Source of the DNA: Verrucomicrobiota bacterium
GTDB taxonomy: Bacteria > Verrucomicrobiota > Kiritimatiellia > RFP12 > UBA1067
DNA: 64,000 nucleotides
Assembly (NCBI GenBank): GCA_023269675.1
Contig: JAHFSX010000002.1
Coordinates: 351,319 to 415,318 of the forward strand
Reading direction: 5' to 3'
Below are positions 1-64,000 of the stretch, in pieces. Both the position numbers and the translations under genes were made by a program. Each line of letters begins with the position of its first letter. Positions within the stretch are counted from its first letter, which is position 1. A model generated the notes under the pieces. It searched no databases, was not told where the DNA came from, and saw only the letters and a list, made by a program, of their open reading frames with translations.

Positions 1-366
1 CTTCGGAATCAGGGTGCCCGCCGCCGAACAGATGCCGCACCCGATCGCCAAGCCCAGCCCCACGCCCAGATAACGGATCATCAGGCCCCAGGTCAACCCG
101 CCGAACCCCCACGCCGCGCCGCACAGGTAACAGTACCAGACCTCTTTCGACGGCGCCTGCCGGATCACGTCCAGCACGTTCGGGCACTTCGCCAAGGCCA
201 GCGCCCAGGGAGCGAGCACCAGCGCGAAAATCGCGTAGAACATCCAGTAGCTCTCCCAGGCCCAGTTCTTCTCGCGCTTGAGCGGCAGATAGAAGACCGC
301 GCCCGCCAGACCTCCCAGAACAAAGATGAGTGTGCCCAAGCCAGGATTGACAATCGAACCGTTCAT
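1..366 (-). CDS. rhaT: L-rhamnose/proton symporter RhaT, N-terminal 122 aa (partial; continues beyond window start)
   Basis: Reverse translation from ATG at 364-366 gives MNGSIVNPGLGTLIFVLGGLAGAVFYLPLKREKNWAWESYW...GAAWGFGGLTWGLMIRYLGVGLGLAIG. This matches my recollection of the RhaT N-terminus (FYAPFKKVKKWSWE ... GAMWGIGNINYGLTMRYLG). GC3-rich codons. Not in the ORF track because no stop lies inside the window. Confidence 0.7.
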   Translation of the reverse strand, partial: MNGSIVNPGLGTLIFVLGGLAGAVFYLPLKREKNWAWESYWMFYAIFALVLAPWALALAKCPNVLDVIRQAPSKEVWYCYLCGAAWGFGGLTWGLMIRYLGVGLGLAIGCGICSAAGTLIPK

Positions 367-609
367 GTGTGAGACCTCGTAACTTTCAACCGCACAACCG
401 CGCGCGGCCTACGAAAGTTTGGGTGGGATCATACGGGGTCTCTTGGCAAAAGGGAAGACGAAAAAACGGACAGGGTCTCCCTCCCCGGCGTCCCGGAAAT
501 CGCCGTCGCGCGCCCGACGCTTCAGTCAAAATCCTTGAGCAGCGAGAGTGAAGCGCTCCGAACTGAGGATCTCGCCTGACGGGGCAGTCCGCTTGCCTGA
601 TGCCGCGCA

Positions 610-1950
610 CTAGTCGGCGCCGACGATCTTGAAGAAGGCCTGTGCGCGGCCGTTCACGGGCACCCGCACCTGCGTGTGCGCCTGGCCCGCCGTGAAGGGC
701 TCCGCCGAACAGGCGGTCCAGTCCGTGGCCGTCGGCGCGCTGACCGTCTCGGTCGACCAGTGCACCAGGTCCGTGCTGACCTTGACCACATACCGGCGGC
801 TGATCTCGGTGTTGAAGGTCACCGTCAGCGTCTGCATGTTCAACTGCACAGCCTCGACGCGGAGCGACCGCACCGCCACAGCGCCACTGGAGAAGTGCAC
901 GTGCCCGGCCTCGTCCACCACCTTGAACGCGTATGCGCCGTCCGCCGACAGCCCGTCGGCACCGATCAGGTAGCGGTTGGAACCCTCGCCCACCACCTGC
1001 CCGGCGGGCACACGGCCGACCTCGACCCAGTCGTTGCCGATCCAGGCGTAAACCACGATGTCGTCAGAGCCCGACTCGTCCACCGTCCAGAGCTCGATCG
1101 TCACGCCATTCGCCGAGGCGTACACGCTGAGGTCCATCGCCGCGGAAAGCGAGAGGGGCGGGAGCAGCACCGACCACGAACTGGTGACCGGACTGGCCGA
1201 CGAGAATCCGCCCGCGATGTCATCATCGGGGGAGAGATGGTCGGTCGAATTGTTGCGGCTGCCGAACTGGAGGCGCCACTCCTGATTGGTGTTGAGCGCG
1301 GTGTTCGCCGAGAAGAACGACCACTTCACCGCGAAGTCGATAAAGGTCGTCGACCCGAAAGACGTGGTCGTCTGCGAGTCGATGGTCCGGATATAGCCAT
1401 CCCCCGTCAGGTTGAAATCGGGCGGCGCGATCTTTAACGTGTCACTGCCATCGATATCATTGAGCTGCAGATTTTTCCAACTGGCCACGGCCACCAAGTT
1501 GGTTCCCGTCATCAGTTCCAATCCGTGCTGATCCGGTTGGTTGCTTTTTGAATCCCACACCAGCGCATAGTCGGGCAGGTCCGGGGCCGCCGCCCCATTG
1601 GTGTAACCCACGCGGTCGATATAGACCCAATGTGCATCGCGGAAGGTCGTACTGGTGACATTTGACACGGCCACCCGCATGCGGATGAAGAAATATTGAG
1701 TGTCGGCGGCCCAATAAGCGCCGGGGTTCACGGTGTCCCCCACGAAATCCAGCCTCCCAACCACACCGGAATCAAGCGGGTCGTTCAGGCTCGGGATCGC
1801 CACCCAGTTCGTGGGCCAGCTCGCAAAGGTGGCCGTCGTGCTCGGATACCACATGTTGGTGACTGCGGCTGCGGCCGCTTTCGGCACGGTCAAAACCATA
1901 AACATTCCAGCCGAGACGAGGAGAGGAAAGCGGACTGACGGTAACTTCAT
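610..1950 (-). CDS. Secreted protein (signal peptide MKLPSVRFPLLVSAGMFMVLTVPKAAAAA). Unknown N-terminal domain plus a ~170 aa C-terminal module shared with the 2321..5845 gene.
   Basis: ORF 610..1992 was trimmed to the internal ATG at 1948-1950, because the codons upstream of it are rare-codon-rich. The C-terminal 175 aa are ~80% identical to the C-terminus of the neighbouring 1174 aa protein, and the DNA over 629-1135 vs 2340-2870 is near-identical. Confidence 0.6.
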   Translation of the reverse strand: MKLPSVRFPLLVSAGMFMVLTVPKAAAAAVTNMWYPSTTATFASWPTNWVAIPSLNDPLDSGVVGRLDFVGDTVNPGAYWAADTQYFFIRMRVAVSNVTSTTFRDAHWVYIDRVGYTNGAAAPDLPDYALVWDSKSNQPDQHGLELMTGTNLVAVASWKNLQLNDIDGSDTLKIAPPDFNLTGDGYIRTIDSQTTTSFGSTTFIDFAVKWSFFSANTALNTNQEWRLQFGSRNNSTDHLSPDDDIAGGFSSASPVTSSWSVLLPPLSLSAAMDLSVYASANGVTIELWTVDESGSDDIVVYAWIGNDWVEVGRVPAGQVVGEGSNRYLIGADGLSADGAYAFKVVDEAGHVHFSSGAVAVRSLRVEAVQLNMQTLTVTFNTEISRRYVVKVSTDLVHWSTETVSAPTATDWTACSAEPFTAGQAHTQVRVPVNGRAQAFFKIVGAD

Positions 1951-2100
1951 ATTTGGACTTCGAACTTTACTAAGCATTGGATAACCACACACACAGAACC
2001 TGTTTGAACATAAATGAATATATCACCATAATCAATTCTAGTCAACTACCGATATTTTTATCAAAATATCCCGGAGGGCGCCCGTTTTGCGGGTGCCCGC
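1951..2100 (-). promoter_or_regulatory. AT-rich promoter/5' region upstream of the 610..1950 gene
   Basis: Sharp drop in GC (tttggacttcgaactttactaagcattggataaccacacacacag...aatatatcaccataatcaattctag) in an otherwise ~65% GC genome, directly 5' of a minus-strand gene. No specific -10/-35 assignment attempted. Confidence 0.3.
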
Positions 2101-2320
2101 ATAGCGGATCCGGTCTAGCGCATACGCGGGATCGCCCCAGCGGAAAGTGGGAGCGATGCGGCTGGCCGGCCGCCGCGCCCCCGTTGAAACGGTGCCTGCG
2201 GGACCGGCCATGGCCGTGTCGTCTGCAGGCGGACTCGGCGTCCCGTCAGAAATGCGAAACGCCGCCAGACTGTCCTGGACGGACAACCGGGCGGCGTTCA
2301 AATGCGGAACGTCTCGATCC

Positions 2321-5300
2321 TCAGTCGACGCGGACCGCCTTAAAGAAGGCCCGCGCGCGGCCGTTCACCGGCACCCGCACCTGCGTGTGCGCCTGGCCCG
2401 CCGTGAAGGGCGCGGCCGAATAGGAGGACCAGTCCGTCGCCGTCGGCGAACTCACAAACTCGGTCGCCCAGTTCAACAGGTCCGTGCTGACCATGACCAC
2501 ATAATGGCGGTCGATCTCGGTGTTGAAGGTCACCATCAGCGTCTGCATGTCCATCCGCACCGCCTCGACGCGGATCGACTGGACCGCCACCGGCCCGTTG
2601 GAGTAGTGCACGTGCCCGGCCTCGTCAATCACCTTGAAGGCGTACGCCCCGTCCTGTGACAAACCGTCGGCAGCGATGAGGTAGCGGTTGGAGCCCTCGC
2701 CCACCACCTGCCCGGCAGGCACGCGGCCGACCTCGACCCATTCGTCGCCGATGCTGGCGTAGACCACGATGTCCTGGGAGCCCGACTCGTCCGTCGTCCA
2801 AAGCTCGATCGTCACGCCATCCGCCGAGGCGTAGAGGCTGATGTCCATCGCCGTGGAGAGCGGGGTCGTGTTCACCACGATGTAGTCGGTGGACCCGACT
2901 GTGGCGTAATGGATATAGTAGCCCGCATTGGGCGCGGGCAAGGGCGAGTTGTTCGTCAACCCGCCGAACGTGCCGACGATGCTGGCGGCGGAGGCGAGCA
3001 CGTAGTTGGTGCCGACTTCCGTGAGCGTGCCGATGTCCAGCACGGCGTCATTCAGCGTCAGCGTTCCCGTGACGTTCAGACGGTCGATGGCGTTGCCGCT
3101 GCCGACCTCAACCGCGTTCGTCGATCCGGACTCGAAGGTGACGTCACCCGCGACCGTCAGGGTCCCCACGCTGGCCCCGGGCGCGACGGTCCCGCCGCTG
3201 GCCACCGTCACGCTGTTGCTGATCGTTCCGTTTCCGCCCAGCGTCACGCCGGACCAGACCGTCAACGCGCCTGCCGACGCCACAAAACCATGCACGATCA
3301 GCTTGCCGCCTTTGTTCACCAGCAGGTCGTTGCCGTTGCCCAGCGTCAGCGTCACGCCGGTGGCCACAATGACTTTTCCACCGGCCTGCACGACCGCCTG
3401 GTCCACCGCCACATTCGCCGTCACCGTCACCATATGGTCGCTGCGGATATCGATGGCGCCGTCTGACGATGTCGGCGTGAACGGCGCCGGATACACCCAC
3501 GCCGTGCCGTTCCAGCGCTCCCACGTGGCCGTGTCGCTCCAGTCGCCGGTTTGGTGCGACTGGAAATCACCGGTGACGGGATTGACCGTCTCCTGCTGCG
3601 TTGCGCTCGTCAGGCCGCTGGCCGCGGCCGTGAGTGTCGGTGTCCCGACTTGCTGATCGTTATACCTGAAACTGGCGGTGCTTGAGCCTGTGGGAATCGT
3701 CACGCTCGTAATCGTCGTGCTGCCGGTGGCATTGTCGCGGAAGGATTTCGTCCCGGTCGAATCGCTGCTCAAGTTGACCGTGACGTCCCCCGCGGTGACG
3801 ACCGCCGGGTTACCCGCGCTGTCTTGACGCTGCACCGTCATTGTTCCCGAGGTCGTTCCGGCTGTCAGCGCGCTGCCGCCCGTGTAGGCCGCCGTCGTAA
3901 AGGCCAGCTTGGATGGCGCAGCCCCCGCAACGGTGACTTGACCTGCGCCGCTGAAGTATGTGGAGTTGTTGTTCAGCGCGCCGCTGCCGGCCCATGTTCC
4001 CGCCGCCTGCTGGACAGCGCCGAAGAACAGGCTTCCGGCGGTGCTGCCGTTCCCGGTCGGGAACGGGACTGCCACGCCGCCATTCAACGTCAGGCTGCCG
4101 GCGATCGCGATGACATTGGCAGTGTTGTGGTCGAAATCGGGATTAACTCCGGAGTCGACCACCACATTAAATAAGTGATAGGTACCGATAAGGACAAAAC
4201 CGTTACCGGCTGATCCTGCAAACTCAATCGTACCGCCTGTGCAGGTAATATTGGACGGTGTAATATTTTTGAAGTCATGCCAGATCTTTAGCGTTCCGCC
4301 GGACATGATCAGGGTCCCCGTCATCTTGAAATCACTTCCGCCGGCACTGGTCTGGCCTACGGTCACCGTTCCCCCAGAAATGAATAGGGTTCCGGCGCCA
4401 GAAATGCCTTTAGCTGAAGCAGTGGTCACTGCTCCGCCGGCAACGGTCAGGGTTCCGCTGATGGCTAAGTCCGCGCCGGTGTTGCCAGCATTGAGACTGC
4501 CTCCGTTTTCCACAACCACGGTTGTGCTTGCCGCACTGATCGTATCCGCGGACGTGCCGTTGACCGTTCCGAAAATATCCAGATCAGTGCCCGCGCCGTT
4601 GGCCACTGTCAGCGTGTTGTTGACGGTAAGTGTGGCCCCGGATTCAACGCTGAGCTGGTCCGCACTGGCAGCGGCCGCCACGGTCACGACGTTGGGGCTT
4701 CTAATGGTGATGCTGCCACTGCTGCTGTTGGGCACGCCCTCGCCCGCAGTCGGTGTCGCCCAAGCCGAACCGTTCCATCTTTGCCAAGTCGCGAGTGTGG
4801 CCCAGGTGCCGGTCGCCGCCGACCGGTAGGAATTGGCGGGCGGATTCGCGCTGATGACCACGCTGGAGAGCGTGCCGGACTTCGCATTGCTGTCGGTGGC
4901 TGAAATGTTAACGGTTTCCGCGGTAATGTCCTTGATCGTGATGGTCAGCACTCCACTTGTGAGCGTCTTGGTGTTGTCCCCATACACGCCGTCGTCGTTA
5001 CCGTCATACTGAACATTTCCGGTGCTTCCCGCCATGGCCACGGCCGTGGAGCTGTCGGTTGTCACGGTGTTGCTGAACTGGTCCAGCGCCGTCACGGTGA
5101 CCGTGAAGGCGACACCCGCATTCTGTGCCGTTGTCCCGGAAACCGCATAGTGGTCGATCGCACCGGCAACCTCCGTCAGGTTGCCGAAATTGCTGCCGCT
5201 GGAGCCGTCCGTCGAGGTGGTGATGCCCGCGGTGACCAAGCTCTGCGCTGAGCAATAGATGTGCTTTCCGGTCGCGAGCGGAGTGCCTGCGGTCGGCCGG

Positions 5301-5845
5301 ACCTGAATGGCCGTGGTTCCGCCAATAACCATAGTGTCGAGAAGGTTGTTGCTTCCGACGCTAAATGTTATCACCAAGGTCGTTGAATCGCTGAAGGCTG
5401 CACTCGCGGCCGTGATATTCCGTCCGGCCGTGTAACTGACGTTCGGCGTCTGGGCCGTGTTGAACTCATAGCCGGCCGGCACTTTCAACGTCATGGTTTG
5501 GCTGGAGCCGGTTTTGATGTCGCCATTGGCCGTTTCCGCAATCGTGATCGCACCCAGGGTCGTATAAGCGCCCGTCGCGGCGTCCGCGGAGATGCTGGTG
5601 CCACCCGACGCACCCGTAATGCTGACATTGGCGGAATTCGCCGTCCAAACGCCGGCACAGGTGAGAAGAGCCAAGAGCAGGGTGGCCGAATTCAACTGAA
5701 AGGTGTGCCCATTGCGGCCGGCGCGGGTGTTGGCGACGGCTTGCGGCGCCATACGGAGTTTCCCCCAGAGACCGCTGAGGATGGATTTCGTCGCCGGGAG
5801 GCCGCTGCCGGGCCGGATTGAATCGCGAACGTCACGAGTATTCAT
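2321..5845 (-). CDS. Giant secreted right-handed beta-helix protein (autotransporter-associated beta-strand-repeat / adhesin-like), 1174 aa. Start may be the internal ATG at 5750-5752 (MAPQAV...signal peptide).
   Basis: Thr/Gly/Ser/Asn/Val-rich repeats (GxTxxVxxG, TLTVAGG) are typical of parallel beta-helix passengers. The motif ATW(Q/E)RWNG(S/T)AW..P occurs twice, heading two homologous ~330 aa segments. A hydrophobic signal-like segment LLLALLTCAGVWTANSA is present. C-terminal module shared with the 610..1950 gene. Confidence 0.65.
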   Translation of the reverse strand: MNTRDVRDSIRPGSGLPATKSILSGLWGKLRMAPQAVANTRAGRNGHTFQLNSATLLLALLTCAGVWTANSANVSITGASGGTSISADAATGAYTTLGAITIAETANGDIKTGSSQTMTLKVPAGYEFNTAQTPNVSYTAGRNITAASAAFSDSTTLVITFSVGSNNLLDTMVIGGTTAIQVRPTAGTPLATGKHIYCSAQSLVTAGITTSTDGSSGSNFGNLTEVAGAIDHYAVSGTTAQNAGVAFTVTVTALDQFSNTVTTDSSTAVAMAGSTGNVQYDGNDDGVYGDNTKTLTSGVLTITIKDITAETVNISATDSNAKSGTLSSVVISANPPANSYRSAATGTWATLATWQRWNGSAWATPTAGEGVPNSSSGSITIRSPNVVTVAAAASADQLSVESGATLTVNNTLTVANGAGTDLDIFGTVNGTSADTISAASTTVVVENGGSLNAGNTGADLAISGTLTVAGGAVTTASAKGISGAGTLFISGGTVTVGQTSAGGSDFKMTGTLIMSGGTLKIWHDFKNITPSNITCTGGTIEFAGSAGNGFVLIGTYHLFNVVVDSGVNPDFDHNTANVIAIAGSLTLNGGVAVPFPTGNGSTAGSLFFGAVQQAAGTWAGSGALNNNSTYFSGAGQVTVAGAAPSKLAFTTAAYTGGSALTAGTTSGTMTVQRQDSAGNPAVVTAGDVTVNLSSDSTGTKSFRDNATGSTTITSVTIPTGSSTASFRYNDQQVGTPTLTAAASGLTSATQQETVNPVTGDFQSHQTGDWSDTATWERWNGTAWVYPAPFTPTSSDGAIDIRSDHMVTVTANVAVDQAVVQAGGKVIVATGVTLTLGNGNDLLVNKGGKLIVHGFVASAGALTVWSGVTLGGNGTISNSVTVASGGTVAPGASVGTLTVAGDVTFESGSTNAVEVGSGNAIDRLNVTGTLTLNDAVLDIGTLTEVGTNYVLASAASIVGTFGGLTNNSPLPAPNAGYYIHYATVGSTDYIVVNTTPLSTAMDISLYASADGVTIELWTTDESGSQDIVVYASIGDEWVEVGRVPAGQVVGEGSNRYLIAADGLSQDGAYAFKVIDEAGHVHYSNGPVAVQSIRVEAVRMDMQTLMVTFNTEIDRHYVVMVSTDLLNWATEFVSSPTATDWSSYSAAPFTAGQAHTQVRVPVNGRARAFFKAVRVD

Positions 5846-5899
5846 AGTTCAGCTTTCCTCTCTAACGGACATTGATCGTTGCCCACCCCGCCGCTGTCC

Positions 5900-6260
5900 C
5901 TACCGACAACGGCACGCCCCGTGAGAACAATCTGATGTACGTTATTAGACACCTTTCGCTGACAAAAAAACATCGGGCGACGTCCTGATAATTATGTAAT
6001 GGTTACTACGGAATCGTGATATCTATAAAACCTGAGAGGTCGATAAGAATAATGCTGAAGGATATATACAATATTATCGGAATTAGCGCCGATGGATGCC
6101 GTCTAAAAAGGCGACCTTAGGCAAACAGCTATAAATGTACAAACAGGTTAAAAGAATGCCTCTCTTTATCTGGTCGGCTGACCGTGACCGCTACCGGGCG
6201 CAAGGCTCACAAAAATAAAAACAGCGAAATTTATAGGCTCTTCCCCTTTATTTCTACAGA
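5900..6260 (-). promoter_or_regulatory. AT-rich intergenic island (promoter region of the 1174 aa gene and 3' region of the 6728..8761 gene)
   Basis: ~300 bp of ~35% GC (ataattatgtaatggttactacggaatcgtgatatctataaaacc...aatgctgaaggatatatacaatattatcgg) between two GC-rich genes. Only short, rare-codon ORFs. Confidence 0.3.
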
Positions 6261-6727
6261 TCGCACGCGCTCTTTTGCGACTCACTCACCTGAAGCGTCC
6301 CGCCTAATGGGTGATACCCCGCGCGATACCTGTTCGACATCGGGCCGGTTTCACGCCGAGGACGGGAAGCACGTAAAGAAAAGCCCTATGCTTCGCTTAG
6401 CCTGCGCATTCCCCGTGCCCTTTGGGCGGAAAAATCACGGGTCCCGGGCTCAGACCTCCGGCACGTGCGACCGCATACTCAGCGTAGGGATTACGCAGGA
6501 CACATCGGAGAATATGGGGCGGGCGCCTTGCACCCAGATAAGCCGTGTCAGCTGTTCAGCAAAAGGCGGAGACCCTCCGGAAGAACCCCCAACCGAAAGC
6601 GTCGGCCTTTCAAAGGCTGCGGTTCGCAGGGTCGGACGGACATGCCGCGCCGCCGTTCACGGACGAGCGGCGGCGGTGCGGGCACACGCGCCCTGCCGGA
6701 TCCGGGCCCCGTCCTCTCGGCTGCACA

Positions 6728-8761
6728 TCAGTGCAAAAGGAGCATGGCGCCGCGCTGGATGAAGAGCCAGAGATCCTCGTTCCGGTCCTGCCGCACGACA
6801 CCCGGCCCCGTGACCGTGATGTTCTCCGGAGAGAAAGCGGTGACGCGTGTGGCGCAATCCGCCAGTTTGATCCAGACGCCCCCGCCCCGGTAGTCCCGCG
6901 AGTCGACCTCCAGTTTAGCGCCCGCGTGCATTGTCAGCGCCCCGCTGGCGATCAACGTGCCGGGCCCGGACGGTCCCAATTCGAAACGCAGCGTGGACTG
7001 CGTGTTGTTGGTCAGCACGATGTCCTTGGCCGAGCAGACGCCGTTCGTCCCGATGATCAGCGTGCCGGTGCCGTTGCGCCCGACGTAGATGTTGGCGTTG
7101 GTCACCGTGAAGCTGCCGCCGTCGATCCGCAGCGTGCCGACGCTGTTGTTGGTAAAGGTGAAGAGGGCGGGACCGGGCGTGTAGCCCAGGTCGGCCGTCG
7201 TGAGCCCGCCGACGAATACGGGCCTGGCCGACACCAACGTGCCGCCCGACATCGTGTAGCTGCCGCTGCCGCCGCCCCAGCCGACCGTCATCTGGAAACA
7301 GGCCACGCCGACGTTCCCCATGCCCTGCCGCACCGCGCCGCCGGTCTGGTACACCAGGCCGGTGGCACCCCGCCCCGCACCCAGAATGAACTGCCCGGAG
7401 TTGGTCACCGTGCCGCCGCTGAAACGGACCTCGCCCCACGCAACATTACCGACATTCGTCGCCATCAGGCCCAACACGATGCCGTTCTGCTGGTCCCACT
7501 GGTTCCACATGCCGTAGCGTCCGATGTCGAGCAGTCCGCCCGAGACAGTCAGGTAGGCCCGCGCCGAACCACCCACCCCGTCGCCCCGGCTCACCAGGAC
7601 GCCGTACCCCGACGTCCTGCCGATGCTCCCCAGTTCGCCCCCGGACAGGGTGAGTTCACCCACGCCGCCTTTGCTGCCCGCCGCGCGGCAGAGCGATACG
7701 CCCGCGCCCGCGTCCACACGGCCGCCCTCGATGTTCAGCACGCCCCTGGCGTTGGAACTGTACCCTCCCACGTTCAAGCCGTCATTGCCGACCACATCCA
7801 GGACGCCATTCTCGCGTACCGTGACCGTCCCCAGCGCGTTCGCCTCGATTCCCAGCTGAAAGCGCGTGCTGCCGCGCGGCTGGCGGAAGACCGCATTGCC
7901 GGCGATCGTCACGCTGCCGGTCGCGTTGGCCGTACCGACATTGACGAAGTTGCTGACCACCAGCACCGCGTCATTGGTCAGCAGCACCGTGCCGATGCAC
8001 TGAGCACCTGCGCCGACGGAAAAACTCGACGACGAGTCGTAGTTCCAAAAACGCGCCTTGCCGCCGGTCATCTCGAAGAAGCCGCGACCCGCCGTGCCGG
8101 TGCCGATGCGCAACTGCACCATGTTGTTGCTTTCCACGCCGGCAACAGAGTAGCCTGTCAGCGCGAGCTCGCCCGAGGCGATTTCCAGCCGGCCGGTCGA
8201 GTTAAAGCCCACCCCGACATAGCTGCTGCCGGCGGTGGCCGATTCCCGTTTGAGGTTGGTGAAGTCCACCGTGCCGCCGTTCACGCGCAAGAGGCCGCCG
8301 TTCAGGATCGAGACGAACGGCCAGTTGAACGTGCGCCCCGTGTACCGCAGGACGCCGTTGCTGTGGACGACCACTTCGGAGCCGCGCCCGAAGGACAACT
8401 GGCTCAGATTGTTGCTGCTGGTGAAGTCCGGCGCGTTCACGTTCAGGCGCGTGGTGAGGCCTGCCGCCGTGCTGACATTCAGGCTGCCGAAGGGGACCGG
8501 CGTCGCATCCACCGTCGCCGAATAGGAGGCGGCCGTGTTGGTCAGGGACGCGGTGTTGGCGTTGGGCACGCCCGCCGTCCAGGCCGCGTCATTCGTCCAC
8601 ATCCCGTCGCCCGCACTGTTCCATGTGGTCTGCGCGAGGGCGGCCGAACACAGCGCGAGCAACAGCACGACGGGCAGCGCACGACAACGCAACTCGCCAC
8701 CGCATCCCCAAACAGACCCCGTCCGCAGGACCCGCTTCACAAGCATTCCACGCATTTCCAT
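6728..8761 (-). CDS. Secreted beta-helix repeat protein (autotransporter-associated beta-strand repeat family), 677 aa. Paralog of the 36619..38478 gene.
   Basis: Signal-like N-terminus (ALPVVLLLALCSAALAQTTW). Starts with the TWNSAGDGMWTNDAAWTAGVP motif, similar to SWNVGSGTWDDTTTGNWSPAQVP in the 36619 gene. Gly/Thr/Asn/Val-rich beta-helix repeats (GGTLxxxG, LTLSGG). Confidence 0.6.
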   Translation of the reverse strand: MEMRGMLVKRVLRTGSVWGCGGELRCRALPVVLLLALCSAALAQTTWNSAGDGMWTNDAAWTAGVPNANTASLTNTAASYSATVDATPVPFGSLNVSTAAGLTTRLNVNAPDFTSSNNLSQLSFGRGSEVVVHSNGVLRYTGRTFNWPFVSILNGGLLRVNGGTVDFTNLKRESATAGSSYVGVGFNSTGRLEIASGELALTGYSVAGVESNNMVQLRIGTGTAGRGFFEMTGGKARFWNYDSSSSFSVGAGAQCIGTVLLTNDAVLVVSNFVNVGTANATGSVTIAGNAVFRQPRGSTRFQLGIEANALGTVTVRENGVLDVVGNDGLNVGGYSSNARGVLNIEGGRVDAGAGVSLCRAAGSKGGVGELTLSGGELGSIGRTSGYGVLVSRGDGVGGSARAYLTVSGGLLDIGRYGMWNQWDQQNGIVLGLMATNVGNVAWGEVRFSGGTVTNSGQFILGAGRGATGLVYQTGGAVRQGMGNVGVACFQMTVGWGGGSGSYTMSGGTLVSARPVFVGGLTTADLGYTPGPALFTFTNNSVGTLRIDGGSFTVTNANIYVGRNGTGTLIIGTNGVCSAKDIVLTNNTQSTLRFELGPSGPGTLIASGALTMHAGAKLEVDSRDYRGGGVWIKLADCATRVTAFSPENITVTGPGVVRQDRNEDLWLFIQRGAMLLLH

Positions 8762-8895
8762 CCTCGGCCTCCATCGAAAAACCCAAAGGTGTCACAAACC
8801 ATCGGGCGAAAACTTAAACACGCCTCAGCCCTTTACTGTCATGAAGTATGCGGATGGGGTGGATAATAGTCAACCCCCGTTTGCCGCGAATAATG

Positions 8896-8913
8896 AATCC
8901 GGGGCCGTTCCGC
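8896..8913 (-). terminator. Candidate hairpin just 3' of the 8924..11914 gene
   Basis: cggggc-cgttcc-gccccg: 6 bp GC stem with a 6 nt loop, 10 nt after the stop codon. On the minus strand it is followed by a moderately T-containing stretch (gattcattatt). Confidence 0.25.
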
Positions 8914-8923
8914 CCCGCGGCTT

Positions 8924-11914
8924 TCAGGGCTTGGGCGCGCGCAGCTCTTCGGGGCGCACCAGCCGCAGACGCGAAAGCTGCAGCCGGTAGCGGCCGGGCT
9001 CGTCGCGCGCGGGTTCGCCGAGGCGCGTGGCCGCGAGGCGGATGTAGCGCGCCGCGGGATAGCTGATCACCGTGTACAGCTCCAGCGTCAGGCCGCGGGC
9101 GTCAGGCGCCGGGCAGTCCGTGAAGGTCTTGACGGTGGAGAACTTGCCCGGCTCTTTCGCGAGCTGCAGCGTGAAGTCGCGGGGGAAGCCCGCGACCTCA
9201 CGGCCGGCCGCCGCGGCGTCCACGCGCGGCACCAGCACCAGCTGGGCGAGCGTGGTCTCTTCGCCCAAATCGATCTCGATCCACTCGGACGCGTCCGAGG
9301 AGGGATGCGCCTCCGAGCTGTAGCCCTTCTTGGCCTGGTCCTGCCCGGGGGCGAACAGGCCGTCGAGCCCCCACCCGCCCGCCTCATGCGAGCTGGAGGC
9401 CTTGAGCGCGCGCCGTTGGCTCGTCACCGTTGCCGCCTTCGCCAGCGTGGGGTCAGCCAACGCGTCCGCCGCCAGGTCGCAGGCTTCAATCACATAGGCT
9501 CCCGTGCCGAGATTCCGTCCATCGCCGGTCTGGCCGTTCACCAGCAGCCGGCCGCATTTCGGCATCACCGCATCCGCCACGGTTCCCTGCGGCACGGTGA
9601 GCGTCAGCTTAAGCGTCCGTCCGGACAGCTCCCACCCGGCCGTGACCGGGCCGTGCGGCGTGGGCACCACGCCCCTGGCCCACGTGACCTCCTTGACCGG
9701 CTGCGGCCGCACCGTGAAGCGGCGGTAGCCCGGCTCGGTCGGCCGCACCCCCAAGATATAAGCCGAGAAATGCGCCGCGATCGCGGTGTCGGGATGCGAC
9801 TCGTCGCCCCAGCCGCGCGTGATCATGCCCATGCACTCGGTCGTGGTGGCCGCGCCTTTCCAGCCCTCGTCCAGCAGCCGGGTCCAGTTGTGGTCGAAGA
9901 GCGCCTGCAGCGCCGACTGGCTGAAGCCATACTCGAACTTGCCCCGGCTGGCCAGACTCTGGAACTTGCCGTGACCGACCTTCTTCAGGCGCGGCGCGAT
10001 GCGCAGAGCCTGCTCCGGCGCGGCGAGGCCCATCGCCAGCGCCAAGGCGTTGGCCTCGAACCCGAACGTCGGCGTCTCCAGCGCCTCGCGGAAAAAGCCC
10101 TGGGGCTCGTCCCAGAGCTGTTCGAAGATCGCCCGCTTCAGCGCGTCGGCCTGAAGCCGGTGCGCCGCGGCCTCCTCCGTGAGTCCCAGCCGCTCGGCGA
10201 TGCGGGCCGCGTCGGCGAACGTGCCCCAGAGCAGCACATTCATGTAGGCCCGCGTGCGGAGGTCGCCGGAGTTCAGGTTGCCCGCGTGCTTGGAGGTCTC
10301 GGCGCGCTGCACGAACAGGCCGCTCGCCCCCAGGTGGCTCCGCAGGTATCCCAAGAGCCGCGTGACAGCCGGGTAAAGGTCGCGGAGCGTCGCTGTGTCG
10401 TCCGTGTAGAGCAGGTAGTCCCAGGCCACCGGCACGAGCCAGGCCGCGAACTCGTCGGAGGGAAACGGGCCGTACTCGCCCGCGGCGGGCGGCACGCTGC
10501 GCTCGGGGTAGGGCGAGGCGTGGACGTAGCCCTCGGGCGTCTGGTTGAAGGCCAGCATCTTGAGCGAGTCGCGCAGATACGTCGGCTTGGCGAAGGCGTA
10601 GAAGACATTGCGCTCCGCCCAGTAGAGGTCGCCGGACCAGACCAGCCGGTCGCGCTTGGCGCCGTCGGCCACATACGACAGGGTGCGGGGAAACTGCCAC
10701 CCCGACAGGCCTCCCGCGAAGTCATCCGCGAGCAGGACCTGTCCTTGGCTGTCCGTCACGCGGATGTAATCGAAAAGCGGCCACTTCTCTTTGGGCGTAT
10801 AGAACCCCACGCGCCCGGCCGCGAAGGCCGTGTCCGTGGTCTCGTCGATCGCCGCGCCGTCGAGACGCGTGGTCAGGAGCGCGCCGCGGGCGGCGACCGA
10901 AAGCGCGTACGGCTGGCCGTCAGTCAGCGGCGCGGGCAGCTTCTTCTCGCTGATCACCGTATCCTGGCCGTCCGTGCGCCGGAGCAGCCGGAACGCGCCG
11001 TCGAGCGCCACTTCAACCAGATAGGCGTTGCGCGGGTCCTGCGCCCGGAACGCGACGCCGGCCGCGGAGACGTGGTGCGGATTGGAGCGGAGCTCGAAGC
11101 GCGTTTCGACCGTCACGTCGCCCCACGCCGCGCCGGCGGCGCTGAGGCCGACGTCGTCCGCCTGTTCCAGCTTGCGCGGCAGCAGCCAGCCGTCAACGGT
11201 TTTCCACGCGTCGTGGTTCGGGAACGAGGCGATCTGCAGCGTCCAGGTGCTGATGTACCAGAGGCGGTTGAGGCGCTCGTCGCTGCACAGGAAATAGCCG
11301 TCGTGCGGCGAGCGGTCGTAGACGACGCTGTTCACCATGACCACCGCGTCGATGTCCACCGAGGTCGCCTCGGTGTCGAGCTGCACCCGCAGGTAGCGCG
11401 TCTGCCCCTGGATCAGCGGCGCGATGAAGCGTCCCGTGCGCGGGATCGTGTAGCACTCGTGGCGGTTGACGTTGCCGGGCAGGACCGGCAGGTCGAAGGC
11501 CGGCCCCAGATAGCGGGCGCTCGTCTCGCGCGTGAAGTCGCCGGTCTCGGCAAGGCCGTCGGGATGGTTCGCGTAGGCCAGCCGCACGGTCGGCCGTCCG
11601 GTCTTGGCTGTGACGGTGAAGACCGCATAGCCGCCCACGCTCTGCGCTCCGAAATCTAAGATGGCGACCGGCTTCTTACCGCCCTTTTCAAAGGTCAGGC
11701 GGCAGCTCCGGCCGTCCTCGGCGAGCAGGGCGTCGGCACCCTCCACACGTCCTTCCGTCCGCACGACCGCCACCGGTGCGACCCGCTCGGACTGCGGCGT
11801 CAACACGTGCGCGGCGGCCTGTTTCAGCCAGGCCTCCTGCGCCGCGGCGCAACCCGCCCCCAGCAGAACCCAGCCGCACAGACCGACACGCTTGACCATC
11901 AGACCCTTCCCCAT
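8924..11914 (-). CDS. Secreted six-hairpin glycoside hydrolase, GH78-like alpha-L-rhamnosidase family, with a LamG/concanavalin-like insert and a C-terminal F5/8-type-C (discoidin)-like domain. 996 aa.
   Basis: KRDRLVWSGDLYWAER resembles the conserved RERxGWxGD catalytic-region motif of GH78 / bacterial rhamnosidase (alpha/alpha)6 domains. N-terminal signal-like MVKRVGLCGWVLLGAGCAAAQ. C-terminal region resembles discoidin-like carbohydrate-binding folds. The family call is from motif memory and the exact GH family is uncertain. Confidence 0.5.
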   Translation of the reverse strand: MGKGLMVKRVGLCGWVLLGAGCAAAQEAWLKQAAAHVLTPQSERVAPVAVVRTEGRVEGADALLAEDGRSCRLTFEKGGKKPVAILDFGAQSVGGYAVFTVTAKTGRPTVRLAYANHPDGLAETGDFTRETSARYLGPAFDLPVLPGNVNRHECYTIPRTGRFIAPLIQGQTRYLRVQLDTEATSVDIDAVVMVNSVVYDRSPHDGYFLCSDERLNRLWYISTWTLQIASFPNHDAWKTVDGWLLPRKLEQADDVGLSAAGAAWGDVTVETRFELRSNPHHVSAAGVAFRAQDPRNAYLVEVALDGAFRLLRRTDGQDTVISEKKLPAPLTDGQPYALSVAARGALLTTRLDGAAIDETTDTAFAAGRVGFYTPKEKWPLFDYIRVTDSQGQVLLADDFAGGLSGWQFPRTLSYVADGAKRDRLVWSGDLYWAERNVFYAFAKPTYLRDSLKMLAFNQTPEGYVHASPYPERSVPPAAGEYGPFPSDEFAAWLVPVAWDYLLYTDDTATLRDLYPAVTRLLGYLRSHLGASGLFVQRAETSKHAGNLNSGDLRTRAYMNVLLWGTFADAARIAERLGLTEEAAAHRLQADALKRAIFEQLWDEPQGFFREALETPTFGFEANALALAMGLAAPEQALRIAPRLKKVGHGKFQSLASRGKFEYGFSQSALQALFDHNWTRLLDEGWKGAATTTECMGMITRGWGDESHPDTAIAAHFSAYILGVRPTEPGYRRFTVRPQPVKEVTWARGVVPTPHGPVTAGWELSGRTLKLTLTVPQGTVADAVMPKCGRLLVNGQTGDGRNLGTGAYVIEACDLAADALADPTLAKAATVTSQRRALKASSSHEAGGWGLDGLFAPGQDQAKKGYSSEAHPSSDASEWIEIDLGEETTLAQLVLVPRVDAAAAGREVAGFPRDFTLQLAKEPGKFSTVKTFTDCPAPDARGLTLELYTVISYPAARYIRLAATRLGEPARDEPGRYRLQLSRLRLVRPEELRAPKP

Positions 11915-11930
11915 GCTTTGCCCCTCTCCC

Positions 11931-14441
11931 TCAGTTGATGCGAATCAGCGTCCCCAAGGCCGGCGGCGGCACGAACACGGTGAGCCGCAGGTCGTCCACC
12001 ACAACCGCCCCGTTCGTGATCGAGGGTTTTCCGACCGTGTCCGTCGTGAAAACCACCTCTGTCCGAACCCCTGTCGCGTTACCGGGCACCACGCCCGAGA
12101 CGACATGTGGCATGTACTCGTTCTTTTGATACGTCGGAAGCAACGGATTCGTGTCGTTGACGCTTCCGATCTTCGCGCTGCCATTCAACCAAAACAACTG
12201 GAACTCGACTTTCTGGCTCGTATTGGTCACGAGCGGTTCGTCGCTGTTATGCCTCACATACCCGCTGAAAGTCACCAGTTTACCCGTGAGGCTGGAGTCG
12301 TTGATGTCCTGGCATATCTTGATCGTGTTGCTCGGATTGGCTGACTGGTCGCCATTGACAGACATGCGGTAAGCGTACCCGCCTGTGCGGAACAGCCCGT
12401 TCGTCCGCAACCCCAGAAAACCGTTGGCTTCCGAGATCCAGTTGGATGCCGCCACTCCCGAGCCCCATTCGAAACCGCTGTTCGCCAGATAGCTGTCTGT
12501 ATAAGGGAACTCCCCCGACAGTGCGGCACGGTAGCTGGCGGTCGCCGGGTTCGACGCGCCCCAACGCACCCCTCTCGGTCCAAACGGATACTGCATCGCG
12601 TCGATGTTGGCCCGGATAACGGCGTAATCGCCCGGTTTCGCGCCGTTTCTATAAAGTCCGTTGAGCCATTGCTTGAACGCCGTCTCCTGAGAACCCGCGG
12701 GCGTCCAAACGGTTCCGACCGCAACCGTCTGCCCCGACGTCACGACGTTGTCAGAGATTTTAAAGGGCTGACGCCCGCTGAGAAGTAGCCGGGTATCGAC
12801 GTCATTCGTCAAGAACCACGCGTTGTTCAATGTGGGCGTCGACACGTATCCCAACCCCCACACATCGATGTTGGCGCCCGACAGCGCGCCATTGAACTCC
12901 GCTACCGTAAGCGCAAGTTTTGCGGAAGTCACCGGCTGTTCCGGCAGGGCAAAGAACGCGATGCCGTTATAGTCAATGCCCGTACCCGCCACCCCGCTAA
13001 TCAGGTCATTCGCCGTACTGGTCCCACTTAAAAAAACCGTCCCGTCTTTCACATGGCTGTAATGCTTAAACTTGCCCGCGAACACGGATTCATCCGTCAG
13101 GGTGACCGTCAGTTTCGGGCGGTACGCCGTATTAGCATGACTCGATGCGCCAAACCGGATGTTTCTTTGGTCCGTTGTGGGCATCACCGCATCCGGGTTG
13201 GTGCGGATGACGACATAATCGCCGGGCTGAGCGCCTTTCTCATACAATTCGTTGAGATAAACGGTCAGGTTGGTACGCTGCGCTGCATTCAGCTGAAACA
13301 CGTTTCCGTTGTTTGCGGCCTGATTCACGGGCACGAGGTTGTCGGCAATCTTGGTCGGTGGCGTGCTGTTGAGGAGACTCCGCGAATCGGTGTCCGCCTG
13401 CAGGAGCCAAGACGCACTCATCGAGGGCGTGCCCATGTAGCCCAGCGCCCAGACATCGATGTTGGCGTTGGTCAATGTTCCAGCCGAAGAAACCGTAAAA
13501 ATCAGGTTGCCATCCAAAATGCGGGTTGTCGGCAATTGAAAAAACGCGATGCCGTTGTACATGACGTTGCCCGCCGCGATACCGTTGATCAGATCCTGCG
13601 TGCTGAACACCCCCGACGACCCATAAATACTTCCGTCGGCAGCATGGCTGGAGATCTCAACCGTTTCGGTGTATTGATCTAAGACCGTGACCGGCGTTTC
13701 GGCAGGCGGGAGCGAGATGCCGAACTTGTTGGTGTAGGCGCCGCTCATGGCCGTGCCCAGACGAGTCAGCTCCGAGGATGTCAAATGCCACATATCCGTC
13801 CGCGTGTAACCGCGCGTGTCCGCATACGCGAACTGAGGCCCGGACCCTTGCGCGATCTGATAGGCGCGCAGATAATCGATGTCGGCGCGCGTCCGCCCTC
13901 CCGTATTGGCCGGATCGTCATAATACGGATCGGGGTTGCCGTCGATGACGGCGTAAGTGAAACGGATGTCGTTCGTCAGGCCCAGATCCCGCTTCAGCTG
14001 CGCCAACATACCGCCCACCCTGTTCGTGTAGGCGTCCATGGTGGCGGTGCTGCCGGTGTCGCTCTCGCCTTGGAACCAGAATATCCCCTTAACGACGGCC
14101 ACATCACCCGCATTGGTGATCGCGCGGATCTGCGACTGCAGGATGCCCGTGCCGGCAACGTTCCAGAAGTCGTTGCTGTAATTGACCTGCGGTTCTGTCG
14201 TGAACCACTGACTCAAAGCGTTCCCTGCATGGCCCGCGGCAGCCATCACAAGGGTCGAACCGTAACCTGCCTGCAGGCCGCCGGCGATGGCTGAGGACCA
14301 TTCGGCTTTTGCGTTCGACTGTCCGCCGGCGAAGAACACGTTCACCGTCTTGGCCTGCGCCGTTGAAAAGGCCAGCCCGACCGTCGCCACGAGCATCATG
14401 ATCATCCGCATTGCCATACCCCCTGAACTTTTAATTCGCAT
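11931..14441 (-). CDS. Secreted multidomain carbohydrate esterase: N-terminal SASA/DUF303 sialate-O-acetylesterase-like (SGNH-type) domain, then two tandem ~170 aa repeat domains and a C-terminal beta-sandwich. 836 aa.
   Basis: Signal peptide MRMIMMLVATVGLAFSTAQA. VNVFFAGGQSNAKAEW matches the GQSNM-type active-site block of SASA-family esterases. Internal repeats LINGIAAGNVMYNGIAFFQLP...NIDVWALGY...PGDYVVIRTNPDA and LISGVAGTGIDYNGIAFFALP...NIDVWGLGY...PGDYAVIRANIDA. Confidence 0.55.
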   Translation of the reverse strand: MRIKSSGGMAMRMIMMLVATVGLAFSTAQAKTVNVFFAGGQSNAKAEWSSAIAGGLQAGYGSTLVMAAAGHAGNALSQWFTTEPQVNYSNDFWNVAGTGILQSQIRAITNAGDVAVVKGIFWFQGESDTGSTATMDAYTNRVGGMLAQLKRDLGLTNDIRFTYAVIDGNPDPYYDDPANTGGRTRADIDYLRAYQIAQGSGPQFAYADTRGYTRTDMWHLTSSELTRLGTAMSGAYTNKFGISLPPAETPVTVLDQYTETVEISSHAADGSIYGSSGVFSTQDLINGIAAGNVMYNGIAFFQLPTTRILDGNLIFTVSSAGTLTNANIDVWALGYMGTPSMSASWLLQADTDSRSLLNSTPPTKIADNLVPVNQAANNGNVFQLNAAQRTNLTVYLNELYEKGAQPGDYVVIRTNPDAVMPTTDQRNIRFGASSHANTAYRPKLTVTLTDESVFAGKFKHYSHVKDGTVFLSGTSTANDLISGVAGTGIDYNGIAFFALPEQPVTSAKLALTVAEFNGALSGANIDVWGLGYVSTPTLNNAWFLTNDVDTRLLLSGRQPFKISDNVVTSGQTVAVGTVWTPAGSQETAFKQWLNGLYRNGAKPGDYAVIRANIDAMQYPFGPRGVRWGASNPATASYRAALSGEFPYTDSYLANSGFEWGSGVAASNWISEANGFLGLRTNGLFRTGGYAYRMSVNGDQSANPSNTIKICQDINDSSLTGKLVTFSGYVRHNSDEPLVTNTSQKVEFQLFWLNGSAKIGSVNDTNPLLPTYQKNEYMPHVVSGVVPGNATGVRTEVVFTTDTVGKPSITNGAVVVDDLRLTVFVPPPALGTLIRIN

Positions 14442-14516
14442 CCGCCTGCCGCAAATATACCAGTAATTAAGTAGGCTCGGCCAGCGCGAAACCGGACGCG
14501 GTGCGAAATCTAGCTC

Positions 14517-14972
14517 TCACACGGGGAACTTGAACCGCTGTTCAAAGGGGAAGGCGTCATCGAGATGCCGGATGACCGGTTCGCCCTCCTCGGGCTGCCC
14601 CAGCACCTCGACCACGTCGAAGCGGTAATACAGGTCGGGGAAGCCCGCCCGGCGCAGATAGGCCGCGGTCGCGCGGTTGAGCGCATGGCGCTTGTCCCGG
14701 TCCACCGCCATCACGGGGCGGCCGAACTCCTCGCGCCGCCGCGTCTTGACCTCGACGAAGACCAGGGTCTCGCCGATGCGCGCCACGATGTCGATCTCGC
14801 CGCGCTTATCCGGACGCACGTTGCGCCCCAGCAGCGTGTAGCCCTTCGCCTTCAGGTACGCGGCCGCCCGCTCCTCGCCCCACGCGCCCACGACGGCCGA
14901 GCGCGGCAGCGGCTTTTCGCCGCCGCGTCCGGTCAAGCGCTGAAGGAGTTTGGTGAGAAGCGCCATCCGCAT
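14517..14972 (-). CDS. yraN: YraN-family (UPF0102) predicted endonuclease
   Basis: [48 protein letters not shown] is the characteristic YraN/UPF0102 core. Confidence 0.8.
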
Positions 14973-15239
14973 TCCTTTTCAAGTGACGCACGCGTGCATT
15001 CAGGCGGGGACACCACCCCGAGGCCTCCGCGTGTCGTGTCCCGCCAATAACAGGACAGGCTCGTTATTGCTTGCGGGGGATCATCCCGTTCGTAGTACCG
15101 CCTTCAGGCGGAATCTCGGGTCAATCCGTCCTTTCTTTCCGCCTAAAGGCGGCGCGACAAACTTGAGCTCGGGCATAGCCATTTACGGGACACGACACTC
15201 GCGTAACCAGAACCAGACAGATCCTTCACCACCCAGGCT

Positions 15240-15312
15240 CCAAGGGCACGGAGCTCACCAAGGCTCGTCTTTGTGAACTTGGTGCGCTTTGTGCCTTGGC
15301 GGTTAAGATCAA
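15240..15312. repeat. Single copy of the CACCAAG/CTTGGTG palindromic repeat family (see 31871..32151)
   Basis: caccaaggctcgtctttgtgaacttggtgcgctttgtgccttggcggttaag resembles the units at 31415-31496, 27030-27090 and the tandem array at 31871-32151. Confidence 0.35.
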
Positions 15313-15321
15313 GTCGCCGAA

Positions 15322-15906
15322 TCAGCCCTGCACGGCTTGGCGTCCGGCCTCGAAGGCCTTGATGTTCATGTCGAGCAGCTTGGCGGGGATGCGTTCCCGC
15401 ATGGCCTGCTCCCAGACGTCGGCGCCGAAGGGCGTCAGGGTGGAGAGCGCGCCCGCGAGCACCATGTTCATGGCGCGGGTGTTGCCGAGCGTCTGCGCGA
15501 GCGCCATGGCGTCGACGTACAGCGCGCCGGGATACTCGGCCTTGAGCCGCGCGTCCAGGTCCGCCACGGCGGGCTGCTGCCCGCTCGACACCGTGATCGG
15601 CGTCATGTTCATGTCGTTGATTAGCACCTTGCCGTCCGGCGCCAGCAAATGCCTCCAGCGCAAGGCCTCCAGCCGCTCGAACGAGACCAGCAGGTCGCTC
15701 ATGCCGTCCGCGATGATCGGCGAGTAGACCTTCTCGCCGAACCGCACCTGGCTAATCACGCTGCCGCCGCGCTGCGCCATGCCGTGGATCTCGCTCTTCT
15801 TGACGTCCAGTCCGGCCAGCGTCGCCGTCTTCGCCAGAATATCGCTGGTGAGCAGGATGCCCTGCCCGCCCACACCGACCAGAGAAACATTCATCGTCTT
15901 CATCAA
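15322..15906 (-). CDS. iorB: Indolepyruvate:ferredoxin oxidoreductase subunit beta
   Basis: MKTMNVSLVGVGGQGILLTSDILAKTATLAGLDVKKSEIHGMAQRGGSVISQVRFG is the typical IorB / 2-oxoacid:Fd oxidoreductase gamma-like N-terminus. SD gaaggag 8 nt before the ATG. Directly downstream of iorA. Confidence 0.85.
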   Translation of the reverse strand: MMKTMNVSLVGVGGQGILLTSDILAKTATLAGLDVKKSEIHGMAQRGGSVISQVRFGEKVYSPIIADGMSDLLVSFERLEALRWRHLLAPDGKVLINDMNMTPITVSSGQQPAVADLDARLKAEYPGALYVDAMALAQTLGNTRAMNMVLAGALSTLTPFGADVWEQAMRERIPAKLLDMNIKAFEAGRQAVQG

Positions 15907-16014
15907 AAATCTCCTTCGCTACGCGTAGTCGTTTTGCGTTACCGGTTACACGTTACGGTTGGTTGTTTTCAGCAACCTGTAACCCTGAACGTGTAACCTG
16001 TAACTCTCACGGTC
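15907..16014 (-). promoter_or_regulatory. Dyad-symmetric intercistronic element between iorA and iorB
   Basis: In gene orientation: gagttacaggttacacgttcagggttacaggttgctgaaaacaaccaaccgtaacgtgtaaccggtaacgc. GTTACACGTT...AACGTGTAAC is a 10 bp inverted repeat enclosing a ggttg-ctgaaaa-caacc hairpin. GGTTACAGGTT direct repeats. Confidence 0.3.
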
Positions 16015-17802
16015 TTACCGGATTTTCGTAATCGCGTCGAACTTGCAGGTCTGCCGGCACAGATCGCACCCCGAGCACTGCACGGGGTCGATGTGCGACT
16101 TGAAACGCTTGCCGTCCGCGACCGCCTCGCCGCGCTCGATGGCCGGGCAGCCCAGTTTGAAGCAGGCGCCGCACGCCTTGCACTTGGCGGGATCCACCTC
16201 GTAGGTGCCCGCGTTCATCAGCTTCGCCGCCAGGCGGCACGGGCCGCCCGCGATCACGACCGAGGGCTCGTGCGAATCCAGCTCCTCCTTCAGCACGCGC
16301 TCCAGCGCCACCAGGTCATAGGCGTCCACCTTCACCACGCGCTTGAAGCCGATGGCCTTGGCGACCTCGGCGATGTCCGTGACCGGCGCGGGCTCGCCGC
16401 ACAGGGTCTTGCCGGAACCGGGGTTCTCCTGGTGGCCGGTCATGCCGGTGATGCGGTTGTCGAGCACGATGGTCGTGATCGTTCCGCCGTTGTACAGCAC
16501 GTTCAGGATGCCGGTCATGCCGGAGTGGAAGAAGGTCGAGTCGCCGAGCACCGCGCAGATCCGGCCCTGCATGCCGGCCTTCTCCATGCCGAAGGCGTTG
16601 CCGATGCTGGCGCCCATGCAGATCGTCGTGTCCATGGCGTTGAGCGGAGGAAAGGCGCCCAGCGTATAGCAGCCGATATCGCCGGTCACCGTCGCGCCCA
16701 GCTTGGACAGCGTGTAGAACACGCCGCGGTGGCTGCAGCCCGCGCACAGCACCGGCGGACGCGTCGGCAGCCCCGTGTCGGCGCGGTGCGCCGCTGGCGC
16801 CTCGACGTCGCCCAGCAGCTCCTTGCGCAGCGCCATGAGCCGCACGGGGTTCATCTCCAGCATGTTGAGCTCGGTCGTGTGCTCCACGACCTGAACGCCC
16901 ATGGCACGCACCTGCTCCTCCATGAAGGGGTCCAGCTCCTCGATCACCAGCACGCGGTCCACGCCCGCCGCGAAGCGCTTGACCAGGTCCGAGGGGAAGG
17001 GGTTGGCGAAGCCCAGCTTCAGCACGCTGAACTCGGGGAAGACCTCTTTCACGAACTGATAAGTCACGCCGGAGGTGATGATGCCCAGACGCGTGTCGCC
17101 CGCCTCGATGCGGTTGAAGGGCGTCTCGCAGCCGAACGCGCGCAGCGCCTCGGTGCGCTCCTGGGCCCGCACCCGCTGCGGCCGCGCGAACATCGGCACG
17201 GGAATGTAGCGCCGGATGTCCTTCACGTAGGGCTTGCGCTCGACCTGGCCCGGCCCGAAATCGTCGCCCACATCCACCACCGTCGAGGTGTGCGAGGTGC
17301 GCGTCGTCAGCCGGATGAACGCCGGCACCTGATACTTCTCGGACAGCTCGAAGGCCGCGATCACCATGTCGAAGGTCTCCTGGCTGTCGGCCGGCTCGAA
17401 GAGCGCGGCGCGCGCGAACTTGACCAGGACGCGCGAGTCCTGCTCGTTCTGCGAGCTGTGCATGCCCGGGTCGTCGGCCGTGATGATCACCAGTCCGCCG
17501 TTGGCGCCCACGTAGGTGTAGGTCATCAGCGGGTCCATCGCCACGTTCAGGCCGACATGCTTCATGGCGGTCAGGGCGCGCGCGCCCGCGATCGACGCGC
17601 CGATCGCGACTTCCATCGCGACCTTCTCGTTGACGGCCCATTCGCAGTTGATCGTGTCCTTGAACTTGGCCACGTTCTCCAGAATCTCGGTGCTCGGCGT
17701 CCCGGGATAGGCGGATGCCACCGCGCATCCGGCCTTGCAGGCGGCCCAGGCGACCGCCTCATTCGCTGACAACAATACTTTCTGACTCATCGTTTTCTCC
17801 AT
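16015..17802 (-). CDS. iorA: Indolepyruvate:ferredoxin oxidoreductase subunit alpha (TPP-binding, C-terminal 2x[4Fe-4S])
   Basis: 595 aa. TPP-enzyme blocks (GDSTFFHSGMTGILNVLYNGG). C-terminal ferredoxin motifs CKACGACFKLGCP and CSGCDLCRQTCKF. Confidence 0.9.
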   Translation of the reverse strand: MEKTMSQKVLLSANEAVAWAACKAGCAVASAYPGTPSTEILENVAKFKDTINCEWAVNEKVAMEVAIGASIAGARALTAMKHVGLNVAMDPLMTYTYVGANGGLVIITADDPGMHSSQNEQDSRVLVKFARAALFEPADSQETFDMVIAAFELSEKYQVPAFIRLTTRTSHTSTVVDVGDDFGPGQVERKPYVKDIRRYIPVPMFARPQRVRAQERTEALRAFGCETPFNRIEAGDTRLGIITSGVTYQFVKEVFPEFSVLKLGFANPFPSDLVKRFAAGVDRVLVIEELDPFMEEQVRAMGVQVVEHTTELNMLEMNPVRLMALRKELLGDVEAPAAHRADTGLPTRPPVLCAGCSHRGVFYTLSKLGATVTGDIGCYTLGAFPPLNAMDTTICMGASIGNAFGMEKAGMQGRICAVLGDSTFFHSGMTGILNVLYNGGTITTIVLDNRITGMTGHQENPGSGKTLCGEPAPVTDIAEVAKAIGFKRVVKVDAYDLVALERVLKEELDSHEPSVVIAGGPCRLAAKLMNAGTYEVDPAKCKACGACFKLGCPAIERGEAVADGKRFKSHIDPVQCSGCDLCRQTCKFDAITKIR

Positions 17803-17879
17803 TCAATCATCGCATCTTCGCAGACATCGGGTTTGCGGCGCGGGCGCGACCCGCGCCTGGCCGCCGCCTCGTGACCCGG

Positions 17880-20645
17880 TCACTCCGCAGCGGGCAGCAG
17901 GCGGATGCTCTCGACCGTCACCGCCGCGCCCTTCTGGTTAATCGGGTCGAAGCGCAGTTTGCTGATCCGGCCGCGCCACTGCCGCTGCTGGCCGACTTCG
18001 AACACGTAGTCGTGGAACTGATTGTCCGGCGTCACCGGCAGCCGCAGGGTGGTCGTCTCGCTGGCGGGCGTCGAGCCGACCTGCCAGAAGAGCTGGCAGG
18101 CGTCGCCGGCTTTCGCGTCCGCCACGCGCATGCGCACGGCGACCCGCGCGACCTGGCCCGCGCGCACCGAATCGAGCGACCGTTCGATCGCCGGATCGCG
18201 CGCGGCCGTCTTGAAGGTCAGCCCGCCCTCGCCGGCCTTGAGCTCCTCCACGCCCATCAGGGCGTACCAGCCTTGCGTGCCCTTGGCAAAAAGCCACTCC
18301 CGCGCATCGTCCTTCACCGGCGGCGGCAGGTCGTACGGGCCCAGGCCCACGTCCTGCGGCCCGTAGTTCAGCGGCCAGCCGTCCTTGGGCTTCTGGCAGA
18401 AGGTGTCGCGCACCGCCTCGTACATGCCGAACCCGAACTGCGCGTTCGGCTCGGCGTACGAGCCCTCGCCCCACTCGTTCAGCGGCGCGAGCGTGAGCCG
18501 CTTCACACCCGTCTCGTCCGCGAATTTTTTGGCGTCCCGGCAGATGCGCTGGAAATGCTGGACCGTGCGTCCGTAGACCTCGGTGCCCTTGTCGCCGTGC
18601 CACGGGCGGTCATCCCAGCCGGTCGAGAGGTTCGGCAGGAAGGGCAGGATGCCCGTCTCGTGCAGGCCCTTCCACTGCGCGTAGTTGGAGTCCGCCACCA
18701 GGTCGAACGGGAACCGCCGCGGATTCTCGGCCTTGCCGCCGTGGTCCATGTAGTGGTAGATCGAGGTCATGTCGAAGCCCATGTCCTTGAGCCCCTGCAC
18801 CACCTTGGGATCCCACGAGCCCTCGGGCCACTTCATCGCGACGAAATAGATGCCCTTGTAACCCGCCTCGACGGCCATCTTGCGCGAGAGCTCCAAGAGC
18901 CGCTTGCAGCCGTCGGCGCCCAGGTCGCGGTTCATGTTCTGGGGGCTCCAGAGCATCACGACCGGCTTGTCGTCGATGCGGTAATACTCCGGCGTGTTGA
19001 AATAGTTGTCGATCCAGAATTTCGCCACCTTGCGCTGGTCCTCTTCCGAATGGCTCCCCGCGGGGTTGTGGTTCGCCCACATCACGGCCCACTTGAGGTA
19101 GGACTTGTACCGCGCCTGCTGGAACGCCTTGATCCAGTGGTCGTGGTGCTGACTGCCCTGATTCCAATACCAGTCCACGAGGAAGTACGAGAGCCCGTTC
19201 TCCACCGCCCACTTGATCTGCCAATCCACCACCTCGGGCTTGGCCTCGTCGTACCAGCCCAGCACCGGCTTGCGCTCCGGCGCCACCGGCCAGATGCGGG
19301 CCCACGCCTCGACCTTCGACCAACCGGGGAAATAGAGCGCGCCGACCTCGTAATCGCTCTTCACCGGTTTGGGCACCGGCACATACGCGGCCTTCTCCAG
19401 CTTCAGGTCGGGCAGGATCTCGATCCGGGCCGTCACCGTCTGGCCCTCCAGACCGTCGCCCGTCAGCGCAAACTCCGCATCGCCCGAAATTGCCTTTTGG
19501 GCCGTCAGCTCGAGGGTGTGCGTCGCCGACCCCATCGCCGGGATCTCCGGCACGCGCTCCCAGCCCGCCGCGGAATGCACGCTCACGCCTTTGGGCAGAT
19601 GCTTCACGGCCAACGTCACGTTCTTGGCGTCCTTGCCGCCGCCGTTGCTGAACTGGATGAGAAGCGGTACGACGCGCCCCGCCCGGTTGAGCGCATCCGT
19701 CAGCCGCGCCTGCTCCACGGTCACGTCAGCCGCGCCCTGCGGTTCCTCGGCCACGCTGACCGCGCGGACCGTCGCCTGCGCGCCCTTTTTCATGACCGGT
19801 CTCAGCTGGAGCAGCACGATATTGCCTTTCCAGTCCTTCTGTCCGCCCATGTCGATGTTATAGGTGTGGAAACGCCCGTCCGCCTTGAGCCGGAACGTCC
19901 GGCGGTGCAAACCGCTCACCGCGTCCGAAGCCCACGCCAAGCTGCCCGCCTCACCCTCTTTGACCGCCATCTCGACCGTCACCACGCAGGTCTCGCCGGA
20001 AGGGATCTTCACGTTCGGGCTCAGCAGGACGCCGATCTGCGCCGGGTCTGCGGCGAACGCCAACGCCTCGCCCTGAGCTTCGGCCGTCGCGCCCTCGGCC
20101 CCGCGCCACGCCGCCAGCCCCGCGCCACGCCACGCACGCGCGTCGCTGGCCACGGCCGCCTCGTCCACGATGCGGATGGAGTCCACCTCAAAGGTGCCCT
20201 CGCCCCCGCCCGGCGGCACGAAGTCCACCCTCAGCCGCGTGATGCTCTTCTCGCCCTGCCAATAAGGCGACACGCGGTAGTCGTGCCACTGGTTATCACC
20301 GATCCAGTCGATCGCGACCGACCACTTCTGCTGCGCCTGTCCCGCGCCTGCGGGAACCCAGAAGATCTCGCCTTTGCCGCCGGTCGAGCATTTCGCGCGC
20401 AGCTCGATCACTTGACCGGCCGTGGCCTTGACCGAAAAACCGGGACTTGTCAGAAACGGGTCGCTCCCCGTCATCCGGCCTTTGAGAACGCCCTCTTCCA
20501 TGCGCACGTCTTTGCAGTGGTTCGCCTGCTTGGCCCACTCCTTGGACGCCTCGCCTGAAAAATCCCAGCCCGCGAGCACGCGCGGCTCAGCCGCAAACGC
20601 TCGCAAACCCATCGCCAGCGCCATCGCCATCGCTAACTTTCGCAT
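17880..20645 (-). CDS. Secreted large putative glycoside hydrolase / carbohydrate-active protein (TIM-barrel GH-like core with N- and C-terminal beta-sandwich domains), 922 aa
   Basis: ORF 17880..20774 trimmed to the ATG at 20643-20645 (MRKLAMAMALAMGLRAFAAEP signal peptide; SD aaggtgga 6 nt upstream). The central region YFLVDWYWNQGSQHHDHWIKAF...LKWAVMWANHNP resembles TIM-barrel glycosidase-like families. Exact family not determinable by eye. Confidence 0.45.
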   Translation of the reverse strand: MRKLAMAMALAMGLRAFAAEPRVLAGWDFSGEASKEWAKQANHCKDVRMEEGVLKGRMTGSDPFLTSPGFSVKATAGQVIELRAKCSTGGKGEIFWVPAGAGQAQQKWSVAIDWIGDNQWHDYRVSPYWQGEKSITRLRVDFVPPGGGEGTFEVDSIRIVDEAAVASDARAWRGAGLAAWRGAEGATAEAQGEALAFAADPAQIGVLLSPNVKIPSGETCVVTVEMAVKEGEAGSLAWASDAVSGLHRRTFRLKADGRFHTYNIDMGGQKDWKGNIVLLQLRPVMKKGAQATVRAVSVAEEPQGAADVTVEQARLTDALNRAGRVVPLLIQFSNGGGKDAKNVTLAVKHLPKGVSVHSAAGWERVPEIPAMGSATHTLELTAQKAISGDAEFALTGDGLEGQTVTARIEILPDLKLEKAAYVPVPKPVKSDYEVGALYFPGWSKVEAWARIWPVAPERKPVLGWYDEAKPEVVDWQIKWAVENGLSYFLVDWYWNQGSQHHDHWIKAFQQARYKSYLKWAVMWANHNPAGSHSEEDQRKVAKFWIDNYFNTPEYYRIDDKPVVMLWSPQNMNRDLGADGCKRLLELSRKMAVEAGYKGIYFVAMKWPEGSWDPKVVQGLKDMGFDMTSIYHYMDHGGKAENPRRFPFDLVADSNYAQWKGLHETGILPFLPNLSTGWDDRPWHGDKGTEVYGRTVQHFQRICRDAKKFADETGVKRLTLAPLNEWGEGSYAEPNAQFGFGMYEAVRDTFCQKPKDGWPLNYGPQDVGLGPYDLPPPVKDDAREWLFAKGTQGWYALMGVEELKAGEGGLTFKTAARDPAIERSLDSVRAGQVARVAVRMRVADAKAGDACQLFWQVGSTPASETTTLRLPVTPDNQFHDYVFEVGQQRQWRGRISKLRFDPINQKGAAVTVESIRLLPAAE

Positions 20646-20701
20646 CTTGTGTCCACCTTCGCTTGCATGACTCAACCGGAAACCGCGCGCACGCCCGAGA
20701 A

Positions 20702-20747
20702 GGGGCGTGCCACATTCGAATGTGCCCTGCGCATCCCTGCGCAGGGG
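20702..20747. repeat. REP-like palindromic element (second copy at 31317..31360)
   Basis: ggggcgtgccacattcgaatgtgccctgcgcatccctgcgcagggg contains the perfect palindrome cacattcgaatgtg and ccctgcgca/tgcgcaggg. ~85% identical to 31317-31360. Lies between the rmlC stop and the next gene start. Confidence 0.35.
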
Positions 20748-20754
20748 AGAGGGC

Positions 20755-21339
20755 TCACATCTCACGCTTGACACCGCTCCCCTGATAGACCGGCAATTGC
20801 TCTTCCGGCTGATCCTTCAGAAACGGCTGCGCCGCGTCCTTGCCGGAGAGCACCGGCTCGGACACCGGCCACGCGATGCCCAACGCGGGATCGTTCCAGC
20901 GCAACCCGCGCTCATCGCGCGGGTCATAAAATTCCGAACACTTGTAGGAGATCTCTGCGACCTCCGAAAGCACGTAGAACCCGTGCGCGAAACCGCCGGG
21001 GATGAAAAGCTGGTGGCTGTTCACCTCGGACAGCACCGCGCCGGCCCATCGTCCGAAGGTCGGCGAGCCGCGGCGGATGTCGACCGCCACGTCGTATATC
21101 TCGCCGCGGATGCAGGAGACCAGCTTGGCCTGCGGCTTGTGCAACTGATAGTGCAGCCCGCGCAGAACCCCTTTGCACGAGCACGAGCAGTTGTCCTGCA
21201 CGAAAACCGCGCGCACGCCGCCGTCCATGTAGCGGGCGGCGTGATAGGTCTCCATGAAGAACCCGCGCGCGTCGCGGTACACCTCGGGCACGCACAGCGT
21301 CACCCCCTCCAGCTCCGTCTGCTCAAATTTGACCGGCAT
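20755..21339 (-). CDS. rfbC: dTDP-4-dehydrorhamnose 3,5-epimerase
   Basis: 194 aa. FFMETYHAARY...RGLHYQ...KLVSCIRGEIYDVAVDIRRGSPTFGRW...FIPGGFAHGFYVLSE is canonical RmlC. Stands alone here, with no rmlABD seen in the window. Confidence 0.9.
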   Translation of the reverse strand: MPVKFEQTELEGVTLCVPEVYRDARGFFMETYHAARYMDGGVRAVFVQDNCSCSCKGVLRGLHYQLHKPQAKLVSCIRGEIYDVAVDIRRGSPTFGRWAGAVLSEVNSHQLFIPGGFAHGFYVLSEVAEISYKCSEFYDPRDERGLRWNDPALGIAWPVSEPVLSGKDAAQPFLKDQPEEQLPVYQGSGVKREM

Positions 21340-21451
21340 GAAATCCTTTCCCCGGACCGCGCGGCGGCACGGCGCGCGCGCCCTACCTGCCTGCTCACAG
21401 ATCTTCCGCGCGGCAGGGCGAGCGCGCCCGCGCCGCCGATCGGCCTCCGTC

Positions 21452-23104
<1,653 letters not shown>

Positions 23105-23136
23105 TCAAATCACCGCCGAACCCTCTGCGCGTGCGC

Positions 23137-25818
23137 TCAGCCCGCGGCGCTGAAGGTCGCGTGCAGCTTCTCCAGACGGGCGACCGTTTCAGTCAGCTCT
23201 TTCTGCTTGGCGCGCTGCTGCTCGATCACCACCGGCGGGGCCTTGGCCACGAAGCCCTCGTTGCCGAGCTTGGCCTCGACGCCTTTGAGGAAGCCGAGCG
23301 CCTTGTCCAGTTCGCCTTTGACGCGCGCGGCCTCGGCTTTCGCGTCCACCAGCCCTTCGAGCGGCAGGTAGATTGTGCCCAGCTTGCAGAGCGTGCCGGG
23401 CATGGCGCGCTCGCCGCCGCCCGCGGCGATCTCGAGATTGTCCGAGCGCAGCTGCTGCTTGAGCGTCTCGCCGTCCGCCGTCAGCTTGGCCGCCCCCGCG
23501 CCGTCCACCGCCTGGACGATGTAGTGCACGAACTGCGCGGGCGAGATGTTGTATTCCGCGCGCAGCGCGCGGCCCGCCGTGATCATCTCGCGCTTGGCCT
23601 CCACGTACGCCGTCACCTCGGCGTTCAAGCCCCACGCCGCGTTCTGCGCGTCGCTGTAGGGTTTCGGCCAAGGCGCCTTCATGATGGTCTCGGCCTCTGT
23701 GGCGTAGCCCATCTGGTGCCACAGCTCCTCCGTCAGGAACGGCATGTAGGGGTGCAGCAGCTTGAGCGCCTTGGAGAACACGTCGGTCATCACCGCCAGG
23801 ATCTGGCGGCGCCGCACGTCGTCCGCGCCGTACAGGTCCTGCTTGGCGTATTCGAGGTACCAGTCGCAGAAGTTGCTCCACACGAAGTCGTAGATCGCCA
23901 GCGACCCGTCCTGCAGGCGGTACTTCTCCAGGTGCTCGGTGACCGCCCGGATCGTCTCCTCGCACTTGGACAGCATGTGCCGGTCGTCGTCGCGCAGCAG
24001 CGCCGCGTCGAGCGTCAGCTCGCCCGCCGCCAGCGCGCGCCAGTCGGCGTCCGGCAGCTTCTCCATGTGCATCTTCATGAAGCGCGCGGCGTTCCAGATC
24101 TTGGTGCCGAAGTTGCGGCCGATCTCAAACTTCTCCATGTTGACGTAGACGTCCATGCCCGTGGAGGTGATGAGCATCAGGCTGAAGCGCAGCGAGTCCG
24201 CGCTGTACTTCTCGATGATGTCGAGCGGGTCCATCGAATTGCCCAGGCTCTTGCTCATCTTGCGGCCCTTGTCGTCGCGCACCGTGCCGTGGATGTAGAC
24301 GTTGTGGAACGGCACGTCGCCCATGAACTTGCAGCCCGCCATGATCATGCGCGCCACCCAGAAGAAGATGATCTCCGGCGCGGTCGCGAGGTCGTTCGTC
24401 GGGTAGTAGAACTTCAGGTCCTCGCTCGCGTGCGGCCAGCCGAAGGTGCTGAAGGGCCACAGCCACGACGAGAACCAGGTGTCGAGCACGTCCTCGTCCT
24501 GCGTGAGCGACGCGGCGGCGCACTTCGGACACGCCGCGGGCGTGGCCCGGGCGGCCCACTCGTGGGCGCAGCCCGTGCAGGTGTAGACCGGGATGCGGTG
24601 TCCCCACCAGATCTGGCGCGAGATGCACCAGTCGCGGATGTTGTCCATCCACTCGAAATAGGTCTTCTCCCAGCGCTGCGGCGTGAAGCTGATCTGGCCC
24701 GAGCGCACCGCCTCGATCGCGGGGCCGGCCAGCGGCTTCATGCGCACGAACCACTGGAGCGAGAGGCGCGGCTCGACGACCGTGTCGCAGCGGTAGCAGT
24801 GACCCACCGCATGCTGGTGCGCGTCGACCTTGACCAGGTAGCCCTGCGCCTCCAGGTCGGCCACCACCTGCTTGCGGCAGGCGAAGCGGTCCATGCCCGC
24901 ATACGCGCCGGCCGCCTCGTTCATGGTGCCGTCGCCGTGCATGACGTTGATGACCGGCAGGTCGTGGCGCTTGGCCACCTGGAAATCGTTGGGGTCGTGC
25001 GCCGGGGTGATCTTCACCACGCCCGTCCCGAAGGCGCGGTCCACGTAGTCGTCCGCCACCACCGGGATCGCGCGGTTCATCAGCGGCAGCGTGACGGTCT
25101 TGCCGATCAGCGCCTGGTAGCGCTCGTCGGCCGGGTTCACGGCCACGGCCGTGTCGCCCAGCATGGTCTCGGGACGCGTCGTGGCCACCACGATCTCGCC
25201 GCCGCCGGGAATCGGATAGCGGATGTGCCAGAGGTTGCCGTTGGTCTCCTGATGCTCGCTCTCCTCGTCCGACAGCGCGGTGTGGCAGCGCGGGCACCAG
25301 TTCACGATGTAGTTGCCGCGGTAGATCAGACCCTCTTCGTAGAGGCGGCAGAAGACCTCGGTCACGGACTCGCTCAGGCCCGCGTCCATGGTGAAGCGCT
25401 CACGCGACCAGTCGCAGCTCGCGCCCAGCTTGCGGAGCTGCCGCACGATGGTGCCGCCGTATTCGCCGCGCCAGTCCCACACGCGCTCCAGAAACTTCTC
25501 GCGTCCCAGGTCACGGCGTGACAAGCCCTCTTTGCGCAGCGCCTTCTCCACCACGTTCTGCGTGGCGATGCCCGCGTGGTCCGTCCCCGGCAGCCAGACC
25601 ACGTTGCGTCCCTGCATCCGGCGCCAGCGCACCAGCACGTCCTGGATGGTGCTGTTCAACGCATGACCCATGTGCAGGATGCCCGTCACGTTCGGCGGCG
25701 GGATCACCACGCTGTAGGACTCGCCGCCCTGCGTGGCGTCGGCGTGGAAATGGCCCTGCTCTTCCCACCACTGGTACCATTTGTTCTCGACTAGCTGCGG
25801 ATCGTAATGCTTTTCCAT
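23137..25818 (-). CDS. valS: Valine--tRNA ligase
   Basis: Starts MEKHYDPQLVENKWYQWWEEQGHF, as E. coli ValS starts MEKTYNPQ. PPPNVTGILHMGH (HIGH) and KMSKSLGN (KMSKS) motifs, C-terminal coiled coil. ORF-track entry 23137..26211 is an upstream in-frame extension; start placed at the ATG at 25816-25818. Confidence 0.93.
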   Translation of the reverse strand: MEKHYDPQLVENKWYQWWEEQGHFHADATQGGESYSVVIPPPNVTGILHMGHALNSTIQDVLVRWRRMQGRNVVWLPGTDHAGIATQNVVEKALRKEGLSRRDLGREKFLERVWDWRGEYGGTIVRQLRKLGASCDWSRERFTMDAGLSESVTEVFCRLYEEGLIYRGNYIVNWCPRCHTALSDEESEHQETNGNLWHIRYPIPGGGEIVVATTRPETMLGDTAVAVNPADERYQALIGKTVTLPLMNRAIPVVADDYVDRAFGTGVVKITPAHDPNDFQVAKRHDLPVINVMHGDGTMNEAAGAYAGMDRFACRKQVVADLEAQGYLVKVDAHQHAVGHCYRCDTVVEPRLSLQWFVRMKPLAGPAIEAVRSGQISFTPQRWEKTYFEWMDNIRDWCISRQIWWGHRIPVYTCTGCAHEWAARATPAACPKCAAASLTQDEDVLDTWFSSWLWPFSTFGWPHASEDLKFYYPTNDLATAPEIIFFWVARMIMAGCKFMGDVPFHNVYIHGTVRDDKGRKMSKSLGNSMDPLDIIEKYSADSLRFSLMLITSTGMDVYVNMEKFEIGRNFGTKIWNAARFMKMHMEKLPDADWRALAAGELTLDAALLRDDDRHMLSKCEETIRAVTEHLEKYRLQDGSLAIYDFVWSNFCDWYLEYAKQDLYGADDVRRRQILAVMTDVFSKALKLLHPYMPFLTEELWHQMGYATEAETIMKAPWPKPYSDAQNAAWGLNAEVTAYVEAKREMITAGRALRAEYNISPAQFVHYIVQAVDGAGAAKLTADGETLKQQLRSDNLEIAAGGGERAMPGTLCKLGTIYLPLEGLVDAKAEAARVKGELDKALGFLKGVEAKLGNEGFVAKAPPVVIEQQRAKQKELTETVARLEKLHATFSAAG

Positions 25819-25876
25819 AAGAGTTACAGGTTCGACGTTGCGGGTTAGAGGTTCGGACTCGCTAAAAAGGAGGGTT

Positions 25877-25905
25877 ATTAAAGCAAAAACGGGCGCAAAT
25901 GACAA
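25877..25905 (-). promoter_or_regulatory. Sigma70-type promoter candidate for valS (TTGTCA-N17-TTTAAT)
   Basis: Minus-strand reading: ttgtca tttgcgcccgtttttgc tttaat, ~60 nt upstream of the valS ATG. No SD before the valS ATG. Confidence 0.3.
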
Positions 25906-25910
25906 AACAA

Positions 25911-26984
25911 TCACGCGCGCGGGTGAGCTTTGCCGTACTCGGCCTTGAGCCGCTCGATCGAGACGTGGGTGTAAATTTGCGTGGTGGAGAGGCTGGCGTG
26001 CCCCAGCATCTCCTGCACGCTGCGCAGGTCCGCGCCCGCGTCCAGCAGGTGCGTGGCGAAGCTGTGGCGCAGCTTGTGGGGCGTGAGCTCCGGCGGCAAG
26101 CCCGCCGCCCGCAGCCACACCTTCATCTGACGCTCCATCGAGCGGGTGGTCAACGGCCCGCCCTGCACGTTGAGGAACAGGGAGGCTGAAGCGGAAGCCG
26201 CGCCGGCCCACAACGCCTCAGACCCCGCCCGCAATGCCTGCAGCGCCTCGCAGGCCGGCCGGCCCAAGACGCAGAGCCGCTGCTTGCGGCCCTTGCCCTC
26301 CACGATCGTCGTGCCGCGTTCAAACTGGATGTCGCCCCACGTGAGCGCCGCGATCTCGCTGACGCGGCAGCCGGTGCTGTAGAGCACTTCGAAGACCGCC
26401 GTGTCGCGCAAGGCCGCGTACTGGACCGCCGGCGGAACCTGACCGTGGCGGACACGGTACGCCGCCAGCGACGCCAGGGGCGCGGCCAGCAGCGACTCGA
26501 CCTCCTTCACGCCCAGCACGGTCGGCAGGCGCCGCCCCAGACGGGGTCCGCGCAGCCCCGCGAACGGGTTGCCCGCGACGCACCCCTCGCGTTCGAGATA
26601 CCGGTAGAAAGAGCGGACCGACGAGAGCTTGCGGCGCGTGGTGGTGGGCGTCCAGCCGTTGCGGTGGAACGCAACCAGAAAGGCGCGCGCCTGCTCGCGG
26701 CGCGGCAGCCCCCAACCGAACGGGGGCCGCACCGCGGGCTCCGGCCACACGAACGCCGCGAACTGGCCGATGTCCTGCACGTAGCCGGAAACCGTGTGTT
26801 CGGAGGCGTTCCGCTCGGCGCGCAGGTAGGTCCGGAAACGCATCACGGCCGCGTCGGACGCCACGTCGCTGCGGTTGGGCAACGGCTCGGGAGGCGTGCC
26901 GCCCAGCCGCACCTCCAGCGCGTAAAAGCCGTCCTCGTCCTTGTCCATGCCGCCGCCCCTTGGCAACTTGCCGACGCGATCCAT
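25911..26984 (-). CDS. xerC: Tyrosine recombinase XerC/XerD family (start probably internal, near 26843-26950)
   Basis: RFRTYLRAERNASEHTVSGYVQDIGQFAAFVW (N-terminal SAM-like domain) and a C-terminal catalytic domain with HKLRHSFATHLLDAGADLRSVQEMLGHASLSTTQIYTHV (R...HxxR...Y). Sits next to topA/dprA, consistent with a chromosomal dimer-resolution recombinase rather than a phage integrase. Confidence 0.85.
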   Translation of the reverse strand: MDRVGKLPRGGGMDKDEDGFYALEVRLGGTPPEPLPNRSDVASDAAVMRFRTYLRAERNASEHTVSGYVQDIGQFAAFVWPEPAVRPPFGWGLPRREQARAFLVAFHRNGWTPTTTRRKLSSVRSFYRYLEREGCVAGNPFAGLRGPRLGRRLPTVLGVKEVESLLAAPLASLAAYRVRHGQVPPAVQYAALRDTAVFEVLYSTGCRVSEIAALTWGDIQFERGTTIVEGKGRKQRLCVLGRPACEALQALRAGSEALWAGAASASASLFLNVQGGPLTTRSMERQMKVWLRAAGLPPELTPHKLRHSFATHLLDAGADLRSVQEMLGHASLSTTQIYTHVSIERLKAEYGKAHPRA

Positions 26985-27102
26985 CGAAAGTTAAACCTGA
27001 TTTTCACCACCGAGACACAAAGAGCACCCCGTTCACTGAGCCCAAACTGGGTGTCCTTTGTGTCCTTGGTGCCTTGGTGGTAAAGTATCCCGCTGGCTCC
27101 GG

Positions 27103-29655
27103 CTACTGCGCCCCTTCGTCTTTCGCCTCTTCCTTGTCGGCCTTGCCCTTCTTGTGCAGGCCGAGCTGGTCCGCAAGCTGCTCGAATTGGGGGATCTGCG
27201 CCTTGTAGCGGAAGATCATGCGCTTCATGGCATAACGCTGGCGCGGCGAAAGCGAGCGTTTGCGGCTGAACTGATCCGACAGGCTGGTGAAGAAGGCCTT
27301 GTCGTCGAAGGTCATTTTGCCGCGCTTCACCGGCTCCTGCCACGTGGTCACCTGGGCGAGCATCTCCAGCAGCAACGGGCTCTCGTTGTCGGGCGCCGAC
27401 TCCGCCTCGGTCGAGGTCAGCTGCAGGGACTGCTTGATCTCCTCGAAGTTCTCCATCTGCGCCGCGTTCTGCATGATGATGCGGTCAATGGCCGCGAACT
27501 GCTTCTCGCTCAGCTTGCGCCCGCTCTCCGCCTGCTGGCGCAGCGACGCGACGAACGCCTCCTGGCTCTCGGAGAGCTTCACCTGCTTGAGCACCTCGAA
27601 GCGCCGCATCGACTCTTCCGTGCTCGGCGCGGCGTTGTCGCTGGCCACCACCTCCGCGAACCCCAAATCGCCCAAGGCCTTTTCCGCCTCGGGGATCTGC
27701 CCGCGATAGCGGATGGCCATCTTGGCCAACGCGGCCAGCTGCTTGTCGGAGACCGCCTTCTCGCCCTTCTCGATCTGCTCCTGCACCGAGGCCACGAAGC
27801 GCTCGTCGCTGTACTTGCGCTTACCGCGCTGCACTTCAGGTCCCCAGGCCGTGACGCTGCCGAGCAGCGCCAGCACGGCCGACACCTTGCCCGCGTCAGC
27901 CGGCGGCTCTTTGGCCAGATCCATCCACTCCTTGAAGCGCTTGAAAAAGTCGCCCATCATCTGCGTCCACTCGACCTTCCCCTCTTCGATCTGGTCGAGG
28001 CTCTCCTCCATCTTCGCCGTGAAACCGACATCGAAGAGCTGCGCGAGCTTGTCCACCAGCAGATCGTTCACCTCCAGGCCCAGCCCGGTCGGCATCAGCT
28101 GCCGCTTCTCGCGCGAGGTGTACTCACGCGCGTTGAGCGTCTCGATGATCGACGCGTAGGTCGAAGGACGCCCCACGCCGTTGGCTTCCAGCGCCCGGAT
28201 CAGCGACGCCTCGCTGTAACGCGCCGGCGGCTTGGTCTCTTTCCGGTCGCTCAGCCAGTCCACCAGCACCAGCGGGTCGCCGACCGCCAGCGGCGGCAAG
28301 CGGTCCACCTCGTCCGGCTCCTCTTCCGAATCCTCCTCGTCCGGCTTCTTCTTGCGGATGTCGAGCGCCATGACCTTGAGGAAACCGTCGAACAGCACCT
28401 CGGACGAAGAAGCCGAAAACGCGTAGGCGTGCGTCAGCCCGGCCTTCACGGGCTCGATCTCCACCGTCTTCTGCGCGATCTTGGCCGCGGCCATCTGGCT
28501 CGCCACAAACCGCTTCCAGATCAGCTCGTACAGCTTGATCGACGGCGCGTCCAGCACGCCCCGGAGGCTCTCCGGCGTGCGCGCCACCTCCGTGGGCCGG
28601 ATCGCCTCATGCGCCTCCTGGGCGCTGGCGCGGCTCTTGTAGAAATTGGGGGTGTCGGGATAGTACTCCGCCCCGTAGGATTCCTGGATGAAGGCCCGCG
28701 CCGACTCCTGCGCGTCGCGCGCCACGTTCACCGAATCGGTACGCATGTAGGTGATCAGGCCGACAGGTCCGCCGGAGCCCAGGTCGATGCCTTCGTAAAG
28801 CTTCTGCGCCAGCCCCATGGTGCGGTTCGGCGAGAAGCTGCAGAAACTCGAGGCGGCCTGCTGGAGCGTCGAGGTGATGAAGGGCGCGAACGGGCGCCGC
28901 GTGGTCTCGCGCACCCGCACGTCCTTGACCCGCAGCGCGCACCCGTCAAGGTCGCCGAGCAGCGCCTTGGCCGCGGCCTCCGAGCCGACCGACGTCTTCT
29001 CGCCGTCCACCTTCACCAGCTTGACCGCGAAGGGATCGACCGGCTTGGTCTCGCGCCGCACGTTGGCGCCCAGCACCCAATACTCCTCGATGTTGAACGC
29101 CTGGATCTGACGTTCGCGCTCAGCCACCAGCCGCAGCGCCACCGACTGCACGCGTCCGGCGCTCAGGCCGCGCTTGAGGCGGCGCCACAGCATCGGGCTG
29201 ACCATGTAGCCCACGATGCGGTCCAGCACGCGGCGCGCCTGCTGGGCGTCCACCCGGTGCATGTTGATCTGGCCGGACTGCTCGAACGCCGCCTTGACGG
29301 CCCGCGGCGTGATCTCGTTGTACTGCACCCGGTGGAACGGCTTGCCCTTGGCGGAGTCGGCCAGCGTCTCCTGCAAGTGCCACGCGATCGCCTCTCCCTC
29401 GCGGTCCGGATCGGGCGCGAGATAGATCTCGTCACACTCCTTGGCCGCCTTCTTCAGCTCGGCGATGACCTTGGCCTTGCCCTTTGAAAACACGTATTTC
29501 GGCGTGAAGCCATGCTCGATGTCCACCCCCAGCGTGCGCTCCGGCAGGTCACGGATGTGTCCGACCGAAGACTTCACCACATAGCCGGAACCTAAGATCT
29601 TCCCGATCGTTTTGGCCTTGGCAGGCGACTCGACAACCACCAGTTTCTTACCCAT
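27103..29655 (-). CDS. topA: DNA topoisomerase I, with a cysteine-free repeated C-terminal domain
   Basis: MGKKLVVVESPAKAKTIGKILG (TOPRIM) and a full type-IA core. The C-terminal ~260 aa contain no Cys (no Zn ribbons) but at least two homologous ~70 aa repeats (LLGSVTAWGPEVQRGKRKYSDERF...QIPEAEKALGDLGF vs LAQVTTWQEPVKRGKMTFDDKAF...QIPQFEQLADQLGL). Confidence 0.92.
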   Translation of the reverse strand: MGKKLVVVESPAKAKTIGKILGSGYVVKSSVGHIRDLPERTLGVDIEHGFTPKYVFSKGKAKVIAELKKAAKECDEIYLAPDPDREGEAIAWHLQETLADSAKGKPFHRVQYNEITPRAVKAAFEQSGQINMHRVDAQQARRVLDRIVGYMVSPMLWRRLKRGLSAGRVQSVALRLVAERERQIQAFNIEEYWVLGANVRRETKPVDPFAVKLVKVDGEKTSVGSEAAAKALLGDLDGCALRVKDVRVRETTRRPFAPFITSTLQQAASSFCSFSPNRTMGLAQKLYEGIDLGSGGPVGLITYMRTDSVNVARDAQESARAFIQESYGAEYYPDTPNFYKSRASAQEAHEAIRPTEVARTPESLRGVLDAPSIKLYELIWKRFVASQMAAAKIAQKTVEIEPVKAGLTHAYAFSASSSEVLFDGFLKVMALDIRKKKPDEEDSEEEPDEVDRLPPLAVGDPLVLVDWLSDRKETKPPARYSEASLIRALEANGVGRPSTYASIIETLNAREYTSREKRQLMPTGLGLEVNDLLVDKLAQLFDVGFTAKMEESLDQIEEGKVEWTQMMGDFFKRFKEWMDLAKEPPADAGKVSAVLALLGSVTAWGPEVQRGKRKYSDERFVASVQEQIEKGEKAVSDKQLAALAKMAIRYRGQIPEAEKALGDLGFAEVVASDNAAPSTEESMRRFEVLKQVKLSESQEAFVASLRQQAESGRKLSEKQFAAIDRIIMQNAAQMENFEEIKQSLQLTSTEAESAPDNESPLLLEMLAQVTTWQEPVKRGKMTFDDKAFFTSLSDQFSRKRSLSPRQRYAMKRMIFRYKAQIPQFEQLADQLGLHKKGKADKEEAKDEGAQ

Positions 29656-29736
29656 GTCAGCTTCCTTAACTCAACAAATCCCGTTCAGCTCATCACGTCC
29701 CTCGGACGTTTACCGTTTCCAAATCCAAAAGAAATC

Positions 29737-30864
29737 CTAACTCTCACCGCGCCGCGCCACGAGGCCGCCGGGCAACAGCCTGACCAGCCGCTTCAGCTGC
29801 AGGCCGATCAGCAACGCGTTGACCTGGCCCGCATCCAACCCGCTGCCGCGCACCAGCACGTCGGCCGGCGTGCCCTCGCTCTCGACCAGGGCCATCACGC
29901 GGCGCTCCTCGGCCGAGAGCGGCACGTCGGGCCGCCGGTCAACCGCACCGTCCGCCGCCCCCCGCCCCTGCTCGCGCCGCATGCCCGTCAGCAAATCCTG
30001 CACCTCTTCGATCACATCGTCCACCGAGGTCACCAGCCGCGCGCCCTCGCGCACCAGCTTGTGGCAGCCCTGCGAGGCCGGCGAATCGATCCGGCCCGGC
30101 ACCGCCATCACCGCCCGGTTCTGGTCCAGCGCCTGCCCCACCGTGATCATCGTGCCGCTGTTCAGCGGCGCCTCCACCACCAGCACGCCCTTGCACAGGC
30201 CGCTGACGATCCGGTTGCGCATCGGGAACGTCTGCCGGTCCGGCTGCCTCCCGAACGGATACTCGGAGACCACCGCGCCGCCCTTCGCAACCATGTCGCG
30301 CGCCAGGCCCGCATTCTCTCTGGGGAAGAGTCGGTCCAGCGCCCCTCCCAGCACCGCCACCGAGCGGCCCTTGGCCTGCACCGCGCCGACATGCGCCTCG
30401 GTGTCGATCCCGCTGGCCAGCCCGCTGACGACCACATAGCCCGCGGCCGCCAACTGAAAGCCGAACCGCCGCGCCGTCTCCCGCCCGTAGACCGTGGGAT
30501 GCCGCGTGCCGATCACCGCCACCGCCGGCACGTCCAATGCGGACACCTGCCCCGCCACATAGAGCACCAGCGGCGGGTCGGCGATCTGCTTCAGCAAGGC
30601 GGGGTAACCCTCGTCCACCCAGGTCACCAGCTTCACGCCCTTCTTGGCCGCCAGCGCCAGCTCGTCGTCGCTGCGCGCGCCCTTCAAATCCTCAGCGAAC
30701 TGCCGCGCCTTCTCAGGCCCGATGCCCTGAACGCCCAGCAGGTCGCCCTCGGACACTTCAAAGACCGCCGTAAGCGAACCGAAGCGCTCCGCCATCCGCT
30801 TGACGGTGATGGCGCCCAAACCGGACACCCGGTTCATGGCTATCAAGGCTTCGCGCTCGGTCAC
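29737..30864 (-). CDS. dprA: DNA-processing protein DprA (Smf)
   Basis: 375 aa. GTRHPTVYGRETARRFGFQLAAAGYVVVSGLASGIDTEAHVGA (Rossmann-like DprA core) and a C-terminal winged-helix region. Conserved dprA-topA adjacency. Confidence 0.9.
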   Translation of the reverse strand: MTEREALIAMNRVSGLGAITVKRMAERFGSLTAVFEVSEGDLLGVQGIGPEKARQFAEDLKGARSDDELALAAKKGVKLVTWVDEGYPALLKQIADPPLVLYVAGQVSALDVPAVAVIGTRHPTVYGRETARRFGFQLAAAGYVVVSGLASGIDTEAHVGAVQAKGRSVAVLGGALDRLFPRENAGLARDMVAKGGAVVSEYPFGRQPDRQTFPMRNRIVSGLCKGVLVVEAPLNSGTMITVGQALDQNRAVMAVPGRIDSPASQGCHKLVREGARLVTSVDDVIEEVQDLLTGMRREQGRGAADGAVDRRPDVPLSAEERRVMALVESEGTPADVLVRGSGLDAGQVNALLIGLQLKRLVRLLPGGLVARRGES

Positions 30865-30906
30865 AAGATCCTCACTTCATGACGATCCACAGCTTCTTGT
30901 CGGTAC

Positions 30907-30996
30907 CTTCAAATGGATTACGATTAAGAGCACGATCACGATTATGAGGAACAGGGGGACCTCTCGTAATCTTCATCCCAATCGTGATCTTAATCC
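30907..30996. repeat. MITE-like palindromic element, copy 1 (direct repeat of 33195..33288)
   Basis: cttcaaatggattacgattaagagcacgatcacgattatgaggaacagggggacctctcgtaatcttcatcccaatcgtgatcttaatcc. Internal inverted symmetry (cgattacgag / ctcgtaatcg; gattaag / cttaatc). ~80% identical to the 33195-33288 copy. Confidence 0.45.
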
Positions 30997-31316
30997 TTCA
31001 AGAAAGCACCCCCCCTCCGATTGTTCCCGCTCCGCTGGCGGGGGGCTTGTTCCTGAATGACGTGTGGTAATTAGCATATTTTGCCAATCCTGACAAGCCA
31101 GCGCCGACGACATAATGATCCCCTGTCTTCGCAATGTATTAGGATGTAATGACTTAAAGCTAATTTCCGACTTGCCAGTCCTGTACTGAAACGACTGCTC
31201 TTCTCAAACAGGAGCGGCCTTCTGAAGAGCTGTCCCTTGGTTTTGTCCTGAGTAACAGAAGTCGAAGCGTGTCGTCAGAAGCCGGCATGAGAACAACACC
31301 CGCACGCCCAGGGCTG

Positions 31317-31360
31317 GGCGTGCCACATCGGGGTGTGCCATGCGCATCCCTGCGCATGGG
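31317..31360. repeat. REP-like palindromic element (copy of 20702..20747)
   Basis: gggcgtgccacatcggggtgtgccatgcgcatccctgcgcatggg. Confidence 0.35.
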
Positions 31361-31414
31361 CCGCAGGCTGCCGCTGTCCGGGAAACGGACGAGTAAACCA
31401 ACGGGAACAGCTTT

Positions 31415-31496
31415 CACCGCCAAGTCACCAAGGGCACCAAGCCGCACCAAGGATCAACTTCGTGTTTCTTTGTGTCCTTTGTGCCTTAGTGGTAAA
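31415..31496 (+). promoter_or_regulatory. CACCAAG/CTTGGTG repeat unit directly upstream of the DKAAAD-repeat gene; contains a possible promoter (TTGTGT-N16-GTAAAT with TGn)
   Basis: caccaagggcaccaagccgcaccaaggatcaacttcgtgtttctttgtgtcctttgtgccttagtggtaaat, then 24 nt, an SD aaggagag and the ATG at 31531. Confidence 0.3.
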
Positions 31497-31530
31497 TGAA
31501 ATTGTGGAGTCAAATCAAACAAGGAGAGTT

Positions 31531-31869
31531 ATGAGCAAACCCGATGAAGTTGCGAAGGAAGTGATTGACCAGGCCGCCGCGGACAAGGCCGCTGCCGACC
31601 AAGCGGCAACCGACAAGGCTGCGGCGGATCAAGCCGCCGCCGACAAAACTGCCGCCGACAAATCGGCCGCTGACAAAGCCGCTGCGGATCAGGCCGCCAC
31701 CGACAAGGCTGCTGCTGACAAGGCTGCCGCCGACAAGGTCGTCGCCGACCTCACCGCCGAGAGGGACACATTCAAGACCGAGCGGGAACAACCGCGTGTT
31801 CGGCGCGGGCGACATGATCGACTACGGCGGCGTGGCCTTCGTGCGCCAGGACGACCCCTAATTTCCTAA
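31531..31869 (+). CDS. Small acidic alanine-rich repeat protein, ~14 x D-K/Q-A-A-A-D hexapeptide repeats. Apparent +1 frame change near 31790 into a well-coded C-terminus ending at 31861.
   Basis: SD aaggagag 2-4 nt before ATG 31531. Frame 0 reads MSKPDEVAKEVIDQAAADKAAADQAATDKAAADQAAADKTAADKSAADKAAADQAATDKAAADKAAADKVVADLTAERDTFKTE with GC3-rich codons. After ~31790 frame 0 switches to rare codons (cgt gtt cga cat gat cta), while frame +1 reads NNRVFGAGDMIDYGGVAFVRQDDP* with uniformly GC3 codons. Confidence 0.4.
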   Translation: MSKPDEVAKEVIDQAAADKAAADQAATDKAAADQAAADKTAADKSAADKAAADQAATDKAAADKAAADKVVADLTAERDTFKTEREQPRVRRGRHDRLRRRGLRAPGRPLIS

Positions 31870-31870
31870 C

Positions 31871-32151
31871 ATCCACCACCAAGGCACAAAGGACACAAAG
31901 CCTCACCAAGAATCAACTTCGTGTTTCTTAGTGCTCTTGGTGTCTTGGTGGTAAATCTCTCAACTCAGCATCCACCACAAAGCCAAAAAGGGCACCAAGC
32001 TTCACCAAGGATCAAACTTCGTGTTCTTAGTGTCTTCGTAACTTCGTGTTAAATCTCTCAACTCGACTTCCACCACCAAGGCACAAAGGACACCAAGTCT
32101 CACCAAGAATCAAACTTCGTGTTTCTTAGTGCTCTTGGTGTCTTGGTGGTA
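31871..32151. repeat. Three tandem ~95 bp repeat units built from CACCAAG direct repeats and CTTGGTG inverted repeats
   Basis: Unit A 31871-31960, unit B 31961-32050 (degenerate), unit C 32051-32151. Consensus tccaccaccaaggcacaaaggacac(c/a)aag.ctcaccaagaatcaa(a)cttcgtgtttcttagtgctcttggtgtcttggtggtaa. Related single copies at 31415-31496, 15240-15312 and 27030-27090. Confidence 0.6.
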
Positions 32152-32222
32152 AGAAATTCAAGGAGCGCATCATGCAGAAAATCACCGTCACGACCGTTTC
32201 GGCCGGCGTCAGCCCGCTTGGC

Positions 32223-33152
32223 TTACTTCGCCGGACCCAGCACGCCCGCGGCGTCGTCGTTCAGCACGCCGGTGTCCAGCCCGTCAAGCACGAGCACGTT
32301 GTTCACCGTGCCGCCGAACTCCTCGTTCCACGACCAGACGATGTTGTGCTCCTTGTCCAGTTCCACAACTTTGAGCCCCGGCTTGAAATCCTTCGCGCTG
32401 TGTCCGGTCCAGTTCGCCATCACGATGTGGCCGTTCTTGAGGATCTGGAAGCCGGCGTAGAAGAAGTTGTTCAGCCCCTCGGGCTGCTTGAGGACCGTAT
32501 CTTTCAGCAGCTTGCCCTCGGCGTCGAAGGTGTAGAGCCCTTTGGAGTATCCGCCCGAGACCAAGAGCGTGCCGTCCGGCGCGTAGAGCGCCATGTAGGA
32601 GTTGCGCGGGCGCGGCAGGGTGAACTTGCGCACGAGCCGCTTCTCGGCCTCCAGCCCCTTCTCCAGCGATACCTCGTAGGCGCCGTCCTCGGCCGCCAGC
32701 AGCAGCGTGCCCTTGGGCGTGAAGCGCATCAGCCGCACGTACTTGGCCGCTTTCGGCATCTCGTAGGTCGCCGTCAGGTTCTTCTGCGCGTCATACTCGT
32801 AGACCGTGCCGCCCTGCGTCCCCAGGAAGGTCCGGCCGTCCGCCCGCCGCCGCACGGAACGCACGTCCTTGAGCGCGTCCGACTGGAACGAGTCGACCTT
32901 CTGCCGCGAGGCCAGATCGTACACGTCGTACCCCTTGCTGCGGTTGCAGAGCAAGCGGTTGCCGCCGACCAGCTGCAGGTCGAACGTGATCTCCGGCAAT
33001 TTCAGCGTCCAGTTCTTGGCCGCGTCCGCCTGGTCCACATAGTGCACCGAGCTGTGCATGAAATCGCTCACCAGCAACCGGTGCTTGATCTCCCCTCCGC
33101 GCACCAGCACCGCCGCCATCATCCCCGCCGCCATCATCATCGCTTTCTTCAT
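32223..33152 (-). CDS. Secreted hypothetical protein, predicted beta-propeller fold (309 aa)
   Basis: Signal peptide MKKAMMMAAGMMAAVLVRG. Repeated Gly/Tyr/Asp beta-strand blades (GGTVYEYDAQ, DGTLLVSGGYSKGLYTFDAEGK, NGHIVMANWTG). Balanced composition, in contrast to the R/H-rich antisense ORF 32172..33194. Confidence 0.5.
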   Translation of the reverse strand: MKKAMMMAAGMMAAVLVRGGEIKHRLLVSDFMHSSVHYVDQADAAKNWTLKLPEITFDLQLVGGNRLLCNRSKGYDVYDLASRQKVDSFQSDALKDVRSVRRRADGRTFLGTQGGTVYEYDAQKNLTATYEMPKAAKYVRLMRFTPKGTLLLAAEDGAYEVSLEKGLEAEKRLVRKFTLPRPRNSYMALYAPDGTLLVSGGYSKGLYTFDAEGKLLKDTVLKQPEGLNNFFYAGFQILKNGHIVMANWTGHSAKDFKPGLKVVELDKEHNIVWSWNEEFGGTVNNVLVLDGLDTGVLNDDAAGVLGPAK

Positions 33153-33194
33153 ACGCTCCCCCTTATGCGTTATTCGCTTCAGCGTTACCTATAA

Positions 33195-33288
33195 CTTCAA
33201 CCGGATTACGATTAAGCGCACGATTAGGATTACGAGGAACCGTGGCCTCTCGTAATCGTCATCCTAATCATAATCCTAATCGTAATCG
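33195..33288. repeat. MITE-like palindromic element, copy 2 (direct repeat of 30907..30996)
   Basis: cttcaaccggattacgattaagcgcacgattaggattacgaggaaccgtggcctctcgtaatcgtcatcctaatcataatcctaatcgtaatcg, immediately 5' of the beta-propeller gene. Confidence 0.45.
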
Positions 33289-33312
33289 TTCAACGTTTTC
33301 CCATTCCTCCCC

Positions 33313-34500
33313 CTACCACGCCCGGCAGAGCAGACCCTTCAGATACAGCCCCTCGGGGAAGCAGAGCCCCTCGGGATGATCCTCCGCCTGCTGCAGCCGC
33401 GTGACCACCTGCATGTCGCGTCCGGCGTCCACCGCCGCGTCCGCCACCACCTTGTGGAACAGCTCGGGCGTCATCAGCCCCGAACACGAGAAGGTCGCCA
33501 GCACGCCGCCCGGACGGAGCAGCTTGATGCCCAGCAGGTTGATGTCCTTGTATCCGCGCGCGGCCTTCATGAGGCTGTTCTTGGACTCCGCGAACTTGGG
33601 CGGGTCCAGCACCACCAGGTCGAACGAGCGGCCCTCGTCGCGGAACTTGCGCAGCACCTCGAAAACATTGCCCTGAATGAAGCGCGACTCCTCCACGTGG
33701 CAGGTGTTCAGCCCCGTGTTGGTCTTGGCCAGCTCCAAAGAGGGCGCGGAAAGATCCACGTGCGTCACCGAGGCCGCGCCCGCGGCCACGGCCGCGATGC
33801 CGAACCCGCCCGTGTAGGAGAAGGCGTTGAGCACGTCGCAGCCGTTCGAGTAGCGCTTGACCAGCTGGCGGTTGTCGCGCTGGTCGAGATAGAAGCCGGT
33901 CTTGTGGCCCTCGCGCACGTCCACCAGGTAGCGACAGCCGTTCTCGACGATCTCGATGCGCTCCGGCGGCGGCTCGCCCGCCAGCACGCCGGTCACGGGC
34001 AGCAGACCCTCGTGCTCGCGCACATCCACGTCCGAGCGCTCGTACACGCCGCGGCACGGCGAGTAGCGCTGCAGGGCCGCCACGATCTCCGCCTTCCACC
34101 GCTCCGTGCCCGCCGCGGTGAACTGGCACACGATCCACTCGCCGTACCGGTCGGCGATCAGCCCCGGCAGCCCGTCCGCCTCGGCGTTCACCAGACGGAA
34201 CGCGTTGGTCGCGTCCTCAGCCAGCAGCACCGCCCGCGCCCCCACCGCCCGCGCCACGCGCCCGTCCACGAACGCCGCGTCGACAGCCGCCCCGGCTCCG
34301 AAGGCCCACATGCGCACGCGGATCTGCGAGGTCGGCGAATAGGCGCCCACGCCCAGCACCGCGCCGTCGGACGCCAGGACGCGCACGGGGTCGCCCGGCG
34401 CCGGCGCGCCGTCCACCCGCGCGACGGCCCCCGAAAAGATCCACGGGTGGCGCCGCAACACGGAATAATCACGATTGGGATGCAGAGTAAGATCAGTCAT
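33313..34500 (-). CDS. rlmI: 23S rRNA (cytosine-C5) methyltransferase RlmI-like (PUA + class I SAM-MTase)
   Basis: Start at the ATG at 34498-34500 (MTDLTLHPNRDYSVLRRHPWIFSGAV). PUA-like N-terminus, then FSYTGGFGIAAVAAGAASVTHVDLSAPSLELAKTN and LVVLDPPKF (the MTase DPP motif). ORF-track 33313..34668 carries an Arg-rich N-terminal extension. Confidence 0.85.
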   Translation of the reverse strand: MTDLTLHPNRDYSVLRRHPWIFSGAVARVDGAPAPGDPVRVLASDGAVLGVGAYSPTSQIRVRMWAFGAGAAVDAAFVDGRVARAVGARAVLLAEDATNAFRLVNAEADGLPGLIADRYGEWIVCQFTAAGTERWKAEIVAALQRYSPCRGVYERSDVDVREHEGLLPVTGVLAGEPPPERIEIVENGCRYLVDVREGHKTGFYLDQRDNRQLVKRYSNGCDVLNAFSYTGGFGIAAVAAGAASVTHVDLSAPSLELAKTNTGLNTCHVEESRFIQGNVFEVLRKFRDEGRSFDLVVLDPPKFAESKNSLMKAARGYKDINLLGIKLLRPGGVLATFSCSGLMTPELFHKVVADAAVDAGRDMQVVTRLQQAEDHPEGLCFPEGLYLKGLLCRAW

Positions 34501-34588
34501 GGCCGGATATTTAACCACACTTCGCCCCGCCGCAAAAGCAGGAACGCACAGCCGCGCGTGAGGACCGGCGTGTCGGTCGCGGGTACGT

Positions 34589-36247
34589 TCACGGTTTGCG
34601 CGCGGCGCTCTCTCTGACCGCCTCGGGATCGATGGCGACATCCAGCCAGCTGACGGTTTGTGTTCCACCCTCGGCCACGGACAGCTCGACGGTGTTGGTG
34701 CCGCGGGCGACAGCCGGCAGCGGGGCCTCGAACCGCATGACCCGCGGGGCCACTTCGCAGACGTTCATCCGGGGCTGCTCCGGCCGCGGGTCGGGCTTGG
34801 CCGGCACGGGCAGGTCGTCCAGCGCGCGGCACGCCTGCCCGTTGAGCCGCACCGCCAGCCGCACGGAGGCGAGGTCGTTCGTCTTCTCCAAGCCGACGCG
34901 GACCACGTAGCTGCCCGACTCCGGACGAGGGCCGGTCTGGATCTTCAGCGTCAGCGGCTGCTGCGGCGCGACCGCGGCCGGCAAGGCCGGACGGTAGTCG
35001 CTCTTGAGCGGCAGGCAGTCGTGGATGGCCAGGGCGTGGATGCGCGGGCGGCTCGCCGCGCCCGCCACGTCGCCGGCCGCGCGCAGCAGTTCGGCCACGG
35101 TGCACTCGTTGGTGCTCTTGCCCTCCGGGGTGCGGAGGCGGTTGTACGCGTCCACCGGCTCGAAATGGTTGAACAGGTAGAGGCCGTCGGCCCCGCGGTC
35201 GAACATCGCGGCGGCGAAGCCGCGCATCCCCGCCAGGTTGCGGCACATCATATACCCCTTGGCCGCGCAGGCGTAGGTGCTGGCGGTGGCGGGCACGATC
35301 TGTACGCTCCGGGCGCCGGGTCCGATCTGCGCGCGCCACGCCTCGACGGGCGTGTCGTTGTAGCCGCTCCACCAGTCGCTGGGGATGACCATGTCCAGCA
35401 GCCCCTCCTTCGCCCAGGCGACGGCGTCAAAGCCTTTGCCGAGCGCGAACTCCGGCGTGGCCGGCACGCGCACCGCCAGCCGCACCGGGTGGCCGAGGCG
35501 CAGCGCGGCCGCCTGCGTCAGCCGGCGCACCTCGCGCACGAAGCCGGTGAGGATCGCGCGTCCGCTCTCGATCTCGCCGTCGTCGAAGTTGCTGGGCGTG
35601 CGGATCCAGTCCAGCTCCAGCCCGTCCACATCGTAGCGCTGCAGCACCTCGGCGGCCAGCTTCAGGTAGTGCTCGCGGACCTCGGGCCGGGCGTAGTTGA
35701 AGAGGCCCTTGCCCTTGTGGTGGCGCAGCTCGGGATGCTCGAAGAACAGCGGGCTGACGGCGGTCGGGTCGTTACCGTAGTGGTGGTCGTTCATGCGCAG
35801 CGACACCCACGGCGACAGGCCCCGCTCGCGGCAGCGCGGGATAAGCCGCGCGAAGACGTCGTCGATGCCCAGCTTGTGCAGCTCGTAATAGGTGCGCGGC
35901 CAGCTGTGGACCTTGTTCTCCGCATCCGGGACGTCCCAGTAGCTGGGCCAGACCGCGCTGTCGTAGCCGACCCGCTGGTAGTTGACGTTCCAGAAGAGGT
36001 GGCTCACGCCAGTGCCCTGATACTGGTCCACCTCCTTGTCCAGGGCGGCCAGCGCCATCTCGCGGGTGGCGCCCTTGCCCAGCGGCTTCTCGATCTTGTG
36101 CAGCACGAAGTTGACGACCGCGTCCGCCGCCATGTTGACGATGACCGGCATTTGAGCGGCCGGCGCGGCCGTGGGCGTCGCGGCCTGCGCCGCGGCCGAC
36201 ACCGAAATCAGTGAGGCCGCGAAGATGCAGAAGATCGTGCGTTGCAT
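34589..36247 (-). CDS. Secreted putative TIM-barrel glycoside-hydrolase-like protein (GHL-type), 552 aa
   Basis: Start at the ATG at 36245-36247 (MQRTIFCIFAASLISVSAAAQA signal peptide). Body with SPWVSLRMNDHHYGNDP, YDVDGLELDWIRTP and beta/alpha alternation resembles family-10-like glycosidase TIM barrels. Weak family assignment. Confidence 0.45.
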   Translation of the reverse strand: MQRTIFCIFAASLISVSAAAQAATPTAAPAAQMPVIVNMAADAVVNFVLHKIEKPLGKGATREMALAALDKEVDQYQGTGVSHLFWNVNYQRVGYDSAVWPSYWDVPDAENKVHSWPRTYYELHKLGIDDVFARLIPRCRERGLSPWVSLRMNDHHYGNDPTAVSPLFFEHPELRHHKGKGLFNYARPEVREHYLKLAAEVLQRYDVDGLELDWIRTPSNFDDGEIESGRAILTGFVREVRRLTQAAALRLGHPVRLAVRVPATPEFALGKGFDAVAWAKEGLLDMVIPSDWWSGYNDTPVEAWRAQIGPGARSVQIVPATASTYACAAKGYMMCRNLAGMRGFAAAMFDRGADGLYLFNHFEPVDAYNRLRTPEGKSTNECTVAELLRAAGDVAGAASRPRIHALAIHDCLPLKSDYRPALPAAVAPQQPLTLKIQTGPRPESGSYVVRVGLEKTNDLASVRLAVRLNGQACRALDDLPVPAKPDPRPEQPRMNVCEVAPRVMRFEAPLPAVARGTNTVELSVAEGGTQTVSWLDVAIDPEAVRESAARKP

Positions 36248-36618
36248 GCGCGACGCGTGCGTGTCAGCCGCGCCCAGCCGTGCAGAATGCGGAATTAACA
36301 TTTTTCTGTCTAGCCCCCGTATGCGGTCATTTCAGTTCCCAGCGTTTTATGCCCCCAAAATAGCATAAAACAAAACCGTCCTCAATCCCCGCGTCGGGGA
36401 CAACCGCCTGATGACCGCTTGATAATCGTCAGGCCACGATAGACACGCATAGGTTAAAAACACTATACTGCCAGCATGATTAAGCGGGTGTGTTGGGTGC
36501 ACATCCGGAATTCCTGGCGGGGCTTTTCGCTCGCGTTTCTCTCACCATGGGGGTCAGCATGACAGGCGTTAATTGTGCGGAAGACAACCGTCCATCCGGA
36601 AACGTCCGGCGCAAAAGC

Positions 36619-38478
36619 ATGATGCTAGCAGCGGTCTGTGCCGTTTTCACGGGCGGAGCGGACACGTCCTTTGCGGCCGCCCCAAGCTGGAACGTGGGCA
36701 GCGGCACCTGGGACGACACGACCACCGGCAACTGGAGCCCCGCGCAGGTGCCCGTGGCCGGGGACAGCGTCACGATCAACCGCGCGGCCGCCACGACGGT
36801 CGAGTTCGCGTCGGGCAACTTCACGAGTGCGGGAACAAGTCTGCTCACGCTGACGCTGGGCGGCACGGGCGCCTCGAACGTGCTGCAGGTCGGCGCGGGC
36901 GACATTCTGTGCTTAACGAACACGTTCAACGTCAACTCCGGCGGACGCTTGGAGATGTCGGGCGGGACGATTGCGGACGCGTACACGGACTGGCGTGACA
37001 GCCTCAAGGTCAATAACGGCGCCAGCGCCAGCGTGACGGGGGGCACGTACCAGCTCCAGCGGTACGGCCATGTCTATGTGGCGGACACCGCCGGTCACAC
37101 GGCGAGCCTCATTGTGAGCGGGACGGGCAAGCTGGTGGCACCCACCGCCGTGAACCAGACCGGTGCCGACCTGAACGCCAGGAGAGGCAACAGCACGGTG
37201 ACGGTGTCGGAGAACGGCGAGCTCAGCATCTGGCGCAACATTTACGTCGGCACGGTCAGCGGCACGCACACGTGGACGGTCTCCGGCGGCACCCTGCGCG
37301 AACAGTTCGGCGACCAGGCGTATGCGGGCTTTGTGCTGGGCGGCGGTTCGGGATCCGTGACGCTGACGCAGACCGGCGGAACCGTCGACGCGCGTATGCT
37401 CAACGTCGCCAGCAACAGCGTCTATCAGCTCGACGGCGGCAAGCTGACCGGCGGCACCGTCAACATCAAGGGCGGGGAGATGAACGTGACGGCAGGGCTC
37501 GTCGACCTCCAGTATGACGTCGGCCCCGGAAACACGAGCGGCACCGTCAGCCGCCTGAACATCAGCGGCGGGTCGATCTCCAACCGGTACTTCTTGGTGG
37601 GGCAGTCGCCGAGCGGCTCCGGATACGGCACGCCAGGCGGCCGCGCCGTTGTTCACCAGACAGGCGGCGAGGTCGTCATCAAAGGCGGGGCGTTTGCCGT
37701 CGGACACTCCAACAACCTCTCGCAGGTCTCGGAGTACATTTGGGAGGGAGGGCAATTCGGAACCAAGGATGGGGCATGGCCTTACTGGTATATCGAGCCG
37801 GGCTCCAGTTTCCGGGGACGCGGCAAGCCAACGCCCGATCATGCCGCTTACGGCAATCTGAGAATGAGCGGCCGGGTGATCGCCGACGGTTTCAACACCG
37901 AGACGAACCTGGACCTGTCGAACTTGCGCGACCTCTTCAACGACATCGACAACCCCAGCGACGGCACCAACGGCTGGTACGCCGTGCGCGGCGGCAAACT
38001 GATCCTGAGCACGTACTATTCGGTCAACGGCAACGCGACCGGCGTCTGGGGCGAGGCGCAAGGGCAGGTGCCCGTGCAGGACAACGACCTCGACCTGGTG
38101 AACAGCGCGCGCATCATCTTCACCGGCGCCGCATACCACAAGCTGGGCGGCGCCCTGTTCGCCTCCGACCGGTCGGACGTCCCGTCCGGCCTTGTGCGCC
38201 CCATCGGAGTCTGGCAGCTCTCCTCCGGCAGTTTCACCGATGCGACCGTCACCTTCCGGTATGACCATGGCACGCTGGCCGCCCAGGGCCTCCCTGAAAA
38301 CGCGATCAGGCTGCGGCGACACACCGGAACGGCTTGGGAAAAGGTGACGGGGTCGCAGGATCTGGCCAAGCACTGGCTGACCTCGACGGTGCTGCTGCCG
38401 CTGGGCAGCGGGCAAGGCTACCTCGGCATTTTCGCGATTGATGTGCCTCGCACGGGAACAATGGTGACCATTCTATGA
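36619..38478 (+). CDS. Secreted beta-helix repeat protein (autotransporter-associated beta-strand repeat family), 619 aa. Paralog of 6728..8761.
   Basis: Start at ATG 36619 (MMLAAVCAVFTGGADTSFAAAPSW signal peptide). SWNVGSGTWDDTTTGNWSPAQVP start motif. Gly/Thr-rich beta-helix repeats. The stop overlaps the start of the next gene (ATGA at 38475-38478). Confidence 0.6.
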   Translation: MMLAAVCAVFTGGADTSFAAAPSWNVGSGTWDDTTTGNWSPAQVPVAGDSVTINRAAATTVEFASGNFTSAGTSLLTLTLGGTGASNVLQVGAGDILCLTNTFNVNSGGRLEMSGGTIADAYTDWRDSLKVNNGASASVTGGTYQLQRYGHVYVADTAGHTASLIVSGTGKLVAPTAVNQTGADLNARRGNSTVTVSENGELSIWRNIYVGTVSGTHTWTVSGGTLREQFGDQAYAGFVLGGGSGSVTLTQTGGTVDARMLNVASNSVYQLDGGKLTGGTVNIKGGEMNVTAGLVDLQYDVGPGNTSGTVSRLNISGGSISNRYFLVGQSPSGSGYGTPGGRAVVHQTGGEVVIKGGAFAVGHSNNLSQVSEYIWEGGQFGTKDGAWPYWYIEPGSSFRGRGKPTPDHAAYGNLRMSGRVIADGFNTETNLDLSNLRDLFNDIDNPSDGTNGWYAVRGGKLILSTYYSVNGNATGVWGEAQGQVPVQDNDLDLVNSARIIFTGAAYHKLGGALFASDRSDVPSGLVRPIGVWQLSSGSFTDATVTFRYDHGTLAAQGLPENAIRLRRHTGTAWEKVTGSQDLAKHWLTSTVLLPLGSGQGYLGIFAIDVPRTGTMVTIL

Positions 38479-41400
38479 GAGATACCCTTTGCAGTCTAGC
38501 CGTCCTGGCGGCCTCATGCATTGCGCCTGCCTTTTCGCAGGACGTTACAACCGCCACCCGCGCCGAAGCGCTGCCGGGCTTGGCCAGCGCCACGGCCTGG
38601 CAGGTGCGGGAGGGCGACGCGGAGCGGCTGACGGTCTCCGAGGCACCCGGCAACGTGGTGGCGCGCTTCGCCTACGCGGCCGGCACCAACGTCCAGATGC
38701 GGCTCAAGGTCCCGCTGCCGGTTCCGGAGTGGGCGGACGGACTGACGTTCCTCGCGGTCTGCAGCCAGCAGCCGATCACGCTGCGCATCGACGCGGTCAT
38801 CCGCGACGCGAAGGGCAACGAGTTCAACTTCTACACGCACTCCCCGTTCAGCTATCAGCAAGGGCATTTCGGACCCATGGCCGCGCACCGCCGGTGCACC
38901 CAGGTCCGGTTCACGGTCCCCGGGCTCAAGCACCCGCGCTTGAGCACCGACCCGACGCTGGAAGCGCCGCGCCGAGGCCTCGCACCGGTGAAGCCGTGGA
39001 CGCTCGTCGGGCTTAACCTCGTGTGCGAAGAGGCTCCCAAGGCCGCCAAGCCGGCCGCCGTCTCCATCTACGTGCAGGACCTGACATGGACCCGGCTGGT
39101 TCCGCTCGCGACGGGGATGTACTACCAGTGGCGCGACCAGGCCGGCTTCGGGGAGGTCGACGCGCTGCCCTATCTCACCCTGGCGGATTTCTGGTGGTGG
39201 CCCGGCACGTACAAGCTGACGTGGGAGATCCGCGGCCGCTACGAGGCCCTGCCGTTCCTCGCCGGAGGCCAGACCTTCACGGTCGCCGAAAAACCCGGGC
39301 TGCCGCCGCTGGAACTGCAGCTGGCCCGGCGCATCGAGTTTCCGGTCCGCGAGGAGGGCACGTACTGGGTCCGCGCCCGCATCCAGCGCACGGACCAGGC
39401 CCGCAACTATCTGCACTATCCCCGCGTCGACGAGAGCGAGTACCGGCTGGACGTGATCCGCGGCAAGCCGGCCGTGGCGCGCAAGACCTTGCCCGCTGAC
39501 AAGCCCGTCGAGAACTGCCCGATCCGCATCGGCGCGGGCCGCGCCTCGCTGGTCTGGGAGCCGAAGCAGGCGCTGAAGGTTCCGGTCGCGTTCGAGCGGC
39601 CCGGCGACCTGAAGGGCGAAGGCCAGTACACGCTCGCGGTCCGCAGCTACAGCCGCAACACGCTGCTGCGCGAGGAGACGGTCCACCCGCAATGGGACAA
39701 GGACGGGCGCTTCATCGCGCAGCTCGACCTCTCCGGCCTGCCTGCCGGCGCGTACCGCATCGGCGCCGAGATCCGCGACGGCGAGATCCCGTACGACCGC
39801 GCGGAGCGCGTGGTCGGCAAGCGCGCCCTGTCCGCGACCGCCGACACGGCGCCGATCCCCGCCTCGGTCATTCCCGCCGCGGCCGTGCTCTCGGGCCAGC
39901 GCGCCCTGTTCCACCTCGCGGACGCCGACCGCTTCGGCCTGGGGCGGTTCCCGCTGGACACCCACTGGGAGCAGTCGACCAAGCCCTTCCTCCAGGAGGC
40001 GTCCACCGTCTCGCGCGACGTCGAGGTCATCGTGCCGTGGCCGCTCGTGGAGCCGCTGCCGGGCGTCTACGACTGGAGCGCGGTGGACCGCTACCTGGAC
40101 ACCGCCGCGACGAACGGGCTGCGCGTCCTGCTCTGGACCTCGGTGCGCTCCGAGGATTATCCGGAGTGGATGCCGGCCGTGCCGATGGCCAACGAGGAAG
40201 GCGACGTGTTCAGCCACTTCGCGTACCTGTTCCACGGGATGCACCCGAACTATTTCCACAGCAAGGAGGTGAGCGGGCCGTGCTTGCGCTTCTTCGAGGC
40301 CGTCGCGCAGCGCTACCGCTCGCACCCGGCGCTCGACGGCTACTACCTGTGCATGGAGCATCCGGGGGACGCGCCCTTCCGCGACTGGTACGAAGGCTAC
40401 TCGCGCGAGTCCGTGGACGACTTCCGCAGGTACAGCCGCGAGCAGTGGAAGAGCCTCAAGGCGATCAACGCGCGCTGGGGCACGCGCTTCGCGTCATGGA
40501 AGGAGCTGACCGTCCCGCAGCGGAACGACCCCTCCGACCGCTACCTGCTCGACTGGGAGCGCTTCAAGGTGAACGCGTTCGAGGCGTTCCACCGGGACTT
40601 CGTGCTCGCCGTGCGCAAGCACGACCCGCTGCGGCTCGCGATGGTGTACTCGACGTTCGGCAACGACGAGTGGTACCGCGACCACGGCTGCATGACGGCC
40701 AACGGCGGCGCCCATGCGCAATTCATACCCTTCTACGCGGAAAAAGCCATGCGCGGCCTGCAGATGCGCACCGAGGAGATCACGCCGCGGTACTGGAGCG
40801 GCACAGGCCCCTACCAGCTCGACCAGAGCCTGTTCTTCGTCATGGCCGGCGGCGGCGCGCATGCCCACTGCAAGGCGTTCATCGACACCACCCAGCGCTT
40901 CGCGGCGGTTCAGGAGCCGAAACATTCGCTGGGGCGGTACGCCCGCTTCATCCCGATCTGGAGCGAGCTGCGCCGCACCGCGCCCGCGCCGGTCGAGACG
41001 TTCATCTTCGACGATCTCGACAGCAACCTGATGCAGGCCCGCTGCACCTACACGGGCGCCGGCGGCGACTACTGGACCACGCTGAACCTGCTGCAGGCCC
41101 AGGTGCCGTTCGCCAACACGCCGCCCGATTTCGCTGAGCGCGGCAAGCTGCTCTTCGTGACCCAGACCGCGTCGCGCTTCATGGAGCGGGCGACGCGCGA
41201 ACAGGTGGTGCGCTTCGCGGAGCGCGGCGGCACCGTGGTCATGAAGGCCTTCGCGGGCAGCGTGGATCCGGACCGGCCGGGCGAGGAGTGGGTGCTGCTG
41301 CGCCGCTTCGGCTTCGCGCCGCCCGAAGGCCCTGTGGAGCCCGGCCGCTATACGCTGACGCGCCCCGTGCCGGGCCCCGTCTTCGGCGATCAGCCGGGCG

Positions 41401-41903
41401 ACTTTGTGCTGCGCGATCTCTGGAACGTGCCGCGGCGCGAGGGCGAGCAGACCGCCGCGGTGCTCGCGGGCAACACCAACCGCGTGGCGGTCAGCTGGCG
41501 CCCGGTCGGCCAGGGCCGCGTGGCGGTGATCTGGGCGGAAACCACCGTGCCGCCGTTCGCCAGCGCACAGCACGGCGGAGGACGCCCCTTCTTCCGCGAC
41601 TTCGCACGCTGGGCCGGCGTGCCCATCCCGGCCGACGCCGACTCGCCCCTGCTCTGGACGAACCTCCTCAGGCGCGACGACGGCGCAGCCTGGTACGGCC
41701 TGGTCCACGCGGGACACGACGGGAAGCCCGTCTCGGGACGCGCCTGGTGGCCGGGCCTGCCGGACGGGACCTATCGGGTCACCGAGCTGATCAACCCGCG
41801 GGACCTGGGCGAGTTGCCCGCCGCGCGCCTGCGCGCCGAGGGCGTATCCGTCACGCTCCAGCCCCACGAAGTCGCCATCTTCAAGCTGGAGCTGAAGAGG
41901 TGA
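38475..41903 (+). CDS. Giant secreted GH42/GH35-like (beta-galactosidase-type TIM barrel) glycoside hydrolase with N-terminal beta-sandwich and C-terminal domains, 1142 aa
   Basis: Signal peptide MRDTLCSLAVLAASCIAPAFSQ. VPWPLVEPLPGVYDWSAVDRYLDTAATNGLRVLLWT matches the W..EP.eG.YdF..lD..ld.A...Gl.V.L block of GH42/GH35/GH5-type barrels. Paralog of 43696..47214. Confidence 0.55.
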   Translation: MRDTLCSLAVLAASCIAPAFSQDVTTATRAEALPGLASATAWQVREGDAERLTVSEAPGNVVARFAYAAGTNVQMRLKVPLPVPEWADGLTFLAVCSQQPITLRIDAVIRDAKGNEFNFYTHSPFSYQQGHFGPMAAHRRCTQVRFTVPGLKHPRLSTDPTLEAPRRGLAPVKPWTLVGLNLVCEEAPKAAKPAAVSIYVQDLTWTRLVPLATGMYYQWRDQAGFGEVDALPYLTLADFWWWPGTYKLTWEIRGRYEALPFLAGGQTFTVAEKPGLPPLELQLARRIEFPVREEGTYWVRARIQRTDQARNYLHYPRVDESEYRLDVIRGKPAVARKTLPADKPVENCPIRIGAGRASLVWEPKQALKVPVAFERPGDLKGEGQYTLAVRSYSRNTLLREETVHPQWDKDGRFIAQLDLSGLPAGAYRIGAEIRDGEIPYDRAERVVGKRALSATADTAPIPASVIPAAAVLSGQRALFHLADADRFGLGRFPLDTHWEQSTKPFLQEASTVSRDVEVIVPWPLVEPLPGVYDWSAVDRYLDTAATNGLRVLLWTSVRSEDYPEWMPAVPMANEEGDVFSHFAYLFHGMHPNYFHSKEVSGPCLRFFEAVAQRYRSHPALDGYYLCMEHPGDAPFRDWYEGYSRESVDDFRRYSREQWKSLKAINARWGTRFASWKELTVPQRNDPSDRYLLDWERFKVNAFEAFHRDFVLAVRKHDPLRLAMVYSTFGNDEWYRDHGCMTANGGAHAQFIPFYAEKAMRGLQMRTEEITPRYWSGTGPYQLDQSLFFVMAGGGAHAHCKAFIDTTQRFAAVQEPKHSLGRYARFIPIWSELRRTAPAPVETFIFDDLDSNLMQARCTYTGAGGDYWTTLNLLQAQVPFANTPPDFAERGKLLFVTQTASRFMERATREQVVRFAERGGTVVMKAFAGSVDPDRPGEEWVLLRRFGFAPPEGPVEPGRYTLTRPVPGPVFGDQPGDFVLRDLWNVPRREGEQTAAVLAGNTNRVAVSWRPVGQGRVAVIWAETTVPPFASAQHGGGRPFFRDFARWAGVPIPADADSPLLWTNLLRRDDGAAWYGLVHAGHDGKPVSGRAWWPGLPDGTYRVTELINPRDLGELPAARLRAEGVSVTLQPHEVAIFKLELKR

Positions 41904-41930
41904 TGAACGCTCAACGGCAGCCGCCGGATT

Positions 41931-42146
41931 TCAATAGTGGGGAGGGATCTCGTTGGCCAACCCGGAGACGCGGGAAGCCTCCTGCTGCCGTTGGAGCGCC
42001 GCCGCGAGTTGTCGGTTCTGGGATTCCAGCGCGAGCACGCGCTTTTGAAGGTCGGCTACAACCGCGTTGAGGGTGTCGACGAGGTGTTCACAGTGGGTCA
42101 CGCGCTCTTCCATCTGCTGACCGGAGGTGTGGGCTTCTTGGCTCAT
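41931..42146 (-). CDS. slyX: SlyX-family small coiled-coil protein
   Basis: 71 aa. MEERVTHCEHLVDTLNAVVADLQKRVLALESQNRQLAAALQRQQ fits the SlyX coiled-coil pattern. Confidence 0.55.
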   Translation of the reverse strand: MSQEAHTSGQQMEERVTHCEHLVDTLNAVVADLQKRVLALESQNRQLAAALQRQQEASRVSGLANEIPPHY

Positions 42147-42323
42147 GGGCGAAGTGTAACATAAGTTGTGCCAGGCGGGCAGGGTCTCGCGGCATACAAC
42201 GAGAAATTAGGAGTTGGGATCAAAATGCCGGCGAGTCTTCGACGCGTCACGACAGAGTTTTACCGGGCTGTTATCCGTATGGGACGGCCGTGACGGGAAG
42301 CGGTCGGGACGGAGCCCGACCCT

Positions 42324-42441
42324 CCAGAATGCGAGAAGAGCACGCCTCTGTGCGTCTGGAGGGACGACCTCCGTGTCGTCCGCCAGAATGCGAGAAGAGC
42401 ACGCCTCTGTGCACGTGGAGGGATGACCTCCGCGTCGCCCG
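42324..42441. repeat. Perfect-ish tandem duplication of a 59 bp unit in the slyX / esterase divergent intergenic region
   Basis: ccagaatgcgagaagagcacgcctctgtgcgtctggagggacgacctccgtgtcgtccg followed by ccagaatgcgagaagagcacgcctctgtgcacgtggagggatgacctccgcgtcgcccg. Each unit contains a ggagg-gacga-cctcc hairpin. Confidence 0.6.
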
Positions 42442-42616
42442 CCGACCATTCAGCGCGCCCGAAGGGCGCAGCATGGTCCGCTCGCCCGCGGTCTGTCCGA
42501 AGCGGCCCAACTTCACTGCGCGCCGGGATTGAAGCGCTCTGCGGCGGTATGGTACGATTCAGACCTCACGCGTGACGGAGGTCGTTGCGCACCACGCGCT
42601 CATTCGCGAGTCAACT

Positions 42617-43561
42617 ATGGCGTCAAAATTCCATCTCCCGTTCGGCTCAACATCCGGCGTCCTCCTCATCGCCACGCTCCTGCTCGCGCCGGGCATACGC
42701 GCGCAGGCGCCCGCGGCCCCGGCGCCGACCCTGTCGAACGTGCCGTACGGCAAGCATCCGCGGCAGGTGCTGGACTTCTACCAGGCCAAGGCCGGGCAGC
42801 CCGCGCCCGTGCTGTTCTTCATCCACGGCGGCGGGTGGATGACCGGGGACAAGGCGAATCCCGACTTTCTGGCGAAGTGCCTCGAGAACGGCATCGCGGT
42901 CGTTTCGATCAACTACCGGTTCATCCCGGATGCCGCCGCGGAGAAGATCGCGCCGCCGGTGAAGGCGTGCCTGGACGACGCGGCCCGCGCGCTGCAGTTC
43001 GTGCGCAGCAAGGCCGGCGAGTGGCATATCGACCGCGAGCGCATCGGCGGGTGCGGCGGCTCGGCGGGCGGCTGCACCGCGCTCTGGCTGGCCTTTCACC
43101 GCGACCTGGCCGAACCGGCGAGCGCCGACCCGGTCGCCCGCGAATCCACCCGGCTGCGCTGCGTGCTGGCCTTCGTGCCGCAGACCACGCTGGACCCGCA
43201 GCAGATGCAGGCGTGGACTCCCAACAACCAGTACGGCAACCACGCCTTCGGGCTGGGCAGCATGCAGGAGTTCCTCGACAAACGGGAGTCGCTGATGCCG
43301 TGGATCCGGGAGTTCTCGCCGTATGCCCTCGCGTCGGCCGATGATCCGCCCGTGCTGCTCTTCTATGACAACCCGCCCAACCTCGGCCAGCCCTACAAGG
43401 ATCCGCCGCACTCGGGGAACTTCGGCGCAGGCATCGCGCCGAGACTCAAGGACGCGGGCATCGAGCACGAGATCAATTACAACAACGACTACGGCCACAT
43501 GCGGTACCCCGATCTCTTCGGCTTCCTGCTGGCGAAGCTGAGGGACAGCCCGGCCAAGTGA
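42617..43561 (+). CDS. Secreted alpha/beta-hydrolase esterase (HGGG / GxSxG, Abhydrolase_3 type; likely carbohydrate esterase)
   Basis: Start at ATG 42617 (MASKFHLPFGSTSGVLLIATLLLAPGIRAQA). LFFIHGGGWMTGDK (oxyanion HGGG), IGGCGGSAGGCTALWLA (nucleophile elbow), C-terminal DYGHM. Confidence 0.75.
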   Translation: MASKFHLPFGSTSGVLLIATLLLAPGIRAQAPAAPAPTLSNVPYGKHPRQVLDFYQAKAGQPAPVLFFIHGGGWMTGDKANPDFLAKCLENGIAVVSINYRFIPDAAAEKIAPPVKACLDDAARALQFVRSKAGEWHIDRERIGGCGGSAGGCTALWLAFHRDLAEPASADPVARESTRLRCVLAFVPQTTLDPQQMQAWTPNNQYGNHAFGLGSMQEFLDKRESLMPWIREFSPYALASADDPPVLLFYDNPPNLGQPYKDPPHSGNFGAGIAPRLKDAGIEHEINYNNDYGHMRYPDLFGFLLAKLRDSPAK

Positions 43562-43695
43562 TTTCGTGTGACGGGGCGCGCTGCTGCCGAGCGGCGTCTT
43601 GCTTTGCGCTCCCTGTGTTCTCTGCGGCTGTCAGCCAAACGCTGTTTCTCGGGATTATCCTAAAACGCTGATCACCTTTCGCCAAAGGACCGCCG

Positions 43696-46600
43696 ATGCG
43701 CTTATTTCTGCCTGTGCTGCTGCTGACCGCGTCCATCGTTGTCGCCGAGAGCCCCGTCGTGCCGCATCTGCCGACGGACCTGTGGCGCGTCGGGGCCCAG
43801 CCGGGTGACCGCGTTGAACTCAAGGAGAGTGACGGCATCTTGACGGTCGATTACGACATCGACGTTGACCAGACCCATCAGGTCGGCCATCAGACCTTCA
43901 ACCAGGTCGCTTTCCGTCTGCTCCTGAAGCAGGCGGTTCCCTTGGACGAGCCGCACCGGCGAATCATTTTCGAGGCGGCCGGTTTGTCCGACCATGATTC
44001 CGCCGTGAACAAGCGCGTGCTGATCTGCCCTGTCATCGTCGATCAGAACGGCGAGTATCTGATCTATACCCCGTATAAATATCCGCACTTGAAATCCGGC
44101 GGCACGGGATGGAGCCAATGGATGTCTTCCGACTTTTTCGCCGGCGAAGCCGGGGGCGCCACGCAGGACGTGTTCGAGCCGGAAGGCGGCGATCAGAATG
44201 CCTGGCCCGACGGGAGACTGGCCTTCGCGGGTTTTCAGGTCAATGTGCGCAACCCGCAGTTCGGCCGGCGGCAGGGCAAGGTCCGGCTGGGCCGGATCGC
44301 GATCGGCGGGATCAGGATCCCTTCAGAGACGCCGTTCGCCTATGCCGACAGCCTGCTGACCGCGAAGGGCGCCTACCGGCTGGCGGCCGGCGTGTACAAC
44401 GAGTTCCAGGGCGCGCCTGTCCGCGAGATCGATCAGACGGTCGCCTTCGACCCCGCCGACTTCGCCAGCCGCCGGCAGCGCCTGATGTTTCCCCTCGGCC
44501 GCGACGACAACTACTGGATCGACTATCAAATCACCGACGCGGCGGGGAACGTGGTCCAGAGCGACTCCATGCGTTATCAGGTCAACGCCAGCGGGGATCG
44601 CGCAGCGCCCGCGCCGGTCGATGCCGCCGCCGCGCCGGCGCTTGGGAATCTGCGCATCAACTGCGACAAGCCGGGCCGGGGCGTCTACGGGCGCGGCGAG
44701 CCGTTGGACGTTCAGGTGCGCGTGTTCCCCAAGGGCGCGCGGGAGCTGGCCGTCGGCTGGAAGCTGACCCCGTGGCTGTACGAGGACGTGCTGGATCAAG
44801 GCACCAACGTTGTCGCGTTTTCAGGGAAGCCGTTCGAGGATCTCGCGCTCAAGCTGAAGGGAACGCCGGGGCGAGACGCCTACCGGCTGCAACTGACGGT
44901 CACGCGCGCCGGCGTCGTCTGCGATTCCCGGACCTACTGCCTGGGCTATCGGACCGACCTCGGCCAACGCCACGACCGGGAGGGCAGGATGACCGACCGG
45001 GATGAACTCAAGCGCCACACCTATTACCGGACCACCTATGTGGGGAACGAGCGGGGCGTAAAATCCGCGGCGGAGGCCGCCGCCCTCTTCCGGGAGTACG
45101 CGGCGAACGCGAAACAGGCGGCGGAGAACATCACGTACATGCTCGACCTCGCGGATTTCGAGGTGCTTCCCGGCGTCTTCGACTTCTCCATGCTCGACGG
45201 CGTGATGGACGCGGCCGCCGACTACGGGTGCAAGGTGACGGTGCGCCTCGCGCACGCCGACGGGCAGCGCACTTACCGCTGGCCCAAATTCTCGCGCCAG
45301 CACAGCTATGACGGCACTGAAATCGAGCAGCATTATTACGGCGCCTATGCGGTCTCGGACCCGCGCACGACTCAACTGTGGCTCGATTCCTATCGCGCGC
45401 TCTTTGAGCGCTACCGCCGGCACACGGCCTTCCAGGGATACTACGTGATGCAGCCGGGCGGGGAATGGACCGTGGTCGACAAACCGTGGGAGGGCGTCAT
45501 CGCCGGCTACGACCCGGCCAGCGCCGCCGGTTTCAGAAATTACCTGAAAGGGAACCTCAACCTCACTTTGGATGGTTTGAACGGCCGCTGGGGCAGCTCC
45601 TACACGTCCTGGAGCGAGATCGAGCCGCCGCCGCCTGAGTTGAAGATGGGCGCGGCCCCGGATCTGCGGATGAGCTGGGTCGATTTCAACCGCTTCAAGG
45701 CCAGCCTGGGCACCGAGTTCTGGTTCCCGCTGGCGATCAATTCCATCCGGGAATACGACACGAACCGGCTCACCATCGCCTACGGTTCGCCGAAGCGCTG
45801 CAAGCTCCTGTACGGCAAGCTGGACTATTGCCACAACGGCGGAAACCACTACGGAAACGACGCCGGTCAATTTGTGGACGCCTGGGAGCATGGCAAAATC
45901 GGCTGGATCACCGAGCCGCATCATCCGCACCGCTGGGCGGCTTACGGCGACCCGGCCCAGAAGGGCTGGGTGCTGGACTGGTCGACGTGGGTGATGATCT
46001 CCCAGGCGGGCGGCGGCGGGGCGAACCTGCACATCTACTACATGCCGAATCCGACCCTGGACCTTGCCGCCCACTACGGGGGGGCGTTCGCCTACGACCG
46101 CTTCGAGTCCTTCAAGCCGATGCTGGAGGAGCTCGTCTCGTTCAAACTGCAGGGGCCGCCGGTCCAGGTCGCGGTCACGCAGGACCCGTATACGCTGTAC
46201 TGCAAGCACCGGACAACCTTCGGCGCCAGGCTGGACGATCTGAACCGGTGGTTCGACTTGCTGAAGGATGACTCGGTCGCTTTCGAGGAGCTCACCCCCG
46301 AACGCGAAGCGAACTACAAGCTGCTCCTGCCCAATGTGCTGGACGAAGTCATGAGCGCGGAAAGCATCGCCAACCTCGACCGGCTCGTGCGCGCCGGGGC
46401 GAAAATGGTCATCGCCGCCAACACCGGAAAGTACAGTCCCGAGCTGGGCCGCGAGCCCTTTCAGCTGTTGAAAAGGCTGGGGATCCCCGCCCCGCAGGGG
46501 GCCTACGTGCAAAGCCGCACGGAGGTCGCCGCCACCGTCACGGCCGACAATCCGCTCTTCGCCACAGGCGACAAGCTGTCCTTCTTCACGCTGGCCGAAC

Positions 46601-47214
46601 TGCGGCGCGATTTGCAGAGCGACGCCGTCAAAAAGGATTTCTGGAAGTACCCCTACCGCTGGATTCCGCAAACCGACTACTTCGGGTTCTACCCCGACAA
46701 CCGGCAGACCGGCGGGACCGTGCTGGCCCGCTTCGCCGAAGGCGGCACGGCCCTGTCGCGGCATCGGGTCGGCGAGGGCGAGGTCATGGTCTTCTGGGGC
46801 ACGCCGGACCTGCGCGGCGACCGGCTGAAGGGGATGATGGCCCAAGCGGCCGGCTGGGCCGGTGCCGCGAGTCCCCGCCGCGGCAGCCCGATCCCCCACA
46901 CGCTGGAGGGGCACAGCGACAAGCTGAAACGGCACTACGCCCTGCTCTATCAGGAGAACGCCGGGACCTACACCCAGAAACTGGCCACGGTGCCCGACGG
47001 CGACTGGTTCCTCGACGACCTGATCTCCTCCCAGAAGCTGGGCCTCTACACGGGGAGGGAGCTGCGGGAAAACGGACTGGCGCTGACCTTCGCCGAAGGG
47101 TACTCGCCGCTGAAGGTCATCCGGATGATCCCGGCGGGTAAAAACGCGGCGGACTGGAGTCAGCGCTATCGCCAGCTTCCCAAGGCGCAAGCCGAGCCTC
47201 AGCGCAAGCCCTGA
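43696..47214 (+). CDS. Giant secreted GH42-like glycoside hydrolase paralog, 1172 aa
   Basis: Signal peptide MRLFLPVLLLTASIVVAES. FEVLPGVFDFSMLDGVMDAAADYGCKVTVRLAHAD is the same barrel block as in 38475..41903. Same overall architecture (N beta-sandwich, TIM barrel, Rossmann-like trimerisation-type domain, C beta-domain). Confidence 0.55.
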   Translation: MRLFLPVLLLTASIVVAESPVVPHLPTDLWRVGAQPGDRVELKESDGILTVDYDIDVDQTHQVGHQTFNQVAFRLLLKQAVPLDEPHRRIIFEAAGLSDHDSAVNKRVLICPVIVDQNGEYLIYTPYKYPHLKSGGTGWSQWMSSDFFAGEAGGATQDVFEPEGGDQNAWPDGRLAFAGFQVNVRNPQFGRRQGKVRLGRIAIGGIRIPSETPFAYADSLLTAKGAYRLAAGVYNEFQGAPVREIDQTVAFDPADFASRRQRLMFPLGRDDNYWIDYQITDAAGNVVQSDSMRYQVNASGDRAAPAPVDAAAAPALGNLRINCDKPGRGVYGRGEPLDVQVRVFPKGARELAVGWKLTPWLYEDVLDQGTNVVAFSGKPFEDLALKLKGTPGRDAYRLQLTVTRAGVVCDSRTYCLGYRTDLGQRHDREGRMTDRDELKRHTYYRTTYVGNERGVKSAAEAAALFREYAANAKQAAENITYMLDLADFEVLPGVFDFSMLDGVMDAAADYGCKVTVRLAHADGQRTYRWPKFSRQHSYDGTEIEQHYYGAYAVSDPRTTQLWLDSYRALFERYRRHTAFQGYYVMQPGGEWTVVDKPWEGVIAGYDPASAAGFRNYLKGNLNLTLDGLNGRWGSSYTSWSEIEPPPPELKMGAAPDLRMSWVDFNRFKASLGTEFWFPLAINSIREYDTNRLTIAYGSPKRCKLLYGKLDYCHNGGNHYGNDAGQFVDAWEHGKIGWITEPHHPHRWAAYGDPAQKGWVLDWSTWVMISQAGGGGANLHIYYMPNPTLDLAAHYGGAFAYDRFESFKPMLEELVSFKLQGPPVQVAVTQDPYTLYCKHRTTFGARLDDLNRWFDLLKDDSVAFEELTPEREANYKLLLPNVLDEVMSAESIANLDRLVRAGAKMVIAANTGKYSPELGREPFQLLKRLGIPAPQGAYVQSRTEVAATVTADNPLFATGDKLSFFTLAELRRDLQSDAVKKDFWKYPYRWIPQTDYFGFYPDNRQTGGTVLARFAEGGTALSRHRVGEGEVMVFWGTPDLRGDRLKGMMAQAAGWAGAASPRRGSPIPHTLEGHSDKLKRHYALLYQENAGTYTQKLATVPDGDWFLDDLISSQKLGLYTGRELRENGLALTFAEGYSPLKVIRMIPAGKNAADWSQRYRQLPKAQAEPQRKP

Positions 47215-47276
47215 CCTGCGGCAGGCTCCGGAAGGGGCGCGGACGCAACGTGACGGACGCGCCTGCCCGCGCCCCC

Positions 47277-48878
47277 CTAGCGCAGCTTGCCCAGCACGGC
47301 CATCGCCAGGTTCCGGATCAGGTCCTTTTCGCGCCACGGCAGCGTGGAGTAGAAAATGTCGAAGTGACGGTACAGCTCGACCTCATGCCGCTCCAGCTTG
47401 CGGAGCCCCAGCACGATCACCGGCAGGCGCTTGGTCTTGGCCTCCTCGCGCAGCTGCAGGATCAGGTCGCGGACATCCATGTCCGTGATGCGCCCGTCCA
47501 GCACAAAGACCGCCGGCTGCTGGCTGAGGCAGGCCGCGAGCGCCTCGTGCGACGAGGCGGTGAGCAGCAGCCCGTACCCTTTGCCGATGATCTGCGCCCT
47601 GAGAAACTCGGCGGTCTCGGCATCCTGCGTCAGCGCCACGACCGTCGGCTTGGGCGCCAGCGGCAGGCTCACGTAGACGGCGGTGCCGCAGTCGGTGCCG
47701 GGCACCGGGCTCGCGAACTCCATGCTGCCGCCGTGCAGCTCCACGATCTCGCGCGAAATCGCCAGGCCCAGCCCCGACCCGCTCACGTGGTCGCCGACGC
47801 GGAAATAGCGCTGCGACACCTTGGGCAGGATTTCGGGGGGGATGCCCATGCCCGTGTCGCTCACCGTCAGCCGGGCCAGTTTCGGCTTGTCGGGGTGCTG
47901 CGCGAGCGCAAGTGAAATCGCCCCGTTCGCGGGCGTGAACTTCACGGCATTGCCCACGATGTTGAGCACCACGCGCTCGATCTTCTGCGCGTCGCACCAG
48001 CAGAACAGCTCGCGCTCGGAAAAATCGAAGCTCATCGTGATGCGCTTGGCGTCGGCCTGCACCTGCAGCGTTTCGGCGCCTTCGCAGATCACCGCCCCCA
48101 GCGGCACCACCTTTTTGGTCAGCATCAGCGTCTTGTTCTCGATCTGCCGCAGATCGAGAATGTCGTTCACGGTGGCCAGCAGCCGGTGGCAGTCGGACTG
48201 CAGCCGCTCCAGATAGTGCAGCGCCTTCTCCGGCATCGGGCCGACCACGCCGCGCAGCATGTTGCTGACCGCGTAGATCATGGAGGTCAGCGGCGTGCGC
48301 AGCTCATGGGAGACGTTGGAAACGAACTCCATGCGCGCGCGGTCATGCGCCTGCAGCCGCTCCACCGCATCCTCGAGCGCGCTCTGGGCCTGCTGGCGGA
48401 CCGTGATGTCGCGCACGAAGAAGCAGAGCTGGCCCTGCTGGTCGAGGTCCACCTGGTTGATCGCGATCTCCGCCGCGAACGACGTGCCGTCGGAGCGCTT
48501 GCAGCGCGCCTCCACCAGCGTGAACTTCTTGTTGCTCTCCAGGTTCTTGTTGACCGTCGCGATCAGCGAGTCCGTCGCGCCCGAGATCAGGCCGACCACC
48601 GGCAGGCCGACGAACGCCTGCGGCTCCATCAGAAAAAACTCGGACGCGCGCTCGTTGCACTCCAGGATCTTGCCGAAGCGCGTCGTGATGATGACCGCGT
48701 CGTAGACGCTTTCAAGCAGCTTGTAGAACGGCGTGTCCCGGCGCACGTGCTGCGTGCGCCAGGTGCGCCCGCCCGGCCGCGGCGCAGGCTGGACCGCACC
48801 GGCCGCCGGGTTGTCCGCCACGGCGGGATCGATGTCGATCCGCATCGTCTTGTCCGAACTCGAATAGCCAGCCTTCAT
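47277..48878 (-). CDS. Cytoplasmic PAS-domain hybrid sensor histidine kinase with a C-terminal (degenerate) receiver domain
   Basis: Start placed at the ATG at 48876-48878 (alt 48845); ORF-track 47277..49130 has an Arg/Ser-rich extension. PAS (VYDAVIITTRFGKILECNERASEFF), HisKA (EFVSNVSHELRTPL), HATPase (NAVKFTPANG...DTGMGI...GSGLGLAISREIVELHGG), then a REC-like domain (AVFVLDGRITDMD, acidic pocket QD instead of DD). No TM segment. Confidence 0.8.
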   Translation of the reverse strand: MKAGYSSSDKTMRIDIDPAVADNPAAGAVQPAPRPGGRTWRTQHVRRDTPFYKLLESVYDAVIITTRFGKILECNERASEFFLMEPQAFVGLPVVGLISGATDSLIATVNKNLESNKKFTLVEARCKRSDGTSFAAEIAINQVDLDQQGQLCFFVRDITVRQQAQSALEDAVERLQAHDRARMEFVSNVSHELRTPLTSMIYAVSNMLRGVVGPMPEKALHYLERLQSDCHRLLATVNDILDLRQIENKTLMLTKKVVPLGAVICEGAETLQVQADAKRITMSFDFSERELFCWCDAQKIERVVLNIVGNAVKFTPANGAISLALAQHPDKPKLARLTVSDTGMGIPPEILPKVSQRYFRVGDHVSGSGLGLAISREIVELHGGSMEFASPVPGTDCGTAVYVSLPLAPKPTVVALTQDAETAEFLRAQIIGKGYGLLLTASSHEALAACLSQQPAVFVLDGRITDMDVRDLILQLREEAKTKRLPVIVLGLRKLERHEVELYRHFDIFYSTLPWREKDLIRNLAMAVLGKLR

Positions 48879-48939
48879 ACCCGCACGCCCCGCTCCGCAC
48901 CGGAAAGAAAAAGCGCCCCGTTTCCGGGACGCTTTTGCG

Positions 48940-49332
48940 TTATTCGCGCGACTTGTTCTTCGCCTCGTTGACGCGCAGCTTGCGCCCGAGGATGTCCTTG
49001 TCGTGCAGCACCTTGATGGCCGCCTCAGCCTCGGGCCGGTTCGGCATCTCGACGAAGCCGAACCCCTTGGACTTGTGGTTGAAACGGTTCGAGATGATGC
49101 GTGCGGACTTGACCGCGCCGAACTTCTCAAACTCCTTGCGCATCTGCGCCTCGGTCATGTCGTAACTCAGGTTGCCGACATAGATCTCCACGCACTCCCC
49201 GTCTCCGCCCCCGGTGTAACAGCGCTTGCCGCCCTTACAGCACTTCGCCATGACGATACCGACCGTCACAATGACGACCCCCGCAACCACGCCAATCGCA
49301 ATCGGATTGGTCATCAAACTCTGCATGTCCAA
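48940..49332 (-). CDS. RRM-domain RNA-binding protein. The long ORF adds an N-terminal TM helix and Cys-rich linker; it may really start at the GTG giving M-EIYVGNLSY (~92 aa).
   Basis: RNP2 IYVGNL and RNP1 KGFGFVEM. Upstream in frame: MDMQSLMTNPIAIGVVAGVVIVTVGIVMAKCCKGGKRCYTGGGDGEC, with SD aaggagg 5-11 nt before the TTG/ATG. The start is ambiguous. Confidence 0.7.
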   Translation of the reverse strand: MDMQSLMTNPIAIGVVAGVVIVTVGIVMAKCCKGGKRCYTGGGDGECVEIYVGNLSYDMTEAQMRKEFEKFGAVKSARIISNRFNHKSKGFGFVEMPNRPEAEAAIKVLHDKDILGRKLRVNEAKNKSRE

Positions 49333-49471
49333 AAGGACCTCCTTGATTCACTTCACTCGCTTATGACACACGACTCTGCTCGAGGGGACACACTGCGACC
49401 TTAGCCACGCGACAGGTTGGTGATAAGGTTTGCGGGCGTGCCGCGTTCACAACGCGGCACCGCCACCCGCA

Positions 49472-51547
49472 TCAGCGCGTCTCCAGGAAACCCTCCAGCT
49501 TGCGCAGCCGTGTGGGGTGACGCAGCTTGCGCAACGCCTTCGCCTCGATCTGGCGAATACGCTCGCGCGTCACATTGAACTGCTTGCCGACCTCCTCCAG
49601 CGTGCGGGAGTAGCCGTCGGTCAGCCCGAAACGGTAATCCAGCACTTGGCGCTCACGGTCGGTCAGGGTTGTCAGCACTTCCTGCAGGCGCTCCTTCAGC
49701 ATGCTGTAAGCCGTCATCTCTGAAGGATTCTCTGCGGACTTGTCTTCGATGAAGTCGCCGAAGTGCGCGTCATCGCCATCGCCCACCGGGCTCTGCAGCG
49801 AAATCGGCTGCTGGGCCATGCGGTAGACGGCGCGGACGCGCTCAACGGGGATATCCATCTCTTCGGCGGCTTCTTCCGGCGTGGGTTCACGCCCCAGTTC
49901 CTGCACAAGTTTCTTCTGCACGCGGAGCAACTTGTTGATCGTCTCGATCATATGAACCGGGATGCGGATGGTGCGGGCCTGGTCAGCAATCGCCCGGGTC
50001 GCAGCCTGCCGGATCCACCACGTGGCATACGTGCTGAACTTGTAGCCACGACGATACTCGAACTTCTCCACGGCCTTCATCAGACCGGTGTTCCCCTCTT
50101 GGATCAGATCGAGGAACGAAAGGCCGCGGTTCATGTACTTCTTGACGATGCTGATGACCAGGCGCAGGTTGGCCTCGACCATTTCGGTCCTGGCTTTCTG
50201 GCCCGAGCGCAGCACGTCGCGCAACTCCTCGAACTTGCCGAGGAACTCGACGGGGTCCATGCCAAAATCCTGTTCGATCGCCGTGATCCGCAGCGCGATC
50301 TCCTGCAGGGTCTGGTCACGTTTCTTGGTCGGCCGCTGCTTGAGCAGCTTGCCCTGCTCGTTGAGCAGGTGCTTGTACGGGCGATAGATCTTCTCGTCCG
50401 CCTCGGTGCAGAGGCTCTCCAAAATCTTCTGCTTGAAATTCAAACTCTGGAACACGCCGATCAGGTCGTGGCGCGCCTTCTCCAGCGTCTTGTCCGCCCG
50501 CTTGCGCTTGGCGGCGTCCTTGCCGCACGCCAGCACCGCCTCGTAGGCCTTCTGGATCTTGGTCTGAACGCCGGTGAGGTTCTTCTTGATCTTGCCGACG
50601 CCCTCCATGTAGGCGTCGCGGCTGTCCGCGAACTTGTCGGTCACCACGCGGTCGAAGCGCTCCGTGCCGGTCTCGAGCCGGTCGATCAGCTCCAGATACA
50701 GCCGCGGCGTGAAGGCGAACTGGTTGAACATCTCGCGCTCTTTGCTCTCCGCCAGCTCGATCCGCTTGCAGATCTCGACCTCCTGCTCGCGCGTGAGCAG
50801 CGGCACCTGGCCCATCTGGTGCAGGTACATGCGGATCGGGTCGTCAAAAAAGTCCATCCGGCTGCCGCGCCCGCGCTGCTCTTCCTGCTCGTGCTCGCTG
50901 CGGAAACGCTCCACCTCCGAGGCGTCGATGATCTCGATGTCCATGCCGCGCAGGATCGCCAGATACGACTCGATGTCCGTGTCTTTGATCACCGCGCTGG
51001 GCAGCGTCTCGTTGATGTCGTCGTAGGTGAGATAGCCGCCCTGGGTCTCGGAGCGCTTGATCAGCGTCTTGATGCGCTCGCTGCGCTCCTCACGCTTGAG
51101 CTTGGCTTCGGCCCGGTCCGCGTCCATCGCCAGCTCCGAATCGTACCCGACGGTGAACTCGGCCCCCTCGATCACATCGAAATCCAGTCCGGCCTCCGCC
51201 TCGCCCTGTTCCGTCGCCTCTTCAAAGGGGTCGATGTCGGCATCGAGGTCGTCGTCCAGGTCGTCGCCGTCATGCAGCACGCTGTCGATCACGACGTCGG
51301 CGCTGGCGTTGAGGTCGACCAGCTCGTCGGCGTCAAACTCCAAATCCTCGGGCGAGGGCTCCACCGGTTCGCTGACCGACGCCTCCCCGTCAACGGGTTC
51401 GAGCACCTCGTCCGTCTCGTCGGCGGGCGACGTGGCCGCCGCCTTTTTCGACTTCTTGGCCGAAGACTGGACAGGCTTGGCGTCTTTTTTGACCGCCGTT
51501 TTGGGTGCCGGCATGTTTTTTTTCGCTTTTGGTTTTATTGCTGCCAT
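49472..51547 (-). CDS. rpoD: RNA polymerase primary sigma factor (sigma-70)
   Basis: 691 aa. Acidic N-terminal region. Regions 2-4 with [28 protein letters not shown] and [33 protein letters not shown]. Confidence 0.93.
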
Positions 51548-51699
51548 CAGGTCCTTTTCCCCTCTCGGTGAAACGGAAAAGAGGTGCTGCCATCGGTTTT
51601 GGACAGACTACACCTATTATAAGAAGAAAATGGACAATGAATTTACATAATCCGCCCCGGAATGTCAAGCGACGCCAAACCAGCCCCGCCGCCGCACCC

Positions 51700-52425
51700 T
51701 CAGCGGCCCGCCTGCGCGAAATTCTCCGCGGCGAAGGCCCAGTTCACCCGCTGCTCCAAAACGGCCTTCACATAATCCGCCCGCCGGTTCTGATAGTCCA
51801 GGTAGTAGGCGTGCTCCCAGACGTCGATCGTCAGCAGGGGCACCACGCCGGCCTGGGTGAGCGGCGTCTCCGCGTTCGGGGTCTTGACGACCTTGACTTG
51901 GCCCTTCTCGGCGACCAGCCAGACCCAGCCGCTGCCGAACTGCTTCAGCGCCGCCTCGGACAGCGCCGCCGCGCACGCCTCGTACGAGCCGAAGGCCTGC
52001 TTGACCGCCTCCAGGAGCGCCCCGGAGGGCTGTCCCCCGCCCGCCGGAGCGAGCGACCGCCAATAAAACGTGTGGTTCCAGATCTGCGCCGCGTTGTTGA
52101 AGACCGCCGCCTGATCCGCCTGGCCCGCCGTGGCGCGGATCACCTCCTCCAGCGGCTTGCCGGCCAGCGCCGTGCCCTGCACCAGCTTGTTCAGGGCGGT
52201 CACGTAACCCTGGTGATGCTTGCCGTAATGGAAGCCGACCGTCTGAGCCGAGATGGCCGGCGCGAGCGCGTCCGGCGCATACGGCAGGGCCGGCAGCGCG
52301 AACGCCGCCAAGGCTTCCGCCGCACGCGCGCTGCCGCTGGCCGCCACGGCCGCCGCGCCAGCGACCACCGTCAAAAAGGTCCTCCGCGAAAGCCCCTCGT
52401 CCGCACCTGCTTCGATCCGTTTCAT
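51700..52425 (-). CDS. Fe/Mn-family superoxide dismutase with a twin-arginine (Tat) signal peptide
   Basis: [23 protein letters not shown] (Tat motif), then the SOD core ([28 protein letters not shown] ... [11 protein letters not shown]). Confidence 0.9.
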
Positions 52426-52791
52426 CGCGCTCCTTTCATGGGTTACCGCACATCCGCGTCCAACTTTGTACGCATAATGATAGCGGAAACGCCGTGTTTC
52501 GGCAAGGAGCTTATCCTGAAAAGCCCGCTTCAGGGTGCGGGCCTCGTTTGTTGAAAGGGGCCGCCCAAAGGCACCTTCAAATCAGCCCGGGAGCGGCGCA
52601 GGCCGGCAGGCTGGGGCGGCTGATGGCCGGCAGGGCCGGACTCTAAGCCGGATCTTCAAAGCTCGGCTTCCCCGCGCGTTAAAGACTCTGGCCCCCGTCG
52701 TCCGCACAGCCGCAAACTTCGGGTTTTTCGGGCAGGATTTACTTCGCAGATCCTGTCCGTAAATTCAGGTTGCACAGCGGACCCGTCCCGC

Positions 52792-53955
52792 TTAACGGAT
52801 GAAACCCAGACGCGGCGAGGTGAACGGCCAGTAGACCACCGTGGCGGGCCCGAGCAGGTTGCGCTCGGGCACCGGCCCCCAATACCGGCTGTCGTAACTG
52901 TTGAAGGAATTGTCACCCATCGCGTAATACTGGTTGCCCTTCAGCGTCACCGTATCCGACTCGTCCGAGAGCGACAGGCCGCGCAACGCCATGCGCTTGT
53001 CCATGCCGTTGGGGTTGAACCCCGCGTAAGCCGGTCCCTTGGGCCACACCTGCTCCTTGCGCGAGATCTGCCCGAAGCGCTGCGGCTCCGTCACGACCAC
53101 CCCGTTCACCAGCAGATTCGGCGCCTTGATCTGCAGGGTCTCGTTCGGCAGCCCGGTCATGCGCTTGATATAGTGGGTGCCCTGCTGCAGCGCCGTGATG
53201 CCGGAGGTCGAGAAAACCATCACCTCACCGCGTGCGGGATGCGAGAAGTTCCATTTCCAGCGGTTGACGAAAACAAAGTCGCCGGAAACCACCACGCCCG
53301 ACCACAACACGTCTCCCTCCTTGACGCTCGCGCCGTTCTTGACGCCGCCCTTCAGCCCGACCGGGCGCCGGTACTCGTCGGTCTGCACCGCATCGTTCGG
53401 CACATAGTGCGGCATCCCCGCCACCACCACCGGCGTGTAACCCGGCTTGCGGCTCTCGCCCGACGTGAACGTCACGGTGCCGCGCGCCTTGGCCCGCACC
53501 ACATGGAAGGATTCGCCCGTCACCAGCCACTTCGCGAACTTGAACGGCTGCCGGTCCAGCAGGGTGGCCTGGGACGGGTCGCGCGGCTCACAGTGGATCC
53601 CGTAGAGCGTGGGCTGCATCGACCCCGTGGGGATTTTAAACGGCTGATAAAAATAAGCCCGGAACGCCATGGCCACCGAGATCGCCACGACCAGCACGTC
53701 GAAATTCTCGCGCCAGCCGGCCATCGGCTTCGGCGGGTTGAGCCGGGTCAGGCACGCCTCGAGCTCCGTGCCCGCAGCCTCCAGCGCGGCGCCGTCGCCC
53801 CCGCGGTAAGCCTCGCGCGCCCGCTGCATGTGCTCGTCCAGATACGCCCGCTCGCCCTCGCTCATGAGGTCTTCGCGGCTGCCGCGAACCGTCCGGGCGT
53901 GATGCAGCAACGTCTTGACCTGCTTGCGGATCTTGCGCTTCTCAAAAAAATTCAT
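52792..53955 (-). CDS. lepB: Signal peptidase I
   Basis: Start at the ATG at 53953-53955 ([11 protein letters not shown]). [14 protein letters not shown] (catalytic Ser box), [27 protein letters not shown] (boxes D/E). Conserved lepA-lepB order. Confidence 0.88.
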   Translation of the reverse strand: [387 protein letters not shown]

Positions 53956-54043
53956 GTTCGTCTCCTGTTCCGGGCACGGCGTGCCCTGCCCCACATTCCG
54001 GGCGCGGCGCGGCCTGCCCCCGCCTGCGCCCCCCGCCACGCTC

Positions 54044-55864
<1,821 letters not shown>

Positions 55865-55948
55865 CAGGTTCTTTGCTGCGGGTTTCTGTTTAAACGTTTC
55901 GGTTATTAATGACGCGCGGCCGGTTCATCGCATCAGGATTTCACCCTG

Positions 55949-56638
55949 TCACTCGGATCGCAGGCCCGGCAGCTGCTCCTCACAGAGCCCGCGCATGCGC
56001 TGGACGGCCGCAGCCATGTCGGTCTGTTTGAACAGGAAGCTGCCGGCCACGTACATGTTCGCGCCCTGCGCCGCGCACAGCGCCGCCGTTTCGAAGTTGA
56101 TGCCGCCGTCCACCATGATGTCCAGTGCGCCCAGGCCGATCCCGCCCGCGTGTTTCCTGAGGTCGGATATCTTGGGAAGTATTTCGCTCATGAAAGCCTG
56201 CCCTCCATACCCGGGATTGACCGTCATGAAGAGCACCTCGTCGCACAGCGGCAGGTACGGCCACAACGCGGCCACCGGGGTCTGCGGGCGCACCACCAGC
56301 CCGGCACGCACCCCCCGCGCGCGGATGGCGCGCAGCCCGGCCCAGATGTCACAGTCCGCCTCGACGTGAATCTGCAGCGCCTGCGCGCCCGCGTCGATGA
56401 ACCGGCCGATAAACTGGTCCGGGCGTGTCATCATCAGGTGGACGTCGCGCCACAGCTCCGGGGACGTTTTTTTCGCCAAGGCCACCATGTCGGGTCCGAA
56501 ACTCAAATTCGGCACAAAATGCGCGTCCATGATGTCCAGGTGCAACGCGTCCGCGCCCGATGCCGCGACACGGCGGATCTCATCGGCCAGACACCCGAAA
56601 TCCGCCGCCAGTAGAGAAGGCAGTACCTGTACTTTCAT
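55949..56638 (-). CDS. rpe: Ribulose-phosphate 3-epimerase
   Basis: Start at the ATG at 56636-56638 (MKVQVLPSLLAADFGCLADEIRRVAASGADALHLDIMDAHFVPNLSFG). Full Rpe TIM barrel. Confidence 0.9.
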   Translation of the reverse strand: MKVQVLPSLLAADFGCLADEIRRVAASGADALHLDIMDAHFVPNLSFGPDMVALAKKTSPELWRDVHLMMTRPDQFIGRFIDAGAQALQIHVEADCDIWAGLRAIRARGVRAGLVVRPQTPVAALWPYLPLCDEVLFMTVNPGYGGQAFMSEILPKISDLRKHAGGIGLGALDIMVDGGINFETAALCAAQGANMYVAGSFLFKQTDMAAAVQRMRGLCEEQLPGLRSE

Positions 56639-56649
56639 AAGCGCGAAAT

Positions 56650-56690
56650 TATAATGAAACGGAAGGTGCATTGCAAACGCCGCCACAAAA
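56650..56690 (-). promoter_or_regulatory. Near-consensus sigma70 promoter TTGCAA-N17-TATAAT for rpe, implying an essentially leaderless mRNA
   Basis: Minus-strand reading: tttgcaa tgcaccttccgtttcat tataat ttcgcgctt ATG. The -10 element ends 9 nt before the start codon, and there is no SD. Confidence 0.4.
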
Positions 56691-56708
56691 AAATTCGGCC
56701 GCCACGGT

Positions 56709-56737
56709 TGACGCCTTGGCGCGCGTCAGCTAAAGTA
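56709..56737 (+). promoter_or_regulatory. Divergent sigma70-type promoter candidate TTGACG-N17-TAAAGT for the 56751..57815 gene
   Basis: ttgacg ccttggcgcgcgtcagc taaagt. The spacer contains the palindrome tgacgc..gcgtca (possible operator). Confidence 0.3.
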
Positions 56738-56750
56738 CGACCAACATGCG

Positions 56751-57815
56751 TTGTTAATCATGCCACACACCCCCAGTCATAGGAGTAGCCGGAGCGGCGA
56801 GGTCGGGCACCGCGGCAACCGCCGCAGCGCACCGAACAGCGAGCGCGGCGGCGCCCCCCGGGCGCCCGCCGTCAGCGGACAGCCGGAACGCCGCGGCCGC
56901 CGGCGCCCGGAGCTGCCGGTAACAGGCGTATCCGGCAAGAATGCGGCCGCGCTGTGCGTGATGTTCGCGTTTCTCGGACTGGGCCTCGTGGCCGTCGCCG
57001 AGATCGTCTCCCGGACGAACCGCGAGCTCATCAACCCGGTCTTCAACGTTCTCTCGGGCGCCGGCACGCTCGCGGCCGTGGCCACAGGCGTCTACTCGCA
57101 AACCCTCCAGCTGCGGCACTGGAGCCGGCGCGTCAAACGCCGCCTGTGGGTCGGACTGCCCGTGGCCCTGCTCACCGCGCTGATGGTCACCCACAACTTT
57201 TTCGCCAGATCCGAACCCTGTGAAGCTCCGACGCCCGACAAACCGGCGCGCCCGGCCGCGGCCGAGGGCGCCACGGAGGACGGTGCCCTGGTGAAGCCCG
57301 GCTGGTACGGCGAGCTTCAGCAAGACCGGCTCTTGCTGGTCGTCACCTCCTTCGAGGACCATGCCGCCGAGACCCGGCAGTTTTGCCGGCGCCTCTCCAA
57401 GCCGGTCTCTTACGCCACGCTCTCGCTGATCAATCTCGGTACGCTCGAGCCGGTCGTCCTGCGGTCCCTTGAGGTCGGCCTCCGCCTGGACTCCGGCGAG
57501 GAGCTCCAAAGCTGGGCCGTCAGGCCGCTGCTGGAACAGAAGCGCGACCTGAACGGCGACCTGCTGCCGCTGCTCACGGTGCCGCGCACGCTCGCGGCGG
57601 GGGCGATGCTCCCTGACATCCCCGTCTGCCGGGAGACCAATTTCCCCTGGGCGCACGTGACGGCGGTGACCGTCAACCTGGGCTCCGGGCCCCTCGCGAT
57701 TCCGGGCCGCCTGATGACCGAGGTCGAGAAGCGGGCGCTGCTCGCGAAAGCCACGGTGGCCCGCCCGGCCGGCGCCACAAACACCACCGCCGAGGCCTGG
57801 TTCAAAAACATGTAG
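56751..57815 (+). CDS. Hypothetical integral membrane protein (3 TM N-terminal region plus a soluble C-terminal domain); start probably internal (~56958)
   Basis: Hydrophobic helices AALCVMFAFLGLGLVAVAEIV, LSGAGTLAAVATGVY and LWVGLPVALLTALMV. Balanced composition vs the Gly/Arg-rich antisense ORF 56754..57833. The N-terminal 60 aa of the ORF are Arg-rich and probably untranslated. Confidence 0.4.
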   Translation: MLIMPHTPSHRSSRSGEVGHRGNRRSAPNSERGGAPRAPAVSGQPERRGRRRPELPVTGVSGKNAAALCVMFAFLGLGLVAVAEIVSRTNRELINPVFNVLSGAGTLAAVATGVYSQTLQLRHWSRRVKRRLWVGLPVALLTALMVTHNFFARSEPCEAPTPDKPARPAAAEGATEDGALVKPGWYGELQQDRLLLVVTSFEDHAAETRQFCRRLSKPVSYATLSLINLGTLEPVVLRSLEVGLRLDSGEELQSWAVRPLLEQKRDLNGDLLPLLTVPRTLAAGAMLPDIPVCRETNFPWAHVTAVTVNLGSGPLAIPGRLMTEVEKRALLAKATVARPAGATNTTAEAWFKNM

Positions 57816-57842
57816 GGCGCCGCGCCGCATCAAGCCCCCTTC

Positions 57843-57902
57843 CCAGAAAAAAGAGGGGCCGCATGTCGCACAGGTCTTGTACCCCGTTCAACATGCGGCC
57901 CC
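57843..57902 (-). terminator. Rho-independent terminator candidate after glnK (amtB-glnK operon end)
   Basis: Minus-strand reading: ggggccgcatg-(27 nt loop)-catgcggcccc, then tcttttttctggg. An 11 bp GC-rich stem with a T6 run. The loop is long. Confidence 0.4.
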
Positions 57903-57929
57903 GTGTGCCCTGCCCTCCGCCGGGCGGGG

Positions 57930-58271
57930 TTAGCCGATGGCCTTTCCGCCCCGCTCGCCCGTGCGGATCCGGACCGTCTGCTCCAGGTCGAGCACGAAGA
58001 TCTTTCCGTCACCGACCTGGCCCGTGCGGGCGCCGCCCTCCACGGCCTCGACGGCCGCGTCCACGAACTCGTCGTTGACGGCGATCTCCAGCTTCACTTT
58101 CCGCAGCAGGCTGCCCGCCTCGGTATGGCTGCGGTAAACCTGCGCAATGCCCTTCTGGCGGCCGCGCCCCATGACGTTGGAGACGGTGACCAGGTGGATC
58201 TCCTTCGCTGTCAGACGGTCTAAGACCTCGTCCATGCGATCCGGCTGAATGATGGCAACAATGTATTTCAT
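57930..58271 (-). CDS. glnK: Nitrogen regulatory protein P-II (GlnK-type; adjacent to amtB)
   Basis: MKYIVAIIQPDRMDEVLDRL...VMGRGRQKG...TGQVGDGKIFVLDLEQTVRIRTGERG: the P-II fold with a T-loop. ATG at 58269-58271 with SD agagagga 8 nt upstream. Confidence 0.85.
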   Translation of the reverse strand: MKYIVAIIQPDRMDEVLDRLTAKEIHLVTVSNVMGRGRQKGIAQVYRSHTEAGSLLRKVKLEIAVNDEFVDAAVEAVEGGARTGQVGDGKIFVLDLEQTVRIRTGERGGKAIG

Positions 58272-58304
58272 GATCAAATTCCTCTCTTCTTGGGTGTTTA
58301 TGCG

Positions 58305-59666
<1,362 letters not shown>

Positions 59667-59819
59667 GACGTATCCCTCCTAGTGTCGGCGCCTCATGCAA
59701 GGCACCTGTTTATTGTACTCACTGCCAAACGTCCAATCGCACGTTATGGCGTGGATATCGCATATAGCGGGCCAACTCTTTAAAACGCGCAAAAAATGGT
59801 CTTTATCGGCCGAAATTCA

Positions 59820-59867
59820 ATAAAAAAAACGCGCGGGTGAAGCCGGCACGCGGAGGGCTCCGCGCCG
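59820..59867 (-). terminator. Rho-independent terminator candidate downstream of the BNR-sialidase-like gene
   Basis: Minus-strand reading: ggcgcgg-agccctccgcgtgccggcttcac-ccgcgcg followed by tttttttt (T8), with a nested cgcggag/ctccgcg hairpin. Confidence 0.4.
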
Positions 59868-59975
59868 AAGCTGTCACATCCCCGCGCCGCTCCAACATCA
59901 TCGATACATTTTTGTCACTATCCTGAGCTAGGCGAAAATCTAATCCGCCTGTCCGGCTTTAAACGTTCAAAATTG

Positions 59976-61154
59976 TCAGTTCATATTGCGCACGCGCCAC
60001 CGGGTCCCCATCAGGCAGGCTTTCTCGCCCGCTTTCTCGGCCTGATAGTAGACGGTCAGGATCGAGCCGTCCGGCAGCTCGGCCGAAGCGGGATATCCGA
60101 GGTCGCCGTCGAAGTGCCCGGCCAGCTTGATCTCGTTGGCCACGTCCCAGGTGCGCCCCCCGTCGTCGCTGAGGCACGCGTACTCGCCGCAGGCGCCGGA
60201 GCGGCGCCCGTACACCGTCAGAATTTTTCCGCTGCTGAGCCGGAGCAGGTGTGGCGGCAAGCCCGCCAAGCGGGTCGGCCGCATCACGGTCCAGGTCTTG
60301 CCGCCGTCGGCGCTCTCGGACTGCCGCAGGCACCCGCCTGGGCCGTGATACCGGACCTGAGCCACGATGCGCCCGTCGCCCGTCTCGACCGCGTGCGGCT
60401 CGTGAAACATCTGCGGGGCCTGCTCCTCCGGCGAAGGGTGGATCTCCGACAGCATCTGCCAGCTCGCCCCCTGATCGCGCGACTCCTCGACCGAGATGAC
60501 GGTCTGCTCGCCTTTGAAATACCGCCCCACATACAGCAGGCGCCCGTCTTTGAGCAGGATCGGCCCGTGCGGCGTCGACCCGGCCGTGCGCACCGGCTTC
60601 AGCCACGTCCGTCCCCCGTCGGAGGAGCGCATGGTGTAAGCGCCCAGCCACTCGTCCTTCACCGCCTGCGGAATCTTTTCGTCGTGAAGGAACCACTGCT
60701 CTTTGGCCGAACCGGACGGCAGCTTCGCGCGGTCGCGGATGCTCTGGCAATAAGCCAGCGACGTGAACCACGCCACCACCAGGTCGCCGTTCGGCAGCTC
60801 GATGATCCCCGCGTCGCGGTCGTCCAGCGGCGTGTTGCCGATCGTCACCGGCGCGCCCCACGTCCCCCCCAGGTCCGTGCTCTTCACCATCTGAACCTTG
60901 CCCCACGGGCAGATGTGCGCGTCGCGGTCGCCGGAAAAGACCGCCAGCAGTTCGCCGTTCTTGCGCAGGCAGACCGACGGCCAGCCGATGTAGCGCCCCG
61001 GCTCCTTGCAGAGCACGCGGGTCCACTCGATCGCCGCGCGCTGCTGCTGTATCGCCGCGCCGCGGATCTCGCCCGGCACCGCTTCCTGCGCCCGCGCACT
61101 CGCCGCAACGGCCACCGCCGCCCACACCAAATAACCGGCCCTTACCATACCCAT
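59976..61154 (-). CDS. Secreted BNR/Asp-box exo-alpha-sialidase-like (GH33-like) six-bladed propeller glycosidase
   Basis: Start at the ATG at 61152-61154 (MGMVRAGYLVWAAVAVAASARAQ). Asp-box repeats SSDGGRTW, SADGGKTW and SDDGGRTW; STDLGGTW. ~390 aa, the size of a single-domain sialidase. Confidence 0.7.
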   Translation of the reverse strand: MGMVRAGYLVWAAVAVAASARAQEAVPGEIRGAAIQQQRAAIEWTRVLCKEPGRYIGWPSVCLRKNGELLAVFSGDRDAHICPWGKVQMVKSTDLGGTWGAPVTIGNTPLDDRDAGIIELPNGDLVVAWFTSLAYCQSIRDRAKLPSGSAKEQWFLHDEKIPQAVKDEWLGAYTMRSSDGGRTWLKPVRTAGSTPHGPILLKDGRLLYVGRYFKGEQTVISVEESRDQGASWQMLSEIHPSPEEQAPQMFHEPHAVETGDGRIVAQVRYHGPGGCLRQSESADGGKTWTVMRPTRLAGLPPHLLRLSSGKILTVYGRRSGACGEYACLSDDGGRTWDVANEIKLAGHFDGDLGYPASAELPDGSILTVYYQAEKAGEKACLMGTRWRVRNMN

Positions 61155-61295
61155 CGGCGTCCCCTTTTCGCTTACGGCCCACCCCCGGCCCGTCCACATT
61201 CACACACTCATGTCGCGTACTTTACCCCTGCCAAGCAGGAATGTCAACCGGCCCGCACGGGCCCGCTTCGCGCGCGCCCAAGCGGGTGCGTTTCA

Positions 61296-61555
61296 ACTTT
61301 GTTGAATCCACACCCAAAGAAGGAGTTAGGAGTTGCAATGCCCTGAAAGTGAACGCGTTCGCGCGATGCACGAGAGTCCGTGTTCGTGTCTTCAAAATGA
61401 AGTCACCTGTATGGCTCCAATTAACGGTTCTTCGCGGAAGCGTTCCTCCTTGCCTAACGCCCTGTTCTCAAAGTCTTATGCGCTTCCAACTCCTAAATCC
61501 TAACTCCTAAATTCTCCTGGGTGCGACTCAGTTTCAACGAAACTGAATCGCACCC
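61296..61555. repeat. Inverted-repeat-bounded ~190 bp element (IR GGAGTTAGGAGTTG at 61322-61335 / 61488-61508) plus an adjacent 17 bp-stem perfect-ish palindrome (61519-61555)
   Basis: Left ggagttaggagttg; right caactcctaaatcctaactcc (reverse complement). Direct gtttcaac repeats at both ends. Hairpin gggtgcgactcagtttc-aac-gaaactgaatcgcaccc with one mismatch. Lies in the divergent region between the sialidase-like gene and the CHASE sensor gene. Confidence 0.4.
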
Positions 61556-61691
61556 CGCCCAAGCCCTTGCGCATTGACTTTATGTACTCGTTGGGCCATT
61601 CTATTCACATTGGAGTTTCGACTCAGGCGCGGGGCCAGCCTTGGGGCCGGCCTGAACAGGGCACAACCGGCGCGGAAGGGAAGACTTCCAC

Positions 61692-64000
61692 ATGGCAAAC
61701 AACCACCAGCGTCCGTCCTCGAGGGCTTATGTGCGCGTCCTCTCGGCTGCCTCGGCGCTGGTCGTGGCTACCGGCGTTTGGCAAACCTATCAGCTCGGGA
61801 ACAAGGCCGAACTGCACCAGCGCGAGATGCTGCTTGCGAACGCCACCGCCATCGCGCGGACCATTCCGGTCGAGCGGGTCAAGCAGTTGTCGTTCACCGC
61901 GGCTGACAGGGAGACGCCCGTTTATCAGCAGCTGAGTGCCCAGCTGTCCGCCGCGGGCGAGCACCTTGGGCTGCGGTCCATCTACACCATCGCCCGGCGC
62001 GGCGGCGGCTACGTGTTCGGACCGGAAAGCGTGTCCCGCGACGAGCCCGTCGCCGCGCCACCGGGCACGCCGTATCAGCAAGCCCCGCGCGAGGTGGCGG
62101 ACGTTTTCAAATGCCACGTGCCGAAATCAACGGACGTCTACACGGATGAATACGGCACGTTCGTCTCCACGTTCGTGCCGGTCCTGGAACCCAGCACCGG
62201 CGAGGCGCTGCTCGTGGTCGGCATCGACGTCTCGGCCGCAACGTGGCAGAGGCGGATCGCGCAGGCCCGCCAGGTCCCGCTTTTCCTCACGCTCACCCTG
62301 TTGTCGATCCTCATGCTGAGCCACTTCGTTCTCGGAAAACGGCGGCGCCTGCAGCCCCGGCGCCCCTGGCGGATACACTGCGCTGAGGCGGTCTTGTGCG
62401 CCTTGGTCATGCTGACGCTGACGGCGGCCGCCACGTGGCACATCCACGCGTCGGAACGCCAGACCCGGCTGGCGACCTTCTCCTCGCTCGCCTACGCCCA
62501 AGCGTCCGGCATTGCCAGAGAGCTCTGGGATCTTCGCGAAAAAATCGACGGCACCCGCCGTTTTTTCCAGGCCAGCGACTGGGTGGACCAGAACAAGTTC
62601 CATCTCTTTTCAGAGCGGCTCACGCAAGACGGCGCCACGCAGGCCTGCCTGTGGCTGCCCGCCGTCCCGGCGCGGGAATTGGCGCCGTTCGAGGAGGCGG
62701 CGCGGCGGCAGGGCCTGGCGGATTTCAAGGTCTGGCAGTTCAGCGGGCAAGGCGAGCGCGTGCCCGCCTCCGGCCGCGAGACCTGCTATCCCGCGCTCTT
62801 CATCGAAGCGCGTGCCGGACTCCAGCGCGGACTGGAGGGGTATGACCTGAGTTCCGAACCGGTGCGGCGGCAAGCGATCGAAAAGGCTGTGCGCAACGGG
62901 TTGCCCTCCGCCACGGAAACGGTGACGCTTTTCGCCCTGACGAATACCCCGGCCGGCATCGTCATTTTCCAGCCGGTCGCCTCGGCGCGCCAGCAGGGCC
63001 TCACCGCCCTGGCCGTCCGCATGGACGACCTCATCAAGACCCCGCTTTACAGGGCCGGCAGCCTGACGCGCGGCCTCGTGGCCGAACTCTTCCAGCTGGA
63101 CGGCGGACGGCCGGCGCTCATTCTCGCGTCGTCAGACCCCCACGGGCACCCTTCCAGCGCCGACTGCTGGCCGGCCGGAGGCTCCAGCCTCAAGATCCGC
63201 GTGCCGGTCTTCTGTTTCGGCAAGGTCTACGCCGTCGTCATCCACACGACACCCGCCTGGCTGGCCCGGCATCCGTTGCGCGAAGGGTGGACGGCCGCGA
63301 TGGCCGGGCTCCTGGTGACCGTCCTGCTCACGGCCTTTATCGCGCTCCTCAGCAACCGCAGGACCGCCCTGGAGCGGGAAGTCCAAAGCCGCATCACCGC
63401 CCTGCGTCAGGCCGAACAGCTCTATCAGACGCTATTCCAGGAGATGCACTACGGCTTCATCCTGTGCGAGGTGGTCCGCGACGCGCAGGGGCAGCCCGAC
63501 GATTACCGCTTCCTGAGCGTCAACCCCGCCTTTGAGCGCATCACCGGATTCGAGGCGGCCCCCTTGATCGGGAAAACCGTCAGCGAGGTGCCGTTCTACA
63601 CCAACCCCGTCTGGCCCCAAATCTACCGTCAGGTGGCCATCACCGGCGACCCGGAAAACTTCACCTCCTTCATTCAGGAGGCCAACCGCTTTATCGAGGG
63701 AACGATTTTCCGGCCCAGCCCCAACCAGATCGCCTGCATCTTCGCTGACGTCACCTCGCGCAAGCGGGCCGAGGACAAGGTGCAGGCCGCCGCCGAGGAG
63801 ACGCGCCGCCTGCTGGCGGAGGCGGATCAGGCGCGGATCGTTCTGCTCCGGGCGGCGGAAGAGCAGGCGCGGACCGACGAAGCCCTGGTTCACGAGCGCA
63901 ACCTGCTCTACGCGCTGATGGACAACCTGCCGGACTGCATCTACTTCAAAGACACGCGCTCCCGCTTCATTAAGATCAGCAAGGCCCAAGCCGTCTCGCT
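61692..64000 (+). CDS. Membrane sensor protein with two periplasmic sensor regions (second is a CHASE domain) and at least two cytoplasmic PAS domains. Partial (runs off the window end); likely a histidine kinase or cyclic-di-GMP enzyme.
   Basis: Open frame from ATG 61692 to the window end with no stop. Not in the ORF track because it is incomplete. TM1 VRVLSAASALVVATGVW, TM2 PLFLTLTLLSILMLSHFVL, TM3 AVLCALVMLTLTAAATW. The CHASE-like block GYDLSSEPVRRQAIEKAVRNGLPSATETVTLFALTNTPAGIVIFQPV matches the GfDmasepvRr.Al....tg....t.pv.L CHASE signature. TM4 AAMAGLLVTVLLTAFIALL. PAS (FILCEVVRDAQGQPDDYRFLSVNPAFERITGF), a coiled-coil linker, then a second PAS beginning LLYALMDNLPDCIYFKD. Confidence 0.7.
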   Translation, partial: MANNHQRPSSRAYVRVLSAASALVVATGVWQTYQLGNKAELHQREMLLANATAIARTIPVERVKQLSFTAADRETPVYQQLSAQLSAAGEHLGLRSIYTIARRGGGYVFGPESVSRDEPVAAPPGTPYQQAPREVADVFKCHVPKSTDVYTDEYGTFVSTFVPVLEPSTGEALLVVGIDVSAATWQRRIAQARQVPLFLTLTLLSILMLSHFVLGKRRRLQPRRPWRIHCAEAVLCALVMLTLTAAATWHIHASERQTRLATFSSLAYAQASGIARELWDLREKIDGTRRFFQASDWVDQNKFHLFSERLTQDGATQACLWLPAVPARELAPFEEAARRQGLADFKVWQFSGQGERVPASGRETCYPALFIEARAGLQRGLEGYDLSSEPVRRQAIEKAVRNGLPSATETVTLFALTNTPAGIVIFQPVASARQQGLTALAVRMDDLIKTPLYRAGSLTRGLVAELFQLDGGRPALILASSDPHGHPSSADCWPAGGSSLKIRVPVFCFGKVYAVVIHTTPAWLARHPLREGWTAAMAGLLVTVLLTAFIALLSNRRTALEREVQSRITALRQAEQLYQTLFQEMHYGFILCEVVRDAQGQPDDYRFLSVNPAFERITGFEAAPLIGKTVSEVPFYTNPVWPQIYRQVAITGDPENFTSFIQEANRFIEGTIFRPSPNQIACIFADVTSRKRAEDKVQAAAEETRRLLAEADQARIVLLRAAEEQARTDEALVHERNLLYALMDNLPDCIYFKDTRSRFIKISKAQAVS

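Follow-up and report, generated by a model that had tools for sequence, protein, structure and literature searches.

How bacteria of the PVC group other than Chlamydiae export giant adhesin-like and glycan-degrading surface proteins, and retain them afterwards, is poorly understood, the PEP-CTERM/exosortase system being the only C-terminal signal widely annotated in them. Two adjacent genes of a member of the Kiritimatiellia, lying near one end of the 64,000-nucleotide stretch of DNA analysed here (the window), raise this question in a specific form: why do two secreted proteins with different bodies terminate with one and the same domain? The original prediction saw there a sorting, anchoring or secretion-targeting module. 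As argued below, it would be a new, strictly C-terminal sorting or cell-surface retention domain of Sec-exported surface proteins from Kiritimatiellia and related PVC bacteria, a reading to which we attribute a probability of about 0.55.

Two neighbouring genes and their common C-terminal end

Gene A, on the minus strand at 610-1950, encodes a secreted protein of 446 aa. Within its open reading frame (610-1992, minus strand), the ATG at 1950 is the likely start and was selected to agree with orthologues such as P0043 and P0159; the NCBI/ENA entry 100% identical to this protein (P0157) is annotated with a shorter start. The protein comprises a signal peptide read directly from the sequence (MKLPSVRFPLLVSAGMFMVLTVPKAAA/AAV), a body of about 255 aa with no assigned fold (the A-body) and the C-terminal module. 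The latter covers 176 aa at 613-1140 on the minus strand, as delimited by BLASTP, DNA alignment and a local HMM match, with subdomain 1 at 856-1140 followed by a linker and subdomain 2 at 613-843, and ends ...RVPVNGRAQAFFKIVGAD at the stop codon (610-612). Gene B (2321-5845, minus strand) encodes a secreted giant of 1174 aa, for which M32 at 5752 is a possible alternative start. Its signal peptide, also read from the sequence (...NSATLLLALLTCAGVWTANSA), precedes a passenger containing both Ig-like regions and beta-helix regions of the autotransporter-passenger type; at residues 810-958, NCBIfam finds a resemblance to the EprS autotransporter passenger (E=1.8e-17, well short of the family cut-off), and the passenger matches PATR (autotransporter-associated repeat) proteins. 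The second module copy, again of 176 aa (2324-2851, minus strand; subdomain 1 at 2567-2851, linker, subdomain 2 at 2324-2554), ends ...RVPVNGRARAFFKAVRVD at the stop codon (2321-2323), its upper boundary having formerly been placed at 2870, i.e. about 19 nt too far.

Over the last 176 aa, 140 residues are identical between A and B (79.5%) in a gapless BLASTP alignment (E=2e-94), in agreement with the shared C-terminal module of some 170-175 aa and about 80% protein identity announced by the original prediction. Since no further segment reaches E<0.1 when A and B are compared by BLASTP outside the module, the two bodies are unrelated, as likewise anticipated. The DNA homology starts within a few bases of the PLSxAMD codons and stops at the stop codon, the flanks being unalignable. 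Near nucleotide identity and recent homogenisation, which had also been claimed, were overstatements: the module DNA is 86% identical (73 differences in 528 nt) with a dS of 0.26 and a dN of 0.12, and the longest exact run, 42 nt, is unexceptional at such identity (permutation P=0.11), on which ground a recent gene-conversion tract between the two copies was rejected. Besides, the dN/dS of 0.48 between the window copies reflects only moderate constraint and counts against a sorting function.

Regarding the surroundings, the 370-nt region between the two genes (1951-2320, minus strand) contains two sigma-70-like sites upstream of gene A (2064-2035 and 2045-2017), which are consensus matches only, in a region where the consensus scan returned 6 promoter-like sites for 1.3 expected; gene A probably has its own promoter. 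Downstream of gene A and outside the module, a truncated gene for a RhaT-like rhamnose-proton symporter (1-408, minus strand) clusters by BLAST with L010:10830-11972, itself matching PF06379 (RhaT), and such a gene is also located 3' of a module gene in loci L010 and L020. Rfam and tRNA scans of the window gave no match.

The AlphaFold2 model of the whole module (copy B) has a pLDDT of 89 and consists of strands only, of 3-9 residues, arranged in two soluble sandwiches on either side of a low-confidence linker at residues 96-99, while subdomain 2 alone (copy B) was modelled with a pLDDT of 92 and a pTM of 0.80, in support of the initial guess of two beta-sandwich subdomains. Subdomain 1 is FN3-like and acidic (pI 4.5) and subdomain 2, the terminal beta-sandwich, is basic in most family members (pI 8.3, which is the family median) and neutral in copy B (7.0). 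The GL-x-x-G-x-x-Y-x-F-K-V-x-D-E-x-G pattern of subdomain 1 (residues ~45-85) yields sub-threshold matches to fn3 (PF00041) and to Pur_ac_phosph_N (PF16656), the FN3-like N-terminal domain of purple acid phosphatases, and five of the ten diverse modules searched show such matches (E 0.003-0.11); at 13-18 bits for gathering values of 25-30, however, they span only half of the subdomain, the best fn3 match reaching E=0.097 and 13.3 bits against 25 and Pur_ac_phosph_N up to 18.5 bits against 30. In other words, subdomain 1 resembles FN3 at the fold level only. With Foldseek against the PDB, the whole module retrieved only generic tandem-Ig matches (TM ~0.3) and subdomain 2 nothing better than E=0.3; a PDB sequence search retrieved nothing. 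Both subdomains belong to generic beta-sandwich classes also found as internal repeats, which again counts against the sorting reading.

The module family and its carriers

In A and B, Pfam and NCBIfam revealed no match to the module (at E<=1 for the PEP-CTERM models), and Pfam searches with 10 diverse modules (E<=10) gave nothing at threshold and no T9SS CTD. Matching no described domain at threshold in these searches, the module is an undescribed family; in the literature, no paper joining Kiritimatiell* with PEP-CTERM and nothing relevant on a sorting domain in Kiritimatiellota was found. A profile search over 1.84 billion representatives returned 178 matches, including 58 at E<1e-30, and 156 of the matched proteins were retrieved for study. 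Because both window sequences sat in the seed alignment, the profile matches of gene A (E=4.3e-94, positions 1-175) and gene B (E=4.5e-94, positions 1-176) are by construction, and it is the 58 database proteins at E<1e-30 that provide independent support for the family.

The position of the module is remarkably uniform. In 124 of the 156 retrieved proteins, one copy is present and no more than 30 aa lie beyond it; put differently, the module is strictly C-terminal in 124 of the 128 single-copy proteins, the other four looking like fragments or frameshifted tails. The 87 full-length matches all leave 0-6 aa before the protein end. The final strand is conserved as R-V-P-x-N-x-[RK]-A-F-F-K-I-V-x-x-[ED]-COOH, a [FYM][FY][KR] motif being present in the last 14 aa of 86/87 full-length matches and the final residue being E or D in 58/87; A ends AFFKIVGAD and B AFFKAVRVD, with zero residues beyond the profile match. 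The 28 weak multi-stretch matches are internal repeats of the generic beta-sandwich kind, distant multi-repeat FN3/Ig proteins figuring among the weak matches. As for export, signal-peptide-like N-termini were detected by a heuristic in 60 of the 71 proteins starting with M. Carriers range from 250 to 3565 aa and their passengers are unrelated to one another and adhesin-like (SdrD_B, GEVED, PATR, lectin, the A-body and a second body family of ~220 aa), small module proteins (A-type and a second family of ~400 aa) coexisting with giants. The A-body proved unrelated to the body of the second small-protein family (hhalign probability 0.9%). Wherever a source is named, it is a MAG of Kiritimatiellia/-ae, 'Lentisphaeraceae' or 'Verrucomicrobia'.

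These data bear on the most trivial explanation, i.e. a local duplication confined to these two genes, or an Ig/FN3 similarity that is generic or due to chance. The window itself could suggest it, as its only two copies are adjacent (tblastn detected no third one in the 64 kb), yet the full-length module is present, always C-terminally, in 87 different proteins drawn from numerous metagenomes and MAGs, the A and B bodies are unrelated, and the orthologues of gene A, about 25 proteins of 437-461 aa, all carry the module. Such an explanation is extremely improbable: the module is not unique to this pair, nor is the two-domain unit a generic Ig/FN3 domain found at random positions, even if its subdomains taken separately belong to generic classes. 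A conserved in-frame stop between passenger and module, implying readthrough, was also considered and rejected as a general feature; L002 has an in-frame TGA and the P0004 gene is in frame with its upstream gene, while P0006 and P0008 are merely cut by contig ends.

Among 50 A-body homologues, about 30 carry the module (a divergent variant in three of them) and about 17 others, 36-51% identical to the A-body over 82-98% of it, possess instead a classical PEP-CTERM tail. This tail starts 4-10 residues past the conserved SWS, with VPEPS followed by a transmembrane helix and a cluster of Arg; P0182-P0185 and P0190 reach or exceed the cut-off of TIGR02595 (PEP_CTERM), and two of them, P0184 and P0190, are annotated with PF07589. 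Relatives of the gene B passenger have as their last element a PEP-CTERM, an autotransporter barrel (PF03797) or a domain of ~75 aa terminating with RFYRLxxP. A sorting or anchoring role is probable because the module is always terminal and replaces PEP-CTERM in homologues. The strictly terminal position could alternatively reflect the way 3' gene ends recombine.

The same observations weigh on a rather unlikely alternative, in which the module is an adhesive or carbohydrate-binding domain at the tip of adhesins, with no part in sorting or anchoring, the proteins being exported by another route such as type II secretion. FN3-like folds and small beta-sandwiches are characteristic of binding modules, weak sub-threshold CBM_35_2 matches occur in subdomain 2 (E 0.02-0.085), and the neighbourhoods of module genes are rich in glycan-degrading genes (rhamnosidases, SASA esterase, RhaT). 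Kiritimatiella has a type II secretion system (PMC5148204), and no sorting machinery was found in the 34 loci. A ligand-binding domain, however, has no need to occupy the extreme C-terminus so consistently, nor to place its final strand within 0-6 aa of the end, and its exchange at the same junction with PEP-CTERM, which is purely a sorting signal, would be unexpected. Moreover, homogenisation within genomes combined with fast divergence between them, as described below, is unusual for a domain facing a common external ligand.

Module divergence and gene neighbourhoods

Twenty-four orthologues share with gene A 64-72% identity over the body and only 43-60.5% over the module, and it is from this discrepancy that homogenisation of modules within a genome is deduced. 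Module A is closer to module B (79.5%) than to the modules of its orthologues, and A-type modules are polyphyletic in a neighbour-joining tree. In the same-genome pair L006/L007, the modules are 94% identical for ~52% in the passengers, and those of the L019 pair reach 79%. Two same-contig pairs, in L021 (45%) and L009/L011 (52%), are not homogenised and count against the generality of the process.

Exchange of modules between genes recalls the other proposal made at the outset, namely a cassette-exchange or antigenic-variation system, which would join changing passengers by recombination to one invariant, expressed anchor. A 3' module that is constant and sharply delimited in its homology would provide recombination with a target, modules have evidently been swapped between unrelated genes within genomes, and orphan module-only genes exist (P0002 type). 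These orphans, however, are fragments holding the constant part, with no silent variable cassettes; each window gene has its own signal peptide, and gene A its own promoter-like sites. Identity of 86% with a longest run of 42 nt makes a poor substrate for frequent homologous exchange, and the window contains no invertase, recombinase, inverted copies or silent-copy arrays. This proposal is not supported and appears very unlikely.

Adjacent module genes recur in the window, L001, L019 and L021, which would be compatible with a role in assembly or oligomerisation: by binding to one another, modules from distinct proteins would form a composite fibre or layer at the surface, and homogenisation would preserve their compatibility. 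The small conserved module proteins found alongside giants, the high similarity of modules within a genome and the opposite charges of the subdomains, which could support head-to-tail contacts, point the same way. Nevertheless, at most loci of A-type orthologues (L010, L015, L018) the module gene stands alone within 10 kb, two adjacent pairs have diverged modules (45-52%), and oligomerisation alone leaves the equivalence with PEP-CTERM unexplained. We regard it as unlikely.

A sorting or retention domain also calls for a partner, and the original prediction suggested looking for a cognate sortase, peptidase or outer-membrane component. When the open reading frames of 34 loci were clustered in search of recurrent neighbours, no partner gene recurred beside the module genes; only synteny restricted to particular lineages and widespread genes, e.g. 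those of histidine kinases and GFO/IDH oxidoreductases, emerged, and the neighbourhoods of A-type orthologues differ among themselves.

The proposed role and its relation to known systems

The sorting, anchoring or secretion-targeting idea fits every indirect test applied, i.e. C-terminal position, diversity of passengers and interchange with PEP-CTERM; no partner was found in the loci surveyed. A three-step scheme can be envisaged. Signal peptides serve for crossing the inner membrane, and those read in A and B would first carry the proteins across it. The folded module may next be recognised by a common lineage-specific partner, possibly a component of the outer membrane or of a secretion apparatus, or else a glycan of the surface (LPS, for instance), which would deliver the passenger to the cell surface or hold it there, a task performed elsewhere on homologous proteins by PEP-CTERM/exosortase. 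Paralogous modules would finally be kept alike by gene conversion or module replacement while diverging fast between genomes; the pattern is observed, and its cause may be that paralogues must fit one partner and that module genes often adjoin. In that case, the module would be a clear example of concerted evolution in a sorting or anchoring domain. In practical terms, it is a concrete and testable handle, since 176 aa can be fused to reporters, since its profile can be used for phylogenetic profiling toward the cognate machinery and since homologous bodies ending in PEP-CTERM or in the module offer a natural comparison. Besides, several hundred 'hypothetical' proteins of Kiritimatiellia could be labelled as probable surface proteins.

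Among known systems, the resemblance to classical autotransporters (T5SS) is limited to the passenger of gene B: the 12-strand barrel PF03797 has no match in A or B, and the module consists of two soluble sandwiches. The Sap S-layer proteins of Campylobacter fetus and the Hop/Bab proteins of Helicobacter pylori are families of paralogues in which recombination maintains the similarity of a conserved anchoring end. They share with module proteins a constant envelope-attachment region on paralogues with different exposed regions, this region being more alike among paralogues of one genome than among orthologues. In Sap, however, the conserved region is N-terminal, nearly identical in DNA and subject to programmed inversion, and in Hop it is a beta-barrel, whereas module DNA is 86% identical with no evident switching machinery.

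The single domain of ~75 aa (S-T-x-L...W...RFYRLxxP) that ends PVC PATR proteins (e.g. P0231, P0234, P0241), or FYRL domain, is homologous to subdomain 2, to which it aligns end to end (hhalign 93%, E=3e-7), including Y-x-V-x-x-S-T-D-L-x-x-W and the terminal FF[KR]/FYR strand. It also occupies the extreme C-terminus in the examples seen, but lacks the FN3-like subdomain 1, ends with Pro rather than Asp/Glu and is only ~14% identical. As FYRL tails gave nothing at threshold in Pfam and NCBIfam, from which the domain is absent, it brings no functional annotation.

PEP-CTERM (TIGR02595, PF07589) is located like the module at the extreme C-terminus, a few residues past the end of the A-body and on homologous Sec-exported proteins; it is also found on PATR-type passengers in PVC bacteria, and each of the two ends occurs on multiple paralogues with diverse passengers. 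It is, however, an exosortase-processed stretch of ~25 aa in which a PEP motif precedes a transmembrane helix and a cluster of Arg, whereas the module is a soluble two-domain beta fold of 176 aa devoid of these features; neither TIGR02595 nor PF07589 matches A or B, and no open reading frame of the window has a [VI]PEP tail.

For a folded sorting domain, the best functional analogy is offered by the T9SS CTDs (type A TIGR04183/PF18962, type B TIGR04131), folded Ig-like beta-sandwiches which must come last in Sec-exported cargo proteins of otherwise unrelated sequence; like the module, they have a conserved final strand with a Lys. The module is, however, about twice as large, with two domains, and matches none of their profiles even at E<=10. 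The T9SS has been described in Bacteroidota and the FCB group and is not known from PVC bacteria, and no T9SS machinery or Por-like gene was seen among the Pfam-scanned open reading frames of the 64 kb window plus flanks. By analogy, and more tentatively than the general sorting or retention role, the module might be the recognition domain of a dedicated folded-CTD pathway, analogous to the T9SS and unrelated to it, which would replace exosortase/PEP-CTERM and of which the FYRL domain could be the ancestral form.

The C-terminal module of genes A and B

Genes A and B are co-directional on the minus strand within the first 6 kb of the window (gene A, ORF 610-1992, whose best start, an ATG at 1950, gives 446 aa; gene B, 2321-5845, 1174 aa) and both products have a signal-peptide-like N-terminus. 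By BLASTP, the N-terminal bodies are unrelated and only the C-termini align (E=2e-94), the last 176 residues being 79.5% identical without gaps, which bears out the original prediction of a common C-terminal module on otherwise unrelated neighbours. DNA similarity sets in within a few bases of the "PLSxAMD" codons and ends with the stop codon, the flanking DNA giving no alignment. The near nucleotide identity and recent homogenisation also claimed for this pair are not sustained: the DNA is 86% identical (73 differences in 528 nt), dS is 0.26 (dN 0.12, dN/dS 0.48) and exact matching extends over 42 nt at most, a length expected by chance at such identity (P=0.11). Cassette exchange, by which variable passengers would be swapped onto a constant anchor, had been offered as an alternative and appears highly improbable. 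No third module copy was found in the 64 kb window by tblastn.

The module of A and B matches no Pfam or NCBIfam (June 2026 release) entry at E<=1, in line with the earlier failure to assign it to a known sorting domain, and has no match in the PDB sequence set. The two beta-sandwich subdomains guessed from the sequence are also those predicted by AlphaFold2, whose model of the whole module, built on an 11-sequence alignment, is all-beta and confident (pLDDT 89), with sandwiches at residues 1-95 (subdomain 1) and 100-176 (subdomain 2) joined by a low-confidence linker; modelled on its own, subdomain 2 reaches pLDDT 92 and pTM 0.80. FN3-type models repeatedly match subdomain 1, though below threshold; this subdomain is acidic, with a median pI of 4.5, against 8.3 for the basic subdomain 2. 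In Foldseek searches against the PDB, the whole module retrieves generic tandem-Ig proteins only (TM ~0.3), and the best match of subdomain 2 is no better than E=0.3, with no T9SS CTD (type IX secretion C-terminal domain) among its matches. A distal ligand-binding domain is an unlikely reading of the module, and a domain for module-module assembly a slightly less likely one.

The window holds other repeats and tails. Imperfect intergenic hairpin repeats of ~80 nt lie on the plus strand at ~26990-27086, 31405-31497, 31868-31956, ~31965-32055 and 32060-32154, three of them in tandem with ~98-nt spacing; their arms are CCACCACCAAGGCACAAAGGACAC...GTGTCYTTGGTGYCTTGGTGGTAA, the predicted RNA folds of four copies (~26990-27086, 31405-31497, 31868-31956 and 32060-32154) range from -34 to -35 kcal/mol (z -3.5 to -5.7), and no Rfam match was obtained. 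REP-like elements, terminators and small RNAs are possible identities of these repeats. Between them, a small plus-strand ORF (31532-31861) encodes mostly (D[KQ]AAA)n, from 11 copies of a 15-nt tandem repeat (31537-31776). A 60-nt GC-rich repeat, 82% identical, occupies two intergenic sites 10.6 kb apart (20688-20747 and 31301-31360), with internal palindromes CGCACGCCC...GGGCGTGCC and TGCGCATCCCTGCGCA. Three large, probably secreted proteins (6728-8761, minus; 11931-14441, minus; 36490-38478, plus) have a similar short ending, in which hydrophobic residues come after G-[AT]-[ML] (...RGAMLLLH, ...LGTLIRIN, ...TGTMVTIL), which may be another C-terminal motif or merely a common last beta-strand; the first carries a T5SS/PEP-CTERM-associated repeat, yet no PEP-CTERM.

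Family distribution and position in proteins

While a word-indexed search retrieved only 9 relatives, all 9 with a C-terminal module, a profile search of 1.84 billion representatives gave 178 matches (58 at E<1e-30), and the module is thus not unique to the gene pair. As anticipated, it is C-terminal: among 156 retrieved proteins re-scored locally, 124 have a single match <=30 aa from the C-terminus, 4 are fragments or frameshifted tails, and 28 are generic Ig/FN3 repeat proteins with weak multi-stretch matches. Private duplication and generic Ig similarity are both refuted. In a full-module set of 87 distinct proteins, including module-bearing homologues of the A-body (the ~255-aa part of the gene A product between signal peptide and module) from a separate search, 0-6 aa separate the end of the match from the C-terminus, [FYM][FY][KR] occurs within the last 14 residues (86/87), the final residue is often Glu or Asp (58/87), and signal-peptide-like N-termini are found on 60 of the 71 Met-starting members. 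Carriers range from about 250 to 3565 aa, with SdrD_B, GEVED, PATR (autotransporter-associated repeat), lectin-like and carboxypeptidase-regulatory-like repeats, the A-body or a second conserved body of ~220 aa as passengers; one member is named by NCBI solely for its GEVED domain. The named sources are all PVC, i.e. Kiritimatiellia/-ae MAGs, one "Lentisphaeraceae" MAG and one "Verrucomicrobia" MAG; the window itself very probably comes from a member of Kiritimatiellia, to judge from orthologues 62-72% identical and from its glycan-degrading, high-GC gene content.

The ~220-aa body, with '...G[TS]MIVFEG[EQ]L...', belongs to a second family of small (~400 aa) module proteins (P0037, P0055, P0059, P0063, P0064, P0066, P0067, P0070, P0072; loci L030-L032); it has no Pfam match and is unrelated to the A-body (hhalign 0.9%). 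An orphan protein of 213 aa, P0002 (L003 657-1298; L004/L005 526-1167; L008 592-1299; L024 264-971), comprises the module and about 36 N-terminal residues without signal peptide, its gene being flanked on both sides by opposite-strand genes. This orphan recurs across several metagenomes, one of them labelled as wastewater, as well as in a Kiritimatiellae MAG, and looks like what remains of a module gene truncated at its 5' end. At locus L002, an in-frame TGA (2631-2633) separates a passenger of at least 876 aa from a complete module (...MGTTQ*EPLNFGF...), and the P0004 gene is in frame with an adhesin gene 30 nt upstream; these splits are probably pseudogenes or assembly errors and, less probably, sites of stop-codon readthrough.

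Alternative tails and likeness within genomes

The most informative result is the alternation of the module with PEP-CTERM, a known exosortase sorting tag. Queried from signal peptide to module junction, the A-body has 50 homologues, of which about 30 (419-461 aa) bear the module, three of them in a divergent variant ending ...GFF[KR]I. In about 17 others (194-319 aa), with 36-51% identity across 82-98% of the body, a terminal tail of [VI]PEP[SA], hydrophobic helix and Arg cluster begins 4-10 residues past the conserved "...AGGxSxxSxxxxxWS" motif. TIGR02595 (PEP-CTERM) scores at or above its cut-off in 5 of 10 homologues tested, and for two a PF07589 match is precomputed. There is therefore one body, with one junction and two alternative tails. 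To judge from sequence, the relatives of the gene B passenger follow the same logic: PATR-type proteins P0223, P0227 and P0240 have PEP-CTERM ends, P0212 ends in an autotransporter barrel (PF03797), and further relatives carry a terminal domain of ~75 aa ending "...RFYRLxxP", which matches no Pfam or NCBIfam entry and is homologous to subdomain 2 (hhalign 93%, E=3e-7, end-to-end alignment).

Compared with gene A, 24 orthologues are 64-72% identical in the body and only 43-60.5% in the module, the closest relative of module A anywhere being module B on the otherwise unrelated neighbour (79.5%), and in a neighbour-joining tree the A-type modules are scattered over four or more separate groups. 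This contrast and the tree indicate that modules are exchanged or converted among paralogues within genomes and, on sequence comparison, diverge quickly between them. Two giants of MAG CAYMLQ01 (L006, L007) share 94% identity in the module vs ~52% in the preceding 740 aa, and the adjacent pair of L019 has modules 79% identical; pairs without homogenisation also occur (L021, 45%; L009/L011, 52%). Module genes are often adjacent and co-directional, as in the window, L001, L019 and L021. Exchange within genomes with quick divergence between them would be expected if every copy had to suit a single lineage-specific partner, without amounting to proof of one.

A candidate sorting module among known systems

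The cognate sortase or outer-membrane partner sought beside module genes did not materialise, no candidate recurring in 34 loci. The neighbourhoods of A-type orthologues are dissimilar, except for a RhaT-like rhamnose symporter gene directly downstream of the module gene in three loci (window 1-408, minus; L010 10830-11972; L020 3159-4304). Rhamnosidases (GH78, GH106) also lie near these loci, and together they hint that the A-type protein may act in the utilisation of rhamnose-containing glycans.

As originally proposed, the best-supported reading, at a probability of about 0.55, is that of a new C-terminal sorting or surface-retention module, which C-terminality, signal peptides, passenger diversity, the PEP-CTERM swap and homogenisation all favour. 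The module would be recognised by a shared partner, and the proteins bearing it would be placed at the cell surface. In the literature searched, no paper connects Kiritimatiell* with PEP-CTERM or reports a domain of this kind; neither that literature nor Pfam, NCBIfam or PDB describes the family, the two-domain architecture or the taxonomic range, while C-terminal sorting or anchoring domains of secreted proteins are a well-known general kind. Among these, PEP-CTERM would be the functional parallel and the T9SS CTD the nearest in architecture, but the module is a member of neither family.

Follow-up and report, generated by a model that had tools for sequence, protein, structure and literature searches.

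The decayed lambdoid prophages of Escherichia coli K-12 are cryptic prophage remnants with deletion-fused pseudogenes. Positions 31355–32211 of the window (the whole 64-kb stretch of DNA that was analyzed) are very probably something of this kind, a collinear relic that extensive deletion has left of a temperate phage element and that includes a deletion fusion of a scaffold and a capsid gene. As in the K-12 remnants, the late-gene fragments are collinear, the deletions lie at short direct repeats or microhomologies, essential genes are missing, and host genes are found directly on both sides. The relic differs from these remnants by its extreme reduction (~0.9 kb, from a parent prophage of at least 15 kb) and by its parent family, for which no relative was found when IMG/VR was scanned with the capsid protein and Pfam contains no family for the capsid or scaffold proteins.

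A second term of comparison is the HK97-fold podovirus head module, as found in Escherichia phage SU10 (Kuravirus), whose head is prolate. The portal and adaptor proteins of the parent element pass the thresholds of SU10 families in Pfam, and its capsid protein matches phrog_1357. In contrast with SU10, to which the matches are distant, the element has an integrase and sits integrated in bacterial contigs, and many of its copies carry 0–6 kb of cargo between the scaffold and capsid genes. The scaffold-like protein, hereafter A, is small, acidic, and predicted to be almost wholly helical, as are P22 gp8, phi29 gp7, and the C-terminal part of P2 gpO; it also shares with phage scaffolds a flexible linker, a short C-terminal helix, and a gene immediately upstream of the capsid gene. 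It differs from them in lacking an HMM match above threshold and in having two tracts of variable length, D[KQ]AAA (2 to ~16 copies) and TERDxLK (1–6 copies). We know of no such tracts in characterized scaffolds. Lastly, the open reading frame (ORF) at 31531 has in common with prfB and other +1 frameshift genes of the RF2 type two successive coding-like frames at a +1 offset; unlike these, it shows neither a shift site nor a conserved arrangement, and its two frames come from two different genes.

The open reading frame at 31531 and its two frames

A first-pass annotation of the window had described a repeat protein that starts at an ATG preceded by a Shine-Dalgarno sequence and changes frame near its end. 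The start is borne out by direct reading, 4 nt separating AAGGAG from the ATG at 31531 (Table 1). Frame 0 then encodes MSKPDEVAKEVIDQ, the repeats, DLTAERDTFKTERE, and the Arg-rich EQPRVRRGRHDRLRRRGLRAPGRPLIS, and stays open until TAA, whereas frame +1 encodes NNRVFGAGDMIDYGGVAFVRQDDP up to a stop at 31859–31861. Both ends agree with those annotated earlier (31869 and 31861), and so does the switch of coding frame around 31790: over 31791–31860, frame +1 has a third-position GC of 1.00 and frame 0 one of 0.38, and the junction itself lies at ~31787. The stretch 31788–31869 in frame 0 is out-of-frame sequence, not a coding tail.

Table 1. Features of the relic in the window, and proteins of the intact element with Pfam matches
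Feature	Positions	Strand	Evidence and remarks
Remnant of g93 (93-aa gene before A): start-proximal piece 31355–31376 joined to the last codons and TAA (31394–31396)	31355–31396	+	blastn, 95% over 22 nt (L012, 542–563)
Long imperfect hairpin of the 'CACCAAGG' sub-repeat type, g93–scaffold intergenic	31413–31498	+	Inverted repeat I1/I2; −36.4 kcal/mol, z = −4.7
Shine-Dalgarno sequence AAGGAG	31521–31526	+	Read directly; conserved in L012 and L011 (aaaggagagttATG / gaggagagttATG)
5′ portion of A (85 codons + 2 nt): MSKPDEVAKEVIDQ, repeats, DLTAERDTFKTER	31531–31787	+	blastn, 82–86% to L012 and L011; alignment with ~20 intact homologs
Twelve 15-nt units, D[KQ]AAA-type pentapeptides	31567–31746	+	TRF: period 15, 12.2 copies, 72% matches; unit table
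Junction 1, 2-nt microhomology GA	31786–31787	+	blastn end points; side-by-side comparison with A and capsid references
Internal MCP fragment, codons 233–256 (NNRVFGAGDMIDYGGVAFVRQDDP), then TAA	31787–31861	+	tblastn, 100% aa identity, E = 3e-10
Frame-0 read-through of the capsid fragment, Arg-rich, with TAA at 31867–31869	31788–31869	+	Third-position GC 0.38 versus 1.00
2.9 tandem copies of a 98-nt unit	31868–32152	+	TRF: period 98, score 409; inverted repeats I3–I6
Stub of g191: RBS and first 13 codons (MQKITVTTVSA...)	32160–32211	+	blastn, 77–88% to g191 starts of L007, L015, L027, L028, L005, L019
Portal (intact element)			PF23899 SU10_portal, 8e-10, above threshold
Adaptor (intact element)			PF24175 SU10_adaptor, 2e-10, above threshold
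Integrase (intact element)			PF00589, 3e-20, above threshold

A homolog search with the joined protein (repeats plus tail), which the first-pass annotation had proposed as a check, returned two unrelated sets. One shares the N-terminus and the repeats and continues as ...TERDALKTEVDRLEKLTGKAAKPPAAGGGGDKKLTADEWLAEELKKGK; the other has the tail motif embedded in a longer chain (...RQDDPYRCN...; ...NNRVFGAGDMIDYGGVAFVRQDDPYRCN...), and never is the tail the C-terminus of a repeat protein. Among the ~20 intact homologs of A from related loci, frame 0 continues as DLT[AT]ERDTxKTE(RDxLKTE)n VDRLEKLTGKAAKPPAAGGGGDKKLTADEWLAEELKKGK, and a tail placed after the repeats (NNRVFGAGDMIDYGG... as C-terminus) is absent from all of them. 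Everything after the first TER heptad is lost from the A of the window, that is, more heptads, VDRLEKLTGK, a Gly/Pro linker, and a C-terminal helix. When intact A was compared with the window by tblastn, the only match was at 31750–31788, and the C-terminus was found in no frame.

Two explanations that keep a single gene must be weighed here. According to the first, one base was gained or lost by a sequencing or assembly error around 31780–31800, and the true product is a 110-aa protein made of the repeats and the FGAGDMIDYGGVAFVRQDDP tail. A shift of exactly +1 with a coding look on both sides, in a sequence that comes from a metagenome assembly, would suit such an error. Yet intact A proteins all continue differently and none has the tail as its C-terminus; the tail corresponds to residues 233–256 of a 359-aa capsid protein; no single base restores either gene, the missing C-terminus of A being encoded nowhere in the window; and an identical junction-spanning sequence occurs on two contigs. 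An indel is thus extremely unlikely. According to the second, programmed +1 ribosomal frameshifting links the repeat domain with the tail, as the openness of frame +1 (31565–31861) and the third-position GC of the tail might invite one to think. The upstream part of this openness is explained by the GC-rich repeat, which reads PPTK... in that frame. Direct reading of the shift region (31775–31800, AAG ACC GAG CGG GAA CAA CCG CGT) reveals no in-frame stop and no recognized slippery motif around ACC GAG CGG GAA CAA CCG. Moreover, the arrangement is not conserved, as fusions elsewhere have other joining points (that of L002 is in frame, at residue 212 of the MCP), and 24 residues from the interior of a protein with a probable HK97 fold do not amount to a domain. 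Programmed frameshifting has therefore next to no probability. Both explanations are rejected because the missing 3′ part of A is absent from the window in any frame. Hence, of the three options given by the first-pass annotation (frameshifted pseudogene, sequencing indel, or programmed frameshifting), pseudogene came closest, with the difference that two genes have been joined and not one gene frameshifted. That the tail belongs to the interior of another protein is also an outcome of the kind that the first-pass annotation had named as refuting its reading. Since the ORF is a deletion junction of two phage genes, it should neither be annotated as a frameshifted gene nor be "corrected" into a joined protein.

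The parent genes and the intact element

The repeats had been described as ~14 hexapeptides encoded by 18-nt units. The actual period is 15 nt, coding for the pentapeptide D-[KQ]-A-A-A in 12 units, and the hexapeptide results from counting the Asp twice. TRF scores for the repeat (140–206) are far above chance. All 12 units are distinct in nucleotides and encode only six different peptides. The divergence of the units had been put forward as an argument against slippage: the units of the window are indeed diverged (72% matches), but the argument fails for the family, in which copy number is highly dynamic. For example, the otherwise near-identical loci L022–L025 have 6, 11, 12, and 15 units that are 88–95% identical, and in L023 the identity is 88% at a period of 15 nt and 95% at a period of 60 nt. 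The second repeat of A, a 21-nt unit encoding the TERDxLK heptad, also varies in number. The tract behaves like a length-variable helical spacer within the scaffold protein. A relation between repeat number and the size of the scaffold–capsid cargo was considered and is not supported, as cargo-free lineages also have 6–15 repeats. The suggested resemblance to ice-binding or spacer proteins finds no support either: instead of an 11-residue period with regular Thr on one helix face, the hallmark of the former, the period is of five residues with Asp and Lys/Gln in each unit, and the gene position and predicted structure indicate a phage scaffolding-type protein.

Several observations bear on this assignment. 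The stop codon of A precedes the MCP start by 3–6 nt in the divergent lineages L022–L025 and L027, and the gap is of 110–184 nt in L021, L029, L042, and L047; in the lineage nearest to the window, cargo lies between A and the capsid gene. The AlphaFold2 model of one A protein (P0009, pLDDT 84.6) has a helix at residues 4–75, a disordered Gly/Pro linker at 76–89, and a second helix at 90–101. Profile matches to scaffolds remain below threshold, both for the C-terminal part of Phage_GPO (PF05929, E = 0.0038, 17.3 bits, cut-off 33.6) and for the 'head scaffolding protein' families phrog_194 and phrog_73 (E = 0.09–0.13). In position and predicted shape, A fits a phage scaffolding protein. By analogy with P22-type scaffolds, the C-terminal helix lost from the window would be the coat-binding end.

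The parent of the tail is a 359-aa protein whose gene is intact in 16 loci (L004, L005, and 14 more). The capsid piece of the window is 97.3% identical in nucleotides to L005 and L004 over 75 nt (31786–31860). In a pattern scan of GTDB genomes, the tail motif was confined to metagenome-assembled genomes labeled as Kiritimatiellia, Lentisphaerae, or Verrucomicrobia. Eleven of 20 family members match the 'major head protein' family phrog_1357 (best E = 4.6e-9), with residues 161–292 aligning collinearly with 161–294 of 356. A Foldseek search of the PDB with the model of the protein gave HK97-fold shell proteins for all of the top 50 hits, namely phage or GTA capsids (GP4, N4, SU10 7z48, HK97, lambda) and two encapsulins, with probabilities of 0.75–1.0, TM scores of ~0.3, and distant sequence identities of ~10–15%. 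Because the AlphaFold model is poor (pLDDT 46.5), the assignment to the HK97 fold depends above all on the profile matches and on the neighboring genes. Searches of Pfam with the protein gave no match, and searches of the PDB by sequence, with the protein and its profile, gave nothing meaningful. The 359-aa parent is a major capsid protein (MCP), probably of the HK97 type. The short tail-bearing proteins P0008, P0020, and P0036, for which Pfam and PHROGs gave no informative match, are deletion variants of the capsid gene. An encapsulin or truncated capsid-like protein (the ~200-aa ORF of L001) was also considered; the existence of intact genes for the 359-aa protein and the phage setting speak against it, and it is rejected.

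The gene order of the intact element was obtained from a tblastn panel and ORF calls, with 52 more loci taken from a metagenome scan. It consists of a 477-aa terminase-like gene, a 561-aa portal, g93, A, the 0–6 kb of cargo, the 359-aa MCP, g191, the adaptor, g84, g343, g78, g253, and the integrase. The succession g93, A, MCP, g191 is found in L014–L019 and L021–L029. The 477-aa gene has no Pfam match and is called terminase-like from its position and from a possible P-loop-like motif, NEAGKTS, identified by eye. The slot between A and the capsid gene is a cargo hot spot, and metal- and oxidative-stress genes are found there. The element is multi-copy, many contigs break inside it, and it is frequent among Kiritimatiellia-type bacteria of anaerobic digesters and comparable environments. 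A search of the literature on Kiritimatiellia prophages and on SU10 scaffolds found nothing specific, and the parent temperate phage lineage, with its SU10-like portal and adaptor, seems to be undescribed.

Junction, anatomy of the relic, and decay of related copies

At the junction between A and the capsid gene, ...ACC GAG CGG [GA]A CAA CCG C..., homology to A runs through GAGCGGGA and ends at 31787, and homology to the capsid gene starts at 31786 with GAACAACCGC, so that the overlap is limited to GA. The +1 offset arises because GA occupies codon positions 1–2 in A but positions 3–1 in the capsid gene. Codon 257 of intact MCP genes is TAC (Tyr257), whereas the window has TAA, the capsid piece ending with CCCTA. 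This TAA, considered as a possible native stop of the capsid gene, is followed by hairpins of the type usually lying between g93 and A, and not by a conserved spacer between the capsid gene and g191.

The other fragments also match parts of the intact element. Comparison with L012 and L011 indicates that ~230 nt were lost from the middle of g93, and homology to the 3′ end of g93 and its downstream region (L016, L015, L031, and L045) begins at 31378–31382. A hairpin of the same type as the one between g93 and A in the window occupies the equivalent intergenic position in L012, L031, L045, L015, and L052. Downstream of the capsid piece, each 98-nt unit of the array contains a 'CACCAAGG'-type hairpin (31875–31952, ~31973–32050, and 32072–32150); copies 1 and 3 fold at −35 to −43 kcal/mol with z of −5 to −6, and copy 2 is degenerate. 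As the sequence is a metagenome assembly (ENA ERZ27297709), the copy number of this array could be mis-assembled. A scan of the whole window with Rfam at gathering thresholds found nothing. In intact loci, g191 begins with MNKINVTTVSAV or MQKINVTTVSAV (pattern M[NQ]KINVTTVSAV), and in the window the homology to it gives out 11 nt short of the 3′ end of a minus-strand host gene (32223–33152). Hence, the fragments g93′, A′, MCP′, and g191′ keep the order and orientation of the intact element and are flanked on both sides by host genes on one contig, in the interval from dprA to a 309-aa gene. When the panel of portal C-terminus, g93, A, MCP, g191, adaptor, g84, g343, and g253 was run by tblastn against the 64-kb window, the 24-codon MCP piece was the only match.

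Very probably, a deletion by illegitimate recombination at GA removed the rest of A, any cargo, and the first 232 capsid codons. The scaffold frame therefore runs +1 out of phase into capsid codons 233–256. A second break ended the capsid piece at the TAA and the hairpin-repeat array, and further deletions cut g93, upstream, and g191, downstream, down to stubs. The sequence itself shows the homologies, the gene order, the positions of the junctions, and the frame arithmetic behind this account.

The same juxtapositions could in principle come from a chimeric assembler mis-join of reads from different prophage copies, the real genome having intact genes. An element present in many copies, in which many contigs break, is prone to this, and one Logan contig from this organism stops within the hairpin array. 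However, the junctions share only 2 nt, far less than any assembler k-mer, and each of four separate collinear deletions would need to be an artifact. Furthermore, the exact antisense ORF across the junction is present on two contigs (152 kb and >200 kb), and the relic has host genes on either side within one contig. A mis-join is thus very unlikely. An independent Logan contig matches positions 32123–33897 without a mismatch.

Deletion fusion of the two phage genes, which we favor, also has parallels in other copies. Many non-intact capsid loci inside long bacterial contigs have internal deletions, and independent deletion variants with different junctions are found in L001, L006, L008, L026, L030, L031, L037, L038, L053, and L063. 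In L053 and L063, the deletion took place between 12-nt direct repeats (AAGTTCGGCGAC, codons 53–56 and 216–219), and in L001 it is at CCGCGTG. Another fusion of the A repeats with the MCP, found in L002, L003, and L010, is in frame, its repeat units leading into capsid residue 212. The copy in the window is an extreme case of the ordinary deletional decay that is the rule for this element. What looked like a programmed frameshift or a novel repeat protein is in this way a clean negative, an ordinary decayed prophage relic.

Possible roles of the truncated scaffold

The best reading is that the ORF at 31531 has no function. This is inferred from its origin in the interior of a late operon, the lack of a near promoter match (a search upstream of 31531 gave a single promoter-like match, far off at 31090–31119), the loss of the linker and of the C-terminal helix, and the 27 out-of-frame residues at its end. 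With the ribosome-binding site intact, some residual expression of the truncated scaffold may nonetheless occur.

A further proposal is that the truncated scaffold continues to be produced and that the relic owes its retention to this product, which could for instance be a dominant-negative decoy that hampers related infecting phages in building their capsids. Loci with only A or with duplicated A exist elsewhere (L011, L031, L041, and L061) and could, with the truncated ORF, represent expressed acidic helical decoys against superinfecting phages, the hairpins serving to stabilize or insulate the transcript. The intact RBS and start codon, the retention of 85 codons of a protein confidently predicted to be helical, and the stable hairpins on both sides of the ORF are compatible with this idea. 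On the other side are the distance of the only promoter match and the missing linker and C-terminal helix. The Arg-rich, out-of-frame tail argues against selection on the product, and the break points of the other deletion variants are unrelated, as neutral decay predicts. A retained decoy is accordingly very improbable, and absence of function is the reading kept here. A weaker variant concerns the intact protein, whose two length-variable repeat tracts might tune capsid size in this SU10-like lineage.

The analysis has also some value beyond the relic itself. It brings to light a temperate phage lineage that is widespread among Kiritimatiellia-type bacteria and apparently undescribed, and in the scaffold gene of this lineage one finds hypervariable pentapeptide and heptad repeats.

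Variation around the scaffold and capsid genes

Among the related loci on other contigs (L001-L063), internal deletions of the capsid gene recur across different contigs. Two of them lie between 12-nt direct repeats, AAGTTCGGCGAC, at codons 53-56 and 216-219; among the other junctions, one is at CCGCGTG and the rest are at 2-nt microhomologies. The unit formed by the portal 3' end, the phage gene g93, and the scaffold gene is duplicated, in tandem or partially, in several contigs, and some of these duplications include truncated copies of the scaffold gene. The repeat tract of the scaffold gene also varies. L022-L025 are near-identical, and their sole difference is the number of DKAAA units (6, 11, 12, and 15). 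Because these units are 88-95% identical, the sequences indicate that the tract is still expanding and contracting, in steps of 15 and 60 nt.

The intergenic site between the scaffold and capsid genes is a hot spot for cargo, with a size ranging from 3 nt to approximately 6 kb. Most of the cargo of L019 is on the opposite strand, and it includes genes for a chromate transporter, a DUF1259 protein, an AhpC/TSA redoxin, and a DUF2231 protein, along with two genes that by eye resemble those of a nickel/cobalt efflux protein and its repressor.

Positions of the features in the window and in the related loci
Feature	Location	Strand	Remark
Capsid gene internal deletions	L053 ~855; L063 ~200; L001 ~5800; L008 ~60; L037 ~90; L038 ~10160		
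Duplications of portal 3' end-g93-scaffold gene	L011 7226-8264; L031 1547-4862; L041 1570-4384; L061 3229-6964		
Scaffold-capsid cargo	L019 3923-10000; L004, L012, L014-L016, L032, L034, L039, L043, L045		
Scaffold genes of L022-L025	just upstream of capsid gene		
Capsid-g191 stem-loops	L005 4684-4810; L014, L015, L016, L019, L021, L029, L036		
First hairpin family	window 15224-15307, 31413-31498, 31875-31952, ~31973-32050, 32072-32150; L031 2178-2249; L045 ~992-1062; L015 235-309		
Second hairpin family	window 30904-30995, 33204-33287; L031 1735-1812		
dprA	window, start 30864	-	beside second family
309-aa gene	window 32223-33152, start 33152	-	beside second family
101-aa ORF across repeat	window 31510-31815	-	public annotation
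340-aa ORF	window 32172-33194	+	

Intergenic hairpins

In all intact elements, a stem-loop separates the capsid gene from the phage gene g191, and the hairpin sequences are wholly unlike each other in phages whose flanking genes are approximately 95% identical. The types are GGAGGACGG, GTAAGAGGTAA, GGGAGTTACAGG, and CAACGCCCAACG; in other loci, their place is taken by a short hairpin that is GC-rich and terminator-like.

Two further families are built of sub-repeats. Hairpins of the first are imperfect and roughly 80 nt long, with arms made up of the 8-nt sub-repeats CACCAAGG / CCTTGGTG and single mismatches separating stems of 3-4 bp. Both strands fold (z of -4.7 to -6.3 for the + strand; copy 2 is degenerate), and block-shuffled controls gave no hairpins of this type. 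Because one copy sits in a host intergenic region far from the relic, the decayed prophage remnant of the window, the family has the appearance of a REP-like element, one that is found at intergenic sites of prophages too.

The second family has the sub-repeats GGATTACGATTAAG... / ...CTTAATCGTAATCC, and its two window copies, each preceding the start of a minus-strand gene by approximately 40 nt, share 83% identity. In a prophage copy, a hairpin of this family lies between the portal gene and g93. If the copy at 30904 is part of the relic, the left edge of the latter would be near 30900, not 31355.

Shadow ORFs

In the source contig (ENA ERZ27297709, 152,746 nt), the ORF that is publicly annotated across the repeat is the antisense one and not the sense ORF, the broken scaffold gene running into the capsid fragment. 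This 101-aa antisense ORF shadows the GC-rich repeat. The 340-aa ORF shadows the real 309-aa gene; what remains of the start of g191 supplies its ATG and first 13 codons.
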